From Haemophilus parainfluenzae (lineage in GTDB: Bacteria > Pseudomonadota > Gammaproteobacteria > Enterobacterales > Pasteurellaceae): a stretch of 64,000 nt of DNA. How positions within the stretch are numbered: position 1 is the first letter of the stretch; each line of letters starts with the position of its first letter. Location: positions 12,118 to 76,117 of the forward strand of contig CAUTFW010000005.1 in assembly GCA_963537955.1 (NCBI GenBank), written 5' to 3'. The notes below the pieces were generated by a model. The model was not told where the DNA came from. It did no database searches and worked only from the letters and a program-made list of their open reading frames with translations. Positions 1 through 64,000 of this stretch are shown piece after piece. Position numbers and translations under genes: made by a program.

Positions 1-1023
1 GAACTTAAGTTGGGGAATACGGATTTAACCAAGGCTAATGTAGATTTTAAACTGAATGTTGATAGTGTGAAGCAAACCCCTGCCGATGAAGCGCGTAAAT
101 GGGAAGCTAAAGGCGGTAAAGTTAATATTCAGTTAGATGATTACAACGTGGCAAACGAATTGGCGTTTGTACCGTTTTTATTAGATGCTTTTGCTGAGAA
201 AGAGGCACCGTCAAAAGACAATAAAGACTTCTTGAATGCCAAAGATAAATGGGTGAGAGAATTTAGTGGCAAAACCAATATTGAGGCCGCCTTAAAATCA
301 TTTAATATGGCTGATTTAGTGCTTGATGACGTATCAGCCAGTGATAAGACGGAAACACTAGACAATGATCAATATAATGAACATATCACATTGTCAGCGA
401 ATAAAGCCAGTTACCCAAGTGCAGGCTTCCAATTTGAAAAATTAGCGATTGATGCACCATTTAAAATTAATCATAGCAAAGCGCATTTATCAGCAAGATT
501 TTGCTCAGCACCGTTTTATGTGGCCTTATGCAGCACGCATTTAACGTCAGCCACATTTGATAAATACATCAAAAACTCCTGGAAAGAGCTTGATTTAATC
601 GTTGATAATGCAACGTTAAATTTAAATCTAAATACTTATCCAGAGACCAATGCTTATCCAGTTAAATTGGAAGTAAGTGGTATTGTGCCCCAAGTGCCCG
701 AAGATGATTCATCAGACATGATTCCTGATAATATTGAAGGCACATTCAATCTAACATTAAGTAAAATGTTGTTTGATGAGCAAAATGAAAAAGCCTTAGC
801 CATTAAGGAAAATTCATACTTTTGGCAATATTTAAGTAGCTTTGTGAAATATGATGGAAAACTTCACCGAGAATTTGTGGAAGAAGGTGATAATTACGTT
901 TCTAGAGTGGAAAAAACAGAAAATGGCTACTTAATTAATGGTCGAACCCTTGAAGATCTTCGTCAGGAAAGCATGATAGAAACTGACGAGGGGGAGGAAG
1001 AAAAGCCGGCAGCGACTGACTAG
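1..1023 (+). CDS. hypothetical protein, probably 5'-truncated by the window edge
   Basis: Frame 1 is open from nt 1 (gaa ctt aag ttg), so the TTG at 10 is probably internal. Stop TAG at 1021-1023, followed by an inverted-USS terminator. No catalytic motif recognised; a resemblance to YdgA/DUF945-type proteins is only a guess. Confidence 0.6.
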   Translation, partial: ELKLGNTDLTKANVDFKLNVDSVKQTPADEARKWEAKGGKVNIQLDDYNVANELAFVPFLLDAFAEKEAPSKDNKDFLNAKDKWVREFSGKTNIEAALKSFNMADLVLDDVSASDKTETLDNDQYNEHITLSANKASYPSAGFQFEKLAIDAPFKINHSKAHLSARFCSAPFYVALCSTHLTSATFDKYIKNSWKELDLIVDNATLNLNLNTYPETNAYPVKLEVSGIVPQVPEDDSSDMIPDNIEGTFNLTLSKMLFDEQNEKALAIKENSYFWQYLSSFVKYDGKLHREFVEEGDNYVSRVEKTENGYLINGRTLEDLRQESMIETDEGEEEKPAATD

Positions 1024-1044
1024 CTGTAAAAGATAATATAAAAA

Positions 1045-1080
1045 CGACCGCACTTGTGATTCAAAGTGCGGTCATTTTTT
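1045..1080. terminator. bidirectional rho-independent terminator formed by an inverted USS pair
   Basis: ACCGCACTT (1047-1055) and AAGTGCGGT (1064-1072) form a hairpin followed by a T-run. It lies between convergent stops at 1023 and 1094. Confidence 0.85.
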
Positions 1081-1093
1081 TAGCTGTTTTTGA

Positions 1094-2056
1094 TTACTTC
1101 ACTAATCCACCACTTGCTTGTAAATCAGCATGATAGGAAGAGCGAACAAATGGACCACAGGCCGCGTGTTCAAAGCCCATCGCGTTGGCTTTTTCACGGA
1201 ACTCATCAAATTCGGCTGGTGGCACATAGCGCGCAACCGGTAAGTGATGGCGACTAGGTTGAAGATATTGACCCAGTGTAAGCATGGTGACGCCATTTGC
1301 GCGTAAGTCTTCCATGACTTGAAGAATTTCTTCATTAGTTTCACCTAATCCCACCATTAAACCTGATTTAGTTGGAATGTTTGGGAACATATCTTTGAAA
1401 TCATGAAGTAATTTTAAAGACCATTGATAATCGGCACCTGGACGAATTTCTTTATATAAACGTGGCACATTTTCCAAGTTGTGGTTGAACACATCCGGTG
1501 GATTGTCTTTTAATTTTTCTAAGGCTTGGGTAATACGTCCACGGAAATCAGGAACCAAAATCTCAATTTTAATGCCAGGGTTTAATGCACGCACTTCTTT
1601 TACACATTCAGCAAAATGACCTGCACCACGATCAGGCAAATCATCACGGTCTACAGAGGTAATCACCACATATTTCAACTTCATATCTTGGATAGTTTCA
1701 GCTAATTTACGTGGTTCATCTGGATCGGGCGGTAATGGTTTACCATGTGCAACATCACAGAAAGGGCAACGACGAGTACAAATCGCCCCTAAAATCATAA
1801 AAGTTGCCGTGCCGTGGTTAAAGCACTCGTGTAAATTTGGACAAGACGCTTCTTCGCAGACAGAATGTAGGCCATGACGACGCATCCCGTTTTTGATAGT
1901 TTCGATCTTTAATGAACTAGACGGCAATTTGATTTTCATCCATTCCGGCTTTTTCAATAATTCTTGATTAGGATCGATGTTTTTAACAGGGATGATTGAT
2001 GTTTTGGCTGCATCACGGTATTTCACACCGCGTTCCATTTTAAAAGGCGTTGACAT
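1094..2056 (-). CDS. lipA: lipoyl synthase
   Basis: Radical-SAM motif CTRRCPFC plus the auxiliary cluster [12 protein letters not shown]; full-length 320 aa; adjacent to lipB. Confidence 0.97.
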
Positions 2057-2117
2057 TTTTCTTTCCTAAAGAAAATGCCTGATTCAGGCATTTTTAAATA
2101 TTTTATAAAAGTGAATG

Positions 2118-2759
2118 TTATAAATTTGTAACATTATAGCCCAAAAGTTCGGCAAAGTGTTTAATTAATTTTGGGGAAACTTTGTCAAGTGTCGCTTCTT
2201 CTTTACCAATAAAGTCAGCAAGTTGACACATTTCAAGCCCGGCATAGCCACAAGGATTAATGTAATGGAAAGGATTGAGATCCATATTGATATTAAACGC
2301 GAGCCCATGGAAAGAGCAGCCTTTTCGAATGCGTAAACCTAATGAACAGATTTTTTTGCCATCAATATACACACCAGGTGCATCAGGTTCGGGATAACCT
2401 TCAATGCCGTAGTCTGCAAGGGTTTTCACAACAGATTGTTCAAGTGCGGTCACTAATTGGCGAACATTTAAATGTTCATGGCGCTTGATATCAATGAGCA
2501 CATACATAACCTGCTGACCAGGACCATGATAGGTAATTTGGCCTCCACGATCCGATTGTACAACAGGAATATCACTGCGTTGTAATAAGTGTTCTGGTTT
2601 GCCAGCTTGGCCTTGTGTGAAAACAGGATGATGCTCAACTAGCCAAATTTCATCGGTGGTTTCTGCATTTCGATTATCGGTGAATTCCTGCATTTTATGC
2701 CAGATTTCCTGATAATCTTGTAATCCTAATTGACGGACAATTAAATCAGTATTGCTCAT
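2118..2759 (-). CDS. lipB: octanoyltransferase
   Basis: [12 protein letters not shown] and NPCGY motifs. Start trimmed to MSNTDLIV (ATG 2757-2759) because the longer track ORF would overlap ybeD. Confidence 0.92.
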
Positions 2760-2760
2760 C

Positions 2761-3039
2761 TTAGAGAACCATTTTGACGCCTTCAACTTTTGCAAGTTCT
2801 TTATAGAGTGTCTCTACTTGCTCAAAATTTTGCGCGACGATATCAATCGAAACTGAATTATAAGTGCCTTTACTACTGCGTTTTTCCTTTGGAATATAAT
2901 CACCCGGTAAATATTTTTGTATCACTGCTACGATGTCTTGCGCTAAACCTTCACGGTTAACACCTGCGACTTTAAATGTCATTGCAGCAGGGAATTCCAT
3001 TACTTCTTTTAGTTTTTCATAATCGTTTTCGGTTGCCAT
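2761..3039 (-). CDS. ybeD: UPF0250/DUF493 protein YbeD
   Basis: 92-aa protein in the conserved dacA-ybeD-lipB position; sequence typical of YbeD. Confidence 0.85.
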
Positions 3040-3147
3040 GTTGTTTCCTTAATTTAAGAATAAGGTGCGTGAATCAGCTAAATTCACACACCTTACGAAT
3101 TTATTGATGTGATATAAATGGGGAAGTGCGGTTAATTTTCAAGGTGT

Positions 3148-4335
3148 TTAGTCAAATAATCCTTTAACTGTTAACACTAACCAGTCCCAACCTTTACCTA
3201 AGAAGCCGCCTTCTTGTACATCTTCTAATGCTTGAAGATTCAGGGTGGCGACATCTTTACCATCTAATTGATAAACAATTTTACCCACCACTTGACCTTT
3301 TGCTAAAGGTGCTTGTAAGTATTTGTTATCTAATTCATAACGTGCTTTTAAGTCAGCTTGTTTACCTTTGGGCACGGTAATAAAACCATCTTGCAATACA
3401 CCAACTTTTACCTCACCTTTATCACCGTAGTAAACCGATTGTTTTGAAATTTCTTCATTGGCTTTGTAGGTTTTTAAGGTTTCAAAGTTAGCAAACCCCC
3501 ATTGTAAGAGTTTTTTACTTTCGACTTCACGGCCTTTATAAGTTGGTACACCCATGACAACAGAAATCAAACGCATATTGTTTGGACTTGTGGCTGATGC
3601 GACAAGGTTATAACCAGCTTGGCTTGTGTGACCGGTTTTCATACCATCAACATTAATGGTTTTATCCCATAATAAGCCATTACGGTTAGGTTGTTTGATT
3701 TTGTTGAACGTAAAGTCTTTTTCTGCGTAGATTTTATATTCTTCCGGTAAATCACGAATAATATGCGCACCAATAATCGCCATATCACGTGCAGTTGAAT
3801 ATTGGTTTGGATCGTCTAAACCATGTGGTGTGGTGAAGTTAGTATTTTTTAAGCCAAATTGTTGAACGTATTTATTCATGGTATCAACGAAGTTGGCCAC
3901 GGTACCCGAAATATGTTCAGCTACAGCAACACAGGCATCATTACCAGAAACAATGATAATCCCTTTGTTTAAATCACCCACTGACACTTGTTGATTTAAA
4001 TTTAAGAACATTTTTGACGAATCAGGGAAATTTCTACCCCAAGCGCTTTCGCTAATTGTCACCATATCTTCATTATGGATTTTACCTTGTTTTAATGCTG
4101 CACCAACCACATAGCTAGTCATCATTTTTGTTAATGAAGCAGGATATTGGCGTTGGTCTGGGTTAAGTGATGCAAGTACCGCACCAGAATTGTAATCCAT
4201 TAAAATATAAGTTTGCGCATTCACTTCCGGTACTGCGATACCGTATTGAATGTCTTCAGCCGCAGCAAATGTTGAGGCTGCCATTAATCCCGAGAATAGT
4301 ACAATTTTTTTCAATTTTGCAGATTGTTTTAACAT
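3148..4335 (-). CDS. dacA: D-alanyl-D-alanine carboxypeptidase (PBP5/6 class)
   Basis: Signal peptide, SLTK (SxxK), SGN and KTG motifs; C-terminal amphipathic anchor. Confidence 0.93.
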   Translation of the reverse strand: MLKQSAKLKKIVLFSGLMAASTFAAAEDIQYGIAVPEVNAQTYILMDYNSGAVLASLNPDQRQYPASLTKMMTSYVVGAALKQGKIHNEDMVTISESAWGRNFPDSSKMFLNLNQQVSVGDLNKGIIIVSGNDACVAVAEHISGTVANFVDTMNKYVQQFGLKNTNFTTPHGLDDPNQYSTARDMAIIGAHIIRDLPEEYKIYAEKDFTFNKIKQPNRNGLLWDKTINVDGMKTGHTSQAGYNLVASATSPNNMRLISVVMGVPTYKGREVESKKLLQWGFANFETLKTYKANEEISKQSVYYGDKGEVKVGVLQDGFITVPKGKQADLKARYELDNKYLQAPLAKGQVVGKIVYQLDGKDVATLNLQALEDVQEGGFLGKGWDWLVLTVKGLFD

Positions 4336-4356
4336 AGCATTTCCTTTAATAGCTTA

Positions 4357-5229
4357 TTAGTTTTTATAAGTATAAACGATTACGGGTTGCCCATTGATCG
4401 TTTTTTGTAGTTTTGTTTTTAATTGATTCATATCCGCTTGATCCGCGATTGGTCCAAAATGAATTTCGTAGTTTCGCCCATTTTGGTTAATTTCGGTTTT
4501 TATGTCGTCTAACGCGAGCTTTGTGATGATGCTTTCTGCTTGATTTTTTGACGACAGAGCGAGTAGTTTTAGCTTGAAGACAGTTTTTGCATCGTTTGTG
4601 CTGTCTAAGTTTTGATTTTTTTTTTCGTTATTTTTATTGATAACTAAACGATCACTGGCTTCTTGCGTTTTAGCATGCTTGGCGAGTATTTTTGCCCCCG
4701 CACCTGAAATTTGACCTTTGTGATCCACATGTAAAGCTTCAATTCTTACTTGCCCTGTACCACGAGCAATAAGGCCTAATTCTTTCGCTGCAGAATGGGA
4801 TAAGTCAATGATACGTTTCTCACTGAATGGACCGCGATCATTAATTCGCACAATCACTTTGCGATTATTATGCAAGTTTGTGACAACAGCATAAGAGTTT
4901 AAAGGCAACGTTTTATGGGCAGCAGTGAAAAGAGCCGAATTATAGCGTTCACCATTAGCTGTTTTACGACCATTAAATTTATGGTGGTAATAGCTTGCTG
5001 TCCCTTCTTTTGAATAGGATTTGGCTTCATCACCTTGTGTGGTGTATGTTTTACCATTCACTTCATAGCTTTGTGGCGCTTGAACGGTCGTAGTAATCGA
5101 CAGCGAATCCCCTTGAATACCATACATTTTTTGCGTATCAGCAAAAGCAGAGAAACTTGAGCTGCTTATCAAGGTGAAAAGTGCGGTCGTTTTTAAGATG
5201 TTTTTTAATGTCATACTTATTACTTTCAA
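4357..5229 (-). CDS. rlpA: septal ring lytic transglycosylase RlpA (DPBB plus SPOR domains)
   Basis: DPBB region ASYYHHKFNGRKTANGERY and a C-terminal SPOR-like domain; conserved rodA-rlpA-dacA order. Confidence 0.88.
   Translation of the reverse strand: MKVISMTLKNILKTTALFTLISSSSFSAFADTQKMYGIQGDSLSITTTVQAPQSYEVNGKTYTTQGDEAKSYSKEGTASYYHHKFNGRKTANGERYNSALFTAAHKTLPLNSYAVVTNLHNNRKVIVRINDRGPFSEKRIIDLSHSAAKELGLIARGTGQVRIEALHVDHKGQISGAGAKILAKHAKTQEASDRLVINKNNEKKNQNLDSTNDAKTVFKLKLLALSSKNQAESIITKLALDDIKTEINQNGRNYEIHFGPIADQADMNQLKTKLQKTINGQPVIVYTYKN
4616..4625 (-). repeat. A10 homopolymer inside the rlpA coding sequence
   Basis: Plus strand is T10; the coding strand reads gaa aaa aaa aat (E K K N) in the linker between the DPBB and SPOR domains. 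Confidence 0.9.
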
Positions 5230-5267
5230 GATTATCGGTGCTCTTCATAAGAAAGCCAAAAGGGAAA

Positions 5268-6383
5268 TTAGTTCCCTTTCATAAAGCGAGGTTTGTGAGT
5301 ATGAATGGACATCACTAAACCAAAGCTTGCCATGATGGCGACATATGAGGTACCGCCGTAGCTAAAGAGTGGTAAAGGCACCCCTACAACAGGCAAAATG
5401 CCACTCACCATACCAATATTCACGAAGACATAAACGAAGAATATCAGTGTGGTTGCACCAGCAAGAATACGCCCAAAAGAGGTTTCTGCATTTACCGCAA
5501 TTATTAAGCCACGGATAATAATAAACAAATAAATTGCCATCAGAATAAGAAAACCGACCATTCCATGTTCTTCACTCATCACGGCAAAAATAAAATCAGT
5601 GTGTGGTTCAGGCAAAAATTCTAATTGGGATTGTGTCCCTTGCATCCATCCTTTGCCAGATATACCGCCTGAACCGATGGCAATTTTGGATTGCAAAATA
5701 TGGTAACCCGCCCCAAGTGGATCTTTCTCGGGGTCAAGTAAGGTTAATACACGCATGCGTTGGTAGTCATGCATTAAATACATCCACATGATAGGAATAA
5801 ATGCCGCTAAGCCAACTACAGCAGCAAGAATAAGCCACCAACTCATCCCTGCTAAGAATACCACGAATAAGCCCGATGCACTAACCAGAATTGATGTACC
5901 TAAGTCAGGTTGAATAGCCACAAGTAAAGTTGGCACAATAATCATGGCGATAGCAATAAAGGTTTCACTCATTTTCGGTGGTAGCGGACGGTTACCTAAA
6001 TATACCGCAACCATTAATGGTACCGCGAGTTTGACAATTTCAGAAGGCTGAAAGCGAATAAATCCAAGATCTAACCAACGTTGCGCCCCTTTACTGGTTG
6101 TACCGATAGCATCAACCAAAATCAGCATGATAAAACCCACCAAATATAAGTAAGGGGCGAGTCGCTGATAAAATTTAGGAGGAAGTTGCGCCATAATCAT
6201 CATCACAGCAAAACCTAATATGACCTGAATAATACGATTTTGGAACATGACTTCACTGGCGCCTGATGCACTATAAAGTACAAGCATGCCATAAGCTGTA
6301 ATAGCGGCTAATCCAATAAATAATAAAAAATCAATATGTAAGCGTTGCCATAATCGCAAGCATAAAGGCACTTTTTCTTCCAT
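5268..6383 (-). CDS. rodA: peptidoglycan glycosyltransferase RodA (SEDS family)
   Basis: Polytopic membrane protein with the [10 protein letters not shown] motif; overlaps the mrdA stop by 1 nt. Confidence 0.95.
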
Positions 6384-8359
6384 TATTCATTCTCACTTGG
6401 TTGAGATTCTAGTGCTGGCGCATCTAAATCAGTTTGGTCCGTCTTTTTCTCTTTTTCAGCATTTTCTTGACGTTCAATTTGTGGCAAGCGTTTATTCAAG
6501 TAGAAATCCATAATTTGCCGTGCAATTGGTGCCGCATTACTTGAGCCACCTCCCGCATTTTCTAAAATAATGGTGACAACTAATTTCGGATCTTCATAAG
6601 GCGCATAAGCCGTGAACCAAGCATGGTCATGGAGTTCTTTTTTCAATCCCGCTGCATTATATTTTTGGTTTTCTTTTAAGCTGAATACCTGTGCGGTACC
6701 CGATTTTCCTGCTACATGGTAATTTGTGCCGATAAAGGCTTTTCGTCCTGTCCCTGCACCTGAGTTTACCACATTGAACATCCCGCGCTTAGCCGCATCC
6801 CAATAAGCTTGTTTCGGCTCGGTAATATCTTCATATAAAAGTGGGTCTTGATACGGCTCAATGGTGGCACCTTCAACGGATTTCATTAAATGTGGCGTAT
6901 GAATTTTACCGTTATTGACCACAATAGAGGTCGCTTTTGCCACTTGTAATGGTGTCGCTGTCCAATAACCTTGACCAATCCCCACTGAGATTGTATCGCC
7001 TTGCACCCAAGGTTTTTTATAACGTTTTTGTTTCCATTCTTTACTCGGCATATTGGCCGTGGCTTCTTCTTGAATTTCAATACCTGTCGGCATACCAAAC
7101 CCAAAACGTTTCATCCACATGGAGAAACGATCAATACCTAAATTAAAGGCGGTTTGATAGAAGAAGGTATCCGATGATTCAGTAATAGCTTTGTTTAAAT
7201 CCGTATAACCATGTCCTGTTTTTTTCCAATCTCGGAAACGTTTTGTTGAGTTTGGCAATGTCCAGTAGCCTGGGTCAAAAATTGTGGTATTAGGCGTAAT
7301 CACCCCTTCAGTTAATGCTGCAACAGCAACGAATGGTTTTACAGTAGAGGCAGGCGGGTACACACCTTGTGTCGCACGACTGTAAAGCGGTCGAGTAGGA
7401 TCTTCTAGTAAACGTTTGTAATCACTAGAAGAAATGCCATCGACGAATAAATTATTGTCATAGCTTGGGGTTGAAACCATCGCTAATACACTGTTATCTT
7501 TCGGATCAAGCACAACAACAGCGCCTTTTTGTCCTGAAAGTAAGGACATAATATAACGCTGAAGGGTAAAATCGATAGTCAGATGAATACTTTTACCTGC
7601 GGTGGCGGGTTGCTCACGTAATTTACGAATAACTTTCCCACGGTTATTAATTTCAACCTCTTCGAAACCGGTTGTACCATGGAGTTGTTCTTCGTAATAA
7701 CGTTCAATACCCAGTTTCCCCATGTCCGTAGAACCGGAATAGTTAGCAAATTTTTCTTCTTTTTTTAGGCGCTCAACATCTCGGTCATTAATGCGTCCAA
7801 CATAACCCAAAATATGAGTCATGGCTTCGCCATATAGGTAATTTCGTTTGAAATAAGGACGTACATCAAGGCTTGGATATTTATACTGGTTTACTGCAAA
7901 ACGGGCAATTTGTTCTTCCGTTAAGCTTGGTTTGAGTAAAATTGGCGTATAGCGAGTACCACGACGACGCTCTTTTTTGAAATGCTCAATGTCTTCATTA
8001 GTGAGTCCTACAACATAGCGCAATTCTTCAAAAGTGCGGTCTAAATTTTCCGTTTTTTCCGGCACGATATATAAACCGAAAAAAGTGAGGTTTTCTGCCA
8101 GTAATTCGCCGTAACGATCGTAAATTAATCCGCGAGTAGGAGGAAGTGGAAGCAATTTAATACGGTTACCATTCGAGCGAGTCTGGTACATGTCGTAATT
8201 CACCACCTGAAGATGGTAAATATTGGCAAATAGCACGCCACTTAGGGCTAAAATACCGATGAATGCCACCAATGTTCGACGTGCAAATAAGTTCCGCTCC
8301 GCTTTTTTATCGCGGATCGGTTCATTGGTGGGTGAAGAAAAGAATTTTTTTAAATTCAT
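6383..8359 (-). CDS. mrdA: penicillin-binding protein 2 (elongasome transpeptidase)
   Basis: STVK (SxxK), SSD and KSGT motifs; N-terminal membrane anchor; upstream of rodA. Confidence 0.95.
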
Positions 8360-8374
8360 CGGTAATGTAATACG

Positions 8375-8842
8375 TTATTCTCTGTGATAAGGGTGGTTTG
8401 TCGTTAGTGACCACGCGCGGTATAAACTTTCTGCCACGACAACACGCACTAATGGATGGGGAAGTGTGAGTGGTGAAAGTGACCAACTTTGTTCTGCTGC
8501 TGCTTTGCATTCAGGGGATAAGCCTTCGGGCCCCCCAATAAGCAAGCAAACATCTCGACCATCATTTTTCCAACCCTCTAATTGCTCAGCAAGTTGTGGT
8601 GTTGTCCAAGGTTTGCCTGGGATATCTAATGTGACTACTTTGCCTTTTCCACAAGCGGCTAGCATCGCTTTGCCTTCTTGCTCTAGGATGCGTTTAATAT
8701 CCGCATTTTTTCCACGCTTGCCCGCTGGGATTTCAATGAGTTCAAAAGGCATGTCTTTAGGAAAACGACGTTGGTATTCTTCAAATCCGGTGGTAACCCA
8801 AGCCGGCATTTTGGTGCCCACTGCAATTAATGTGATTTTCAT
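8375..8842 (-). CDS. rlmH: 23S rRNA (pseudouridine1915-N3)-methyltransferase
   Basis: SPOUT-family 155-aa protein ending in [15 protein letters not shown]. Confidence 0.93.
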
Positions 8843-8881
8843 CCTTTTCCCTTTTAAAACACCGTCAAAATTGACCGCACT

Positions 8882-9190
8882 TTATGCCCAAAGTTTTTCT
8901 AATTGATACATTTCACGTGCATCGCGCTGCATAATGTGAACGATGGTTTGACCGAGATCAACCACGATCCAATCTGCTGTATTGCGACCTTCTTCACCAA
9001 AGGTTTCATAACCGGCTTTTTTACATTCTGCGATAAGGTTATCGGCCATAGCTGCGACTTGGCGGCTAGATGTACCGGTACAAATAATCATATTTTCAGT
9101 AATCGATGATTTGCCTTTTACATCAAAATGCACAATTTCGGTGCCTTTTAAATCATCGAGTTTATCAATTACAAATTCAACTAATGACAT
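8882..9190 (-). CDS. rsfS: ribosome silencing factor
   Basis: 102-aa YbeB/RsfS family, C-terminal [19 protein letters not shown]; precedes rlmH as in E. coli. Confidence 0.9.
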
Positions 9191-9306
9191 TTCTTTTCCT
9201 ATCTAAATAAAGCGATGAATTCTATCATTGAATGAGGGAAAGGGGTAGGCTTGGGGCTGATTTTATTTGAATTGTTTTATGGTCGTAATGCTGCTTAGTA
9301 ATAAAA

Positions 9307-9331
9307 CTTGGGGCAGTTATTCTGCCCCAAG
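9307..9331 (-). terminator. rho-independent terminator after the YidE/YbjL-type transporter gene
   Basis: Hairpin CTTGGGGCAG-ttatt-CTGCCCCAAG followed on the minus strand by TTTTAT. Confidence 0.8.
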
Positions 9332-9343
9332 TTTGAAAGGGTA

Positions 9344-10996
9344 TTAAACCCATAAAAGAATTGCTAACAATTGCGGTGAAATGATCCGTAAGAACATGGT
9401 GAGCGGATAGACTGTCGCATAGGAGAGTGCAGCGGCACCGCTTCCTTCTTTCAGTTCATTGGCGAAAGCAAGCGCAGGAGGATCAGTCATTGACCCCGCT
9501 AACAGGCCACAAAGAGAAAGATAATTTAATTTTACATATAAACGTGCAATGATACCTACAATCATTAATGGTACAAGAGTGATGAAAATACCGTAGCCCA
9601 TCCATTCAAGACCGGAACCATTGGTGAGTGTATCTACAAAGCTACCGCCAGATTTTAAACCGACTACAGCAAGGAAGAGCACAATACCAATTTCGCGCAA
9701 CGCCAAGTTCGCACTTGGCGGCATAAACCAATAGAGTTTTCCGATAGACCCAATTCGAGCCAAGATCAATGCGACGACTAACGGTCCGCCTGCTAGCCCT
9801 AATTTTAATGCCACAGGGAAACCTGGAATATAGAAAGGAATGGATCCGAGTAATACCCCTAAGCCAATCCCAATAAACACTGGTAACATTTGAACTTGAA
9901 GTAGTTTTTGTTTAGCGTTACCAATAACTGAAATGGCTTGGTTGAGAATGTCAGTTTTTCCAACCATGTGTAATACGTCACCAAATTGAAGGGTAGTATG
10001 GGCAGTTGGTACCAATTCCACACCTGCACGGTTTAAACGCGAAATGACAACACCATATTTTTGATGAATGCCGAGATGACGAATTTGTTTTCCGAGTACT
10101 TTTTCATTGGTGACGACCACGCGCTCAGAACGAATCTCTCCACTCAAGCTGGCTACCGGGATATCAACTTCTTCCCCAATGATAAGGTGCATTTTTTTCA
10201 AGCCTTCAGGATTGCCGACCAAATGTAAAATATCCCCAAGTTGAACATCGGTATCCGCTTTCGGCACAATAACAAGCTCACCCCGTTTCAAGCGAGAGCA
10301 GACAACATCTTCATCATCAAAACCTGGAATTTCAATCAAATGGATACCATTGAGATTAGTATTGGTGACTTTCAGAGACATGCTTTTGAGTGCGTCTTTG
10401 TCATGACCACTTTCTTTTTCAAAATTTGCTGCTTCCTCATCCACTTTAATTTTAAAGAAAAGACGAATAAGCCACATAGAAAGTAAAATGCCACAAATTC
10501 CAAAAGGATAAGCCATTGCATAGGCCATCCCCATGTTAGACGTCGTTTGCGACATGCCTAATTCAGAAAGAATTTGCTGACCCGCACCGAGAGAGGGGGT
10601 ATTGGTGACCGCACCGGAGTAAATACCAAGCGCGACATCAAGAGGAATATCCGCAAGCTTATAAATGAGTATTGTCACCACTGCACCAAGTGCAACGATT
10701 AAAATGCCTAATCCATTTAAGGTTAAGCCTGATTTTCGTAAGGAAGCAAAAAAGCCCGGCCCCACTTGAATACCAATCGTATAAACAAACAGAATTAAGC
10801 CGAACTCTTGCACGAAATGTAATGTATGGCTATCTAATTTAATGCCATATTGGGTGGTAAAATGGGCAACTAAAATCCCACCAAATAGCACGCCCCCAAT
10901 ACCCAGACCTACACCTTTAATTTTAAAATGCCCGATCCATAGGCCAATCACGGCAACGAGGGCAAGCAAACTAATGGTAATCGCAGTTTCACTCAT
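9344..10996 (-). CDS. putative transporter, AspT/YidE/YbjL family with two central TrkA-C (RCK_C) domains
   Basis: 550 aa with internally duplicated membrane halves flanking two soluble RCK_C-like segments. Confidence 0.85.
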
Positions 10997-11161
10997 ACCG
11001 ACCTCTAATTTATTAAAAATTTAACTATTTCGGATTATATCAATTAGATTTCTTACCCGCTTGTGACAAAGTCAAAAAATGTTATCTCCATCACATTTTT
11101 TCTTGCTTAAAAATAAACACCGCCTAAAATGACCGCACTTTTTTGATTTTATAGGTTGATT

Positions 11162-12952
11162 ATGGATTACGCTCAAGAGGCCATTAATTCGCTTTTATGG
11201 ATAGCAAAAACATTAGCGATGACGGCTGTCGTGTTTAGCTTTGGTATTTTCTTATTAGTCCGATTTACCCACTGGGGTAAACAATTTTGGCAATTTGCGG
11301 GCGGGTATCTTTCACCTCGCCGAAGTATTAAACCTTTGCTATTTTTCTTGTTAATTGTGGCGATGACATTAGTCAGTGTGCGTATTAGCTTGGTGCATTC
11401 TGAGTGGTATAACAATATGTACACATCCTTGCAGGAATTTAATGAACCTGTGTTTTGGGATCAAATGGTGCTGTTTTGTGTGATTGCGACAAGCTCAGTC
11501 ATCGCTGCATTGCTGAGTTATTATTTAGAGCAACGTTTTTCTATTGATTGGATCGAATGGTTGAATGGTCAGTTAGTAGATAAATGGATGAATAATCGCG
11601 CGTACTATAAAACGCAGTATGTTTCCGCTAACTTAGATAACCCCGATCAACGTATTCAACAAGATGTGCAATCCTATGTGCGAACTACGCTCTCTTTAAG
11701 TACAGGGGTGATAGATGCCGTCACCTCCATGATTTCTTACACGATCTTATTGTGGGGATTAGCAGGACCAATGATGGTATTTGGCACTGAAATTCCTCGT
11801 ATGATGGTGTTCTTGGTATTTGCTTATGTGATTATCACTACTGCGATTGCATTCCGTTTAGGGCGTCCGTTAATTATGCTGAATTTTGTCAACGAACGCT
11901 TAAACGCTAACTATCGTTATTCTTTAATTCGCATCAAAGAATATGCGGAAAGTGTGGCATTTTATGCGGGTGAGAAAGCTGAGAGCAGCCAACTTTATAA
12001 ACAATTCAGTTCGGTGATCAATAACATGTGGGATATTGTTTATCGAACCTTAAAATTCTCTGGTTTTAACCTAGTAGTAAGCCAAGTCTCCGTGGTGTTC
12101 CCTTTGTTAATTCAAGTGGGGCGTTATTTCGAGAAGCAAATTAAACTCGGCGATCTTATGCAAACGCTACAAGTATTTGGTAAGTTGCATTCAAATCTTT
12201 CGTTCTTCCGTAATTCTTACGATGGTTTTGCCGGATACAAAGCCACATTAGATCGTTTAACGGGCTTTAGTTATGCGATTGATATGGCAAATCGTCAATC
12301 TACTTCCCATTTACATGAACATGAAACTGACGTGATCTTTAAGAATTTAACCATCAGTAATCCATTTGGAAAAACCTTAATTGAGAATTTAAATTTAACA
12401 CTTCCACAAGGTTCAACCCTATTAATTCAAGGTCATTCAGGCGTGGGTAAAACCACGTTGTTGAGAACTGTGGCAGGGCTTTGGGCTTATTCTGAAGGGG
12501 ATGTGTATTGTCCCACTCATCAGCTTTTCTTATCGCAAAAGCCTTATTTACCGCAAGGTAGTTTGTTAACGGCACTGGCTTATCCGAATGAAGAAAAGGA
12601 ATTTAATCGTGATGAGATGATTGCGGTATTAAAACAAGTGTCTTTAGGGCATTTACAAGATCGTTTAGATCAAGAACAAGATTGGACACGTATTCTTTCG
12701 CTAGGTGAGCAACAGCGTTTGGCTTTTGCTCGTTTGCTATTACATAAGCCGAAAGTAGCCTTTCTGGACGAAGCTACGGCGAGTATGGATGAAGGTTTAG
12801 AAGATACGATGTATCGTCTGTTAAAAGAACGCTTACCCCATACAACGGTTATTAGCGTAGGGCATCGTTCAACCTTACAAGCTTTCCATCAGCAACAATT
12901 GATGATTTTAGGTAACGGTAAGTGGCAATTCACTGATCGAAATCAGGTATAA
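11162..12952 (+). CDS. ABC transporter, fused SbmA/BacA-like permease and ATPase (YddA-like)
   Basis: Walker A GHSGVGKTT, signature LSLGEQQRLAF, Walker B VAFLDEATAS. N-terminal TMD. ATG at 11162 is preferred over the TTG at 11156 used by the track. Confidence 0.85.
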   Translation: MDYAQEAINSLLWIAKTLAMTAVVFSFGIFLLVRFTHWGKQFWQFAGGYLSPRRSIKPLLFFLLIVAMTLVSVRISLVHSEWYNNMYTSLQEFNEPVFWDQMVLFCVIATSSVIAALLSYYLEQRFSIDWIEWLNGQLVDKWMNNRAYYKTQYVSANLDNPDQRIQQDVQSYVRTTLSLSTGVIDAVTSMISYTILLWGLAGPMMVFGTEIPRMMVFLVFAYVIITTAIAFRLGRPLIMLNFVNERLNANYRYSLIRIKEYAESVAFYAGEKAESSQLYKQFSSVINNMWDIVYRTLKFSGFNLVVSQVSVVFPLLIQVGRYFEKQIKLGDLMQTLQVFGKLHSNLSFFRNSYDGFAGYKATLDRLTGFSYAIDMANRQSTSHLHEHETDVIFKNLTISNPFGKTLIENLNLTLPQGSTLLIQGHSGVGKTTLLRTVAGLWAYSEGDVYCPTHQLFLSQKPYLPQGSLLTALAYPNEEKEFNRDEMIAVLKQVSLGHLQDRLDQEQDWTRILSLGEQQRLAFARLLLHKPKVAFLDEATASMDEGLEDTMYRLLKERLPHTTVISVGHRSTLQAFHQQQLMILGNGKWQFTDRNQV

Positions 12953-13090
12953 AATACCACTAAAATTGACCGCACTTACCTTGTTAGAAAAAATCGCGAG
13001 GTAAGTGTAGAGGATCAAGGCAAAAAATCCTGTTATCAAGCTCGATTTTTTGGTACATTTAGCACAATTTTTTTCTATGCTCAGAAATGA

Positions 13091-14179
<1,089 letters not shown>

Positions 14180-14186
14180 TCTCCAA

Positions 14187-14245
14187 AAGTGCGGTCAGAA
14201 AAATCGGCGTTTTTAATTCGTCTGATTTTTTGACCGCATTTTTCC
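14187..14245 (+). terminator. hairpin (USS plus degenerate inverted USS) between mreB and mreC; possible attenuator
   Basis: TGCGGTCAGAAAAATC pairs with GATTTTTTGACCGCA across an 18-nt loop and is followed by a T-rich tract. Confidence 0.5.
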
Positions 14246-14265
14246 TTTTAACCCTAGGACAGTGA

Positions 14266-15330
14266 ATGAAACCCATTTTTGGTAAAGCACCACCATTAGG
14301 CATCCGACTCGCATTAGCGGTGATTGCTTCGATGACACTCATTTTAGTTGATGGACAAACCTCATCAATGACAAAGGCGCGTAGTGTGATGGAAACTGCC
14401 GTTGGGGGATTGTATTACCTTGCGAATGGGCCAAGAACAGTTCTAGATGGGGTATCAAGCAATTTGGTGGATACCAATAAACTGCTTATTGAAAATAAAG
14501 TATTGCGTGAGCAATTGCGTGAGAAAAATGCTGATCTTTTATTATTGGATCAACTCAAAGTAGAAAACCAACGTCTTCGTTTACTGCTTAATTCGCCTTT
14601 ACGGACCGATGAATATAAAAAGATTGCCGAAGTGCTTACTGCTGAAACTGATGTTTATCGTCAGCAAGTGGTGATTAATCAAGGGGAACGTGATGGTGCT
14701 TATGTTGGTCAGCCCGTGATTGATGAAAAAGGAATGATTGGTCAGATTATATCTGTGGGTGAGAACACCAGCCGAGTCTTGCTTTTAACGGATGTAACCC
14801 ATTCTATCCCAGTGCAAGTTTTACGTAATGATGTGCGCGTGATCGCGAGTGGTACAGGACACTCTGATGAACTTACCTTAGATAATGTGCCTCGTTCTGT
14901 GGATATTGAAAAAGGCGATTTATTGGTGACTTCCGGTTTAGGTGGTCGCTTTGTAGAAGGCTATCCGGTGGCAGTCGTACAAAGTGTGTCTCGCGATGGT
15001 TCTAATTATTTTGCAACAGTGAAAGCAAAACCTTTAGCTGAATTAGATCGTTTACGTTATTTACTTTTACTCTGGCCGAGCAATCTTGATATGTCGAAAG
15101 TGAAATCCATGTCACCAGAAGAAGTGCGTCGTTTAGTACAGCAACGTTTAGAAAGCCAAGCCCATGAAGCGACACATTCAGTGAGTAAAACCAAAATTAC
15201 AGATGACCAAGCGGATAGCACTCAAACGCATACAGGAAAAGAAATCGTGGATCCTGAAATTCCAACCACAATGCCTCAACAAGAGGAGCCGGTTTCTCCA
15301 GATCAACAAGAACATAGGGATGAAGACTAA
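14266..15330 (+). CDS. mreC: rod shape-determining protein MreC
   Basis: N-terminal anchor, coiled coil and beta-barrel domains, acidic and proline-rich tail; lies between mreB and mreD. Confidence 0.93.
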   Translation: MKPIFGKAPPLGIRLALAVIASMTLILVDGQTSSMTKARSVMETAVGGLYYLANGPRTVLDGVSSNLVDTNKLLIENKVLREQLREKNADLLLLDQLKVENQRLRLLLNSPLRTDEYKKIAEVLTAETDVYRQQVVINQGERDGAYVGQPVIDEKGMIGQIISVGENTSRVLLLTDVTHSIPVQVLRNDVRVIASGTGHSDELTLDNVPRSVDIEKGDLLVTSGLGGRFVEGYPVAVVQSVSRDGSNYFATVKAKPLAELDRLRYLLLLWPSNLDMSKVKSMSPEEVRRLVQQRLESQAHEATHSVSKTKITDDQADSTQTHTGKEIVDPEIPTTMPQQEEPVSPDQQEHRDED

Positions 15331-15818
15331 TGCAAGGGCGTTTTATTTTTCAATGGGCGACCATTTTATGCTTCTTTGTTGTAGCATTAGTGATGGAGTT
15401 AGCACCATGGCCTGCAGGCTTTCAAGCCTTTAAACCTTCTTGGTTGATTTTAGTCTTGCTTTACTGGACCCTTGCTTTACCTGATAGAGTAAGCATTGGT
15501 TGGGCGTTTTTACTCGGGGTTTTATGGGATATTGTGCTAGGCTCTATTCTAGGCGTGCATGCATTAGTGCTTTCTGTCGCCTTCTATTTTGTTTCCAAAT
15601 ATTACTTAATGTTGCGCAATCTTTCCCTTTGGTTTCAAAGTTTATTGGTCCTTCTTTTCGTTTTTGCCATTCGAGTGGCTATTTTCTTGGTTGAATTCTC
15701 TTTACATGGGGCATTTTTTAACTGGCAGGAAATCTTTGGCGCCATCGCATCAGGCGTGTTATGGCCGTGGGTATTCTTATTGATGCGCACAGCACGCCGA
15801 AGAGTCGGATTGCATTAA
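15330..15818 (+). CDS. mreD: rod shape-determining protein MreD
   Basis: 162-aa polytopic membrane protein; its start overlaps the mreC stop. Confidence 0.9.
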   Translation: MQGRFIFQWATILCFFVVALVMELAPWPAGFQAFKPSWLILVLLYWTLALPDRVSIGWAFLLGVLWDIVLGSILGVHALVLSVAFYFVSKYYLMLRNLSLWFQSLLVLLFVFAIRVAIFLVEFSLHGAFFNWQEIFGAIASGVLWPWVFLLMRTARRRVGLH

Positions 15819-15824
15819 TCATAA

Positions 15825-15856
15825 AAAAAGCTGATGAAGATATTCATCAGCTTTTC
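15825..15856. terminator. bidirectional terminator between mreD and rhlB
   Basis: AAAAAGCTGATGAA-gata-TTCATCAGCTTTT hairpin with A and T flanks; lies between convergent genes. Confidence 0.85.
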
Positions 15857-15859
15857 TTT

Positions 15860-17119
15860 TTAGTTTTTACGACGGTAGTTTGTTTTTCTCGTCGTAGTAT
15901 TTCTTGTTTGAGGCGTAGGGTTGCGTTTTAAACGATAAGGTTTTGGAATGTCATTAATCAATGAATTCGGGTCATATTGGCTGACCGGAATAGAATGACC
16001 AATGTATTCTTCAATAGCGGGTAAATTCATCGCATATTCTTCACAAGCAAAGCTGATTGATACACCACTTTCACCCGCTCGACCAGTACGGCCAATACGG
16101 TGAACGTAATCTTCTCGATCATCAGGTAAATCAAAGTTAAAGACGTGTGTCACATCTGAAATATGTAGCCCACGCGCGGCAACATCGGTTGCGACGAGAA
16201 TATCGAGTTCACCATCGGTAAATTGTTTGAGCAATGAAAGACGTTTTTTCTGTGCTACATCACCTGTGAGCAATCCCACACGATGACCATCGGCTGCTAA
16301 ATAGCCCCAAATTTCTTCACATTTATGTTTAGTATTCGCAAAAACAATGCAACGCTCTGGCCATTCCTCTTCCATTAACGTGAGTAAGAGAGGGATTTTG
16401 TCTTCATTTGAGGGATAGAAAAGTTCCTCTTTAATTCGATGTCCCGTTTTTTGCTCTGGTTCAATTTCAATGTATTCTGGGGAATTCATATCTTCAAAGG
16501 CAAGTTCTCGTACTTTGTAAGAGAGCGTTGCAGAAAAGAGCATGGTGAGGCGTTCTTGCGGAGAAGGACATTTACGTAATAAATAACGAATATCACGAAT
16601 GAATCCTAAATCAAACATGCGATCCGCTTCATCCAATACCACAACTTTGATATCATCTAAACGGATAATACCTTGTTTCACGTAGTCAATCACACGACCA
16701 GTGGTACCAATTAAAATATCCACACCGGCTTCAATCGCTTTAAGTTGTTTATCATAGCCATCACCACCATAAGCCAGTGCGGTTCGTAATCCACTTGTTT
16801 TTGCTAATAACTCAGCATCATGATTAATTTGTACAGCCAGTTCACGGGTTGGAGCAAGAATTAAAGCACGGGGTTGATTGGTAGCAAAATCAGGTTGATG
16901 CGTTAATAAATGATGAAATGTTGCCGTTAAAAATGCCATTGTTTTACCTGTGCCGGTTTGTGCTTGGCCAGCAACATCTTTTCCTTGTAAGGTAATAGGT
17001 AATGATAACGCTTGAATCGGGGTACAATATTCAAATCCCTTGTCTTGTAGGGCTTTTTGTACCATAGGATGTAATGGAAGATCAGCAAATCGCTGCTGAC
17101 TTAAATAATTTTCTTGCAT
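15860..17119 (-). CDS. rhlB: ATP-dependent RNA helicase RhlB
   Basis: [15 protein letters not shown] and [10 protein letters not shown] motifs with a basic C-terminal tail. Start trimmed to [11 protein letters not shown] (ATG 17117-17119). Confidence 0.92.
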
Positions 17120-17209
17120 AATAAATAATAGGTTCTCAGAAATAAATGGGGCTAAGGATAGCACGAAGTCGGAAAAATATCCTTAAAAATAAAATGCTTA
17201 TTAATAGGT

Positions 17210-17487
17210 TTAAGCTTGAGGTTGAGTAGATTGGGTTCGTTCCCATTTTCTTGCAATATAGCTACAAGTTGGGTGCAAAGTGAGCTTTTTAGCTTGGATA
17301 AAATGAATTAAGGCTTGATAGAGTTTGTCTGCCACACCTTGTCCACGAAGAGAATCATCAACAAACGTGTGATTAGCATTAATGGTATCGGGTGTTTCAT
17401 AAAAATAGGTAAGTTTCGCGATTTTCTTGCCTTGCTCATCGAGTAAGAAAAACTCACCCTGTTTACCATTATCGTGATGCTGAAGAC

Positions 17488-17491
<4 letters not shown>
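17210..17491 (-). CDS. small GNAT-like (YjdJ-type) acetyltransferase-fold protein
   Basis: About 93 aa with an RGQGVADKL acetyl-CoA-loop-like motif. The ATG overlaps the yacG stop (ATGA-type overlap). Confidence 0.7.
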
Positions 17492-18343
<852 letters not shown>

Positions 18344-18395
18344 TTACATCCACTTCTTAAACATAATATTTTTCAATGTTGCCAATATATTACAT

Positions 18396-19073
18396 TTATA
18401 GGTTGATTGCACTGGTGATGATTAACGATAAGCAAAGAAAGGGCGCGAAAGGTAAAACAGGTTGACGAGAAATCCAATAACCTATGATGCCTAATAGACA
18501 GGCAATGAATAAAAAAAGTGGTAAGAGCTCGATGGTGAGATAAGCGCCGATTCCTAAAGCGAGCCAATAATCGCCACGGCCTAACGCTTCCTTCTTATAA
18601 AACCATTTAGACAAATGATAGATGATGTAAAAAATACTGAAAAAACTAACCGCACTTTCTAAACTTTGAGAAAGCGTCAGAATTGAAAATTCTTGATGTG
18701 CGCCGAATAGCCCCAGGAAAAATAAAAACAGGCAAGGTGTAGGTGAAATCAGCTGATAATGCCAGTCTAGCCAACTGATAACAAAGATGAGACTAAGCGT
18801 AATCGCGAGCCATAAAGTAAATAATTCATCCTGAAGAAAATAACAGAGTACAGCAAAACAGAGTCCAAACCCTAAAAAATAAAGGAAAATATGACCGCAC
18901 TTTTGAGATTGAATCACTGCTTTTTCGCTATAGAAAATAGGATTGTTTTCAGGATAAAGTTCGATATAGTTCTGATAAATTTCTTGTTGGAGATTGGGTA
19001 TAAAACGATCAATATAAACCCAAGCAAGGATGCCCGCTAAACCACCCAATAAGAAAAAGGCGAATGTCATCAT
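18396..19073 (-). CDS. pilD: prepilin peptidase
   Basis: Polytopic A24-family protein with GRGDYWLALG (GxGDxKL-like) aspartate motif; last gene of the pil operon. Confidence 0.85.
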   Translation of the reverse strand: MMTFAFFLLGGLAGILAWVYIDRFIPNLQQEIYQNYIELYPENNPIFYSEKAVIQSQKCGHIFLYFLGFGLCFAVLCYFLQDELFTLWLAITLSLIFVISWLDWHYQLISPTPCLFLFFLGLFGAHQEFSILTLSQSLESAVSFFSIFYIIYHLSKWFYKKEALGRGDYWLALGIGAYLTIELLPLFLFIACLLGIIGYWISRQPVLPFAPFLCLSLIITSAINL

Positions 19074-20293
19074 TGGATTACCGATCCCATATTAAAAATC
19101 GGCAGATACATGCCCATCATAATAATACCAATTAAACTACCAATGATGAGCATCATTAAAGGCTCTAAAAGTTGGGAAAGTAAATCAATTTGATGATTGA
19201 GTTTTTCTTGATAGTTATCAGCAATATGACGCAACATCAACGCAAGTTTTCCACTTTTCTCTCCAATCTGTAGCATTTGCTGCGCTTCCATTGGGAAAAG
19301 ATGGCTACTGACGCTTTCTGAAAATGGATAACCTTGAGAAACCCACTGTAAAATTGACCGCACTTCTTGTTGTAGCAGAATATCGCCTTTTAAGGTACGT
19401 TGTGTTTGCCAGGTTTGTTGTTTGGGTAGGAAGCTATTTAAGGCTGGCGTTAATGCCACTCCTGATTGAAGCATTAATTGCAGGTTATGGCTAAAACTGA
19501 TTAAACGAGAAAGGCAAATGATATTGCCCCAAATTGGCATGCGACTAATCAGCGCATTCTTTTTTTGATTCACCCAAAGAGAATGTTTTAATGCCATCTT
19601 CAGCATAAAAAGAACGAAAATACAGACAATCATCAATGAAATAAAATGATGTTGTAGGAATTGAGACATGGCTAATAATACGGCGGTTAATGTAGGTAAC
19701 TCAGCGGAATTTTCACCATACATTTCAGCAAATTGCGGAACAACGAAAAGAAGTAAAATTAACGTAAGTGATAGTGAAATACCTAATACCATGGCAGGAT
19801 AAAGCATGATTTTTTGTAATTTACGTTGAAGCGTTAATGATTGTGTTCGACGTTCTGCAATTTTAGTGCATACCTCCGCCAGTTTTCCTGTCATCTCTCC
19901 CACTTGAATAAGTTGAATTTCTTGAAAATTTAAATACTTTCCTTGAGTTTCCAAGCTTTGTGAAAACGGAAGACCACTTTCAATTAACTCAATTAAGGTG
20001 CCAAGCCACTGATGCAATCCCAATTGTGTGCAGTTATCTTGCAAAATGTGCAAGGCATTTTTTAATGGAATGGCAGAGCTGAGTAGTGTAGCTAGCTGAT
20101 TTAATAAAGTACTGATCTCAGCATTTTTAGGTTTCTGATTAAGTTGCCAATCTTGTTGCAAGCGAATGTGGCTAAAACCTTTTGCAATTAACAGAAATTG
20201 TGCGGCTTGTTTAGATTGAGCAACCAGACTGCCTTTTTGCCATTGTTGTCGCTGATCATAGGCTTGAAAATAAAAGAGTTTTTGCTTTGCCAT
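19070..20293 (-). CDS. pilC: type IV pilus platform protein (GspF family)
   Basis: Two GspF-type repeats and three TM segments; 4-nt overlap with pilD. Confidence 0.9.
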   Translation of the reverse strand: MAKQKLFYFQAYDQRQQWQKGSLVAQSKQAAQFLLIAKGFSHIRLQQDWQLNQKPKNAEISTLLNQLATLLSSAIPLKNALHILQDNCTQLGLHQWLGTLIELIESGLPFSQSLETQGKYLNFQEIQLIQVGEMTGKLAEVCTKIAERRTQSLTLQRKLQKIMLYPAMVLGISLSLTLILLLFVVPQFAEMYGENSAELPTLTAVLLAMSQFLQHHFISLMIVCIFVLFMLKMALKHSLWVNQKKNALISRMPIWGNIICLSRLISFSHNLQLMLQSGVALTPALNSFLPKQQTWQTQRTLKGDILLQQEVRSILQWVSQGYPFSESVSSHLFPMEAQQMLQIGEKSGKLALMLRHIADNYQEKLNHQIDLLSQLLEPLMMLIIGSLIGIIMMGMYLPIFNMGSVIQ

Positions 20294-20301
20294 AGTGATA
20301 C

Positions 20302-21681
20302 CTATTTTTTACCTAACACGCGTTGAATTTCGGCGAGATCGGTGATGCGCTCTTTCACTTTTTCTAACGCACTTTGATAAAGTGATTCAAAATCAGTTTG
20401 GTAACGGTTGTCTTCGCATTGTAAAAATTGATATACCCCAATACGCCCTTGATACCCCTGATGGCAATCACAAGAGTTTCCAAAATGTTGACCGCACTTT
20501 AAGCAACGTTTGCGTACCAATCGTTGTGCGATAACTAATAAGAGACTGTTTTCAATTTCATGAGATTGAATGCCTAATTGTTGTAAGCGTGAAATGGCTG
20601 AGATCGCATCGTTGGTATGTAAGGTAGAAAGTACTAGATGACCTGTTTGAGCCGCTCTTAATGCCATCAATGCACTTTCTTCGTCTCGAATTTCACCAAG
20701 CATAATAATGTCGGGATCTTGTCGTAAAAATGTACGAAGTAATCGGCTAAAATCTAAACCGATTTGCGGATTCACTTGAGTTTGAATGATGCCTTCTAAT
20801 TCAATTTCAACGGGATCTTCTGCCGTCATAATATGTTTATCTGGCGTATTGAGCCATTGAAGTGCGGTATAAAGCGAGATACTTTTTCCACTTCCTGTTG
20901 GTCCAGTCACCAGGATTAAACCTTGAGGTTGGCTGAGTGCATGTTGAAATTGACTTTGTTGGTTTTGTGTCATGCCCAATTCAGCAAAACTTAACTGAAC
21001 AGGTTTATTTTGTTGTAATCGTAATACCGCTTTTTCTCCCCAATGCGTGGGCAAGGTAGAAAGGCGGAAATCTAAAATATCGGAGAATGTCGTTTTGAAT
21101 TGAAAGCGGCCATCTTGTGGTAGCCGAGTTTCACTGATATCCAGTTTGGCTAAGAGTTTTAAACGAGAAATTACACGATTGGCGAGCGATTTACTGATTA
21201 CCGGCTGAGGTTGGAGTACACCATCAATACGTAAACGAATTAAGAGCCCACTTGGCTGCGTTTCTAAATGAATGTCTGAGGCATTTTTTTGCAGTGCTGT
21301 TTCAAAAATACCATTTAATAATTGAATAACAGGTTCATCATCATTAGATAAATTAGCTGTGTTTTCATCTTCCGAATGATGATAAAACGTTGTTTGTTCT
21401 TCTATTTGATTGGCTTTAGGTGCAAGGGATTGTAAAAGTTGTTTGAGTTGAGTCGTTTCAAATAAAATCGGTTCAACTAATTTTCCGCTCAAAAAAGCAA
21501 AGGTTTCACAAGCTGCAAGATTATTGAGTGAGTCCACCGCAAGCCATAAATGATGTTCATCTTCTTTAAGAGGGAGCGCAAAGTAACGCAACAGCAATGC
21601 TTGTTGCTGTTGGTTTTGTTGCCAATATTGTGGCGAGATATGATAAATCTCGCCATTTTTTGCGGTTGCTTGATAAGCCAT
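20302..21681 (-). CDS. pilB: type IV pilus assembly ATPase (GspE family)
   Basis: Walker A GPTGSGKS, Asp and His boxes, and a C-terminal tetracysteine motif CLKCG...CDCHQG. Confidence 0.92.
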   Translation of the reverse strand: MAYQATAKNGEIYHISPQYWQQNQQQQALLLRYFALPLKEDEHHLWLAVDSLNNLAACETFAFLSGKLVEPILFETTQLKQLLQSLAPKANQIEEQTTFYHHSEDENTANLSNDDEPVIQLLNGIFETALQKNASDIHLETQPSGLLIRLRIDGVLQPQPVISKSLANRVISRLKLLAKLDISETRLPQDGRFQFKTTFSDILDFRLSTLPTHWGEKAVLRLQQNKPVQLSFAELGMTQNQQSQFQHALSQPQGLILVTGPTGSGKSISLYTALQWLNTPDKHIMTAEDPVEIELEGIIQTQVNPQIGLDFSRLLRTFLRQDPDIIMLGEIRDEESALMALRAAQTGHLVLSTLHTNDAISAISRLQQLGIQSHEIENSLLLVIAQRLVRKRCLKCGQHFGNSCDCHQGYQGRIGVYQFLQCEDNRYQTDFESLYQSALEKVKERITDLAEIQRVLGKK

Positions 21682-21687
21682 GTTTCG

Positions 21688-22131
21688 CTATTTAGCTGAA
21701 GAGCAGAAACCCGCTGGGAATAAATCCGTATTGCTTGGGCAAGCAGTTGTCCAGGTGACACCTGATGAGGTTGAGCCTGTCGCCGTTAAAGAATAACTGA
21801 TCCCATCCAATGCGCCATTTCCTGTTACCGTAATCACACCCGATTTCGTGGTAATGGATTTAACATAGCCTTTTGCAGTAGTGATGTCTGCTGCAATGCC
21901 ATTTGAACCACCAGAACAGTTTGTTGGGGCATTGGTGCTATAGACACATAATTCCACATCAGATTTATAAGGTGCAGAAGCTTGCAACAATTCGGAGATG
22001 GCTGCTTTTTTGGTATAATTTTGATAAGACGGAATGGCGATCGTCGCGAGAATAGCAATAATCGCAATCACGATCATCAATTCAATTAACGTAAAACCTT
22101 TATGTAAGGGTTTAGAAAAAGTCAGTTTCAT
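21688..22131 (-). CDS. pilA: type IV major prepilin
   Basis: Leader [12 protein letters not shown] then [17 protein letters not shown]. Start trimmed to ATG 22129-22131 with an AAGGAAA RBS. C-terminal disulphide pair. Very similar to my memory of H. influenzae PilA. Confidence 0.93.
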
Positions 22132-22228
22132 TAAATTAAATTTCCTTTTGGTTGAATAAAAAAATGCCAGAATTTTGGCTGCAACATTGTGTAAAAGGGA
22201 AAGATGAAAGTAAAACTGACCGCACTTC

Positions 22229-22250
22229 TTTTGCGATCGAGATCGCAAAA
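22229..22250. promoter_or_regulatory. CRP-S (Sxy/TfoX-dependent CRP) operator of the pil competence operon
   Basis: TTTTGCGATCGAGATCGCAAAA is a perfect palindromic TGCGA-N6-TCGCA site about 100 bp upstream of pilA, in the pilA-ampD divergent region. Confidence 0.85.
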
Positions 22251-22275
22251 ATGAAATTTAATCGCAGAAAAACAG

Positions 22276-22839
22276 ATGAATAAGATAAAAAATGGCTGGT
22301 TAAGCCAGACAAGAAAAGTAATTTCACCACATTTTGATGAACGTCCTGATGTAGAGGATATTTCATTACTCGTCATTCATTACATCAGTTTGCCGCCAGA
22401 ACAATTTGGTGGGGGATATGTAGATGATTTTTTCCAAGGAAAACTCGATCCCACTATCCATCCTTATTTTGAAGAGATTTATCAATTTCGAGTGTCAGCC
22501 CATTGTTTAATTGAACGGGATGGCAAGGTGACGCAATATGTGAGTTTCGATGATAGAGCATGGCATGCGGGGCTTTCTTGCTTTGAAGGTCGGGATAAAT
22601 GCAATGATTTTGCGATTGGGATTGAGCTAGAGGGCAGTAATGAACAACCTTTTACAGAGGAACAATACCAAGTGCTTGCTGCATTAACACGAGATATCAT
22701 GCAGGCTTATCCGAAAATAACGCTCGATCGTATTGTCGGGCATTGCGATATTTCGCCTAGTCGTAAGATCGATCCGGGTCAATATTTTGAATGGGAACGC
22801 TATTTAGCGTTAGTCAAAAAAGGCTTGGATAAAAAATAA
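22276..22839 (+). CDS. ampD: 1,6-anhydro-N-acetylmuramyl-L-alanine amidase
   Basis: Amidase_2 motifs (AWHAG, HCDISPSRKIDPG); divergent from pilA as in H. influenzae. Confidence 0.92.
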   Translation: MNKIKNGWLSQTRKVISPHFDERPDVEDISLLVIHYISLPPEQFGGGYVDDFFQGKLDPTIHPYFEEIYQFRVSAHCLIERDGKVTQYVSFDDRAWHAGLSCFEGRDKCNDFAIGIELEGSNEQPFTEEQYQVLAALTRDIMQAYPKITLDRIVGHCDISPSRKIDPGQYFEWERYLALVKKGLDKK

Positions 22840-22878
22840 CCACTAAAAATTTTGATTGAATGTGAGTAAGATAATTTC

Positions 22879-22887
22879 TGTGAATAA
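22879..22887 (-). promoter_or_regulatory. DnaA box TTATTCACA
   Basis: Plus strand tgtgaataa; exact match to TTATNCACA. Confidence 0.7.
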
Positions 22888-22908
22888 GCCTTATCTTAAT
22901 GAAATTAA

Positions 22909-22924
22909 AGAGAAAATTTTCTCT
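22909..22924. repeat. perfect 16-bp palindrome AGAGAAAATTTTCTCT
   Basis: Read directly; followed by two tandem CTAAAAT-containing 12-mers (22925-22948). Confidence 0.9.
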
Positions 22925-22988
22925 CTAAAATTGAAGCTAAAATGTTGATAAGAGTTATGCAACACTCGCCATTTGCTCAATCACAATT

Positions 22989-22997
22989 TTATCCACA
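22989..22997 (+). promoter_or_regulatory. DnaA box TTATCCACA (perfect R-type)
   Basis: Exact 9-mer, preceded by an IHF-like AATCACAATTTTA. Confidence 0.75.
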
Positions 22998-23072
22998 GAA
23001 ATATTGAATAACTCACAGTTGTTATTTCTTCACCAAGCAAGGAATGTTTAAATTAAAAAATGGCTGAATTTT

Positions 23073-23110
23073 TGACCGCACTTTGACGAGAAAAAGTGCG
23101 GTCATTTTTT
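23073..23110 (+). terminator. rho-independent terminator formed by an inverted USS pair
   Basis: TGACCGCACTTT-gacgaga-AAAGTGCGGTCA followed by T7. Only the plus strand has the T-run. Confidence 0.8.
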
Positions 23111-23179
23111 TCGGAAAATTTTTGATTAAAGGTTATGCAAAAATGAAAAAAGTGACGTGTGAAAAGCGATTTTTGATCT

Positions 23180-23188
23180 TTATACACA
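23180..23188 (+). promoter_or_regulatory. DnaA box TTATACACA
   Basis: Exact match to TTATNCACA (same sequence as E. coli R2-type boxes). Confidence 0.7.
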
Positions 23189-23200
23189 GTTAAATTTAGA

Positions 23201-23232
23201 TTATCCAAGTGTTACCCACAGAGTTATCCACA
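23201..23232 (+). promoter_or_regulatory. head-to-tail array of three DnaA boxes (TTATCCAAG, TTACCCACA, TTATCCACA)
   Basis: Boxes start at 23201, 23212 and 23224 (11-12 bp phasing). The last is perfect; the first two have one mismatch each. Confidence 0.75.
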
Positions 23233-23323
23233 ATAGGGTAAATATGCCCATTCGGTTGATAAAAAAGCGAATTTATGAAACAATCTGCAAACTATTTTTG
23301 TACAAAATTTAAGGTGAACGATA

Positions 23324-23914
23324 GTGATCGATTTTGATGGCTACCGTCCAAATGTAGGCATTGTCATTTGTAATCGCAAAGGACAGGTGCTTTGGGCTAA
23401 ACGATACGGGCAGAATTCATGGCAATTCCCGCAAGGTGGAATTAACGATAATGAAAGTGCCGAACAAGCCATGTATCGTGAATTATATGAAGAGGTTGGC
23501 TTACAACCCAAAGATGTGAAGGTGCTTTACGCGTCTAAACATTGGTTGCGTTATAAGCTGCCGAAGAGATTGCTGCGTTATGACAGCAAACCCATGTGTA
23601 TTGGGCAAAAACAACGCTGGTTTTTGTTGCAATTAGTGGGCGATGAAAAAAATATTAATATGAACACAACAAAATCACCGGAATTTGATGGTTGGCGTTG
23701 GGTGAGTTTTTGGTATCCCGTACGTCAGGTTGTGTCCTTTAAGAAAGATGTTTACCGCAAAGCGATGAAAGAGTTTGCCCAAGCCATATTTGGTAACGAC
23801 AAAACATTGCTTGAAAATACGCAAGAGCATGAGATAAATAAACCGTATCACGCCCCACGTAAGAACAGCTTTTCTAAATATCAAAAACGTCCATCTTATA
23901 AATCAAGGGGGTAA
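23324..23914 (+). CDS. rppH: RNA pyrophosphohydrolase
   Basis: GTG start with an AAGGTG RBS. N-terminus [14 protein letters not shown] matches RppH. Nudix box [23 protein letters not shown]. Confidence 0.92.
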
Positions 23915-23916
23915 TA

Positions 23917-24711
23917 ATGCTCACTTTTATCCTGCTTTGTTTGCTTGTCGGGGCTATCGTTGGTTTTCTTGCTGGATTATTTGGCATTGGCGGCGGATTG
24001 GTTATTGTGCCAACCTTGGTTTATTTATTGCCGATGATGGGTATTCCTGATCAAATGTTGATGTCCACAGCCTTAGGGACTTCATTTGCAACCATCGTGA
24101 TTACTGGATTTTCTTCCGCACAGCGCCATCATAAACTGGGAAACATTGTGTGGAGTGCAGTGAAAGTACTCGCGCCGGTGATCATGATTACGGTATTTAT
24201 CTCAGGTTTATTTATTGGCAAACTCGATCGTGATGTATCTGCTAAAATCTTTGCTTGTTTAGTCGTTTATTTAGCAGCCAAAATGATCATTTCTATTAAG
24301 AAAAATACAGTAAATGCTAAGCCTTTAACAACACAATCTTCCGTTATTGGCGGTATTTTGATTGGTATGGCATCAAGTGCAGCAGGCATTGGTGGCGGTG
24401 GTTTTATCGTGCCATTTTTAAATTCCCGCGGTATTGATATGAAAAAAGCCATTGGTTCTTCCGCTTTTTGTGGGGCACTTCTTGGTTTATCAGGCATGCT
24501 GAGTTTTATGGTGAGTGGCTGGGGCAATCCTTCCATGCCAGATTATTCCCTAGGATATGTTTATTTGCCTGCCGTGCTTGGTATTACAGGTACTTCATTT
24601 TTCACTTCTAAATTAGGGGCAACCGCGACCTCGAAACTCCCTGTCCCAACCTTGAAAAAAGGCTTTGCCTTACTATTAGTTGCGATCGCAGTTGATATGT
24701 TTATGAAATAA
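23917..24711 (+). CDS. TauE/SafE (YfcA-like) family membrane transporter
   Basis: 264-aa polytopic protein with duplicated glycine-rich GIGGG segments typical of the family. Confidence 0.82.
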
Positions 24712-24719
24712 GGAATGTT

Positions 24720-25529
24720 ATGAATTCAGAATTTTTGATGCTTCCACATTTTGATCCGACTATTTTCACTTTAGGTGATAGCAATATAGGGTTGCGTTGG
24801 TATGGCTTAATGTATTTATTAGGCTTTATCTTTGCTCGTTGGTTGGCCGTCCGCCGTGCTAATCAGCCAAACAGTGGTTGGACTGTCGATCAAGTGGATA
24901 CGTTACTTTTTAATGCTTTTATGGGGGTATTTTTAGGAGGACGTATTGGGGATGTTTTCTTCTATAACTTTGATCATTTTATGCAAGATCCGCTGTATTT
25001 ATTCCGAGTTTGGGAAGGAGGAATGTCATTCCACGGTGGATTAATTGGGGTGATTATCTCAATGATTTGGACCTCTTATTCTCAAAAAAGAAGCTTCTGG
25101 CAGACAGCAGATTTTATGGCGCCTTTGATTCCATTTGGTTTAGGGATGGGGCGAATTGGTAACTTCATCAATTTAGAACTTTGGGGACGAGAAACCAATG
25201 TTCCTTGGGCCATGATTTTCCCAAATGATCCATTGTTATTACCACGCCATCCTTCACAGCTTTATGAAGCATTTTTAGAAGGTTTCGTGCTGTTTATTAT
25301 TCTAAATGTCTTTATTAAAAAGCCTCGCCCAGCAGGTTCTGTAGCGGGATTATTCCTTGTAGGTTACGGGATTTTCCGTTTTATCGTTGAATATGTCCGT
25401 GAGCCGGAAGTTGAATCTTTCTTAGGCATCATGACACGTGGCCAAGCTCTTAGCTTACCGATGATTATTGGTGGTGGATTAATTATGGCATGGGCATACA
25501 ATCGCGCAAAAAGTGCGGTTCATCAGTAA
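24720..25529 (+). CDS. lgt: prolipoprotein diacylglyceryl transferase
   Basis: HGGLIG and RHPSQLYEA motifs; upstream of thyA as in many gamma-proteobacteria. Confidence 0.95.
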
Positions 25530-25539
25530 GGAGTTTTTT

Positions 25540-26391
25540 ATGAAACAATATTTAGATCTTTGTCGACGCATTGTAAATGAAGGTGAGTGGGTTGCTAACG
25601 AGCGTACCGGCAAGCGTTGCCTTACAGTGATTAATGCGGATTTAGAATATGATGTTGCTAATAATCAATTCCCCTTAATTACAACACGAAAAAGCTATTG
25701 GAAAGCGGCAATTGCGGAGTTTTTAGGTTATATCCGTGGTTATGATAATGCCGCGGACTTCCGCAAGCTTGGCACCAAAACATGGGATGCAAATGCCAAT
25801 GAAAATGCCGCTTGGCTTGCCAATCCACATCGTAAAGGCACCGATGATATGGGGCGCGTTTATGGCGTACAAGGCAGAGCATGGCGTAAACCGAATGGTG
25901 AAACCATCGATCAACTTCGTAAAATTGTGAACAATTTAAGTCGAGGTATTGATGATCGTGGTGAAATCCTGACTTTCTTCAATCCAGGCGAATTTGATTT
26001 GGGTTGTTTGCGTCCTTGTATGCACACTCACACATTTTCCTTAGTGGGCGATACATTGCACTTAACCAGTTATCAACGCTCTTGCGATGTGCCACTTGGT
26101 TTAAACTTCAATCAAATACAGGTCTTTACTTTCCTTGCTTTGATGGCGCAAATTACTGGCAATAAACCGGGTAAGGCATATCATAAAATTGTAAATGCGC
26201 ATATTTATGAAGACCAACTTGAGTTAATGCGTGATGTGCAATTAAAACGTGAACCATTCCCTTCACCACAATTAGAAATTAATCCTGATATTAAAACCCT
26301 TGAAGATCTTGAGACTTGGGTAACGATGGATGATTTCAAGGTGGTGGGTTATCAATCTCACGAACCAATCAAATATCCTTTCTCTGTTTAG
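25540..26391 (+). CDS. thyA: thymidylate synthase
   Basis: Start trimmed to MKQYLDL (AAGGAG RBS just after the lgt stop). Contains the catalytic Cys region LRPCMH and [12 protein letters not shown]. Confidence 0.96.
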
Positions 26392-26400
26392 GCATTAAAA

Positions 26401-26919
26401 GTGCGGTTAGATTTAGACGAGAAATTTATGCAACACGCCCTGATGCTTGCCGATCGTGCAGAAGCGCTCGGAGAGATTCCTGTCGGGGCGGTGTTGGTAG
26501 ATGATGAAGGAAATATTCTCGGTGAAGGCTGGAATTTATCTATCATTGAAAATGATCCGACCGCTCATGCTGAAATTGTTGCACTGCGTAATGCAGCACA
26601 AAATATTCAAAATTATCGTCTGCTCAATACCACACTCTATGTCACCCTTGAGCCTTGTACCATGTGTGCTGGTGCGATTTTACATAGCCGTATTAAACGA
26701 TTAGTCTTCGGTGCGTCAGATTATAAAACGGGGGCTGTAGGTTCTCGCTTTCATTTCTTTGATGATTATAAAATGAATCATACGTTAGAAATTACGTCTG
26801 GTGTACTCGCAGAAAAGTGCGGTCAGAAATTGAGTGATTTTTTCAAAAAAAGACGAGAGCAGAAAAAGGAAGAAAAGCGGGAAAAGAATCTCCCGCTTGA
26901 TGTTGAGTCGCAATCTTAA
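26401..26919 (+). CDS. tadA: tRNA adenosine(34) deaminase
   Basis: HAE and PCTMCAGA zinc motifs. The start is ambiguous (GTG 26401 or ATG 26428). Confidence 0.9.
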
Positions 26920-27575
26920 ACTTGCCAATCAATTTCAGTTAAACCATGTTGTTTTAAATATTCGTTAGTTTTAGAAAAATGATGACATCCTAAAAAACCA
27001 CGATGTGCAGAAAGGGGAGAAGGATGTGGGGCAGTTAAAACATAATGACGATTGCGATCAATAAATTGCCCTTTTTTCTGTGCATGACTTCCCCAAAGTA
27101 AAAATACGACTTTTTCACGGTGTTCATTAAGTGCTGCAATTACTTGGTCTGTAAAAACTTCCCAACCAAATTTAGCGTGTGAATGTGCCATGCCGCGCTC
27201 TACAGTTAGTACGGTGTTAAGCAGTAGTACACCTTGCTCCGCCCATTTCACCAAGTAGCCATGATTTGGCATTTGAAAACCAGGAATATCATTAGTCAAT
27301 TCTTTATACATATTCAGCAGAGAGGGCGGAATGGCCACTTCGGGTTTTACCGAAAAAGCTAAACCGTGCGCTTGATTTGGGCCATGATAGGGATCCTGTC
27401 CTAAAATAACGACTTTCACCTCATCAAATGCCGTATATTTAAAGGCATTAAACACTTCGTCTTGCGGAGGGTAAATAGTTTTCCCCGCGAGTCTCTCTTG
27501 ATGAACTTGTTGTAGAATGTGTTTAAAGTAAGGTTTTTCTTTCTCTTGACCGATAACATCTGTCCAGGTTTTCAT
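26916..27575 (-). CDS. ung: uracil-DNA glycosylase
   Basis: GQDPYHG and HPSPLSA motifs; 219 aa. Confidence 0.96.
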
Positions 27576-27702
27576 TCTGTATTTCCTTATTGGATAAGCT
27601 TGAGCACATTATAAATGAAATTGCTTAGAAAGGCTTCATTCGAGTTATGTTAACAGTTTGTTAAAAGTTAGAGTGTGTTGAGGCCTTGCTGTGGCTGAAA
27701 CT

Positions 27703-27716
27703 TTAATCTAGATCAA
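27703..27716. promoter_or_regulatory. FNR-like box TTAAT-ctag-ATCAA upstream of grcA
   Basis: One mismatch to TTGAT-N4-ATCAA. It lies about 100 bp upstream of a candidate TTGATA-17-TAAATA promoter (27783-27811). Confidence 0.3.
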
Positions 27717-27838
27717 TTTTCAAAAATTAGTCAGAAAAAAGAACCTGTTTTAGGTCAAAATTAATTGAATTCTTCAAATAGTTTGATAAAATTTGCACAG
27801 TTTAATAAATATACAACCGCCAAATTAGGAGGCACTTT

Positions 27839-28222
27839 ATGATCAAAGGTATTCAAATTACTCAAGCAGCAAATGACAATCTTTTAAACTCATTCTGGTT
27901 ATTAGACAGCGAAAAAAATGAAGCTCGTTGTTTATGTGCAAAAGCTGAATTCGCAGAAGACCAAGTAGTAGCAGTGAGCGAATTAGGCCAAATCGAATAC
28001 CGTGAATTACCGGTAAACGTAGCACCAACTGTTAAAGTTGAAGGTGGTCAACACTTAAACGTAAACGTATTACGTCGTGAAACGTTAGAAGATGCAGTAA
28101 ACAACCCGGATAAATACCCTCAATTAACTATCCGTGTTTCTGGTTACGCAGTACGCTTCAACTCTTTAACACCAGAACAACAACGCGACGTTATTACTCG
28201 TACTTTCACTGAAAGTCTATAA
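27839..28222 (+). CDS. grcA: autonomous glycyl radical cofactor
   Basis: 127 aa with the glycyl-radical motif [11 protein letters not shown]; strong AGGAGG RBS. Confidence 0.95.
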
Positions 28223-28243
28223 TTTCAGTTTGAATGGAAAAAG

Positions 28244-28274
28244 AAACCCCGAAGTAATTCGGGGTTTTGTTTTA
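28244..28274 (+). terminator. grcA rho-independent terminator
   Basis: AAACCCCGAA-gtaa-TTCGGGGTTT followed by a T-rich tail. Confidence 0.85.
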
Positions 28275-28390
28275 TCTAAAAGGTTTGAAAATTTGACCGC
28301 ACTTTTCCCTTTCATCCCTAGCGATTTCCGCGCTTTTCAGGTACAATCCGCCAGTTAAATTTAATGATTTTTGAGAAAACTAATCTATTT

Positions 28391-30187
28391 ATGAAGAATA
28401 TTCGCAACTTTTCTATTATTGCCCATATTGACCACGGTAAATCGACCCTTTCTGACCGATTAATTCAGACCTGTGGGGGGCTTTCGGATCGTGAAATGGA
28501 AGCGCAAGTGTTGGATTCCATGGATCTTGAGCGTGAGCGCGGTATTACCATTAAAGCGCAAAGTGTAACCTTAAATTATCAAGCGAAAGACGGTGAAACT
28601 TACCAATTAAACTTTATCGATACGCCAGGACACGTGGACTTCTCTTATGAAGTATCTCGTTCTCTTGCGGCTTGTGAAGGGGCATTGTTAGTTGTGGATG
28701 CAGGACAAGGCGTAGAAGCACAAACCTTGGCAAACTGCTACACCGCCATTGAAATGGATTTAGAAGTCGTGCCGATTTTAAATAAAATCGACTTGCCAGC
28801 AGCGGATCCTGAACGTGTTGCAGAAGAAATTGAAGACATCGTGGGTATTGATGCGATGGAAGCGGTACGTTGTTCGGCGAAAACCGGTGTAGGTATTGAA
28901 GATGTATTAGAAGAAATTGTTGCGAAAATTCCTGCACCAGAAGGTGATCCTGATGCACCGTTACAAGCGTTGATTATTGACTCTTGGTTCGATAACTATT
29001 TAGGCGTGGTGTCATTAGTTCGTATTAAGAATGGTGTGTTGCGTAAAGGTGACAAAATTAAAGTAATGTCCACCGGGCAAGCTTACAACGTCGATCGTCT
29101 AGGTATTTTCACGCCAAAACAAGTGGATACAACAGTATTAAATACCGGCGAAGTAGGTTGGGTTGTTTGTGCAATTAAAGATATTTTAGGTGCACCAGTA
29201 GGGGATACCTTAACGCACCAACACAATCCGGCAAGCCATGTATTGCCAGGTTTTAAGAAAGTAAAACCGCAGGTTTATGCTGGTTTATTCCCAGTGAGCT
29301 CTGACGATTATGAGGCTTTCCGTGATGCGTTAGGTAAATTAAGCCTAAACGATGCATCACTTTTCTATGAACCAGAAAACTCGACGGCTTTAGGTTTTGG
29401 TTTCCGTTGTGGCTTCTTGGGGCTTTTACACATGGAGATCATTCAAGAGCGTTTAGAACGTGAATACGATCTTGATTTGATTACCACAGCACCAACGGTA
29501 ATTTATGAAGTCGAAATGACCAATGGTGAAGTCGTTTATGTGGATAGTCCATCAAAATTGCCACCGTTAAATAATATTGCGGAAATTCGTGAGCCAATTG
29601 CAGAGTGTAATATGCTCGTGCCACAGGAATTCTTAGGTAATGTGATTACCCTTTGTGTGGAAAAGCGTGGCGTACAAACTAATATGGTATATCACGGTAA
29701 CCAAATTGCGTTAACTTATGAAATTCCAATGGGCGAAGTAGTCTTAGATTTCTTCGATCGCTTGAAATCAACATCGCGTGGTTATGCTTCTTTGGATTAT
29801 GGTTTCAAACGTTTCCAAGCAGCTGACATGGTACGTGTGGATATCATGATCAATGGTGATCGTGTTGATGCGTTAGCATTAATTGTTCATAAGGATAATG
29901 CCCCTTACCGAGGTCGTGAATTGGTTGAGAAAATGCGTGAACTCATTCCACGTCAACAATTTGATATTGCCATCCAAGCCGCGATTGGTAACCATATTAT
30001 TGCGCGTTCAACCGTAAAACAATTGCGTAAAAACGTATTAGCAAAATGTTATGGTGGTGACGTGAGCCGTAAGAAAAAACTCTTACAGAAACAGAAAGAA
30101 GGTAAAAAACGAATGAAATCTTTAGGTAACGTGGAAGTGCCGCAAGAAGCGTTTTTAGCGATCTTACATGTAGGTAAAGATAAATAG
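28391..30187 (+). CDS. lepA: elongation factor 4
   Basis: Start trimmed to [19 protein letters not shown]; 598 aa; GTPase G1-G4 motifs and the LepA C-terminal domain. Confidence 0.96.
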
Positions 30188-30199
30188 GAAAGTAGAGCA

Positions 30200-31249
30200 A
30201 TGTCGAATGTATTTTTTATTTTGTTGTTAGCTGTGGGCTTTGCTGGTTGGAAAGCGTTAGATTATTTCCAGCTGCCTAACACATTCAGTATTTTATTGCT
30301 GATTTTGACCGCACTTTCCGGCATTTTATGGTGCTATCACCGTTTTGCCGTGATGCCGAGACGCCGTCGTCAAATCGCACGCGCAGAACAACGCTCAGGC
30401 AAAGCATTAACGGATGAAGAAAAAGCGAAAATTGAGCCAATTTCAGAAGGTTCAGAATTTATTTCTTCGCTTTTCCCTGTGTTATCCGTGGTATTCCTTG
30501 TACGTTCATTTATTTTTGAACCGTTTCAAATTCCATCAGGATCAATGCAAGCTACATTATATGTAGGGGATTTTATTGTCGTGAATAAATACACTTATGG
30601 CATCAAAGATCCTATTTTCCAAAATACGATTATTGAAGGCAATAAGCCCGAACGTGGTGATGTGATCGTGTTTAAAGCACCGGAGCAAGCGTTGCTTCAT
30701 ACGAGTTTAGGGGCAACGCGAGCAGCATATGCTGAAAACCTTGCATTAACATCTAAAGATAATATGTCTGGAGCAGATTACATTAAACGTATTGTAGGGA
30801 AAGGCGGTGACCGCATTATCCTTGATGTTGAAAAAAGTGCCTTAACGATTGTTCATGGCAAAGATGGCAAACCTTGTGAAATAGACTGCCAAGCTAAAGT
30901 ATTTGAATATAAACAAGAACCTACAAATCCAGCATTCCCAACGCAAGTGGAATATTTGGAAATCGGTGATGTGACACATAAGATTTTAGTCGAGCCAATG
31001 CGCCGTTATTCGGGGATTGAGTTTTATCCACAAGAAGGCTTACCTGCTGCAGAATGGATTGTGCCTGAGGGGCAATATTTTGTGATGGGAGATAACCGTG
31101 ATCATAGTGATGACAGCCGTTTTTGGGGATTTGTACCAGAAAAAAATATCGTGGGTAAAGCCACTTATATTTGGATGAGTTTAGAAAAAGAACCAAATGA
31201 GTGGCCTACAGGCTTCCGTTTTGACCGTTTCTTTACAAAAATTAATTAA
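30200..31249 (+). CDS. lepB: signal peptidase I
   Basis: SGSM catalytic Ser box, YIKRIVG Lys box and [16 protein letters not shown] box. Confidence 0.95.
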
Positions 31250-31250
31250 T

Positions 31251-31934
31251 ATGAATCATTTAGATCGACTAGAACGAAAAATTGGTTATCAATTTTCCGA
31301 TCTAAAAAATTTAAAATTGGCACTGACACACCGCAGTGCCTCCACTCAACATAATGAACGTCTCGAATTTCTAGGTGATTCGATTCTCAATTACGTCATT
31401 GCTGATGCGCTTTATCATCAATTCCCTCGTTGTAATGAAGGTGAACTTAGCCGAATGCGTGCCACATTAGTTCGTGAGCCAACCCTGGCGATAATTGCCC
31501 GCAATTTTGAGCTTGGGGATTATATGTCCTTAGGTTCTGGCGAGTTGAAAAGTGGGGGCTTTCGTCGTGAATCGATTTTGGCGGATTGTGTTGAAGCGGT
31601 AATTGGCGCAATGGCATTAGATTCAAGCTTTGATAAAGCAGCAGATATTGTGCGTAGCTGGTATAAAACGTTACTCGCCGAAATTAAACCGGGTGATAAC
31701 CAAAAAGATGCTAAAACGCGCTTGCAAGAGTATTTACAAGGTAAGCATTTCGCCTTACCAACCTATGAAGTAATCAAAATTGAAGGCGAAGCCCATTGCC
31801 AAACCTTCACCGTAGAATGTACAGTAAAAAATGTACCCAATATTGACCGCACTTTTATTGCGAAAGGTTCTAGCCGCCGTAAAGCAGAACAAGCGGCCGC
31901 AGAACAAATCTTAAAAACATTGGAAATTAAATGA
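31251..31934 (+). CDS. rnc: ribonuclease III
   Basis: Start trimmed to [13 protein letters not shown], directly after the lepB stop. Signature ERLEFLGDS; C-terminal dsRBD. Confidence 0.95.
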
Positions 31935-32845
31935 CCGAATTAAATCAAGAACAAGAGACCTATTGTGGCTTTATCGCTATCGTAGGTCGCCCAAATGTAG
32001 GGAAATCTACCCTGTTAAATAAAATTTTGGGACAAAAAATTTCGATTACATCTCGCAAGGCGCAAACTACGCGTCACCGTATTGTGGGAATTAAAACAGA
32101 AGGTATCTACCAAGAAATTTACGTCGATACGCCGGGACTTCATATTGAAGAAAAACGCGCGATTAACCGTTTAATGAACCGTGCAGCAAGCTCAGCAATC
32201 GGGGATGTGGATCTCATTATTTTTGTTGTAGATGGTACACATTGGAATGCCGATGATGAAATGGTGTTAAATAAATTACGTAATGCGAAAGCACCTGTCG
32301 TACTTGCCATCAACAAAGTTGATAATATTAAGAATAAAGATGATTTATTGCCATTTATTACCGATTTAGGCAGTAAGTTTAACTTTGCTCACATTGTGCC
32401 GATTTCTGCACAACGTGGTAATAACGTGCATCAATTAGAGAAAATTGTTCGTCAATCATTACGTAAAGGCGTTCATCACTTCCCTGAAGATTATGTAACG
32501 GACCGTTCACAGCGTTTTATGGCGTCAGAAATTATTCGTGAAAAATTAATGCGTTTCACAGGGGAAGAGCTACCTTATTCGGTAACGGTTGAAATTGAAC
32601 AATTTAAAGTAAATGAGCGTGGTACTTATGAAATCAATGGCTTGATTTTAGTTGAGCGTGAAGGCCAAAAGAAAATGGTGATCGGTGCTCAAGGACAAAA
32701 AATTAAAACCATTGGTATGGAAGCGCGCGCTGACATGGAACGCTTATTTGATAATAAAGTACACCTTGAACTTTGGGTAAAAGTGAAGTCCGGTTGGGCG
32801 GATGATGAACGTGCCTTAAGAAGTTTAGGTTATATGGATGAATAA
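31931..32845 (+). CDS. era: GTPase Era
   Basis: [10 protein letters not shown]-loop, DTPG, NKVD and a C-terminal KH domain; 4-nt overlap with rnc. Confidence 0.96.
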
Positions 32846-32849
32846 AAAC

Positions 32850-32878
32850 TTGAGTAATACTCTATACTATTCTATTAT
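32850..32878 (+). promoter_or_regulatory. candidate sigma70 promoter for the lipid cassette
   Basis: TTGAGT (32850-32855), 17-nt spacer, TATTAT (32873-32878), about 45 bp upstream of the 32923 start. Confidence 0.35.
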
Positions 32879-32922
32879 TAGCGAAATTTTTATGTTTACT
32901 AATAAAAACAAGGAGATGGTAG

Positions 32923-33528
32923 ATGAGTATCTATGCCTTAAAACCCAAATTTCAAAATTTACTTCGGCCTTTAGTTAGGCAATTAGCGGCAAAAGGCGTA
33001 ACAGCAAATCAAGTTACGCTAATTGCTTGCTTACTTTCAATTTTATTAGGTGTGATTCTCGCACTATTCCCGACATTTTCCACTCTTTTCTTCCTTATTC
33101 CTATTTGGTTGTTTTTGCGTATGGCACTGAATGCTGTTGATGGCATGCTAGCACGTGAATTTAATCAAAAAAGTCGATTAGGGGGCTATCTTAATGAAAT
33201 TACTGATGTCGTCTCTGATGCAGCACTTTACCTTCCTTTTGCTTTTGTCGCGCCTTTTGATGGTATTCAAATCTCAAGTATTATTTGGCTTGCGACGTTG
33301 AGTGAGTTATGTGGCATCTTGGGACAGGTTCAAGGCAAAACGCGTCGTTATGATGGCCCAATGGGTAAAAGTGATCGTGCATTCGTATTTGGTGTACTCG
33401 GTTTACTCTATGCGGTGAATGGTAGTTTACATTCACTTTTCTGGTGGGTAGCCAATATCGTGATTATCTTGCTCATTGTGACTTGTATTAAGCGAGTAAA
33501 AAATGGTTTAGCCGAAGTGACGGAGTAA
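32923..33528 (+). CDS. CDP-alcohol phosphatidyltransferase family protein (YnbA-like)
   Basis: 201-aa polytopic protein with DGMLAR...TDVVSD (a variant of the DGxxAR...DxxxD motif). Same length class as E. coli YnbA (from memory). Confidence 0.8.
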   Translation: MSIYALKPKFQNLLRPLVRQLAAKGVTANQVTLIACLLSILLGVILALFPTFSTLFFLIPIWLFLRMALNAVDGMLAREFNQKSRLGGYLNEITDVVSDAALYLPFAFVAPFDGIQISSIIWLATLSELCGILGQVQGKTRRYDGPMGKSDRAFVFGVLGLLYAVNGSLHSLFWWVANIVIILLIVTCIKRVKNGLAEVTE

Positions 33529-33539
33529 TAGGAGCAACT

Positions 33540-34172
33540 ATGTTAGCGAGATTAATCGATTTTTTATTGTGTCGTTTTGCTTCTTTTATTACAGGCGTTC
33601 GACCACAAGCCGCAATTGCGGAACAATCTTCAGAAGGGCATCGTGTCTATTTTGCCAATCATAATAGTCATGGGGATTTTATCTTACTTTGGATTTCATT
33701 GCCTTATGAAGTAAGAAAACAAACTCGCCCTGTTGCAGGTAAAGATTATTGGACGAAAGGCGCAATTCGTCGCTTTTTAGCCTATAAAGTGTTTAATATG
33801 TTACTGATTGAACGTAATAGCCAAGATCCAAAAGCTGTCATACGACAAATGAGTGAAGCATTAATCAATAACTCCCTGATTATTTTCCCTGAAGGAACTC
33901 GTAAGATGGATGATGATTTGCCGCTTCAACCATTTAAAAGCGGATTGTTTTATTTAGCCAAAGAAAATCCTGATTGTGAGTTTGTGCCCGTTTGGATTAG
34001 TAATATGAATAATGTTTTACCAAAAGGCTTTATTTTACCGATCCCATTATTATGTGATCTGTATATGGGCGAACCATTAAAGATTGAGAACGGAGAGGCT
34101 AAAGAGGCCTTTTTAACACGTGCTCAATCGGCATTATTAAGTTTAAATGTCAGTGAAAAAGGCAAATCTTAG
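33540..34172 (+). CDS. lysophospholipid (1-acyl-glycerol-3-phosphate-type) acyltransferase, PlsC/LPLAT family
   Basis: All four LPLAT blocks are present: ANHNSHGDF (HX4D), LLIER, FPEGTR and FVPVW. Confidence 0.8.
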   Translation: MLARLIDFLLCRFASFITGVRPQAAIAEQSSEGHRVYFANHNSHGDFILLWISLPYEVRKQTRPVAGKDYWTKGAIRRFLAYKVFNMLLIERNSQDPKAVIRQMSEALINNSLIIFPEGTRKMDDDLPLQPFKSGLFYLAKENPDCEFVPVWISNMNNVLPKGFILPIPLLCDLYMGEPLKIENGEAKEAFLTRAQSALLSLNVSEKGKS

Positions 34173-34178
34173 GAGCAA

Positions 34179-35114
34179 ATGATGACAGAAATATGGCAAC
34201 TCTTCAGTGGTTTATTTATCGCCTTAATTTTTGCTTCCTCAGTAGGATATATTTTAAAACGTAGATCGGGCGTGGATACACCAAATAGCGTTATTGATAA
34301 CCTGAATGCTCGTATCAATGCTTGGTGGGTGATGATTGGCATTATCTTTATTGCGAGCTTATTGGGCTTTTATGGCGTGATTGGACTCTTTTTGATTATT
34401 TCATTTATGGGATTACGTGAGTTTCTTTCTCTATTGAATATTCGTCGAGGCGATCATCTTGCACTAGCAGCCTGTTTTTATGTGATCTTGCCATTGCAAT
34501 ATTTTTTAGTCGCCATTGATTGGTTTAGCATGTTCACGATTTTCATTCCAGTATATGGCTTCTTATTTTTACCGATTCTTTCGGCATTACTCGGCGATCC
34601 GGCACATTTCTTAGACCGTTCAACGAAAATTCAGTGGGCATTGATGATTAGTGTATTCTGTATTTCACATATCCCCGCTTTATTGACCCTTGATATCTCT
34701 GGTCATGAAGGAAAAAATCTTTTATTAATGATCTTCTTAATCTTGATAGTACAGTCAAGTGATGTGTTGCAATACGTTTGGGGTAAACTTTTTGGTAAGC
34801 ATAAAATTGCACCAACCTTATCGCCATCTAAAACGGTAGAAGGGTTTGTTGGTGGGGTATTAAGTGCAAGTTTATTAGGGATGTTGCTTCATTGGTTGAC
34901 ACCATTTAATGCATGGCAAGCCTTTTTAATGAGTCTATTAATTTGCTTAATGGGATTCTTAGGTGGACTCGTGATGTCAGCAATGAAACGCAGTATGGGT
35001 GTGAAAGACTGGGGGAATATGATTAGTGGCCATGGTGGTATTTTAGATCGTATGGATTCACTTTGTTTCTCTGCACCTATTTTCTTCCATGTGGTGCGCT
35101 ATTTCTGGGCCTAG
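34179..35114 (+). CDS. phosphatidate cytidylyltransferase family protein (CdsA paralogue, YnbB-like)
   Basis: C-terminal signature SAMKRSMGVKDWGNMISGHGGILDRMDS matches the CTP-transferase-1 pattern; polytopic. Start may be either of the two adjacent ATG codons. Confidence 0.85.
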   Translation: MMTEIWQLFSGLFIALIFASSVGYILKRRSGVDTPNSVIDNLNARINAWWVMIGIIFIASLLGFYGVIGLFLIISFMGLREFLSLLNIRRGDHLALAACFYVILPLQYFLVAIDWFSMFTIFIPVYGFLFLPILSALLGDPAHFLDRSTKIQWALMISVFCISHIPALLTLDISGHEGKNLLLMIFLILIVQSSDVLQYVWGKLFGKHKIAPTLSPSKTVEGFVGGVLSASLLGMLLHWLTPFNAWQAFLMSLLICLMGFLGGLVMSAMKRSMGVKDWGNMISGHGGILDRMDSLCFSAPIFFHVVRYFWA

Positions 35115-35134
35115 TTATAAATCATGAAATAAAA

Positions 35135-35160
35135 AAAGAGCGGTTAATTAACCGCTCTTT
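35135..35160. terminator. bidirectional terminator between the lipid cassette and alaA
   Basis: AAAGAGCGGTTAATTAACCGCTCTTT is a perfect palindrome flanked by A7 and T6. Confidence 0.85.
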
Positions 35161-35164
35161 TTTA

Positions 35165-36379
35165 TTATTGACGATAAGTCTCTAAGAATCGTGCCAATTT
35201 GCCAATGGCTTCTTCTAATTGACCGGTATAAGGAAGTGTCACCACACGGAAGTGATCCGGTGAGTGCCAGTTAAAGCCTTTACCATGCACAAGAAGTACT
35301 TTCTCTTTACGTAATAAATCGAGCACAAATTTTTCATCACTATGAATGTTGAATTTTTGGATATCGAGTTTCGGGAACATATACATCGCCCCCATTGGTT
35401 TTACGCAACTAATACCCGGGATTTCAGTCAGTAACTCATAGGCTTTATTGCGTTGTTCCAGCAAACGACCACCCGGTTGAACAAATTCATTAATACTTTG
35501 ATAGCCACCTAATGCGGTTTGAATGGCGTGCTGCATTGGTACGTTTGCACATAAACGCATAGACGCCAACATATCCAAGCCTTCAATATAGCCTTTAGCA
35601 TGTTGTTTCGGCCCATTTAAAATCATCCAACCTTGACGGAAGCCCGCAACACGATACGCTTTTGATAAGCCATTGAATGTAATGGTTAATACATCTGGGG
35701 CAAGAGCAGCAATATGATGGTGGACAGCACCATCGTAGAGAATTTTGTCATAAATTTCATCTGCAAAAATAATCAGATTATTTTCACGTGCAACTTGGAT
35801 AATTTCTTCAAGTAATTCTTTGCTATAAACCGCACCTGTTGGGTTATTCGGGTTGATCACGACGATAGCTTTAGTTTTGGCATTGACTTTTGCACGAATA
35901 TCATCAATAGCTGGGAACCAACCAGACTCTTCATCACATAAATAATGTACGGCATTTCCGCCTGCTAACGTCACAGCCGCTGTCCATAACGGATAGTCTG
36001 GCATTGGAACTAATACTTCATCACCATCATTGAGAAGGGCTTGCATGGACATGGTAATCAATTCAGATACACCATTCCCGATGTACACATCGTTTACTGT
36101 CGCATCATGAATACCTTTAGATTGATAGTATTGCACGATAGCCTTACGTGCCGAATATAACCCTTTGGAATCGCAATAACCTTGTGCAGAGGGGAGGTTG
36201 CGGATAACATCAACTAAAATTTCATCAGGCGCTTCAAAACCAAATGGGGCAGGGTTGCCGATATTAAGTTTTAAGATTTTGTTGCCTTCTTCTTCTAGGC
36301 GTAAAGCTTCTTTGTGAACCGGTCCACGAATATCGTAGCAAACGTGTTCTAATTTGTCTGATTTCGGAAAAGATCTCAT
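35165..36379 (-). CDS. alaA: glutamate-pyruvate aminotransferase AlaA
   Basis: Strong match to AlaA (KLEHVCYDIRGPV, LKLNIGNPAPFGF) with PLP lysine in LSKAYRVAGFR. Start trimmed to MRSFPKSDK with an AGGA RBS. Confidence 0.9.
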   Translation of the reverse strand: MRSFPKSDKLEHVCYDIRGPVHKEALRLEEEGNKILKLNIGNPAPFGFEAPDEILVDVIRNLPSAQGYCDSKGLYSARKAIVQYYQSKGIHDATVNDVYIGNGVSELITMSMQALLNDGDEVLVPMPDYPLWTAAVTLAGGNAVHYLCDEESGWFPAIDDIRAKVNAKTKAIVVINPNNPTGAVYSKELLEEIIQVARENNLIIFADEIYDKILYDGAVHHHIAALAPDVLTITFNGLSKAYRVAGFRQGWMILNGPKQHAKGYIEGLDMLASMRLCANVPMQHAIQTALGGYQSINEFVQPGGRLLEQRNKAYELLTEIPGISCVKPMGAMYMFPKLDIQKFNIHSDEKFVLDLLRKEKVLLVHGKGFNWHSPDHFRVVTLPYTGQLEEAIGKLARFLETYRQ

Positions 36380-36533
36380 TAGTAACATCCTATGATAATT
36401 AGATTTTCATTCAAAAATTATGTCTAATTTACGCTTAAATTCTTATCTTGAAAAGATTTAATAAAAAAATTTTTTGAATGTATTAAAGTGCGGTAGAATA
36501 TGGGCTAATTTTTTGTGTGTTTTATTATTTTTC

Positions 36534-37814
36534 ATGGGCCCTTTAGAACAAGCTAAATCTGAGCTAATTCGCCAGTTTGAAACCTTGGCGACAACTGATC
36601 AGCAACCTGCTATTGCACGTCTTCAGACGAAGATGAAATTGGGTGTTGATCTTTTGGCATGGATGAAAGGGCAACTTGTTTATCCACAATTTTATTTACG
36701 TTTTCGTGATGAAGATAAAACCGTCGCAGCGGTGGGAAAAGTGCGGTCATTTTCAGATGTGAATTTGGCACAGCAATTTATTCAAGAGCACGATTTCCCT
36801 TTAGTCGGTGGTTTACAGTTCCAAGGTGAAAGTCAATTTATTTTGCCTCAAGTTTTAATTGAACAGCAAAATGGTGAGACAGTCGTTTCTGTTTTTGTTG
36901 AAACAAATGAGCTTGATTCAGCAAAAGCGGTGTTGAATTCATTCGAAAAAACGACCTCACTTTTACCACTTAATCAATTAACCATCGAAAGCATGGTGCC
37001 AAAAGCAAACCAAGAAACGTGGTGTGATTGGGTCAATCAAGCACTCGCTCGTATTCGACAAGGTGAATTAACCAAGCTTGTGTTAGCAAATGAAACCGTG
37101 TTTGGTCTTCAGCGTGAGTTAAACGGAAAAGATTTTCTTGCAGTAAGCCAAGCAAAAAATAGTGGTTGTTACCATTTTTTATGGGCAAATAATGCTGAAA
37201 ACTGTTTTGTAGGATCGACACCTGAACGCTTATTCGCTCGAGATGATCGTCAGTTATTTACGGAGGCGCTTGCGGGCACTGCACCTGTTAGTGATAATCC
37301 AAGTGAAAATAATGAACGTGCGAATTGGTTATTAAATGATGAAAAAAACCTCAATGAAAACTGGTTGGTGGTTGAAGATATTTTACAAAATATCAGTCAC
37401 TTAGTGGAACAAATTACCGTTGATGATGTCGCATTAAAGTCATTACGCAAAGTGCAGCATTTGATTCGAAAAATGCAAGCAAAATTGACCGCACTTTGTA
37501 CGGATGCAGATTTGTTGAAAGCGATTCATCCAACGGCCGCAGTGTCAGGTTTACCGCAGCAACAAGCGAAGAAAGCGCTGGCTGAAATTGAAACTTTTGA
37601 TCGTAGTTGGTATGCCGGAACATTAGGCGTGATGAGCCAACATCTTTCAGAATTTTGTGTTACCATTCGCTCGGCTTTTATTGAAGAAAATCAAGTGCGT
37701 GTATTTGCTGGCGCGGGGATTGTAGAAGGCTCACAACCTGTAGAAGAGTGGTTAGAAATTGAACGTAAAGCGGCAGGGCTGATTTCCCTGTTTGCAGAGA
37801 ATAACGGAGAATAA
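36534..37814 (+). CDS. menF: isochorismate synthase (menaquinone-specific)
   Basis: Chorismate-binding C-terminal domain (GAGIVEGSQPVEEWLEIERK); upstream of menD. Start trimmed to ATG 36534 (MGPLEQAK). Confidence 0.88.
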   Translation: MGPLEQAKSELIRQFETLATTDQQPAIARLQTKMKLGVDLLAWMKGQLVYPQFYLRFRDEDKTVAAVGKVRSFSDVNLAQQFIQEHDFPLVGGLQFQGESQFILPQVLIEQQNGETVVSVFVETNELDSAKAVLNSFEKTTSLLPLNQLTIESMVPKANQETWCDWVNQALARIRQGELTKLVLANETVFGLQRELNGKDFLAVSQAKNSGCYHFLWANNAENCFVGSTPERLFARDDRQLFTEALAGTAPVSDNPSENNERANWLLNDEKNLNENWLVVEDILQNISHLVEQITVDDVALKSLRKVQHLIRKMQAKLTALCTDADLLKAIHPTAAVSGLPQQQAKKALAEIETFDRSWYAGTLGVMSQHLSEFCVTIRSAFIEENQVRVFAGAGIVEGSQPVEEWLEIERKAAGLISLFAENNGE

Positions 37815-37819
37815 GAAGA

Positions 37820-39526
37820 ATGTCTGTAAGCGTATTTAATCGTTGTTGGTCAAAGGTGATCTTAGAAACCTTGGTTCGCCAAGGCGTGAGTCACTTTTGT
37901 ATTGCGCCTGGTTCACGCTCAACACCTTTAACGCTAGAAGCTGTGCGTTTACAAAATGCTTCTCGTGCAACGTGCCATAGTCACTTTGATGAACGTGGTT
38001 TAGGCTTTTTTGCGTTGGGGATTGCAAAATCTACCCAAGCACCTGTTGCCGTGATTGTCACCTCGGGCACCGCAGCAGCAAATTTATATCCAGCAATTAT
38101 CGAAGCTCGTCAAACAGGCGTGAATTTAATTATTCTTACTGCTGATCGTCCACCTGAATTGTGGGAATGTGGGGCGAATCAAGCTATCGTGCAACAAAAT
38201 ATGTTTGCAGATTACCCAGTGGCAAGTGTCAATCTACCGAAACCTCAAGCCGATTATGTGGCAAAATGGTTAATTTCGACTTTAGAACAAGCTTGCTATA
38301 AACAAAAACAACAACCAGGTGTGGTACATATCAATGTGCCTTTTGCAGAGCCACTTTATAATGCCCAAGATCAAGAAATTGACGGTCATCCATGGTTAAT
38401 GCCAATTCAACGTTGGTTAAGCCAGCCTAAAAATTGGGTTGATCATCAACCATTACAGCAAGAAGTGTTGATGCACGAGAATTGGGATACTTGGCGTACG
38501 AAACGTGGTGTGATTGTAGCTGGACAATTAACGCCTGAACAAGCAATGGGCATTAACTCATGGGCAAATACCATGGGGTGGATTTTGCTGACGGATATTC
38601 AATCAGGTGTTGAGCCTCTAATGCCTTATGCGGATATTTGGCTAGCAAACCAAACAGTGAAGCAAAAACTACTTCAAGCTGATATTGTGATTCAATTTGG
38701 TTCCCGTTTTATCAGTAAACGAATTAACCAATTCTTAGCGGAATTCCAAGGCGAATTTTGGGTGGTGGAGCAAAGTCAAAATGCAGTTGATCCAAATCAC
38801 CATACGCAAACTCGCTTTAACGCCAAAGCGCATCATTGGTTGCGTGCACACCCGCCATTGCGTCAAAAGCCTTGGTTGCTCGAACCGCTTGCGCTTTCAA
38901 AATTCTGTGCAACCTTTATCGAACAACAAGTCGGTGGCAATCTGAACGAAGCCTCATTAGCCCATCATATTGAGCGTGTTTTACCTTACAACGGTATTTT
39001 GTTCTTAGGAAACAGTCTTTTTGTGCGTTTGGTTGATGCGTTAACTAAATTACCTGAAGGGTATCCGATTTTCACCAATCGTGGTGCAAGTGGGATTGAC
39101 GGCTTATTAGCAACAGCTGCAGGTATCGGTATCGGTGCCGATCAACCAGTGGTAGCAATGATTGGCGATACGTCCACACTTTATGATTTGAACTCTTTAG
39201 CCTTATTTAAGAATGTCACTCAACCGACTATTATTTTTGTGATTAACAATAATGGTGGCGCAATCTTTGATATGTTGCCGGTGGATGAAGAGGTGAAAGA
39301 GCAGTTCTATCGCTTGCCACATAATGGTGATTTCTCTCAAGTCGCCGCAATGTTTGGTTTAAAATATGCCTTGCCTTACACCTGGGCAGATTTAAGCTCC
39401 GTGTTAAAACAAGCTTATACTCGCCGCCGTGCGACATTAATTGAAATCAAAACAAACCCAAGTGATGGCAGCGCAACTTACAAACGTTTGATTGATCAAA
39501 TTAGTCATGCGGTGATAGGGGAGTAG
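37820..39526 (+). CDS. menD: SEPHCHC synthase
   Basis: ThDP-binding motif GDTSTLYDLNSL...NNNGG; 568 aa. Confidence 0.95.
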   Translation: MSVSVFNRCWSKVILETLVRQGVSHFCIAPGSRSTPLTLEAVRLQNASRATCHSHFDERGLGFFALGIAKSTQAPVAVIVTSGTAAANLYPAIIEARQTGVNLIILTADRPPELWECGANQAIVQQNMFADYPVASVNLPKPQADYVAKWLISTLEQACYKQKQQPGVVHINVPFAEPLYNAQDQEIDGHPWLMPIQRWLSQPKNWVDHQPLQQEVLMHENWDTWRTKRGVIVAGQLTPEQAMGINSWANTMGWILLTDIQSGVEPLMPYADIWLANQTVKQKLLQADIVIQFGSRFISKRINQFLAEFQGEFWVVEQSQNAVDPNHHTQTRFNAKAHHWLRAHPPLRQKPWLLEPLALSKFCATFIEQQVGGNLNEASLAHHIERVLPYNGILFLGNSLFVRLVDALTKLPEGYPIFTNRGASGIDGLLATAAGIGIGADQPVVAMIGDTSTLYDLNSLALFKNVTQPTIIFVINNNGGAIFDMLPVDEEVKEQFYRLPHNGDFSQVAAMFGLKYALPYTWADLSSVLKQAYTRRRATLIEIKTNPSDGSATYKRLIDQISHAVIGE

Positions 39527-39580
39527 TTAGCACCTTTATGCTAACTAAAATTCATTCATTTATAAATAAAGGAGATGAGT

Positions 39581-40078
39581 ATGCTTAAGAAACATGCTTA
39601 CAAAGCCATTTTTACTGCATTAGTAACGAGCCTATTAACGGGTTGTATCGCTTATGAGGAAAGCACCAAAATCACCATGAATGATGTGCGTAATATGGAT
39701 TATGGTAGCTATCCGAAAAATTACGAAAAAGCCATTCGCCAGCATTTAGCTCGTACTTTAATTGATCCTAATTCTTTAATGCTTGATGGCTTTAGTAAAC
39801 CAAAAAAATTCTTACGAATTACAAGCAGACGCTATGATGCAGAAACAGAAACTTATAGCCCTGCAGCTTTCTTAAAATACTACATTGTTTGCGCCAGAGT
39901 GAATGCGAAAAATAGCTATGGTGGCTATACAGGCTGGCAAGAACACATTTTTTATTTCCGTGATGGAAAAATTGTGAATTCAAGTGAATATGGTTTGATC
40001 GATGGTTGCAGTGACCCAAATGATATCGTTATAAATAATGAAACCTTTTCAGATGTGGATATTGTTGATAAGCCATAG
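39581..40078 (+). CDS. hypothetical lipoprotein
   Basis: Lipobox LLTGC after a basic and hydrophobic leader. ATG 39581 preferred because GGAG lies 6 nt upstream. No recognisable domain. Confidence 0.65.
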   Translation: MLKKHAYKAIFTALVTSLLTGCIAYEESTKITMNDVRNMDYGSYPKNYEKAIRQHLARTLIDPNSLMLDGFSKPKKFLRITSRRYDAETETYSPAAFLKYYIVCARVNAKNSYGGYTGWQEHIFYFRDGKIVNSSEYGLIDGCSDPNDIVINNETFSDVDIVDKP

Positions 40079-40126
40079 GGTTAATGAATTTTACTATATG
40101 GTCGGGCCCAACCCGACCTAAATTTT

Positions 40127-40888
40127 ATGTATTCCGTACAAATCATGACCAATCTTATCTTCCTTCACGGCTTACTTGGTACAAAATCGGACTGGCAAAA
40201 AGTCATCGAAAATCTACCGCACTTTCGTTGTCTCTCTCTCGATTTACCCTTTCATGGAGAGAATAAAGCTGTTGCCGTTGAAGATTTTGAGCAAACCGCT
40301 CAGTGCCTTGAAGAACAAATTCAACATCTCATAAAAAATGAGCCTTATATCTTAATTGGTTATTCACTTGGTGGACGAATCGCACAATATTATGCACTGC
40401 AGGCTCAAGTGCAAAGAGGCAATTTACAAGCAGTGATTTTAGAAGGGGCAAATTTAGGTTTATCGTCTGAGCAAGAAAAACAAAGCCGTCTAGTCAATGA
40501 CAACATGTGGGCTGAGCGTTTTTTTCATGAAAAGCCTGAAACCGTGCTCGAAGATTGGTATCAACAACCTGTTTTTTCTCATTTAAATGAACAGCAACGT
40601 AAGGCATTAATTGAAAAGCGAAAAGCCAATTGTGGACCAAATATTGGCCGAATGTTATTAGCTACTAGTCTTGCTAAACAGCCTGATTTTCGAGAGAAAG
40701 TGCGGTCAAGTTTGCTGCCATTTTTTTATTTTTGTGGTGAGCGAGATCAGAAGTTTCGTCAAATGGCTGAAGACAATCAACTCAATTTAACGCTTATTCC
40801 TGATGCTGGTCATAATGCACATTTAGAAAACCCGACATATTTTGCTAAAAAAATCGAAAATATCGTATTAAAAATTGCTCAACCTTAA
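40127..40888 (+). CDS. menH: SHCHC synthase (alpha/beta hydrolase)
   Basis: Nucleophile elbow GYSLGGR and a C-terminal His (DAGHNAH); men cluster context. The start could instead be ATG 40145. Confidence 0.82.
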   Translation: MYSVQIMTNLIFLHGLLGTKSDWQKVIENLPHFRCLSLDLPFHGENKAVAVEDFEQTAQCLEEQIQHLIKNEPYILIGYSLGGRIAQYYALQAQVQRGNLQAVILEGANLGLSSEQEKQSRLVNDNMWAERFFHEKPETVLEDWYQQPVFSHLNEQQRKALIEKRKANCGPNIGRMLLATSLAKQPDFREKVRSSLLPFFYFCGERDQKFRQMAEDNQLNLTLIPDAGHNAHLENPTYFAKKIENIVLKIAQP

Positions 40889-40941
40889 GAGAAATGCTAG
40901 GATTTAGCCCTTTCATTTTATTTGACTCTTAAGGAAGCAAA

Positions 40942-42258
40942 ATGTCCTCACAACTTCGTAATGATCCACTTAAGGTTGCTTTAGCCTCTATGGTGGGTAC
41001 CGCAATTGAATTCTTCGATTATTATATCTATGCCGCTGCGGCAGTATTAGTTTTTAACACGCAATTCTTCCATAGTGGTGATCCGCTTTCAGATGATTTG
41101 CTTTCTCTTTCGACATTAGCTTTAGCGTTCTTTGCTCGTCCAATTGGCTCCGCTTTATTTGGGCACTTTGGTGACAAGATTGGTCGTAAGAAAACCTTGG
41201 TCGCCTCTTTGGTTTTAATGGGCGGATCTACGGTCGTTATCGGTTTATTGCCGACTTATTCTCAAATTGGTATTTGGGCCCCGATTTTGTTATGTATTTG
41301 CCGAGTCGGTCAGGGGATTGGTCTTGGTGGTGAATGGGGCGGAGCTGCTTTAGTAGCAACAGAAAATGCGCCAGAAGGAAAACGTGCTTGGTATGGTACA
41401 TTCCCTCAATTAGGTGCGCCAATTGGTTTATTTGTCGCTAACGCGACCTTCTTCTTAGTGAGCTATTTCTGGGGGCAACAAGCCCTTGTTGAGTGGGCAT
41501 GGCGTATCCCGTTTGTTTCTTCTTTAGCCTTAGTTTTAGTTGGGTTGTATGTTCGTTTAACTTTACATGAGAGCCATGTCTTCGTTGAAGCGGAAGAAAA
41601 AGGGAAAAAATTAAAAGCACCGGTGAGTGTGGTTTTCACTAAACACTTTAAACCAATGGTGATTGGTACATTTATCATGGTGGCAACCTATTCCTTGTTC
41701 TATATTATGACCGCCTTTGCTCAAGCGTATTCTCGTACACCGGCAACCCTTTCAGAAGCGGGCTATCCTATGGGATTAGGCATTCCTGCCAATACCTTCA
41801 CGGGATTACTTTTAATGAGTGCGATCGTTTTTGCGATTTTTATCAGCATTTCAGGTCTTTATGCCGATAAAATCGGTCGTCGTAAATGGTTGATTTGGAC
41901 AACAGTCAGTATTTTAATCTTTGCATTATGTATGCCATTATTCCTTGGAAACGGTACACCAGCTTCTGTATTTGCTTTCTTAGTAATTGGTATGGCATTA
42001 ATGGGTATGACATTTGGCCCAATGGCAGCGTTATTACCTGAATTATTCCCAACGGAAGTACGTTATTCTGGTGCTTCTTTAGCCTACAATATTGCATCGA
42101 TTATCGGGGCCACTATTGCGGCAATGATTTCATTAAAAATCAATGCACTTTATGGCTTAATGGGTGTAGGGATTTATTTAGCCATTAATGCATTCTTAAC
42201 CTTGTTAGCATTATTAGCCTCAAAAGAAACGAAAAACGTCGATTTAACGCAAATCTAG
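40942..42258 (+). CDS. MFS metabolite:H+ symporter (MHS family, YhjE/ShiA/ProP-like)
   Basis: 12-TM protein with FGHFGDKIGRKKTL loop 2-3 motif; substrate not inferable. Confidence 0.85.
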   Translation: MSSQLRNDPLKVALASMVGTAIEFFDYYIYAAAAVLVFNTQFFHSGDPLSDDLLSLSTLALAFFARPIGSALFGHFGDKIGRKKTLVASLVLMGGSTVVIGLLPTYSQIGIWAPILLCICRVGQGIGLGGEWGGAALVATENAPEGKRAWYGTFPQLGAPIGLFVANATFFLVSYFWGQQALVEWAWRIPFVSSLALVLVGLYVRLTLHESHVFVEAEEKGKKLKAPVSVVFTKHFKPMVIGTFIMVATYSLFYIMTAFAQAYSRTPATLSEAGYPMGLGIPANTFTGLLLMSAIVFAIFISISGLYADKIGRRKWLIWTTVSILIFALCMPLFLGNGTPASVFAFLVIGMALMGMTFGPMAALLPELFPTEVRYSGASLAYNIASIIGATIAAMISLKINALYGLMGVGIYLAINAFLTLLALLASKETKNVDLTQI

Positions 42259-42274
42259 TGATAAATTGATAATG

Positions 42275-42307
42275 AAAAAGCTGATGTAAATTACATCAGC
42301 TTTTTTT
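42275..42307. terminator. bidirectional terminator between the MFS gene and the metE-like gene
   Basis: AAAAAGCTGATGTAA-a-TTACATCAGCTTTTT followed by a T-run. Confidence 0.8.
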
Positions 42308-42410
42308 ATTTGTTGAAAGGAAGCAGTAAAAAAGAGCGTATTGCTACGCACTCAGATTATAAAAGTGCGGTTAAAAAACAGTGTGTTTTTAACATCAGAT
42401 ATGAAAAGAA

Positions 42411-43505
42411 TTAATCTTCACCCCATACTTCTTTGGCAATTTCTTCAACATAACGGACTTTTGCCCATTGCTGTGCTTCCGTCATGATATTTCCTTCTTC
42501 AGTTGACGCAAAACCACATTGTGGGCTTAAGCAAAGCTGTTCAAGTGGAACATATTTAGTTGCTTCTTCAATGCGAGCTTTAATAGCCGCTTTATCTTCT
42601 AATTCAGGGAATTTTGAACTGATTAAGCCTAATACAATACGACCTTTGTGTGGATTATTAGCAAAGTGTTTTAATGGTTCAAACCCACCAGAACGCTCAT
42701 CATCATATTCAAGGAAATAGCCATCGTATTGGGTTTGACCAAATAACGCATCCGCAATTGGGTCGTATGCGCCGGTTAGTAAATAAGTTGAACGGAAGTT
42801 GCCACGACAAACGTGCGTTGTGATAACCATATCTGCTGGTTTAGCGGCTAATACAACTTGAATATTTTCAAGCGCCTGTGCTTTATCTGCTTCAAATTCT
42901 GGTTTTAGGTGATTGTTACAGAGTGAACCCCAATACACATCATCAAGTTGTAAATAACGGCAACCTGCATCATAGAAGGCTTTGATCGCATCTTTATAAG
43001 CTTGTTGAACATCTTTGGCAAATTCTGCACGTGTCGTATAAACGCCCGTATCCCATTGAATTGGATACATTAATTGGTTTGGACTAGGGATGGTATATTT
43101 TACGACGCCACGATCCCCAACAATGTCTTTTAATTTTTTGAAATGTTCGATAAATGGATGGTTTGGATTCCAAGATACTTTACCGCAGCAACGTGTATTG
43201 TAAGGTTTGGTTTCCACACCATTAAATTTATAACCATGTTCAGGGTGATAACCTTCAATACCATTTAGGTTTTCTAAGAAATCGATGTGCCAAAACGCAC
43301 GGCGATATTCCCCATCAGTGATGACTTGAATACCTGCATCTAACTGTGCTTGTACTAATTTAGCAATTTCTTGATCTTCAACTTCCGTTAATTGTTCACG
43401 AGAAAGTTCGCCAGCTGCAAATTTTGCACGAGCTTCTTTTAAAGGTTGAGAACGTAAATATGAGCCCACAGTATCAGCGTGGAAGGGGAGTGTTTTTGAT
43501 GTCAT
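42411..43505 (-). CDS. stand-alone cobalamin-independent methionine-synthase-like (MetE C-terminal domain, YxjG/YxjH-like) protein
   Basis: 364 aa, UROD/MetE-like fold with zinc ligand regions THVCRGN and SPQCGFAS. Confidence 0.82.
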   Translation of the reverse strand: MTSKTLPFHADTVGSYLRSQPLKEARAKFAAGELSREQLTEVEDQEIAKLVQAQLDAGIQVITDGEYRRAFWHIDFLENLNGIEGYHPEHGYKFNGVETKPYNTRCCGKVSWNPNHPFIEHFKKLKDIVGDRGVVKYTIPSPNQLMYPIQWDTGVYTTRAEFAKDVQQAYKDAIKAFYDAGCRYLQLDDVYWGSLCNNHLKPEFEADKAQALENIQVVLAAKPADMVITTHVCRGNFRSTYLLTGAYDPIADALFGQTQYDGYFLEYDDERSGGFEPLKHFANNPHKGRIVLGLISSKFPELEDKAAIKARIEEATKYVPLEQLCLSPQCGFASTEEGNIMTEAQQWAKVRYVEEIAKEVWGED

Positions 43506-43614
43506 GTTTATATCCTTCTTTTAATTTTAGTATGCTGATTTTAACGTAAGGATATTTCATGATCAAAGTAATGATTTTTTCATTCATGATGAAAATAATT
43601 AATGCAGAGAAAGA

Positions 43615-44817
43615 TTAGCTTTCAGCAATTCCCATTGCACAAACAGCAGCCGAACTCCATGCCCATTGGAAGTTATAACCGCCTAACCAACCGACGACAT
43701 CGAGCACTTCACCGATAAAATAGAGACCTTTAATCTTTGTGGCTTCCATGGTTTTAGATGAAATCTCATGAGTATCAACTCCACCCATTGTGACTTCAGC
43801 CGTGCGGTAGCCTTCAGTGCCATTAGGAATGAATTGCCAATTGTGGATTAAATTCTCTAAATTTTCTAACCGCACTTTACTTAAGTTCGCGATCACTTCG
43901 TCTTGAATTAAGCCTTGTTCTAACCAAAGTTCGACTAATTTCTTCGGTAATAATCGACTTAATACGGTTTTTAACTGCAATTTAGGTGAAGATTGACGCA
44001 TCTCATCGAGATGATGACGAATATCGTTATAAGGTAATAAATCTAAATGAATGCTTTCACCCGGTTGCCAATAATTGGATATTTGCAAAATGGCAGGGCC
44101 AGATAAACCGCGATGGGTGAATAACATTTGATGAGTAAAGGTTTTGTTTTGATTTGTTGCCGCTACATCTAATGAAATGCCGGATAGTGCTGCATAGAAT
44201 TTGTCACTTTCTCGCCACGTGAATGGCACAAGGCTTGCACGCGGAGGAATCACATTTAATCCAAATTGTTCTGCAATTTGATAGCCAAAAGGCGAAGCGC
44301 CCAAGCCTGGCATGGAGAGCCCACCTGTGGCAATAATCAAATTTCGACATTGCCATTCAACTGCATTTACCTTTAATTTAAACCGCACTTTAGGATTGTT
44401 TTCAACCGCTTCAACATCACTCACTTCGCTGCGTAGTTGAATGTTGACACCGTATTTGTCACATTCCGTTCCGAGCATCTTCACGATATCTTCTGCACCG
44501 TTATCACAAAATAACTGACCTAATTCTTTTTCGTGATAAGGAATGCCATACTCAGCGACTAAAGCAATAAAATCCCATTGTGTATAACGTTTTAAGGCAG
44601 ATTTGACGAAGTGTTTGTTCTGGCTGATATAACGGCTAGACGTAATTTCCATATTGGTGAAATTACAGAATCCACCGCCAGACATTAAAATTTTTCGGCC
44701 AATTTTCTTACCATTATCAAAAATAGTGGCTTGTTTGCCCAGTTTGCCTAACTGAGCGGCACAAAATAAGCCGGCAGCACCGGCTCCAATGATGATATTT
44801 TCTGAATAATGAGACAT
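43615..44817 (-). CDS. HI0933/YhiN (BaiN-like) family FAD-dependent flavoprotein
   Basis: N-terminal GAGAAGLFCA dinucleotide fold; 400 aa. Lies 3 bp downstream of the nrfFG stop. Confidence 0.88.
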   Translation of the reverse strand: MSHYSENIIIGAGAAGLFCAAQLGKLGKQATIFDNGKKIGRKILMSGGGFCNFTNMEITSSRYISQNKHFVKSALKRYTQWDFIALVAEYGIPYHEKELGQLFCDNGAEDIVKMLGTECDKYGVNIQLRSEVSDVEAVENNPKVRFKLKVNAVEWQCRNLIIATGGLSMPGLGASPFGYQIAEQFGLNVIPPRASLVPFTWRESDKFYAALSGISLDVAATNQNKTFTHQMLFTHRGLSGPAILQISNYWQPGESIHLDLLPYNDIRHHLDEMRQSSPKLQLKTVLSRLLPKKLVELWLEQGLIQDEVIANLSKVRLENLENLIHNWQFIPNGTEGYRTAEVTMGGVDTHEISSKTMEATKIKGLYFIGEVLDVVGWLGGYNFQWAWSSAAVCAMGIAES

Positions 44818-44820
44818 AGC

Positions 44821-45876
44821 TTATTGTGAGGTTTGTCCTTTTTCAAAATAGTCTATCATTTTGATTCGTTGGATAACAGTACGACGATCCACGGCAGCAT
44901 TACCTGAATCTAATAATTGCTGCCAATAAGCTTTGGCTTTTTCAGCGTCATGATTTTTAAAGGCTTCAGTCGCCAATAATGTTATCACTGATATTTCATG
45001 TTTATCTTGTTTTAACGCCTCATCCATTATTTGCTGGATTGGTGGTGTGATATTTTGACCCGCTTGATAATAAAGTGCGGTCGCTTTGAGGCCTAGAATA
45101 GCCGGTGTTGTACCTGAAATTTTTTCTGCATTGCTATAGGCGATGAGCGCATGATCAAATTCATCATTTTGCATATAAGCATCACCTAGCTGAGCCCAAA
45201 GCTCAGGGTTATTCACATCTTCTCGAATTTTATTTTGAATTTTGAGCACCATATCTTCTTTTTGATGCACCATTGATGTATCGGCTTTTTTATTGGCAAG
45301 CTCAACCATCTCTTTTTCGCCTTGTTGAACACGTTCAAAACGATCAAGGGAGAAGTAATAACTTAAAGGAAGAACCAACAAAATAGCAAAGACCCAAATG
45401 GCGGATTTGGTTTCAAATTTGACCGCACTTTTTTCTTCTTTAGGCGTTGTATGAGATTGATTTTCAAGTGGTTTAGGTACATTTTCTGATTTTTTTGTGG
45501 AAAACAAAATCAACGCAAAGGCCCCAATTAATAGCAAAATAGGCAATAGCCAGAGGAGTGCGGTATTCCATTGGAAAGGTGGCTTATAGTTCACGAAATT
45601 ACCGAAACGTGCGGTCATTGTGTCGATAATTTGCTGATTCGTTTTTCCTTCATCCACCATTTTATAGACTTCAATACGTAAGTCATAAGCAATCGGCGAA
45701 TTGGACTCAACTAAATTCTGATTCTGACATTGTGGGCAACGTAAGGATTTTGCCAGTTCAACAGCTCGAGTACGATCGGCTTGGTTTTTAAACGCATAGG
45801 TATCCACCATTTCTGCGTGAGCAAAAAGGGCAAAAGTCAGTAAAAGTGCGGTCAGAAATCGGGTTAATTTTTTCAT
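44821..45876 (-). CDS. nrfF: cytochrome c nitrite reductase haem-lyase accessory protein, fused NrfF (CcmH-like) and NrfG (TPR)
   Basis: Signal peptide, LRCPQCQNQ motif, central TM segments and C-terminal TPR repeats. Confidence 0.85.
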   Translation of the reverse strand: MKKLTRFLTALLLTFALFAHAEMVDTYAFKNQADRTRAVELAKSLRCPQCQNQNLVESNSPIAYDLRIEVYKMVDEGKTNQQIIDTMTARFGNFVNYKPPFQWNTALLWLLPILLLIGAFALILFSTKKSENVPKPLENQSHTTPKEEKSAVKFETKSAIWVFAILLVLPLSYYFSLDRFERVQQGEKEMVELANKKADTSMVHQKEDMVLKIQNKIREDVNNPELWAQLGDAYMQNDEFDHALIAYSNAEKISGTTPAILGLKATALYYQAGQNITPPIQQIMDEALKQDKHEISVITLLATEAFKNHDAEKAKAYWQQLLDSGNAAVDRRTVIQRIKMIDYFEKGQTSQ

Positions 45877-45877
45877 T

Positions 45878-46411
45878 TTACTTTTTTGTTAATTCATCAA
45901 GTTTTGGTTTGATTTCGGTAAGCCACGTTTCACGATCCATATAGCCGGAATGACGATAACGGATCATGCCGTGCTCATCGACAATATAGGTCTCTGGTGC
46001 ACCATCTACGCCTAATTGCATCGCAAATTCACCACGGCTATCGTCAATAGTGAGTATAAATGGGTTGCCCATGCGTTCTAGCATCGCAATACCGTTTTGT
46101 GGTTTGTCACGATAGTCGATGCCCACAATGGGCACGTCTTTTGAAATTTCCATCAAGAGAGGGTGTTCTTGTTGGCAATAGCCACACCAACTTCCCCACA
46201 CATTAAGCAGGAAAGGTTGCTTTGGAAAATCTCTTGGGCTGACAATTTGATTCGGTTCAAGCAAATTCGCTTGATAGAATTCTGGCACAGGCTTATCAAT
46301 GAGTGCTGAGGCAATTTGTTTTGGATCTTTGTGTAAGCCAACAAAAAGCAGTAAGCAAATGCTCAATAACAAAATCAGCGGTAAAAACAAAATAAACTTT
46401 TTATTCATCAC
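45878..46411 (-). CDS. dsbE: thiol:disulfide interchange protein (DsbE/CcmG-like, Nrf-specific)
   Basis: Membrane anchor plus a thioredoxin fold with WGSWCGYC. Confidence 0.88.
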
Positions 46412-48305
46412 GTTTTCTCTTCAAATTGATGGCTGAACATAATGCGCCAAGTGCCATTAAAATGCCTCCGAGCCATAACCAGCGAATAAGCGGTTTGTAA
46501 TGTAAACGGAATGTGAATTCACCTTTACCTAAGTTATCGCCCATAACAATATATAAATCGCCCCAAAAGCCTGCATCTAAGCCCACTTCACTCATAGTCA
46601 TGGTACGAACGTCGTAATAGCGGCGTTCAGGTACAATGTCAGCGTAAGGTTTGCCTTGTTTTGACACGTTAAAGAAAGCAACTTCGGCGGTAAAGTTAGG
46701 TCCGATTTCATTGGAAAAACGATCATAATGGAATTCAAATTGACCTAATTGCTGGCTTTGTTGTGGTGCAAGTCTAACACCTAATTCACTGCCAAAGTAA
46801 CTACTCATCACGGCGCCCATTGTGGCAATCGCCACGCCACAGTGTGCGAGAATCATCCCGAAATAGGCAAGTCTGACTTTTGCCCAATTTTGCCATAAGG
46901 TGACGAATAATACCCAAATAGCGAGAGTAAGTAGTACATAAGCGAAGAAATGGAAACGTAACGCACTGTCATTTTGCAGCGCATTCCAAATCATGCCATA
47001 AGCAATCACTGCAGCGGGAATAAGTAATAACAGACGTTTGAAAAAACGTTTCTTATCGGCTTTAAACCAGTTTAAGCAAAGTGTGCCCGCCATGGCAAAA
47101 AGCACTAACGTAAGCAAGGGTAAGAAAATACTATTAAAGTAAGGCGCACCCACAGAAATACTTCCCCAATTCATGGCTTGGAATAGCATTGGATAGAAAG
47201 TGCCTAAGAAGGTACTGACGGTGGCCACGGTCAATACGATGTTTAAACCTAAAATCGCCCCAGTTTTAGAAAAGAGTGGAAATTTGACCGCACTTTCGTT
47301 GGTATTTGTGCGTAGCGCAAATAAACTGAGCGAGCCGACAGTCAGTAAGAAGAAAATGAGTAATAGCACATAACCACGGGAGCTATCTAAAGCAAAGGCG
47401 TGCACGGAGGTTAATGCACCTGAACGAACAATAAATGTGCCTAATACACTGAATGCAAAAGCGAGTAGAGAAAAGAGTGTTGTCCAGTAGCTAAACATGC
47501 CTTGCTTTTCAGTCACCATCAAACTGTGTAAAAGTGCGAGTCCCAATAACCATGGCATAAGAGAGGCGTTTTCTACCGGATCCCAGAACCACCAGCCGCC
47601 CCAGCCTAATTCGTAATATGCCCACCAGGCACCGAGAACGATCCCTAATGTTAAGAATAACCAAGAAACGAGCACCCAAGCTCGCATTGCACGCGCAATT
47701 GCTTGTGCAGAACGATTAAAGATTAAAGCTGAAATGGACATGGCAAAGTTAACGGCAAAGCCTACATAACCGACATATAAAAGCGGCGGGTGGAAAATTA
47801 AGCCAATATCTTGCAGCATAGGATTGAGATCTCGCCCTTCTGCAGGGGCTGGGAATGCACGTCCAAATGGATTGGAGTAGAACAAAATGAAAATAGCAAA
47901 CCCAAGACAAATTAAGCCGAGTAAAGAAAGGGTTTGTGCAGAAAAAGTGCGGTCATTTTTGCGAGAGAAAAAGGCAAAAGCCACTAACCAAAGACTTAAT
48001 GTGAAAAGCCAAAATAAAATGGAGCCTTCATGTCCGCCCCAGGTGGCGGCGACTTTAAAAAATGTTGGTAGTTGAGAATTGGAGTGCGCTGCCACGTATT
48101 CCAAAGTGAAGTCATCCATTGCAAAAGAGTAGGCAAGAATGCCGATTGAGACGCTCGTAAAAATACCGAAACAATAACTTAATCCCCAAGCCGTGTTGGT
48201 GAGAGAGGGTTTATTTCGCCAAATACCAATTTGCGGCACGATGGAAAGTAAGAGCGCCGCGGTGGTGGCAAAGAGTAATGAGAGAAATCCGAATTCGGGG
48301 AGCAT
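46401..48305 (-). CDS. nrfE: haem lyase NrfE (CcmF family)
   Basis: [12 protein letters not shown] (WWD) motif; 634-aa polytopic protein. Confidence 0.92.
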
Positions 48306-48406
48306 AGTATTCTTCAGTATTAATGGTTGTATTTGACAAAATAAGGTTAATTTTAAGCATGAAAAACATACGTAAAATTAACCGCACTTTAGTCTTTTAA
48401 ATAAAC

Positions 48407-48431
48407 AAAAGGCGTATTGTATACGCCTTTT
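48407..48431 (-). terminator. rho-independent terminator after nrfD
   Basis: AAAAGGCGTAT-aca-ATACGCCTTTT followed by GTTTATTT on the minus strand. Separates nrfABCD from nrfE-dsbE-nrfFG. Confidence 0.75.
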
Positions 48432-48452
48432 GATTAAATAAGAAGTTTATCC

Positions 48453-49418
48453 TTACGCAACGGTAAGTTGTCCTGCATACAAGATGAAGTAACGTAAGCA
48501 GAGAACCCCGATTAAGTCGAAGATTGACACAAGGATAATAAAGTTCTTGTTGTATTTTAAGCAGTCTTTTGCTGCAAGGTTCGCAAGTAGAGGAATGATG
48601 ATACCAATTAAGAATACCCCAATCCAGAACACAGCCCCCCAGAAGCCGGAAAGAGCATTGTGCAATGCAACTACTTTCTGACCGCCACCGAAGTGTAGAC
48701 CAACAAAGAAACAGATTAATAAACCAAGTTCAGTTACCATAATTGGCACTTCAAATTTGTGAATGAAGTGTGATTCATGGCTATCACCTTTTAATTTACC
48801 AGCAATGAGGATAAATAAGAAGGTTGCAGCGATACCTGAAGAGGTACCTGAAGCTAAGAATAACGCTGGTAGAACAGGGTTATTTAACATTGGGTAACTG
48901 ATCAATGCTGAAAGTAAGAAACCGGTATAAGCCCCTAGCACAGCGGCTAAGATGAAGAGAATGACTTCTACAGGACCAGTTAAACGTTCTAATACATTGA
49001 TGATTTTACCGACAAACCCCAGTTTTGGCATAAAACGTTGAATGAACGCCATGATATCTTCTTTGAAGATAACTGCACACCAACATACCAAGAACAGCAT
49101 ATAAACTTGGAATAACATTACCCCCATAGACATTACAGAGTTGAATTGATAGTTAAACATCAATTTCCAGAATGTCCAAGGACGTGCCAAGTGGAAAATT
49201 AATAGGGTTAAACCAATTAATGTTGGCACAGAACCTAAAACGGCGGCTGCTCGGATAATCCAGTTTTTGCTAGGATTTTCTAATTTGTGACTACGTTTAT
49301 AAGCAATCGCTAATTGTACCGCACCGGAAGAAATACCAAGTAAGAACAAATAGATAGCGATTGTTGAATCCCACACCAAGTTAGGTGTGTGAAACGGAAC
49401 AGGATAATCTAATGTCAT
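48453..49418 (-). CDS. nrfD: nitrite reductase quinol-oxidising membrane subunit NrfD
   Basis: 321-aa, 8-TM NrfD/PsrC family protein; 4-nt overlap with nrfC. Confidence 0.92.
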   Translation of the reverse strand: MTLDYPVPFHTPNLVWDSTIAIYLFLLGISSGAVQLAIAYKRSHKLENPSKNWIIRAAAVLGSVPTLIGLTLLIFHLARPWTFWKLMFNYQFNSVMSMGVMLFQVYMLFLVCWCAVIFKEDIMAFIQRFMPKLGFVGKIINVLERLTGPVEVILFILAAVLGAYTGFLLSALISYPMLNNPVLPALFLASGTSSGIAATFLFILIAGKLKGDSHESHFIHKFEVPIMVTELGLLICFFVGLHFGGGQKVVALHNALSGFWGAVFWIGVFLIGIIIPLLANLAAKDCLKYNKNFIILVSIFDLIGVLCLRYFILYAGQLTVA

Positions 49419-50092
49419 CTTCTTGGCTCCCCGTGTTGGAATGGAATATGGTAAAGATTTGGTTGAGTACCTAATTCCACTTTCGTGCGATAAACCGGAT
49501 TTTCTTTCACTTTGCGGGAAACTGCACTGCTTGGATCATTCATATCACCAAAGGTTAATGCTTTGGTTGGACAAGCTTCTACACAAGCAGGTTGTTTGCC
49601 AGCTGCTAAGTTTGTATCGCGACAGAAGTTACATTTATCCGCAGTACGGTGTACTGGGTGAATGAAACGTACACGGTAAGGACAAACTGCAACACAGTAT
49701 TGGCAACCTACACAAAGATCTTTATGCACATCTACGATACCTGTTTCAGGATCAATAAATGATGCACCGGTTGGACAAACTGCCACACAAGGGGCGTTTG
49801 TACAGTGTTGGCAAGATTGACGGAAAAACTCGTATTCTTGATTTGGGAATTCGCCGTAAGGTTCACTACGGAGAATTTCCAAACGTGAAACGCCTTCAGG
49901 AACGTGGTTTGTTTCACGACAAGCATCCATACAAGCGGTACAGCCGATACAAGCTGTTTCGTCGTGTACCATTGCATAGCGTTTCGGTTTATCCGCCTTT
50001 TCCTCTTTCGCTAAAGAGGTAACTGATGTCCCCGTCATAAGGATTAATGCCCCCATGCCGGAAACAAAGTTTCGGCGTGAACAAGCTGTCAT
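49415..50092 (-). CDS. nrfC: 4Fe-4S ferredoxin subunit NrfC
   Basis: Tat signal SRRNFV and four Cys clusters (CIGCTACMDAC, CQHCTNAPC, CVGCQYCVAVC, CNFC...CVEAC). Confidence 0.93.
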   Translation of the reverse strand: MTACSRRNFVSGMGALILMTGTSVTSLAKEEKADKPKRYAMVHDETACIGCTACMDACRETNHVPEGVSRLEILRSEPYGEFPNQEYEFFRQSCQHCTNAPCVAVCPTGASFIDPETGIVDVHKDLCVGCQYCVAVCPYRVRFIHPVHRTADKCNFCRDTNLAAGKQPACVEACPTKALTFGDMNDPSSAVSRKVKENPVYRTKVELGTQPNLYHIPFQHGEPRR

Positions 50093-50757
50093 TATTTATC
50101 CTTTTGTTCGGTTGATTGCGTTTGTGATTGTGCGTCTTTTGCCGCTTTGCGTTTTTGTTGTTCGCCGTGGCAATCTACACAAAGTTTCACACGATTTTTC
50201 GGTTGAATACCTTTCATCGCATCATCTTTCGGGTGTAATGTGTGGCAGCTTGCACAAGGCAATTTCATTGCGTGAACATCGTGCGCCCAAAGTTTTTCAC
50301 GAAGTTTTGCCGGTTGGTGACAAGCAAAACAAACTTGGTTTTGTTCTTGCGCGGTATACATTGGTTTTTTATCACCAAAGATATCGCCATCAAAACGCAT
50401 CACATCTTTTGCTCCACGACGGTGATCTTCCGAAATATTACCGTGACAGTTTACACAGTTGATCGGTTTACCCGTGTTAGGGCTTTTTTGACTTAAGTGT
50501 GTACCATGGAATTTACCAAAATGTAATTCACCACCAGATTGATCCAAGGTTTGGTTTTTATCAACTTGGTCAAATTTGTGACATTTCGCACAATATTGGT
50601 TTGGATCACGTTGGTTATCCAATTGTGGCTCATAAGTGAGTTGAGAGGCAGGTGTTTTTGCCATCTCTTCCGCACTTGCAGCCATTGGCATTGCCGCAAG
50701 CATTGCAAGCAATGCAAGGGATTTAGCCGATTTGCTGATTAAAGAAGTTAAATTCAT
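50092..50757 (-). CDS. nrfB: pentahaem cytochrome c NrfB
   Basis: Signal peptide and five CxxCH motifs (CAKCH, CVNCH, CFACH, CASCH, CVDCH). Confidence 0.92.
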   Translation of the reverse strand: MNLTSLISKSAKSLALLAMLAAMPMAASAEEMAKTPASQLTYEPQLDNQRDPNQYCAKCHKFDQVDKNQTLDQSGGELHFGKFHGTHLSQKSPNTGKPINCVNCHGNISEDHRRGAKDVMRFDGDIFGDKKPMYTAQEQNQVCFACHQPAKLREKLWAHDVHAMKLPCASCHTLHPKDDAMKGIQPKNRVKLCVDCHGEQQKRKAAKDAQSQTQSTEQKDK

Positions 50758-50788
50758 TCTGATTACCTCAAATATATGGTTAAAAATG

Positions 50789-50822
50789 ACCGCACTTCGA
50801 CACTTTAGTTACAAAGTGCGGT
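50789..50822 (-). terminator. inverted USS hairpin between nrfA and nrfB (possible partial terminator or processing site)
   Basis: ACCGCACTT (50789) and AAGTGCGGT (50814) with a 16-nt loop, followed by T5 on the minus strand. Confidence 0.5.
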
Positions 50823-50829
50823 TCTTTTT

Positions 50830-52353
50830 TTATTGTTTTGTTGCGGTATCTTCAGCTAATTTGCCATTGGCTTTCGCTTCTTTTACCCATTGAGGTACAA
50901 CAGTTTCTAAGAATTCTTTTTTCGCTTTACGTTCTTTCTCGATATCAATACCCATTACTTTCCATGCTTTATCAGCTGTAGAAATATCTGGTACTTCAAC
51001 TGGAGTTTTCACGCCATGTTTAGTTAAGATTGCTGCAAGTTTAGCACGTGCATCCGCTGCTTTGTCGATACCAGAACCTAATACGCGAAGCATTACATCA
51101 GGTGCGTGCATGTGACCACCGTGACTTGCTGCTGCGTAGTCCCAACGCCATTGAGCGTGACGGATATCCATTAAAGCAGGTTCCATTTCTTCTTTAGTTG
51201 CACCTGCATCCCATGCCGCTTTCGCTTCAAAGTGAGCACGAACAACTTGATCTTCTAAACGACCCATTACATCTTTCACTTCTTTTTTACGTGAAGCAAC
51301 GATGTCTTTAAGTTTTTCTTTGCTTTGATCGTGACAGTTTGCACATGTGGTATCAAATGCATCGAATGGGTTTTGGATTTGGTGGTCGGTATAAACTTTA
51401 CCGTCTTTACCTTGTACTTTAGGCATGTGACAGTCGATACAAGTTACGCCGTTTTTACCGTGCATACCTAAAGACCAAATTTCAAAGTCAGGGTGTTGCG
51501 CTTTTAACATTGGTGCTTTAGAAAGAGAGTGAGTCCAGTCACTGAAGCCGATATCATCATAGTATTTTTCGATGTCATCAACAGTTTGACCGTTATCCCA
51601 AGGGAAGGTTACTTGTTTTAAGTCGCCCGCGAAGTAGTATTCAACATGACAGTTTGCACAGATTTCAGCACGTTTTTCAGTGCGAGCAGCTGTGTTAAAG
51701 CTTAAGTTAGCTTGTTCTTTACCTTCAGCTTTTGCTTTTGCTTGAAGTGCATTATTTAAGTGATCTAATGCACGAAGAACGTGTGGACGAGCAATACGTA
51801 ATGCAGGTTTGCCTTCAGCAAAGTCTTTAGAGGTCGTATCGTGACAGTCAGCACAACCGATCGAGTTGACAATTTCTGGTCCACCTTTAGCCCATTTGGC
51901 ACCAAAGTAACCATCTTCACCCCATTCTGCAATTAAACGAGGAACGTCTGGACCTTTACAAGTCCAACATGCCATTGGTTGAGGGCCATCATTTGCATTT
52001 TTGGGCGCACCAGTACGTAAAATATTACGTACATCTTCTACTGCATAAACGTGACCACGAGGTGCGTTATATTCTTTTGCGAAAGAATAGCCCCCCCATA
52101 ACACGATTAAACGAGGATCTTGTTCATTAGCATAGATGATTTTGTCGCCTTTTTCAGTCGCTTTCCACGAATTGAATTGGCTAGGATATTTCTCAGCAAA
52201 TTTTTCATTCACTGCTTCGATTTTTAAATTAGGGTTTGGTGCTTCCACAGGTTGTTCAACAGGCTTGTATACCATTTCAGCCATCGCTGAGTTATACACA
52301 CCTAAAGCTGCGAAAGAAGTGGCCAAAACAAGGCTTTTTCTCAATGCGTTCAC
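50830..52353 (-). CDS. nrfA: cytochrome c-552 nitrite reductase NrfA
   Basis: Active-site CWTCK plus four CxxCH motifs. Start moved to GTG 52351-52353 ([18 protein letters not shown] signal peptide), 8 nt after GGAG; the track ATG at 52404 lacks an RBS. Confidence 0.92.
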
Positions 52354-52500
52354 GATAATCACTCCATTAGGAAAGAATAAAAAAACAATTTTAAATGCGA
52401 ACAATTCCTATTAAGCTTTTGAATTCACTCATAAAAATGGCTCAACGCAAGCATAAGATACCAAAAAGCAGTAGTTTTTATACGGTTTTTTTTCAAAAAT

Positions 52501-52514
52501 TTGAGGTTGATCAA
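52501..52514. promoter_or_regulatory. FNR-like box TTGAG-gttg-ATCAA upstream of nrfA
   Basis: One mismatch to TTGAT-N4-ATCAA. A TATAAA hexamer follows 18 nt downstream on the minus strand; nrfA is FNR-activated in E. coli. Confidence 0.4.
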
Positions 52515-52748
52515 ACTTTAAAATCAAAATACTTATAAAGGGGTATATTGGTATTGAGAAAGTGGTAAAGGATAATATTCTAAAAGAGGCAAAAGTGCGG
52601 TTGATTTTCATCGTGTTTTTTTACTTGTTTGAGAGGGATTAAACCCATGTGATTAGCCCATCCTGAGTACTTTTTTAATGTTCGCTTTTTACGCAAACGT
52701 TAAAATGTAAATTTTTTGTAAAAAACAGTGTAAAAAGCAAACATTTCC

Positions 52749-52776
52749 TTGATCTTATGCTTAGCTCCTATATACT
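52749..52776 (+). promoter_or_regulatory. candidate sigma70 promoter of the autotransporter gene
   Basis: TTGATC, 16-nt spacer, TATACT, about 90 bp upstream of the ATG at 52864. Confidence 0.4.
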
Positions 52777-52863
52777 CCAAGGACTTTACTATTTACTTGC
52801 TTAGTTTGCATTATTTTAGCTTCGCAACAACTTATTGGCCTATTTGTTTGGGAGAACCTTTTT

Positions 52864-53058
52864 ATGAACAAAGTATTTAAGATTATTTGGAACAAAACGA
52901 CACAATCTTTCGTCGTGACATCAGAATTAGCGAAAGGAGCCGTAAAAGCTTCTTCAAACTCAGAACAACGTGTAACAAGCGAAACACGTTTGTCTTCTCT
53001 TTTTAAACTCTCTGCATTTGCACTTTCTTTATCTGCAGTGATGATGCCGGCACAAGCA
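52864..53058 (+). other. extended signal peptide region of the adhesin
   Basis: ESPR motif followed by a hydrophobic core and AQA-N cleavage context (predicted after residue 65). Confidence 0.7.
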
Positions 53059-56000
53059 AACGTGATTGTGGGGGATGGAAGCAATGCGCCTACAAATGTA
53101 CATCCTTTTAGTATTGCAGTTGGGAACAGTGCCACATCAGCAAGCGGTGGAAGTACTACCGCTATTGGTTATGGCGTAAATGGTCGTTATGACAATAGTG
53201 TGCTGATTGGTGATGGCACAGGAAATTATGGTGGAACAACGGGTAGTCGTAATATTCTCATCGGTCAAAATGCTCAAGTTGGCGATAGCACTTCTGTTGT
53301 ACGAGTAAACCAGTCTATTGCTATTGGAGCTGGCATTAGAGCTGATAAAGCGGAGATATATGGTGGTTCTATTACTGAAGGCGCATGGGCTCGAGGCGAT
53401 CAATCAATTGCGATTGGCGGTAATGTTATTTCTTATGGTAATGCATCGGTTGCGATTGGTGGGGATGATACTGATTCAGCAGCGGCTACACAAACGACTT
53501 ATATCAATACTAATGGCCAAGATAAAACGGGAACGGTTCAACAAGCATTTAGAGATTTAACTGGAGGGGAGCTTCAAAGTCCTCGTTGGATGAATACAAT
53601 TGCAGGGGAAGCTGCTGTATCATTAGGAACAAAAACAAAATCTGGGGATCTTTCATTAGCATTAGGTTCATTGGCTGCAGCGCAAAAAACGAATGCTGTC
53701 GCTGTTGGTACTGGGGCTAATGCATCGTTTGCAAACTCAGTAGCGATTGGTGGCGGTTCCGCAACGGATAAAGCAGGGGTTGCCTATACTACTCGTACTA
53801 TTTTAGGGACAACTTATACTTGGGCTGGTGGCGCGAATACTATCGCAGGGGACGTTGTTTCTATCGGTAAAAAAGGCTATGAACGTCAACTCATCAACTT
53901 ATCACCAGGTGATATTTCTGCAAACTCGACTGATGCAATCAATGGTTCTCAGCTTTATGCTGCGATGGCAGAAATTGAAAAAATCCGTTATTTCTCTGTG
54001 AAATCAGATGTAGCAGGTAACCGAGATAATACTGGTGCATCAGGTGTTGATTCTATTGCCATTGGACCTAATGCAAGTACTGCGTCTACTTCAGCTAGAT
54101 CTATTGTGGTAGGGAATGATGCATTTTCTAGTCATGCTGATAGTGTTTCATTAGGTAATGGTGCTCAAACTAAAAATAATAATTCCACGGCTATAGGTAC
54201 TCTTGCAAAAACAGAGGGTGCAAATTCTATTGCTGTTGGATTGAATGCGAGCACAACTTATGCAGATTCTATTGCAATGGGCTCAAATGCGACAGCAGCT
54301 GAAAATAAACTTGTTTCTATTGGACCTGATGCTAAATCAACTGCAAGATATGGTGTGTCATTAGGCAATAACGCATCATCAAATGGTACAGCTTCTATTG
54401 CCATTGGTAATTCAACGAATGCATCTCACGACAATGCAATCGCAATTGGTGATGCAGCAAACACAAATTCGTGGGCAACAATTGCTATTGGTAACAATGC
54501 GAGCGCAGCAGCAAGCAGAACCATTGCAGTTGGCCGTAATGCCTCTGCAGCTGGGCAGACAGCTATTGCGATGGGTATTGATAGTAATGCAAGTGAATAT
54601 TCAGCTATTGCTATTGGTGAATTAGCAACTTCTACTGGTGGTTATTCTGTTGCTATGGGGCATAAAGCCAATGTAGAAGGCAGTCTTTCTGTTGGTATTG
54701 GTGTTTCATCAAATGCAAACGCAACATCGACAACAGCTGTTGGCTCTTATGCTAATGCATCAGCAAATTATGCAACAGCCTTAGGCACTAGCTCAGCTGC
54801 TTCAGGAGTATATTCAATAGCTTCAGGTTATGCCTCAAAAGCACTTGGGTATAATTCGATGGCTTTAGGTTTCTCTGCTATTGCAAATAATACTCAAGCT
54901 ATCGCGATGGGGACGAGTGCAAATTCTTCCGCACATAGTTCTGTAGCGATTGGTGCTTCATCACTATCTAATGGCAATAATGCTGTTGCTATGGGCGTGC
55001 GAGCGAATGCTTCAGGTGTAGATTCAATGGCTTTGGGTTTATATGCAAATTCCTCCGCTGAAAGGGCAGTTGCTATTGGTCGGACATCGGTTTCTTCAGG
55101 AGATAGTGCGGTTGCTATTGGTTGGTCGTCACTAGCTAATGCTAGCCAGGCTGTGGCAATAGGGATAGATGCAAAAGGGATAGGTGTGGATTCAATGGCC
55201 TTTGGTTCACATGCAAATTCCTCTGGTGAAAAAGCGGTTGCCATTGGTAGAGCATCGGTTTCTTCAGGAGATAGTGCGGTTGCTATTGGCTGGAAATCAC
55301 TAGCTAACGCGAGCCAGGCTGTAGCTATAGGGATAGATGCAAAAGGGGCTGGTGTCGATTCAATGGCTTTTGGTTCACATGCAAATTCTTCAGGTGAAAA
55401 AGCGATCGCGATTGGTAGAACATCATTGGCTAATGCAACCCAAGCTATGGCAATGGGTGTGCAATCGAAAGCGTCTGGAGTTAATGCAATGGCTTTTGGC
55501 GCCAACTCAAACGCGTCGAATGAGACAACAATTGCTATCGGTGTTAATTCATTAGCAAGTGGTGTAAATACCGTGGCTTTAGGACAAGGGAGTAAAGCGA
55601 CTGATTATTCTGCGATGGCGTTTGGCCTAGGCGCAAATTCATCGGGTCGATATTCAATTGCAATTGGCCAAGGTACGAAGGCAGCGATAGAGCATTCTAT
55701 TGCAATGGGGTATTCTGCAAATGCAGCAGAGGCTTTCTCTATTTCTCAAGGGGCTTATTCTGAGGCCACTCAACGAGCAGCTATAGCATTAGGTTATACA
55801 GCTAAAGCAACAGACCGAGATGCGATGGCATTAGGTTCATTCGCTAATGCTAGTGCGAACAGTGCCGTTGCTCTGGGACCACATGCTAAAAGTACAGCAT
55901 ATAAATCTATTGCCCTTGGTGCTGATTCTGAAGCAGGAACAAATATGTTTGATGCTAACTCAACAAGTGCTGTATTTAAAAATGATGCAGGTTCAAATTC

Positions 56001-59000
56001 AGAAGTGAGATTTGCAGCAAGTTCATCTAGCATTGGCGGAGCAGTTTCTGTAGGTAAGGCGGGTAACGAACGCCAAATCCATAATGTCGCTGCGGGTCGT
56101 ATTTCTGCGACTTCAACAGATGCGGTAAATGGTTCACAACTTTACACCGTGTTAAATAACAGTGGATTTAATGTTCAAGAAAATGGCAACGCTAAATCAC
56201 GTATCAATAACAATGATGTAGTAAATTTCAAAGATGGAAACTTAACTACCGCGAATGTGACTGATACCGAAAATGGCACTATTGTGAAATTTGATGTGAA
56301 TACAACAAATATCACGACTAATACGACGACAGGTAATGCAACAGCTACAAATCCTAATAATATTGCTACGGCAGGTGATGTGACCAGTGCTATCAATAAT
56401 GTGCGTAATATGCCAATTACTTTCACGGGTAATACAGGAAGTGCGGTCAAAAAATTAGGTGAATCTTTAGGTATTGTGGGGGATGGTACCGATATTACAA
56501 GTACTGCTGATGCAAACAATGTGACATTTACGTTAAATAAATCAACTGTTGTTACAGCAGGGGACAATAAGGCTGTAACCAGTGGTGCAGTTGATACCGC
56601 CATTAAAGCCATCAACTTGACTACTGCAGGTAATGCAGGGACTGGCGCGGTTAATCTGGCAACACAATCTTTAAATATCACAGGTTCAAATGGTTTAATT
56701 ACCGTAGCCAAAGATAATGGCATTGAAGTGAAAATTGATGATGCTACTCGTAAAAAAATTGATGATGCAAGTTCTGCAAAAGAAGTATCAGCTTCGGTTT
56801 CTGGTTCATCTGCAGTTTCTGTCACACCAAATGGTACAACAAAAAATGCTGATGGTGTAGAAGTAACAGATTATGCTGTGGATCTTTCTCAAGCCACAAA
56901 AGATGATATTCAAAAAGGTATTGATGCGCATACTATCGTTACCAATAAAGGCCTAACCTTTACTGGCACAACAGGGACTACAACAGCGAAAAAATTAGGT
57001 GAAAGTGTTGAAATTTCAGGTGATGACAATATCACAACTGAAGCAACAGATGATAAAGTTCAAATTAAATTGAATAAAAATATCACCGTTGACAGTGTGA
57101 CTGCAGGTAATACCAAAATTGATAAAAATGGTCTGAAAGTAGGTGATATTACTGTTACAAATTCACCAATTACAGTGAATGGTAATGCAGTTAACAACAT
57201 CAATGATGCAATCAATCAAACTGCAAAACAAGCATTTAGTCCTCTTACTTTTGCAGGAGATACTGGCTTAAATGTTGAACGTAAATTAGGTACAACGGTT
57301 AATATTAAAGGCGGTCTGGCTGATGACGCTAATCTTTCTGACGATAATATTGGTGTAATTGCTGATGGTGAAGATACGTTAAATATTAAGCTAGCAAGAG
57401 ATATCAACATCCGTAGTGTTACAACTGGCGATACTATGATGAATAGTAACGGTATCAAAGTGGGTGATGATGTTGCTCTAGATAAAGACGGCTTAACAGC
57501 AGGTGATGTATCTGTAACTAAAGATGGTATTAATGCAGGTGATAAGAAGATCACTGATGTTGCAGCAGGTGATGTGAATGAAACATCAAAAGATGCGGTA
57601 AATGGTAGCCAACTTTATCAAACAATCAATAATCTCACCACAAAAGGTTTTGGGTTAACTGCTCAAGATGGTAATTCTGTGAAGAAACCATTAGGTGAAA
57701 CGATTGAGGTTGTTGGTGCAGATAAAAATATCAGCACTAAGGTTGAAGGTGGCAAAGTTAAGATTGCTTTATCGAAAGATATCAACGTTGATAGTGTCAC
57801 TGCGGGTGATACCAAAATTGATACAAATGGTTTGAAAGCAGGTGATGTTACTGTAACTAAAGATCCTATTACTGTAAATGGCACCACAGTTAATAATGTG
57901 AATGATGCCATCAATAAAACGGCTGAACAGGCATTTAAAGCACTCACTTTTGGTGGTGATAATGCACCGAAGAACTTTGAGCGTCGTTTAGGTGATAAAA
58001 TCTTTGTAAAAGGTGGTGCAACGGGGGCATTATCTGATAACAATATTGGTGTTGAATCTGATGGTAATGGCACATTAAACGTGAAATTAGCTAAAGATCT
58101 GAAAAACCTAGATAGTGCTGACATTGGTGGTGTAACTATCAATAACAAAGGCATTGATATGGGCGATAAGAAAATTACAGGCTTGAAAGCAGGTGAAGAT
58201 AATACTGATGCAGTAAATGTTTCACAGCTTAAGAAAGTAGAAGAAGTAGCTAATAAAGGCTGGAATTTAACAGCGAATGGCAAGGATTCTTCTAATGTAA
58301 AACCTGGTGATACCGTTAATCTGAAAAATACAGATAAGAACATCGATATTACTAAAGATGGCCACAATGTAACGTTCAACTTAGCTAAAGACATTAAAGT
58401 TGATAGTGTAACCGCTGGTGATACCGTGATGAATAATGACGGTGTGAAAGTTGGTGATAATGTAGCTTTAAATAAAGATGGATTAAAAGCTGGTGATGTC
58501 TCTGTAACAACAGATGGTATCAATGCTGGGAATAAGAAAGTAACCAATGTTCAAGATGGTGATGTAACGAGCACATCGAAAGATGCGGTGAATGGTAGTC
58601 AGTTATACGTAGTAAAAGAACTTGCAGGTAAAGGCTGGAATGCTACTGCAACGAAGAAAGCTGGAACAACTGGTGAAGTGACAGGTACTTCAGTTGCAAA
58701 TGTAGCACCTGGCGAGACTGTAAACTATATCGCAGGCGATAATATCAAACTTGAACAGAATGGTATTAACTTCACGATTTCTACGACAAAAGACTTGAAA
58801 GCTGAAAATGTGAATGCGAAAACGGTTAATACCACAACGATTAATCTTGGTGAGGGTGATAACTCAACCCCAATTACAGTAGTAAGTGGTAAAGATGCAG
58901 CACCGAATCTTGATGGTAAAACACCAAATCGTATGAACTTTGGTGGTGAAACTATCGCAACATTAAGTGATGGCTTAAAATTTGGCGCAAACGTAGGCGA

Positions 59001-59634
59001 TGTTTACGGTGCGAAATTAAATAGTCAAATCAATGTGAAAGGCGCTGATAGCAACACAAACTGGAGTGAGTTTGATGGTGGTGATAATGTGATGACAAAC
59101 ATTGATAAGAGCGGTAATGTTCGTGTAGGTATCAAGAAAAACCTTAAAGTGGAAAGTGTAACGGCAAACAAATTCACTGCGGGTGATACTGTGATTGATA
59201 ACAATGGTGTAACCATTAAAAATGGTCCAAGTATGACTAAAAATGGTATTGATGCAGGTAATAAACAAATTACCAATGTTGCCCCAGGACGCATTGCAGC
59301 AGACAGTACTGATGCGGTAAACGGCAGCCAATTACACGAAGTAAAAGCTGACATGAATAACAAGATCAATAAGTTAAATGGTCAAGTGAACAAGTTAGGT
59401 AAACGTGTCAATGCAGGTACAGCAAGCGCGTTAGCGGCGTCTCAATTACCACAAGCTTACATTCCAGGTAAGAGCATGGTATCTGTGGCAGCGGGTAATT
59501 ACCAAGGTCAAAATGCGGTGGCATTAGGTATGTCACGTATTTCAGATAACGGTAAAATTATTATTCGTTTAGCCGGTACTAGCGATACTCAAGGTAAAGT
59601 GGGTGTAGCAGTAGGTGCAGGTTACCACTGGTAA
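52864..59634 (+). CDS. trimeric autotransporter adhesin (YadA/Hia class), 2256 aa
   Basis: ESPR-type leader MNKVFKIIWNKTTQSFVVTSELAKG. About 1000 aa of YadA-like head repeats (SxAIG/NAxAxG). Six neck motifs (DAVNGSQLY). Stalk and Trp-ring-like (KGWN) modules. C-terminal YadA anchor ending GVAVGAGYHW. Confidence 0.93.
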   Translation: MNKVFKIIWNKTTQSFVVTSELAKGAVKASSNSEQRVTSETRLSSLFKLSAFALSLSAVMMPAQANVIVGDGSNAPTNVHPFSIAVGNSATSASGGSTTAIGYGVNGRYDNSVLIGDGTGNYGGTTGSRNILIGQNAQVGDSTSVVRVNQSIAIGAGIRADKAEIYGGSITEGAWARGDQSIAIGGNVISYGNASVAIGGDDTDSAAATQTTYINTNGQDKTGTVQQAFRDLTGGELQSPRWMNTIAGEAAVSLGTKTKSGDLSLALGSLAAAQKTNAVAVGTGANASFANSVAIGGGSATDKAGVAYTTRTILGTTYTWAGGANTIAGDVVSIGKKGYERQLINLSPGDISANSTDAINGSQLYAAMAEIEKIRYFSVKSDVAGNRDNTGASGVDSIAIGPNASTASTSARSIVVGNDAFSSHADSVSLGNGAQTKNNNSTAIGTLAKTEGANSIAVGLNASTTYADSIAMGSNATAAENKLVSIGPDAKSTARYGVSLGNNASSNGTASIAIGNSTNASHDNAIAIGDAANTNSWATIAIGNNASAAASRTIAVGRNASAAGQTAIAMGIDSNASEYSAIAIGELATSTGGYSVAMGHKANVEGSLSVGIGVSSNANATSTTAVGSYANASANYATALGTSSAASGVYSIASGYASKALGYNSMALGFSAIANNTQAIAMGTSANSSAHSSVAIGASSLSNGNNAVAMGVRANASGVDSMALGLYANSSAERAVAIGRTSVSSGDSAVAIGWSSLANASQAVAIGIDAKGIGVDSMAFGSHANSSGEKAVAIGRASVSSGDSAVAIGWKSLANASQAVAIGIDAKGAGVDSMAFGSHANSSGEKAIAIGRTSLANATQAMAMGVQSKASGVNAMAFGANSNASNETTIAIGVNSLASGVNTVALGQGSKATDYSAMAFGLGANSSGRYSIAIGQGTKAAIEHSIAMGYSANAAEAFSISQGAYSEATQRAAIALGYTAKATDRDAMALGSFANASANSAVALGPHAKSTAYKSIALGADSEAGTNMFDANSTSAVFKNDAGSNSEVRFAASSSSIGGAVSVGKAGNERQIHNVAAGRISATSTDAVNGSQLYTVLNNSGFNVQENGNAKSRINNNDVVNFKDGNLTTANVTDTENGTIVKFDVNTTNITTNTTTGNATATNPNNIATAGDVTSAINNVRNMPITFTGNTGSAVKKLGESLGIVGDGTDITSTADANNVTFTLNKSTVVTAGDNKAVTSGAVDTAIKAINLTTAGNAGTGAVNLATQSLNITGSNGLITVAKDNGIEVKIDDATRKKIDDASSAKEVSASVSGSSAVSVTPNGTTKNADGVEVTDYAVDLSQATKDDIQKGIDAHTIVTNKGLTFTGTTGTTTAKKLGESVEISGDDNITTEATDDKVQIKLNKNITVDSVTAGNTKIDKNGLKVGDITVTNSPITVNGNAVNNINDAINQTAKQAFSPLTFAGDTGLNVERKLGTTVNIKGGLADDANLSDDNIGVIADGEDTLNIKLARDINIRSVTTGDTMMNSNGIKVGDDVALDKDGLTAGDVSVTKDGINAGDKKITDVAAGDVNETSKDAVNGSQLYQTINNLTTKGFGLTAQDGNSVKKPLGETIEVVGADKNISTKVEGGKVKIALSKDINVDSVTAGDTKIDTNGLKAGDVTVTKDPITVNGTTVNNVNDAINKTAEQAFKALTFGGDNAPKNFERRLGDKIFVKGGATGALSDNNIGVESDGNGTLNVKLAKDLKNLDSADIGGVTINNKGIDMGDKKITGLKAGEDNTDAVNVSQLKKVEEVANKGWNLTANGKDSSNVKPGDTVNLKNTDKNIDITKDGHNVTFNLAKDIKVDSVTAGDTVMNNDGVKVGDNVALNKDGLKAGDVSVTTDGINAGNKKVTNVQDGDVTSTSKDAVNGSQLYVVKELAGKGWNATATKKAGTTGEVTGTSVANVAPGETVNYIAGDNIKLEQNGINFTISTTKDLKAENVNAKTVNTTTINLGEGDNSTPITVVSGKDAAPNLDGKTPNRMNFGGETIATLSDGLKFGANVGDVYGAKLNSQINVKGADSNTNWSEFDGGDNVMTNIDKSGNVRVGIKKNLKVESVTANKFTAGDTVIDNNGVTIKNGPSMTKNGIDAGNKQITNVAPGRIAADSTDAVNGSQLHEVKADMNNKINKLNGQVNKLGKRVNAGTASALAASQLPQAYIPGKSMVSVAAGNYQGQNAVALGMSRISDNGKIIIRLAGTSDTQGKVGVAVGAGYHW
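55066..55401 (+). repeat. two near-identical tandem copies of a 168-bp (56-aa) head-repeat unit
   Basis: AVAIGR(T/A)SVSSGDSAVAIGW(S/K)SLANASQAVAIGIDAKG(I/A)GVDSMAFGSHANSSGEK occurs twice, with partial copies on both sides (about 55015-55440). Confidence 0.9.
59371..59631 (+). other. YadA-type C-terminal coiled coil and 4-strand beta-barrel membrane anchor
   Basis: LAASQLPQAYIPGKSMVSVAAGNYQGQNAVALGMSRISDNGKIIIRLAGTSDTQGKVGVAVGAGYHW. Confidence 0.85.
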
Positions 59635-59650
59635 TTTATCGTTTATAAAC

Positions 59651-59678
59651 AAAAGGCATGGGAAACCATGCCTTTTTT
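59651..59678 (+). terminator. rho-independent terminator of the adhesin gene
   Basis: AAAAGGCATGG-gaaa-CCATGCCTTTTTT. Confidence 0.9.
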
Positions 59679-59747
59679 ATTGCCAAAAGTGCGGTCGATT
59701 TTCATCTTGTTTTTCGTATAATAGGATGAGTCAACTCGGAGAAGAAT

Positions 59748-60467
59748 ATGATTATCGGACCTTATATCAATGCACTAGCGATTATCAGTGGTGCAGTTAT
59801 CGGTGCTGTGCTCGGTGGGCGCATTCCAGAGCGTTTACGCACTAATTTAACCTTAATCTTTGGTTTGTGTTCCATGGGTATGGGTATTGTGATGGTGGCG
59901 AAAACTACCAATATGCCGGCAATGATTTTATCGCTGTTATTAGGGACGATAATTGGCGAGTTGCTTTTATTGGAACAGGGGATCAATAAACTGGCATCAT
60001 CAGCCAAAGGTATTGTTGAAAAGATGTTCCCTGATACACCAAGTAGCATGCATAGCCAAGAAGAGTTCTTGTCTAAATTTGTTGCGATTGTAATTTTATT
60101 TTCATTTAGTGGAACAGGTATTTTCGGGGCGATGAATGAGGGGATGAGTGGTAATTTTGATATCCTCATTGTGAAATCCTTTTTAGATTTTTTCACCGCG
60201 ATGATCTTTGCCACATCACTCGGCATTTCTGTAGCAAGTATTTTTGTGCCACAAACATTGGTTCAAGTGATCTTAGCTTATTCTGCGGTGTTTATTATTC
60301 CTTTCGTCACCCCTGAGATGCGAGGTGATTTTGCTGCGGTAGGCGGTATGCTAATGATAGCAGCAGGCTTTCGCATTTGTAATATCCAAATGTTCCACGT
60401 GGCGAACATGCTGCCGGCTCTTTTCCTTGCCATGCCGATTTCTCATTTCTGGAGTACTTTTTTCTAA
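59748..60467 (+). CDS. DUF554 (YdfK/YqgA-like) membrane protein
   Basis: 239-aa polytopic protein with glycine-rich helices characteristic of DUF554. Confidence 0.78.
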   Translation: MIIGPYINALAIISGAVIGAVLGGRIPERLRTNLTLIFGLCSMGMGIVMVAKTTNMPAMILSLLLGTIIGELLLLEQGINKLASSAKGIVEKMFPDTPSSMHSQEEFLSKFVAIVILFSFSGTGIFGAMNEGMSGNFDILIVKSFLDFFTAMIFATSLGISVASIFVPQTLVQVILAYSAVFIIPFVTPEMRGDFAAVGGMLMIAAGFRICNIQMFHVANMLPALFLAMPISHFWSTFF

Positions 60468-60469
60468 AG

Positions 60470-60499
60470 AATAGGCGTGTATCACGCCTATTTCTTTTT
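60470..60499 (+). terminator. terminator hairpin after the DUF554 gene, overlapping the mutM 3' end
   Basis: AATAGGCGTG-tat-CACGCCTATT followed by TCTTTTTC. Confidence 0.65.
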
Positions 60500-61303
60500 C
60501 TGACAATGAGGGCAATAAAAGCTATTGCGTTGCCCAATAATCATACTTTCAATCTTAGTGCCACATTTTGGACAAGGCTTATCTTTGTTTCCGTAAACTA
60601 ACAATTCCTGCGCAAAATAACCAGGGCGACCATCGGGTTGTAAGAAATCTTTTAATGTTGTACCACCTTGTGTAATGGCTTTAGCTAATACGTTTTTAAT
60701 CGTTTCAACGAGTAAGGCACATTGGTTTCGCGTAAGATTTTCGGCTAATTTCATTGGATGTAAACCACATAAAAAGAGCGTTTCATTGGCATAAATATTT
60801 CCTACGCCCACAACGACAGCATTATCCATTAAAAAGGTTTTAAGTGCGGTCGATTTCTTGCGTGATTTTTTAAAAAGGTATTCCGCATTAAATTCATCAG
60901 AAAGTGGTTCAGGACCAAGTTTTAGAAAAAGATGAAAGTCGTCTAAGCTTTCAGTCCATAACCATGCACCGAAGCGTCTCGGGTCGTTATAACGTAGTAA
61001 TTTGCCATTATTCATCACAATATCAAGGTGATCATGTTTATCAATAGGACTATCGTGTGGCACAATTCGAACGGAGCCAGACATCCCTAAATGACCAATG
61101 ATGTAACCTTTTTCTGTATGAATAATGAGATATTTCGCACGACGAGAAGTATCTAAAATTTTGACGTTTTTAAGCGTGGTTAATTCAGGAGAGACAACCC
61201 AGCGTAATTGTAGTTGGCGCACTACAATTTTTTCGATGGTAAAATCTTTTAGATAGGGAGTGACACCGCGTAGGGCTGTTTCGACTTCAGGAAGTTCAGG
61301 CAT
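60488..61303 (-). CDS. mutM: formamidopyrimidine-DNA glycosylase
   Basis: Start trimmed to MPELPEVET (the catalytic N-terminal Pro requires this start). C-terminal zinc finger CPKCG...CPHCQ. Confidence 0.95.
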
Positions 61304-61332
61304 AGATAATCTCGGTAATGAATTTGTGATAT

Positions 61333-61362
61333 AAAAAAACCCGAACAATGTCGGGCTTTTTT
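61333..61362 (-). terminator. rho-independent terminator after rpmG
   Basis: Minus strand GCCCGA-cattgt-TCGGGT followed by T7. Confidence 0.7.
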
Positions 61363-61375
61363 CAAATCAGCAAAA

Positions 61376-61546
61376 TTATTTGATTTTTGCTTCTTTATAG
61401 ATAACGTGTTTACGCACTACTGGATCAAATTTTTTGATTTCCATTTTTTCAGGCATATTACGTTTGTTTTTATCAGTTGTGTAGAAGTGACCAGTCTCTG
61501 CTGTAGAAACTAAACGGATTTTCTCACGAGCGCCTTTAGCTGCCAT
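61376..61546 (-). CDS. rpmG: 50S ribosomal protein L33
   Basis: Not in the ORF track (56 aa). Hand translation gives [56 protein letters not shown]; AAGGAG RBS. Confidence 0.93.
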
Positions 61547-61557
61547 GTTTTAGCTCC

Positions 61558-61794
61558 TTAGATTTTTTCGCCACGAGCACGGATTTCAGCTAACACTGCA
61601 TCAATGCCTTTTTTATCGATAATACGCATACCTTTCGCAGTTAAACGTAAGGTTACGAAACGGTTTTCACTTTCAACCCAGAAACGGTGAGTGTGAAGGT
61701 TTGGAAGAAAACGACGACGTGTCGCATTCAACGCGTGTGAGCGGTTGTTACCCACAGCTGGACGCTTGCCTGTTACTTGACAAACTCTAGACAT
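61558..61794 (-). CDS. rpmB: 50S ribosomal protein L28
   Basis: Start trimmed to [12 protein letters not shown] (GGAG RBS); 78 aa. Confidence 0.95.
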
Positions 61795-61916
61795 AATAAT
61801 CTCCAATAATTTAAATATAAGCTCGAGCTTATGGTTCGGATAATGAAGCTTAAAACTAAGCTTGCTTCCTCGTCAGGTCGCAGTATCCGACCCACTTACT
61901 ATATTAAAGGTCGCAA

Positions 61917-61945
61917 ATTATACTGACTTTATTTTCATTTCTCAA
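61917..61945 (-). promoter_or_regulatory. rpmBG sigma70 promoter
   Basis: Minus strand TTGAGA (61945-61940), 17-nt spacer, TATAAT (61922-61917). Implies a leader of about 115 nt. Confidence 0.6.
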
Positions 61946-61958
61946 GTCTAAAAGCGAT

Positions 61959-61979
61959 TTTTCCGTCTTTAAACGGAAA
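61959..61979 (-). terminator. weak terminator hairpin after radC
   Basis: TTTCCGT-ttaaag-ACGGAAA followed by AATCGCTTTT on the minus strand. Confidence 0.45.
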
Positions 61980-62012
61980 TGAACGATAAAAAAATCATCA
62001 AATTCCCTAAAA

Positions 62013-62678
62013 CTATAACAGATTATGTTCTGCAAAAGAATAACAAGTGCCTTTGCCGACAATAAAATGATCTAAAATGCGAATATCCATTAACTCAGCA
62101 GCCTCGATAATTTTTTGTGTGATCATTTTGTCAGAATAGCTTGGTTCTGCCAGACCAGAAGGGTGGTTGTGAGCCAAAATTAAGGCAGCTGCATTGCAGT
62201 AAAGGCTTTCTTTAATGATTTCACGTGGATAAACATTCGTCACATTAATTGTGCCTAAAAATAACCGCTCTTTTTTAATCAAACGATGTTGATTATCTAA
62301 AAATAACACCATAAAAATTTCACGTTCTTCGTGATGAAGCTCTGCTTGAAGATAAAGTTTTACCGTGGATGTGTCGCTAAATACATGTTCTATCAGCAAT
62401 TCTTGTTTGAGATAGCGTTTGGTCATTTCTGTGGTGGCTTGTAGTTGAATAAACTGCGTAATGCCTAATCCTTTTACTTTGCAAAAGGCTTCTTTATCAG
62501 CACTTAATAAGGCTCGAAGGGATCCAAAATGTTGCAGCACGCTATGTGATAATTCCATGACAGGGCAGCCTTTAATCCCTGTACGTAAGAAAATAGCGAG
62601 TAGTTCGTGATCCTCTAGGGCTTCAACGCCATATTTCAACAGTTTTTCACGAGGCATTAAAGAAGAGTTTGTCTGCAT
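62013..62678 (-). CDS. radC: RadC/YicR family JAMM-motif protein
   Basis: N-terminal HhH region and C-terminal HNHPSG...SxxD JAMM motif. Confidence 0.9.
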   Translation of the reverse strand: MQTNSSLMPREKLLKYGVEALEDHELLAIFLRTGIKGCPVMELSHSVLQHFGSLRALLSADKEAFCKVKGLGITQFIQLQATTEMTKRYLKQELLIEHVFSDTSTVKLYLQAELHHEEREIFMVLFLDNQHRLIKKERLFLGTINVTNVYPREIIKESLYCNAAALILAHNHPSGLAEPSYSDKMITQKIIEAAELMDIRILDHFIVGKGTCYSFAEHNLL

Positions 62679-62750
62679 ATTAATTAATGAAAAGAAAAAG
62701 TGCGGTCAATTTTCATGATGTTTTCAATCTTTGCGAGAAATCAGTTTTGT

Positions 62751-62772
62751 TTTTGGTATAGCGATCGCAAAA
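62751..62772. promoter_or_regulatory. candidate CRP-S-like operator in the radC-coaBC divergent region
   Basis: TTTTGGTATAGCGATCGCAAAA: the right half TCGCA is CRP-S type and the left half TGGTA is degenerate. About 80 bp upstream of radC, a competence-regulon member in H. influenzae. Confidence 0.45.
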
Positions 62773-62878
62773 ATAAAATTTTTTATTGGTGAAATTTGAA
62801 GTAAAATAGGCGATCTTAAGTTGTTAAGTACTAACACACAAAACATATCCATTCTATTAAGTCGTAGCGGAGTAGCAA

Positions 62879-64000
62879 ATGAGCTTGAGCGGAAAGCGTA
62901 TTGTTGTCGGGATTACAGGGGGCATAGCCGCCTATAAAACCATTGAGTTTATTCGTTTATTACGCAAATCTAACGCAGAAGTTCGAGTCGCTTTAACACC
63001 TGCTGCCGCTGAATTTGTCACCCCTTTAACGTTACAAGCCATTTCAGGCAATGCGGTTTCTCAATCTTTACTTGATCCTCAAGCCGAATTAGCCATGGGG
63101 CATATTGAGCTGGCCAAATGGGCTGATGCGATTGTGATTGCACCAGCTAGTGCCGATTTTATTGCGCGTTTAACTGTTGGAATGGCAAATGATTTACTTA
63201 GCACGATTTGTCTTGCGACAAGTGCGCCTATTTTGCTCGCACCGGCTATGAATCAGCAAATGTACCGTCAGGCTATTACACAACAAAATTTAACCGCCCT
63301 TTCTGCGCGAGGTGTTAATTTTGTTGGACCAAATAGTGGTTTTCAAGCTTGTGGCGATGTGGGCGCAGGGAGAATGTCTGAACCTGCTGAAATTTTTGAA
63401 TCGCTTCAATCACTTTTTGCTGTTTACCAAGATTTAGCTGATTTAAGTGTCGCTATTACAGCAGGACCGACACGTGAAGCTATCGATCCTGTTCGTTATA
63501 TTTCTAATCACAGCTCGGGCAAAATGGGCTTTGCGATTGCCGAGGCCTTTGCAAAACGTGGGGCAAATGTCACCTTAATTGCGGGACCTGTTAATTTGGC
63601 TACGCCGAAAAATGTTCATCGTATTGATGTGACAACCGCCCATGAAATGTGGCAAGCCTCCCTTGAAAGTGCGGTCAAAAATCGTATTTTTATTGGCTGT
63701 GCCGCAGTAGCTGATTATCGAGTTGCGGAAGTTGCCGAGCAAAAAATTAAGAAAACCAATGATAACGATGAGCTTTCCCTTAAATTGGTGAAGAATCCAG
63801 ACATTATCGCAAGTGTGGCAAGTTTAGAAAAAAATCGTCCATTTGTTGTGGGCTTTGCAGCTGAAACACAAAATGTTGCTGAATATGCGAAGAGCAAACT
63901 TCAACGTAAAAATTTAGATATGATTTGTGCCAATGATGTATCGGGTGGGCAAGTATTCGGACAAGATCAAAATTCCTTGCAGATCTTTTGGAAAACAGGC
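62879..64000 (+). CDS. coaBC: bifunctional phosphopantothenoylcysteine decarboxylase / phosphopantothenate-cysteine ligase, 3'-truncated by the window edge
   Basis: Not in the ORF track because no stop falls in the window. ATG 62879, in frame to nt 64000 (374 codons). [21 protein letters not shown] flavoprotein N-terminus, PAMNQQMY, and CoaB region [10 protein letters not shown]. Confidence 0.93.

Follow-up and report, generated by a model that had tools for sequence, protein, structure and literature searches.

In Escherichia coli the main device timing initiator re-activation is DARS2, a non-coding chromosomal site that acts in cis to turn ADP-DnaA into initiation-competent ATP-DnaA. Its deletion from E. 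coli leads to lower ATP-DnaA and delayed initiation, and extra copies lead to over-initiation. Activity requires the IHF sites IBS1-2 at a defined distance from a core of DnaA boxes, and the Fis-binding sites FBS2-3, overlapped by a box V cluster, lie about 200 bp from that core, on the box-III side. Beyond E. coli, to our knowledge, DARS2 has been recognised solely by comparing sequences, in Enterobacterales, Vibrio, Shewanella and Aeromonas; the first list of DARS candidates in other species is reportedly that of Fujimitsu et al. in 2009 (Genes Dev 23:1221). The published DARS core has boxes I and II opposed with a 5-bp separation and box III head-to-tail with box II across a 3-bp gap, and these spacings are conserved (PMC6868365, PMC8682772). 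In E. coli DARS2 the core stretch is the deletion named 'DnaA box I-III' (PMC4585315), the FBS2-3/box V arm is essential for activity (PMC4245941), and the chromosomal position of the element is conserved relative to oriC, about midway along the replichore (PMC4585315). DARS1 works without IHF or Fis (PMC11724364). Homologues of DARS2 have been reported in Vibrio cholerae, Shewanella, Aeromonas and Enterobacterales (PMC4245941 Suppl. Fig. S10; PMC8682772 Fig. 8); we found no member of the Pasteurellaceae in the published DARS2 comparisons or the searchable literature, though the 2009 candidate list may include one.

The locus described here lies in a 64,000-nucleotide stretch of Haemophilus parainfluenzae DNA, referred to in its entirety as the window. 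From its sequence, the region 22861-23232 is probably the Pasteurellaceae orthologue of E. coli DARS2, and we infer a DnaA-recharging function from that likeness. The locus extends a known kind of element, with an added Pasteurellaceae-specific box pair at a fixed distance. It occupies the gap between ampD and rppH (22840-23323), which spans 484 bp and is non-coding and AT-rich (30% GC). The features of the gap and its flanks are as follows.

22276..22839, + strand: ampD (NCBIfam NF008758 AmpD equivalog, E=3.8e-88), upstream flank, with transcription directed into the element
22861..22887, - strand: two reverse DnaA boxes, 18 bp apart, pointing away from the core
22895..22920, + strand: block orthologous to the family IHF-type site (TAAnnnnTTGATT...ATAAgGA) in alignment A1; degenerate here (cttaatgaaattaaagag)
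22938..22950, - strand: exact IHF consensus TATCAACATTTTA, the only one in the gap
22955..22963, + strand: weak forward DnaA box TTATGCAAC, 2 mismatches, 34 bp upstream of box II
22977..22985, + strand: putative DARS core box III TCAATCACA, 2 mismatches, head-to-tail with box II across a 3-bp gap
22989..22997, + strand: putative DARS core box II TTATCCACA, exact, anchor of the composite motif
23003..23011, - strand: putative DARS core box I ATTGAATAA (read as TTATTCAAT), 2 mismatches, opposing box II across 5 bp
23073..23110, + strand: inverted uptake signal sequence (USS) pair TGACCGCACTTT / AAAGTGCGGTCA followed by a T-run, a terminator-like hairpin
23133..23141, + strand: DnaA box TTATGCAAA, 1 mismatch, weak and not conserved
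23180..23188, + strand: exact DnaA box TTATACACA, 191 bp from box II
23201..23232, + strand: head-to-tail DnaA-box array, a distal, Pasteurellaceae-specific module
23256..23284, + strand: predicted rppH promoter, with -35 TTGATA, a 17-bp spacer and extended -10 TG-a-AACAAT
23324..23914, + strand: rppH (RNA pyrophosphohydrolase; NCBIfam NF001934, E=2.1e-98), GTG start at 23324

The identification is built on three boxes at 22977-23011, TCAATCACA-att-TTATCCACA-gaaat-ATTGAATAA, in the layout III-3bp-II-5bp-I with box I opposed to box II. Judged by its predicted boxes, this stretch is a DARS core as defined, even if boxes III, II and I carry two, zero and two mismatches to consensus and box I is without the C at position 8. 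The corresponding E. coli cores read TTCTTCACA-act-CTATCCACA-gaaaa-GGTGAATAA for DARS2 and TAATACACA-tgg-TTATCCACA-ggaat-AGTGGATAA for DARS1. As a search motif, the III-II-I composite has a single match within the window; it picks out both DARS1 and DARS2 of E. coli and has no match in E. coli datA or oriC. Alignment A1, comprising 22 sequences from three orders plus DARS1, is invariant at CACA in box III, at TAT.C.CA, and at G.ATAA in box I, and the orientation of the core relative to rppH is that of E. coli and Vibrio. The initial annotation had suggested a DARS2 counterpart upstream of rppH, correctly placing E. coli DARS2 beside mutH and rppH, which are divergent there with DARS2 in between. 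At the sequence level the suggestion holds for core, orientation and synteny, yet the core itself had been missed: box II was among the boxes used, but box III was called 'IHF-like' (the supposed site at 22979-22991 in fact overlaps box III and the start of box II) and the reversed box I was overlooked. The comparison it had proposed, with E. coli DARS2, DARS1 and datA and the rppH-upstream regions of other Pasteurellaceae, matched the core to DARS1 and DARS2 and not to datA.

Conservation in orthologous loci, another point on which the suggestion was to be judged, came out in its favour: of 80 related loci, 60 have the composite upstream of rppH, among them Pasteurellaceae, Vibrionaceae, some Enterobacterales and E. 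coli DARS2. Elsewhere in 1.3 Mb it matched four times, in each case as a reverse-strand reading within the same region; because it is this specific, with no true off-target, the composite could serve for the annotation of DARS elements in other genomes. Testudinibacter and Pasteurella testudinis, which are basal Pasteurellaceae, still have the mutH-core-rppH order found in E. coli and Vibrio, while in Haemophilus, Rodentibacter, Necropsobacter and Avibacterium the gene upstream is ampD, which stands for mutH in H. parainfluenzae. Downstream, the order rppH-(ptsP or 264-aa ORF)-lgt-thyA is conserved. A comparison of 20 H. parainfluenzae-type genomes showed variation at 1 of the 35 core positions, as against 36% of positions in the whole gap, 21% at the 3' end of ampD and 6% at the 5' end of rppH. 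No other stretch of the gap is as well conserved as the core, which is under purifying selection. Both core and array are absent at eight Pasteurellaceae loci, a joint absence that could reflect single rearrangements of adjacent parts and not functional coupling. The core is missing from its place by rppH in Aggregatibacter, Gallibacterium, Volucribacter and [H.] felis.

The gene rppH heads a run of rppH, the 264-aa ORF, lgt, thyA and tadA, the last three confirmed by NCBIfam, and the thyA-lgt-ptsP-rppH block is the same in E. coli. GC skew marks the + strand as leading over 12-64 kb of the window, so that rppH is transcribed in the direction of replication, as it is in E. coli. The rppH promoter was the sole match of a promoter scan and varies at 1 of its 29 positions within the species. 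Its -10 11-mer, TATGAAACAAT at 23274-23284, recurs exactly or nearly so 44-61 bp 5' of the start codon at most loci from E. coli to Pasteurellaceae, and is also kept in species without DnaA boxes. The USS hairpin, with a 12-bp stem containing 6 GC pairs (repeat I9), was likewise the sole match of the terminator scan; it is found in ampD-flanked Haemophilus and Rodentibacter species and is likely to mark the end of the ampD transcript. An Rfam scan of 22500-23600 (E<=1) recovered no known RNA family, only a chance snoRNA match at 23 bits against a gathering score of 50. As a separate observation, ATTGAATAACTCACAGTT shares an 18-bp identity with E. coli in inverted orientation, 115 bp before rppH; no species other than E. 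coli and Apirhabdus showed it, H. parainfluenzae strains differ in its last bases, and the identity is left unexplained.

The core sits within a cluster of DnaA boxes that is far beyond chance. Four exact TTATNCACA boxes occur in the gap, at 22879-22887 on the - strand and at 22989-22997, 23180-23188 and 23224-23232 on the + strand; all four, and the extent of the gap, are as first annotated. Dinucleotide-preserving shuffling of the gap, repeated 20,000 times, gave on average 0.034 exact boxes and never as many as three, in agreement with the earlier view that the cluster exceeds chance. Allowing up to one mismatch, eight boxes were observed against a shuffle maximum of seven. The window as a whole has 10 exact boxes where 4.2 are expected, and none of its other 500-bp stretches has more than one. 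The earlier assignment of single mismatches stands for TTATGCAAA and TTACCCACA; TTATCCAAG (23201-23209) has two, and tgtgagtaa at 22861-22869, taken for a two-mismatch box, has one when read as TTACTCACA.

The reverse pair, TTACTCACA with one mismatch at 22861-22869 and the exact TTATTCACA at 22879-22887, is exact at both boxes in most H. parainfluenzae strains and present in weaker versions in H. haemolyticus. We found no fixed counterpart elsewhere in Pasteurellaceae; confined as these left-hand boxes are to Haemophilus, the 'converging arrays' previously advanced in support of a DARS-like element lose their force. The box at -34, weak as it is in the window, is conserved across the family as gTTATnCA (aligned column AGTTATNCA) and has one mismatch in Mannheimia, Bibersteinia, Nicoletella, LFhippo2 and R. 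caecimuris. The box at 23180-23188 varies at 1 of 9 positions within the species, and a box lies at +189 to +193 in seven species: two of Rodentibacter, and Avibacterium, Otariodibacter, Mannheimia, Bibersteinia and Nicoletella. Overlapping the box at 23133-23141 are a match to the Fis consensus (23124-23138) and an IHF-like site (23116-23130), in a stretch (23111-23179) where 45% of positions are variable among strains.

The array at 23201-23232 consists of TTATCCAAG (23201-23209, two mismatches), tg, TTACCCACA (23212-23220, one mismatch), gag and TTATCCACA (23224-23232, exact), and its family consensus is TTAT.CACA-nnn-TTATCCACA. The tandem arrangement noted and leaned on in the initial annotation is real; it belongs, however, to a separate Pasteurellaceae-specific module. 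From core box II to the second array box the distance is 240.8 ± 9.7 bp in 25 species, 16 of which fall at 234-238 bp, whereas the distance from the array to the rppH -10 element is 79.5 ± 25.2 bp, with a range of 40-128 bp across species. Array position tracks the core, not the promoter. The spacing is not absolutely required, since strain L048 is missing 50 bp of the intervening sequence, in the part of the gap that has the USS hairpin. Whether the distance is helically phased was also considered: a Rayleigh peak near 11 bp (R=0.65) is driven by the 234-238 bp modal cluster and is not significant once that cluster is removed (p about 0.14), so phasing is not claimed. The core-array spacers of other Pasteurellaceae are enriched in GATC, with 61 sites in ~5.15 kb, or 11.8 per kb. 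Arrays of the Actinobacillus clade carry ATCAACAAAT at E. coli's 17-nt offset. It is possible that the downstream array is a mirror-image counterpart of the E. coli FBS2-3/box V arm, as a lead and not as a match.

Of 25 Pasteurellaceae species, 18 have an IHF-type site with at most one mismatch at -86 or -97 relative to box II and in the same orientation, where shuffles give 7.3 ± 2.2 species and a maximum of 14; this family site is matched by the E. coli IBS region (-99) and by Apirhabdus (-99, exact). In the H. parainfluenzae window the best IHF match in the -86/-97 range has three mismatches. The exact IHF consensus at 22938-22950, which the initial annotation had passed over, is probably fortuitous: it is private to this strain, being absent from all 20 other H. 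parainfluenzae-type loci examined, and exact IHF matches number 8 in 64 kb against 7.9 expected. IHF-like sites are not enriched in the core-array spacers of the 25 species (22, against 15.9 ± 4.0 in shuffles), and a second 'IHF-like' sequence of the initial annotation, at 23121-23133, falls in a stretch that varies among H. parainfluenzae strains. As for Fis, we found no convincing counterpart of FBS2-3/box V upstream of the core, where only 138 bp separate the ampD stop from box III. Matches to the Fis consensus at 22827-22841 and 23124-23138 reflect no excess over chance (38 in the window, 49 expected), and the pattern was set aside as too degenerate to inform. Given that DARS1 needs neither protein, the window core could still act while lacking clear IHF and Fis sites.

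By analogy with E. coli (PMC6868365, PMC4245941, PMC8682772), ADP-DnaA would bind the three core boxes, and protomers on boxes I and II would meet head-to-head via their AAA+ domains, prompting ADP release; apo-DnaA would then depart the DNA and rebind ATP. Other steps are less secure. The IHF-type site ~86-97 bp upstream of the core, degenerate in H. parainfluenzae, may bend the DNA, and the array at 23201-23232, ~236 bp from the core, may be an accessory arm of the element. Like the E. coli box V/FBS2-3 arm, the array might bind DnaA cooperatively and modulate the core, in this case from the box-I side. The USS hairpin, in turn, may stop ampD transcription ahead of the array and the rppH promoter. 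A more ambitious proposal, which we regard as rather doubtful, is that the Pasteurellaceae DARS2 is a rebuilt two-part element, with the core and IHF site retained and the Fis/box V arm swapped for a looping array on the box-I side. An array of two or three strong boxes would then stand roughly 22-23 helical turns (~236 bp) from the core, and looped contact between array-bound and core-bound DnaA would set the recharging rate. In species with GATC-rich spacers, Dam/SeqA hemimethylation after fork passage might contribute, and the array could also report initiator status to the rppH-lgt-thyA promoter. The possibility that the layout is a whole-element inversion of E. coli DARS2 was rejected, because the 3- and 5-bp spacers and the strong and weak boxes follow the E. 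coli orientation.

Other functions for a DnaA-box cluster in this position must be weighed against an orthologue of DARS2. The array, perhaps with other boxes, might be a DnaA operator controlling the rppH-lgt-thyA operon or ampD without nucleotide exchange, and would in that case make thymidylate supply or RNA turnover responsive to initiator status. The end of the array is 24 bp upstream of the -35 element of the sole predicted promoter, thyA lies downstream in the same gene run, and DnaA is an established transcription factor at other promoters (PMC11317965). Against this stand the loose array-promoter distance (40-128 bp) beside the tight array-core distance (241 ± 10 bp), and a -10 motif that is exact in E. 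coli, which has no array, and that persists (<=2 mismatches) in 6 of the 8 Pasteurellaceae loci lacking both array and core, being unrecognisable in two Actinobacillus MAGs. An operator also leaves unexplained why three boxes with the spacing of a DARS core stand 290 bp upstream of the promoter, and why this core is the most conserved element. We therefore think it unlikely that the locus is an operator in place of a DARS element, although the two roles could coexist.

A datA-like site, titrating DnaA or promoting DnaA-ATP hydrolysis with IHF and so lowering initiation potential, was the other suggestion of the initial annotation. E. coli datA, in which a cluster of boxes 2, 3 and 7 and a single IBS lie between glyVXY and queG, promotes DnaA-ATP hydrolysis, and both datA and oriC resemble the present locus in having DnaA-box clusters and head-to-tail boxes for cooperative DnaA binding, with an IHF site that is degenerate in the window. 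The many high-affinity boxes, the IHF-type site conserved in the family and the head-to-tail boxes at 2-3 bp intervals, which favour ATP-DnaA oligomers (PMC8682772), would all suit such a site. Neither the box geometry of datA nor its chromosomal position matches, however: datA is without the III-II-I composite or the 12-bp strong-box tandem, the opposed I-II pair with a 5-bp spacer is a DARS signature, and the locus is syntenic with DARS2 instead, making a datA-like role very unlikely. That the locus is a replication origin is scarcely credible, as the initial annotation had also judged. A gammaproteobacterial oriC has an AT-rich 13-mer unwinding element, clustered GATC, opposed R1/R4 boxes and a GC-skew switch. 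The dense boxes and low GC content of the gap, and the GATC-enriched spacers of other Pasteurellaceae, do recall an origin, but the gap has one GATC in 484 bp, against 11 in 232 bp of E. coli oriC, and no AT-rich 13-mer repeat family was found in it. GC skew is positive on both sides (0.046-0.134 over 18-28 kb) with no sign change, and the cumulative minimum of the window lies near 10-12 kb, at a divergent gene pair that was itself discarded as an origin, with no DnaA-box or GATC cluster. Like datA, oriC has no III-II-I composite and other neighbours. In E. coli the orthologous sequence, DARS2, is about 0.95 Mb away from oriC, the element is absent at this position in eight Pasteurellaceae loci, and the oriC of H. 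influenzae Rd was reportedly mapped near 603 kb, far from its rppH-lgt-thyA block.

If the locus is indeed DARS2, the same core in Pasteurellaceae would mean that the recharging system reaches a family of pathogens and commensals that have small genomes and are restricted to hosts: Haemophilus, Pasteurella, Actinobacillus, Mannheimia and Glaesserella. The family would also offer a natural experiment, in which the core and IHF-type site are kept, the Fis/box V arm is not evident, and a strong-box array stands at a fixed distance. Comparison of the E. coli and Pasteurellaceae architectures could thus reveal which parts of DARS2 are mechanistically necessary.

Among known systems, E. coli DARS1, in the bioD-uvrB intergenic region, has the same three-box geometry and aligns with the window core in A1, but differs in its uvrB context and in being a 101-bp element without a distal array. 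The Vibrionaceae loci have a core sequence nearly that of the window and the E. coli layout: mutH is divergent, the core stands at -191 to -200 relative to rppH, and ~205 bp further up there is a reverse box. E. coli DARS2 itself lies in the rppH-mutH intergenic region (core NC_000913.3 around 2,969,135-2,969,169). Core spacing and orientation are identical, with 12/12 identity to the window core over TATCCACAGAAA and 7/7 over TGAATAA; the core is oriented alike relative to rppH and precedes the rppH promoter conserved between the two; and most Pasteurellaceae share with E. coli an IHF-type site that lies ~86-99 bp from box II, with side and orientation unchanged. Unlike E. coli DARS2, the locus has ampD upstream in place of mutH, no recognisable FBS2-3/box V arm ~200 bp upstream, weaker boxes I and III, a degenerate IHF site and a USS hairpin inside the putative element. 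Its core lies 335 bp from rppH (327-448 bp in Pasteurellaceae) versus ~180-200 bp in E. coli and Vibrio, and on the box-I side of the core, ~236 bp downstream, stands a head-to-tail array of strong boxes. The distal tandem and the greater distance between core and rppH set the Pasteurellaceae layout apart from all published DARS2 homologues compared.

The 484-bp non-coding gap upstream of rppH (22840-23323) separates ampD from rppH, with a 264-aa ORF, lgt, thyA and tadA (NCBIfam models) 3' of rppH and, on the upstream side, pil genes divergent from ampD. The window's RppH is 93-97% identical to that of H. parainfluenzae loci, which makes its source this species or a very near relation. The initial annotation reported four exact TTATNCACA DnaA boxes here, more than chance would supply, and both statements hold: the boxes lie at 22879 (-), 22989 (+), 23180 (+) and 23224 (+), while dinucleotide shuffles average 0.034 exact boxes and 0 of 20,000 contain at least three. 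Elsewhere in the whole window, no 500-bp stretch has more than one. Two mismatch counts require correction, to two for TTATCCAAG and to one for tgtgagtaa. As a separate observation, five one-mismatch boxes fall in 500 bp at 29401-29900, inside a 607-aa ORF (28364-30187), where the window average predicts ~0.6; this group is probably chance or codon-driven.

Features of the region, with variable positions counted among 20 H. parainfluenzae-type genomes
22276-22839, AmpD, NCBIfam equivalog model (3' coding end, 21% of positions variable)
22977-23011, DARS (DnaA-reactivating sequence) core, 1/35 positions variable
23180-23188 (+), exact box, the further box upstream of the tandem, 1/9 positions variable
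23201-23232 (+), tandem boxes with preceding weaker box
23256-23284, rppH promoter, 1/29 positions variable
23324-23914, RppH, NCBIfam equivalog model (5' coding end, 6% of positions variable)

The suggestion of a DARS2-like locus was well founded in that the gap holds a DARS core, although the core itself, at 22977-23011, had been overlooked. In the direction of rppH it reads TCAATCACA-att-TTATCCACA-gaaat-ATTGAATAA. By definition, a DARS core consists of three boxes at highly conserved spacings, with box I opposed to box II across 5 bp and box III beside II; the I-II opposition places two ADP-DnaA molecules head-to-head, and ADP is lost (PMC8682772, PMC11724364, PMC6868365). In E. coli the rppH-mutH gap, taken in that orientation, carries TTCTTCACA-act-CTATCCACA-gaaaa-GGTGAATAA, which primer sequences reveal to be exactly the segment replaced in the "DARS2 DnaA box I-III" deletion (PMC4585315). 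A composite scan with fixed offsets, allowing at most one mismatch in box II, two in box I and three in box III, finds a single match in the 64-kb window, at 22989; it matches E. coli DARS2 and DARS1, and has no match in E. coli datA or oriC. Among 80 loci fetched with RppH as query, one genome per species, the composite stands upstream of rppH in 60, one site each, and the only other matches in 1.3 Mb are four reverse-strand readings within the same regions.

In ~25 Pasteurellaceae species the core stands at -327 to -448 from rppH; in Vibrionaceae the range is -191 to -200, and E. coli, Apirhabdus and Acerihabitans have the core at -176 to -182. Aligning 22 representatives with E. coli DARS1 leaves invariant CACA in box III, TAT.C.CA in box II and G.ATAA in box I. 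The rppH-lgt-thyA synteny is shared, and Testudinibacter and Pasteurella testudinis retain a divergent mutH with the core between it and rppH, which is the layout of E. coli and Vibrio. The core is absent at rppH in Photorhabdus, Morganella, Providencia and Moellerella, Enterobacterales in which mutH does not adjoin rppH. Eight Pasteurellaceae loci (L023, L030, L035, L038, L041, L042, L046 and L062) have neither core nor array upstream of rppH: two species each of Aggregatibacter and Gallibacterium, [H.] felis, Volucribacter and two Actinobacillus MAGs. In this set, another gene abuts.

Within H. parainfluenzae, 36% of gap positions vary among the 20 genomes. The core varies less than the coding ends of either neighbor, so that constraint on it exceeds that on flanking coding sequence; the core is under purifying selection. 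Box 23224-23232 shows zero variation in the per-position plot of these genomes.

Besides the core, the only island conserved across Pasteurellaceae is TTAT.CACA-nnn-TTATCCACA, a head-to-tail tandem with a weaker box in front of it; seven species have a further box ~35-45 bp upstream. These right-hand boxes form a module of their own, specific to the family and apart from the core. Over 25 species, box II and the second box of the tandem are 240.8 ± 9.7 bp apart (range 224-268), and in 16 of them the distance is 234-238 bp even though the spacer itself is unalignable. From that second box to the rppH -10 element the spacing is looser (79.5 ± 25.2 bp, range 40-128), and the -10 element can persist without the array, so it is with the core that the array keeps its distance. 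Looping of a nucleoprotein complex would impose such a fixed core-array spacing; in E. coli DARS2, a 5-bp shift of the IBS or FBS impairs function and a 10-bp shift is better tolerated (PMC4245941). Three results temper this picture: without their modal cluster the core-array distances show no significant helical periodicity, the spacers carry no excess of IHF-like sites, and one strain of H. parainfluenzae type, L048, is missing 50 bp of spacer. GATC is ~3.7-fold enriched in the spacers of the 25 species (L020-L058; 61 sites in ~5.15 kb versus 3.2 per kb in the window), reaching 6 in 189 bp in Otariodibacter, with only one in the window's own spacer; such spacers might bring the element under Dam/SeqA control in some lineages.

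On the other side of the core, an IHF-type site, YAAnnnnTTGATW, occurs on the same strand in 18 of 25 Pasteurellaceae species, preceding box II by 86 or 97 bp, compared with 7.3 ± 2.2 species (maximum 14) in shuffles. The IBS region of E. coli and an exact Apirhabdus site, both at -99, occupy the matching position. The orthologous block in H. parainfluenzae (22895-22920) is kept among strains and has drifted from consensus; an exact IHF match at 22938-22950 is private to the window's strain. A weak forward box at 22955-22963, 34 bp upstream of box II, is conserved family-wide. H. parainfluenzae keeps both reverse boxes at 22861-22887, and H. haemolyticus has weaker versions, with no fixed counterpart found in the rest of the Pasteurellaceae.

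The rppH promoter bears an extended -10 11-mer, TATGAAACAAT (23274-23284), ~44-61 bp before the start codon across loci. The 11-mer recurs exactly or nearly so in E. coli, Vibrio (TGTGAAAAAAT) and Pasteurellaceae, a depth of conservation that is unusual for a promoter element, and the -10 element, T(A/G)TGAAACAAT, is likewise conserved between E. coli and Pasteurellaceae. The -10 motif is recognizable in 6 of the 8 core- and array-less Pasteurellaceae loci, the two Actinobacillus MAGs being those without it; since it persists without the array, the promoter is independent of it. Core and array are separated by, among other sequence of the DnaA-box region, an inverted pair of Haemophilus-type uptake signal sequences (TGACCGCACTTT / AAAGTGCGGTCA) at 23073-23110, which forms a hairpin of 12 bp with a T-run after it; the 50 bp missing from L048 belong to this part of the gap. 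This is the only structured element in the gap, is most simply read as the ampD terminator, and has paired counterparts in ampD-flanked Haemophilus and Rodentibacter species. An 18-mer, ATTGAATAACTCACAGTT (23003-23020), spans box I together with an overlapping box-like TAACTCACA on its flank; the 18-mer recurs identically but inverted in E. coli between the DARS2 core and rppH, 115 bp upstream of rppH, matches at 17/18 in Apirhabdus, varies in its terminal bases among H. parainfluenzae strains, and was not found in Vibrio.

Other readings of the boxes fare less well. The initial annotation judged an origin improbable, and its view is borne out: the gap has one GATC where E. coli oriC has 11, the 13-mer repeat family was not found in it, GC skew is positive on either side, and the E. 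coli orthologue of the element is no origin. The datA-like alternative it also raised is not supported: neighbors and box layout differ from those of datA. The array could additionally serve as a DnaA operator for rppH-thyA, but that role leaves both the core and the pattern of core and promoter distances unexplained. An Rfam search of the region returned no RNA family. The skew does change sign at ~9300-13000, with the window's cumulative minimum at 10-12 kb, between a YidE/YbjL-type transporter (-) and a divergent ABC transporter (+); their 160-bp intergenic gap has no DnaA-box or GATC cluster, and the switch is most likely a gene-orientation effect rather than an origin. The stretch of highest GC skew contains a 2,256-aa ORF (52864-59634, +).

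Sequence, position and constraint together make it very probable that this element is the evolutionary counterpart of DARS2, and it probably also works as a DnaA-reactivating site. DnaA would bind the boxes, with a head-to-head dimer on I-II releasing ADP; IHF or Fis may contribute, and the array could loop to the core. Published DARS2 comparisons span E. coli, Shigella, Salmonella, Erwinia, Yersinia, Photorhabdus, Rahnella, Vibrio cholerae, Shewanella and Aeromonas (PMC4245941 Suppl. Fig. S10; PMC8682772 Fig. 8), and a review places DARS, no more specifically, in "a number of Gammaproteobacteria" (PMC4451416). The literature searched, which did not include the original 2009 DARS paper, does not link DARS to Haemophilus, Pasteurella or Pasteurellaceae.

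The accessory parts may make the Pasteurellaceae DARS2 a lineage-specific variant in architecture. Boxes set head-to-tail 2-3 bp apart support cooperative oligomerization of DnaA, as box V does in E. coli (PMC8682772). In Actinobacillus-clade species (L047, L050, L052, L053 and L057), ATCAACAAAT precedes the first tandem box by 17 nt, and E. coli carries GATCAACCAAT on the other strand at the same 17-nt offset from DARS2 box V, inside the essential FBS2-3 region. This block may be a relocated, inverted Fis/box V arm, and the comparison suggests that the array mirrors the regulatory arm known from E. coli, but from the core's box-I side.

Follow-up and report, generated by a model that had tools for sequence, protein, structure and literature searches.

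A minimal three-gene variant of the ynb-type accessory lipid cassette in Haemophilus parainfluenzae

In Escherichia coli, the ynb genes belong to the few lipid-synthesis-like genes that still lack a characterised function, and our literature search found no functional study of ynbA, ynbC, ynbD or the three-gene cluster described here. What has been reported concerns E. coli YnbB, a CdsA paralogue dedicated to MPIase, a glycolipid that represents its sole reported role: overproduction of YnbB raises MPIase, and the protein cannot complement a cdsA knockout or replace CdsA for bulk lipid synthesis (PMC6362211). YnbB is also cold-induced (PMC6362211; PMC11413397), and a contribution to MPIase levels has been shown for the E. 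coli protein only (PMC6362211). In strain K-12, the genes ynbABCD (b1408-b1411) form a non-essential accessory cluster. A fuller cassette, with the widespread order ynbA, ynbC, ynbD, a small membrane ORF, an LPLAT/AGPAT-family acyltransferase gene (LPLAT) and ynbB, is carried by Pseudomonas, Xanthomonadales, Burkholderiales, some Pasteurellaceae and Campylobacter, and has been labelled a "membrane phospholipid remodelling module" in P. protegens (PMC13541209). Its logic resembles that of bacterial PIP synthases such as M. tuberculosis PgsA1 and Bacteroides BT_1523/BT_1525 (PMC9246714), where CDP-DAG and a phosphorylated alcohol are joined before a phosphatase acts. The housekeeping PlsC-CdsA-PgsA route draws on the same three superfamilies as the core of these cassettes and could give LPA, PA, CDP-DAG and then phosphatidyl-X.

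Here we compare these systems with a locus in a 64,000-nt stretch of Haemophilus parainfluenzae contig CAUTFW010000005.1 (the window), where three co-directional, intact ORFs on the + strand begin 77 bp past the era stop codon. The features of the locus are as follows:

32850-32878, + strand: promoter-like hexamers TTGAGT-17-TATTAT in the era-ynbA gap, a weak consensus match (9/12)
32923-33528, + strand: ynbA orthologue, 201 aa (PF01066, 28.7 bits)
33540-34172, + strand: LPLAT/AGPAT-family acyltransferase gene, 210 aa (PF01553, 60 bits)
34179-35114, + strand: ynbB orthologue, a CdsA-family cytidylyltransferase paralogue, 311 aa (PF01148, 246.8 bits)
35132-35163, both strands: bidirectional intrinsic terminator, A6-GAGCGGTTAATTAACCGCTC-T6, from the terminator scan
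35165-36388, - strand: alaA-like aminotransferase gene, convergent with the cassette

The cassette genes are separated by 11 bp (ynbA-LPLAT) and 6 bp (LPLAT-ynbB), and an AGGAG-type ribosome-binding site precedes all three of them. The tightly spaced membrane-lipid-type genes that the initial annotation had placed directly after era are thus present as described, with the motifs quoted for them (DGMLAR...TDVVSD, HNSHGD, LLIER, FPEGTR, VPV and SAMKRSMGVKDWGNMISGHGGILDRMD). The palindrome reported at 35135-35160 was also recovered, and the terminator scan widens its stem to 35132-35163, with 14 pairs including five GC pairs. Runs of A and T lie on either side of this stem, and the terminator is therefore bidirectional and common to the cassette and the convergent aminotransferase gene. 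Promoter-consensus matches are rarer in the region than in shuffled sequence, which leaves the candidate at 32850-32878 weakly supported. Moreover, the scan found no terminator in the 77-bp gap between era and ynbA; therefore, transcriptional read-through from rnc-era is also possible.

The first and third proteins had been related to E. coli ynbA-ynbB, and this relationship proved to be one of orthology. YnbA shares 47% identity with K-12 YnbA (b1408) over the full length of 201 aa, the same size in both, and falls into the YnbA orthologous group by full-length similarity, size, invariant residues and a ynbB gene in the same operon; the N-D-N-D signature is common to both proteins. YnbB is 39% identical to E. 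coli YnbB (b1409) over 301 aa, compared with 30% over 259 aa to the CdsA of its own genome. Unlike the window, where LPLAT lies between ynbA and ynbB, K-12 has ynbC and ynbD and no acyltransferase. The three core proteins are 44-76% identical to those of the full cassettes, which share the variant YnbA signature and the position of LPLAT immediately upstream of ynbB, whereas the window is without the hydrolase-methyltransferase, the phosphatase and the small membrane protein.

YnbA matches PF01066 above the cut-off of 22 bits, over profile positions 3-149 of 152. Its AlphaFold2 model (pLDDT 93.2, pTM 0.86) retrieved CDP-alcohol phosphotransferases as all top Foldseek matches, with PIP synthases as the best and closest solved folds (TM 0.72-0.79), while PgsA folds matched at just TM 0.52-0.54. 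The model therefore predicts a six-helix class I CDP-alcohol phosphotransferase fold that is PIP-synthase-like. The description of the first protein as an ordinary CDP-alcohol phosphatidyltransferase holds for family and fold but not for the canonical signature. In an alignment to M. tuberculosis PgsA1, asparagines replace the first and third aspartates of the class I four-aspartate, two-metal signature (D1 = N70, D3 = N91), D73 (D2) and D95 (D4) are retained, and D99 is an additional aspartate. The resulting variant, N70-x2-D73-G-x2-A-R-x8-G-x3-N91-E92-x2-D95-x3-D99, is encoded at nt 33130-33219. Both asparagines are conserved in 60 of 60 type-1 homologues and in almost all YnbA family members examined. 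The invariant residues of the family are N70, D73, N91, E92, D95 and D99, together with a block comprising R141, Y143, G145, P146, G148, K149, S150, D151 and R152. Within this block (RYDGPxGKSDRA), R152 aligns with Arg155 of PIP synthase, which binds phosphate (PMC6506517). We rejected a loss of the catalytic base in YnbA, since the proposed base is D4 (D93 in PgsA1; PMC6506517), retained as D95, and not the substituted D3. Based on sequence, the two-Asn metal site could mean a chemistry other than classical phosphatidyl transfer, and the family-wide loss of two metal-binding aspartates points away from the known phospholipid head-group transferases.

The equivalog models place YnbA outside the characterised enzymes. 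It scored 22.5 bits on the PgsA model TIGR00560 (cut-off 109.1) and is not PgsA. The PIP and archaetidylinositol-phosphate synthase models were the best-scoring characterised families, with scores far below their cut-offs (NF045883, 49.4 versus 170; NF040950, 68.9 versus 180). Furthermore, the inositol-phosphate-binding R94 of PgsA1 is replaced by V96, and no inositol-1-phosphate synthase (PF01658) was detected in the genome by a search that gave matches in control genomes. On these grounds, inositol phosphate is an unlikely acceptor for YnbA.

The second protein belongs to the LPLAT/AGPAT family by its profile match (cut-off 23 bits), its HX4D dyad HNSHGD (H41-x4-D46, nt 33660-33677) and the acceptor-binding EGTR of the FPEGTR block (F116-P-E-G-T-R121); H41, D46, E118, G119 and R121 are invariant in an alignment of 13 diverse homologues. 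It lies below the equivalog cut-offs for housekeeping PlsC (TIGR00530, 39.9 versus 102.95; PRK15018, 19.7 versus 501), and its substrate is therefore not fixed by family assignment. A PDB sequence search with LPLAT gave no match at E <= 0.01. YnbB is placed in the CdsA family by its profile match (cut-off 24 bits) and by the intact C-terminal catalytic signature SAMKRSMGVKDWGNMISGHGGILDRMD at residues 267-293 (nt 34977-35057), which matches the CDP-diglyceride synthase signature pattern; its alignment with T. maritima CdsA (4Q2G) spans the whole protein. It groups with YnbB rather than CdsA, with the N-terminal half included: E. coli YnbB used as query found the cassette gene as its best match in the genome (187 bits; CdsA, 89 bits), whereas the housekeeping model PRK11624 scored 100 against 385 and covered the C-terminal half alone. 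The link of YnbB to MPIase named in the initial annotation is present in the literature (PMC6362211; Sato 2019, cited in PMC11413397).

The cassette genes are not the only plsC, cdsA and pgsA/pssA homologues of the genome, in agreement with the earlier proposal of a route separate from the housekeeping set. A second PF01148 gene, located between uppS and rseP homologues, is the true cdsA (PRK11624, 301.7), and a true pgsA (TIGR00560, 214 bits) and plsC (TIGR00530, 163 bits; PRK15018, 347) lie elsewhere, together with plsB, an aas-like gene and two PLD-type pssA/cls-like genes. The cassette proteins share just 27-33% local identity with these enzymes and score under the equivalog thresholds. 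Given the separate housekeeping genes, the triad represents additional paralogues and the cassette is accessory, beyond the normal phospholipid genes; an internal deletion in a congener and the limited distribution of type-1 YnbA (both below) also speak for accessory status.

In a survey of 77 loci from several phyla, ynbB came immediately after LPLAT in every one of them, with a 4-bp stop/start overlap in about 26, and about half of the loci had LPLAT together with ynbC/ynbD. LPLAT is thus a core member of the cassette and the constant upstream partner of YnbB, and the suggestion that the acyltransferase takes the place of ynbC/ynbD does not stand. A YnbA-type gene with the two-Asn signature lies beside the LPLAT-ynbB pair in nearly all loci with full flanks. 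The tree calls for at least 10 switches between the triad and five- or six-gene forms, by gain or loss of ynbC/ynbD, which shows that YnbA, LPLAT and YnbB work without YnbC and YnbD. Neisseria, Azotobacter, Rhodanobacter and other bacteria have triads arranged in the same way. In the H. parainfluenzae genome, tblastn with Pasteurellaceae, E. coli and Campylobacter queries detected no ynbC, ynbD or small membrane ORF, and the locus is therefore not the six-gene form but a reduced form of the widespread ynb cassette, in which LPLAT has not replaced ynbC/ynbD. That the triad is the minimal core form of a ynb-type accessory lipid cassette is essentially certain. Type-1 YnbA is restricted to 32 of 401 sampled Pseudomonadota species (about 8%), and within Pasteurellaceae the triad occurs in 19 of 50 genera. 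A DNA-level search of E. coli genomes matched three plasmids only, over 137 nt of the cdsA-like gene, and so pointed to the cassette on plasmid NZ_CP027341, an IS66-flanked version with the order ynbA-ynbB-LPLAT-ynbC.

We infer that the triad probably acts as a minimal ynb core which makes a minor, non-essential lipid via LPLAT, YnbB and YnbA. LPLAT, as a soluble or peripheral enzyme, would acylate a lyso-phosphatidate-type acceptor to supply a phosphatidate pool, which YnbB would convert with CTP to CDP-diacylglycerol; YnbA, with its less acidic Asn-Asp-Asn-Asp metal site, would then transfer the phosphatidyl group to an acceptor X. From the motifs and families, such a route from lyso-PA through PA and CDP-DAG to phosphatidyl-X is plausible. 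The acceptor would probably be small and anionic, as suggested by the alignment of R152 with the phosphate-binding Arg155 and by the phosphatase partner in full cassettes. LPLAT has been placed in the route by gene adjacency alone; it could also act upstream in the route, or take the product or the head group as its substrate. The route would yield a minor membrane lipid beside those of the PlsB/PlsC-CdsA-PgsA/PssA pathway, and in fuller cassettes this lipid may be further processed by YnbC (hydrolase-methyltransferase), YnbD (PAP2/dual-specificity phosphatase) and the small membrane protein. Since H. parainfluenzae is without these three, its pathway would end at phosphatidyl-X (or its phosphate) or use host enzymes. 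This makes the window a test case for the irreducible core (YnbA, LPLAT, YnbB) in a small, naturally transformable genome, where the lack of downstream processing genes and a complete, separate housekeeping pathway are useful for finding the primary product. A bolder idea, to which we give a small chance, is that YnbA-type Asn-Asp-Asn-Asp transferases form a distinct, unrecognised class, with a private LPLAT and CdsA paralogue channelling CDP-DAG onto a phosphorylated acceptor, e.g. a sugar-1-phosphate. If so, they would yield an anionic lipid, either pyrophosphate-linked or of some other undescribed type, similar to the first intermediate proposed for MPIase in E. coli, and the H. parainfluenzae triad would represent the smallest set of enzymes with which many bacteria make such lipids.

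Other explanations have to be weighed against this minimal lipid-making core. The triad might build an MPIase-type anchor, with YnbB making CDP-DAG and YnbA (or YnbB) transferring phosphatidyl to a sugar-1-phosphate, to give a GlcNAc-PP-DAG-like glycolipid that aids membrane protein insertion, e.g. in the cold. The E. coli YnbB data are the sole experiments on any ynb-family gene (PMC6362211; PMC11413397), and a phosphate-ester acceptor would fit the less acidic N70/N91 site and the retained phosphate-binding Arg. However, in the published model CdsA and YnbB themselves make compound I, and YnbA is nowhere mentioned (PMC6362211). Deletion of ynbB in E. coli barely alters MPIase, which has been described in that species only and not in Pasteurellaceae, and the constant LPLAT partner is left unexplained, so that we regard an MPIase-type anchor as unlikely. 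Alternatively, the pathway and product could be as proposed, but with LPLAT acting last by re-acylating a lyso-product or acylating the head group, and with no phosphatidate fed to YnbB. The lipase-type hydrolase YnbC of full cassettes would yield lyso-lipids for this step, and in mycobacteria the acyltransferase gene patA, whose product acts on PIMs, adjoins the PIP synthase gene pgsA1. The association of LPLAT with ynbB, and not with ynbA or ynbC, in all surveyed loci, its retention in many triads that lack YnbC and the purifying selection on it make a terminal role for LPLAT decidedly unlikely.

Redundant isozymes of PlsC, CdsA and PgsA that serve only as a reserve, in certain conditions, for the bulk synthesis of phosphatidylglycerol or phospholipids would account for the shared superfamilies, and the phosphatase of fuller cassettes would suit a PGP-like intermediate. 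Yet the YnbA signature is altered family-wide, its score on the pgsA model is far below the cut-off and its fold is nearer to PIP synthases than to PgsA; LPLAT and YnbB are also far under the PlsC and CdsA cut-offs, and E. coli YnbB does not complement a cdsA knockout (PMC6362211). We therefore consider a backup function improbable. Finally, the triad could be what is left of a larger cluster that has lost its function and is decaying: the genome has no ynbC, ynbD or small ORF, an internal deletion has removed 1.38 kb at the corresponding site in one congener, and ynbA is interrupted by stops or frameshifts in several Pasteurellaceae. Decay is nevertheless hardly credible for this locus, given its intact reading frames and catalytic motifs, the recurrence of the layout in genera such as Neisseria and Azotobacter, an intact cassette in seven of eight sampled genomes of the genus and low pN/pS values against a conspecific genome (ynbA, 0.07; LPLAT, 0.11; ynbB, 0.03). 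Purifying selection acts on each of the three genes, and the cassette is kept by selection in H. parainfluenzae, in line with the minimal lipid-making core that we favour.

A recent acquisition is not supported by composition or by missing uptake sequences: the cassette has the same GC and GC3 as its flanking genes, and the USS-free gap of 4.6 kb, the longest in the window, is within chance expectation (about 1.6 such gaps). In the tree, the clade that contains the window cassette is sister to Campylobacter cassettes (SH-aLRT 99). A single Pasteurellaceae clade was rejected by an AU test (delta lnL 195, p about 1e-31) for which the group was chosen after the tree had been seen, and the AT-richness of Campylobacter and Pasteurellaceae might draw them together. 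The grouping with the Campylobacter versions indicates horizontal transfer of the cassette, which may have spread in this way among mucosa-associated bacteria.

Directly downstream of era, the cassette comprises three forward-strand genes, and the three ORFs, every motif and the palindromic terminator reported in the initial annotation were all recovered:

31931-32845, era, upstream neighbour of the cassette
32850-32878, weak promoter-like site in the era-ynbA gap
32923-33528, + strand, ynbA orthologue, 201 aa (Pfam CDP-OH_P_transf, 28.7 bits; cut-off 22)
33540-34172, + strand, LPLAT, a small PlsC-type acyltransferase, 210 aa (Pfam Acyltransferase, 60 bits)
34179-35114, + strand, ynbB orthologue, 311 aa (Pfam CTP_transf_1, 246.8 bits)
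35132-35163, terminator from the terminator scan, 14-pair stem with A and T runs on either side

The spacing between era and ynbA is 77 bp, the terminator scan of the region found no terminator between them, and the gaps within the triad are 11 and 6 bp, with an AGGAG-type ribosome-binding site before each cassette gene. The downstream terminator is shared with a convergent aminotransferase gene. YnbA is 47% identical over its full length to its E. coli K-12 counterpart (both 201 aa). E. coli YnbB shares 39% identity with the third protein, and its best match in the source genome is the cassette gene and not cdsA. E. coli K-12 lacks a counterpart of the acyltransferase.

The cassette is an additional pathway rather than a housekeeping one. 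Its genes are not the sole plsC, cdsA and pgsA/pssA homologues in the source genome (1.94 Mb, 99.6% complete), which carries a complete set of housekeeping genes: a second PF01148 gene flanked by uppS and rseP homologues (CdsA model, 301.7 bits), true pgsA (TIGR00560, 214 bits) and plsC (TIGR00530, 163 bits) genes elsewhere, plsB, an aas-like gene and two PLD-type proteins that match pssA and cls in size. One alternative is that the cassette enzymes are simply redundant with these. Local identity to the housekeeping enzymes is only 27–33%, and since this separate set is present and the cassette proteins score far under the equivalog cut-offs, we regard the cassette as an extra pathway. In E. 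coli, YnbB does not substitute for CdsA in bulk lipid supply, ynbB deletion has marginal effects, YnbB is induced in the cold, and its overproduction raises the glycolipid MPIase (Nishiyama group; PMC6362211, PMC11413397). This last result bears on a second alternative, in which the cassette makes an MPIase-type pyrophosphate glycolipid. The reading with the best support is a dedicated lipid branch of three steps, in which LPLAT would supply phosphatidate, YnbB would convert it to CDP-diacylglycerol and YnbA would attach a head group to give a phosphatidyl lipid; the product would be minor and dispensable. Each of these chemical steps is inferred, as is the point at which LPLAT acts, and LPLAT might act on the product instead of upstream.

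Genetic decay of the cassette is a further possibility. In a congener (G038), an internal deletion of 1.38 kb, corresponding to window positions 33397-34775, has reduced ynbA and ynbB to stumps between era and alaA, and the cassette is therefore dispensable in that lineage. The stumps encode 93 aa of YnbA and 98 aa of YnbB (L018:5262-5935). Four other Pasteurellaceae genomes (G128, G098, G026 and G059) carry ynbA with one stop or a frameshift. The cassette is 95–97% identical to H. parainfluenzae sequences, and its pN/pS values against a conspecific genome are 0.07 for ynbA, 0.11 for LPLAT and 0.03 for ynbB; therefore, the three genes are kept by purifying selection.

That the trio is conserved as a unit was apparent from a wider survey, in which an LPLAT profile run on one genome per species returned 80 loci from Pseudomonas, Xanthomonadales, Burkholderiales, Rhodocyclales, Rhizobiales, Rhodobacterales, Neisseria, Campylobacter, Cardiobacteriaceae and several non-proteobacterial phyla. 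A same-strand ynbB lies immediately 3′ of LPLAT in all 77 loci with room for it, and in about 26 of them the LPLAT stop and the ynbB start share a 4-bp overlap. Among 52 loci with full flanks, 25 also carry ynbA, ynbC and ynbD, 21 are triads and six show other combinations. Because LPLAT is YnbB's constant partner and also occurs alongside ynbC and ynbD, it is no substitute for them. The initial annotation was largely right about an accessory lipid cassette with YnbA/YnbB kinship, and its view of the acyltransferase as a replacement for ynbC/ynbD did not hold. Neisseria weaveri has the A-LPLAT-B order of the window and Campylobacter curvus the order A-LPLAT-B-C-D. In long forms, the ~440 bp between ynbD and LPLAT encode a conserved small membrane protein, giving six genes in total. 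Its common core reads ...YLH[IV]R..FD...F......LD..L..L......G[AT]..L...; the ORF (~120–150 aa, no Pfam match on record) follows ynbD in Campylobacter. Examples are:

L013:7068-7451, L027:5949-6347 and L048:5536-5991, + strand, small membrane ORF
L012:5095-5454, - strand, small membrane ORF

This ORF is absent from triads and E. coli K-12, and a search of the whole source genome found neither it nor ynbC or ynbD. The three form an optional module, and the H. parainfluenzae cassette is a minimal-form instance of a widespread, already annotated cassette. A P. protegens genomics paper named the long form a phospholipid remodelling module, giving no data (PMC13541209). E. coli ynbA is a BglJ-RcsB target silenced by H-NS (PMC3950696), and our literature search found no functional study of YnbA, YnbC, YnbD or the acyltransferase.

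Of the 151 Pasteurellaceae species sampled, 56 have LPLAT and 43 have YnbA; fetched loci show the ynbA-ynbC-ynbD-LPLAT-ynbB long form, triads, LPLAT-less and split layouts. One long cassette (G019; L011:6123-8361) has an extra ~2.2 kb between ynbC and ynbD. The cassette has spread horizontally. In a tree of LPLAT plus YnbB (91 rows), the window groups with other Pasteurellaceae triads (SH-aLRT 98), Campylobacter cassettes are sister to this clade (99), and both nest, together with Neisseriaceae, Cardiobacteriaceae and the other Pasteurellaceae forms, inside a clade that is host-associated (100). Given its strongly supported branches, the tree requires triad and long forms to have interchanged at least 10 times. 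An AU test rejected monophyly of the Pasteurellaceae forms (delta lnL 195, p ~1e-31), the group having been chosen only after the tree was seen and AT-rich composition possibly adding to the grouping. Direct evidence of travel on mobile DNA comes from E. coli plasmid NZ_CP027341, where ynbA-ynbB-LPLAT-ynbC lies on an IS66-flanked stretch; its LPLAT is 32% identical to that of the cassette. Three E. coli plasmids carry such a cluster (L010 in NZ_CP027341.1, 52460-56377). The cassette showed no compositional sign of recent arrival. It lies with alaA in the window's longest run free of the uptake signal AAGTGCGGT (31846-36486, 4,640 bp), which is not significant, ~1.6 such runs being expected per window at the genome-wide 1 per 1,363 bp. 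The cassette of OZ240079.1 (L061; a 7.1-Mb record labelled Leclercia tamurae, ‘chromosome: N4’) is nearly the same as those of Pseudomonas species on the tree (branch length 0.028), and the record may be a mislabelled or mixed assembly or may reflect a very recent transfer.

YnbA carries an altered active-site signature. M. tuberculosis PIP synthase PgsA1 binds two metals through D68, D71, D89 and D93, D93 being the proposed catalytic base and R94 binding inositol phosphate (PMC6506517). In our alignment, these correspond to N70, D73, N91, D95 and V96 of YnbA. This Asn-Asp-Asn-Asp arrangement, after which come an invariant Glu and one more Asp, is present in 60/60 homologues of the cassette YnbA's own type (type 1) from the loci, and in nearly all of the best 150 of 1901 cluster representatives (E <= 1e-3). 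Among 401 Pseudomonadota species sampled, 32 have a type-1 YnbA. The confident AlphaFold2 model (pLDDT 93.2) best matches PIP synthases (TM 0.72–0.79; PgsA 0.52–0.54), and the phosphate-binding Arg155 of PIP synthase corresponds to invariant R152 within an invariant RYDGPxGKSDRA block. No inositol-1-phosphate synthase was found in the source genome. We infer that the putative metal site would have two negative charges fewer and that YnbA may transfer phosphatidyl groups to an acceptor that is anionic but is not inositol phosphate. A second, more divergent transferase type (NLxDGMVA[VI]E...), with both asparagines in 19/19 members, is encoded alongside LPLAT-ynbB in alphaproteobacteria and in some Pasteurellaceae and may use a different acceptor. 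In its fuller motif, NLxDGMVA[VI]E...G...NExPDR..D, Val or Ile replaces the signature Arg. The order is LPLAT-ynbB-transferase in Rhizobiales and Rhodobacterales, and the type also occurs in some Xanthomonadales; examples are:

L019:4633-5394, L020:4674-5333 and L023:5227-5868, second-type transferase
L057, L064 and L067, alphaproteobacterial loci with the second type
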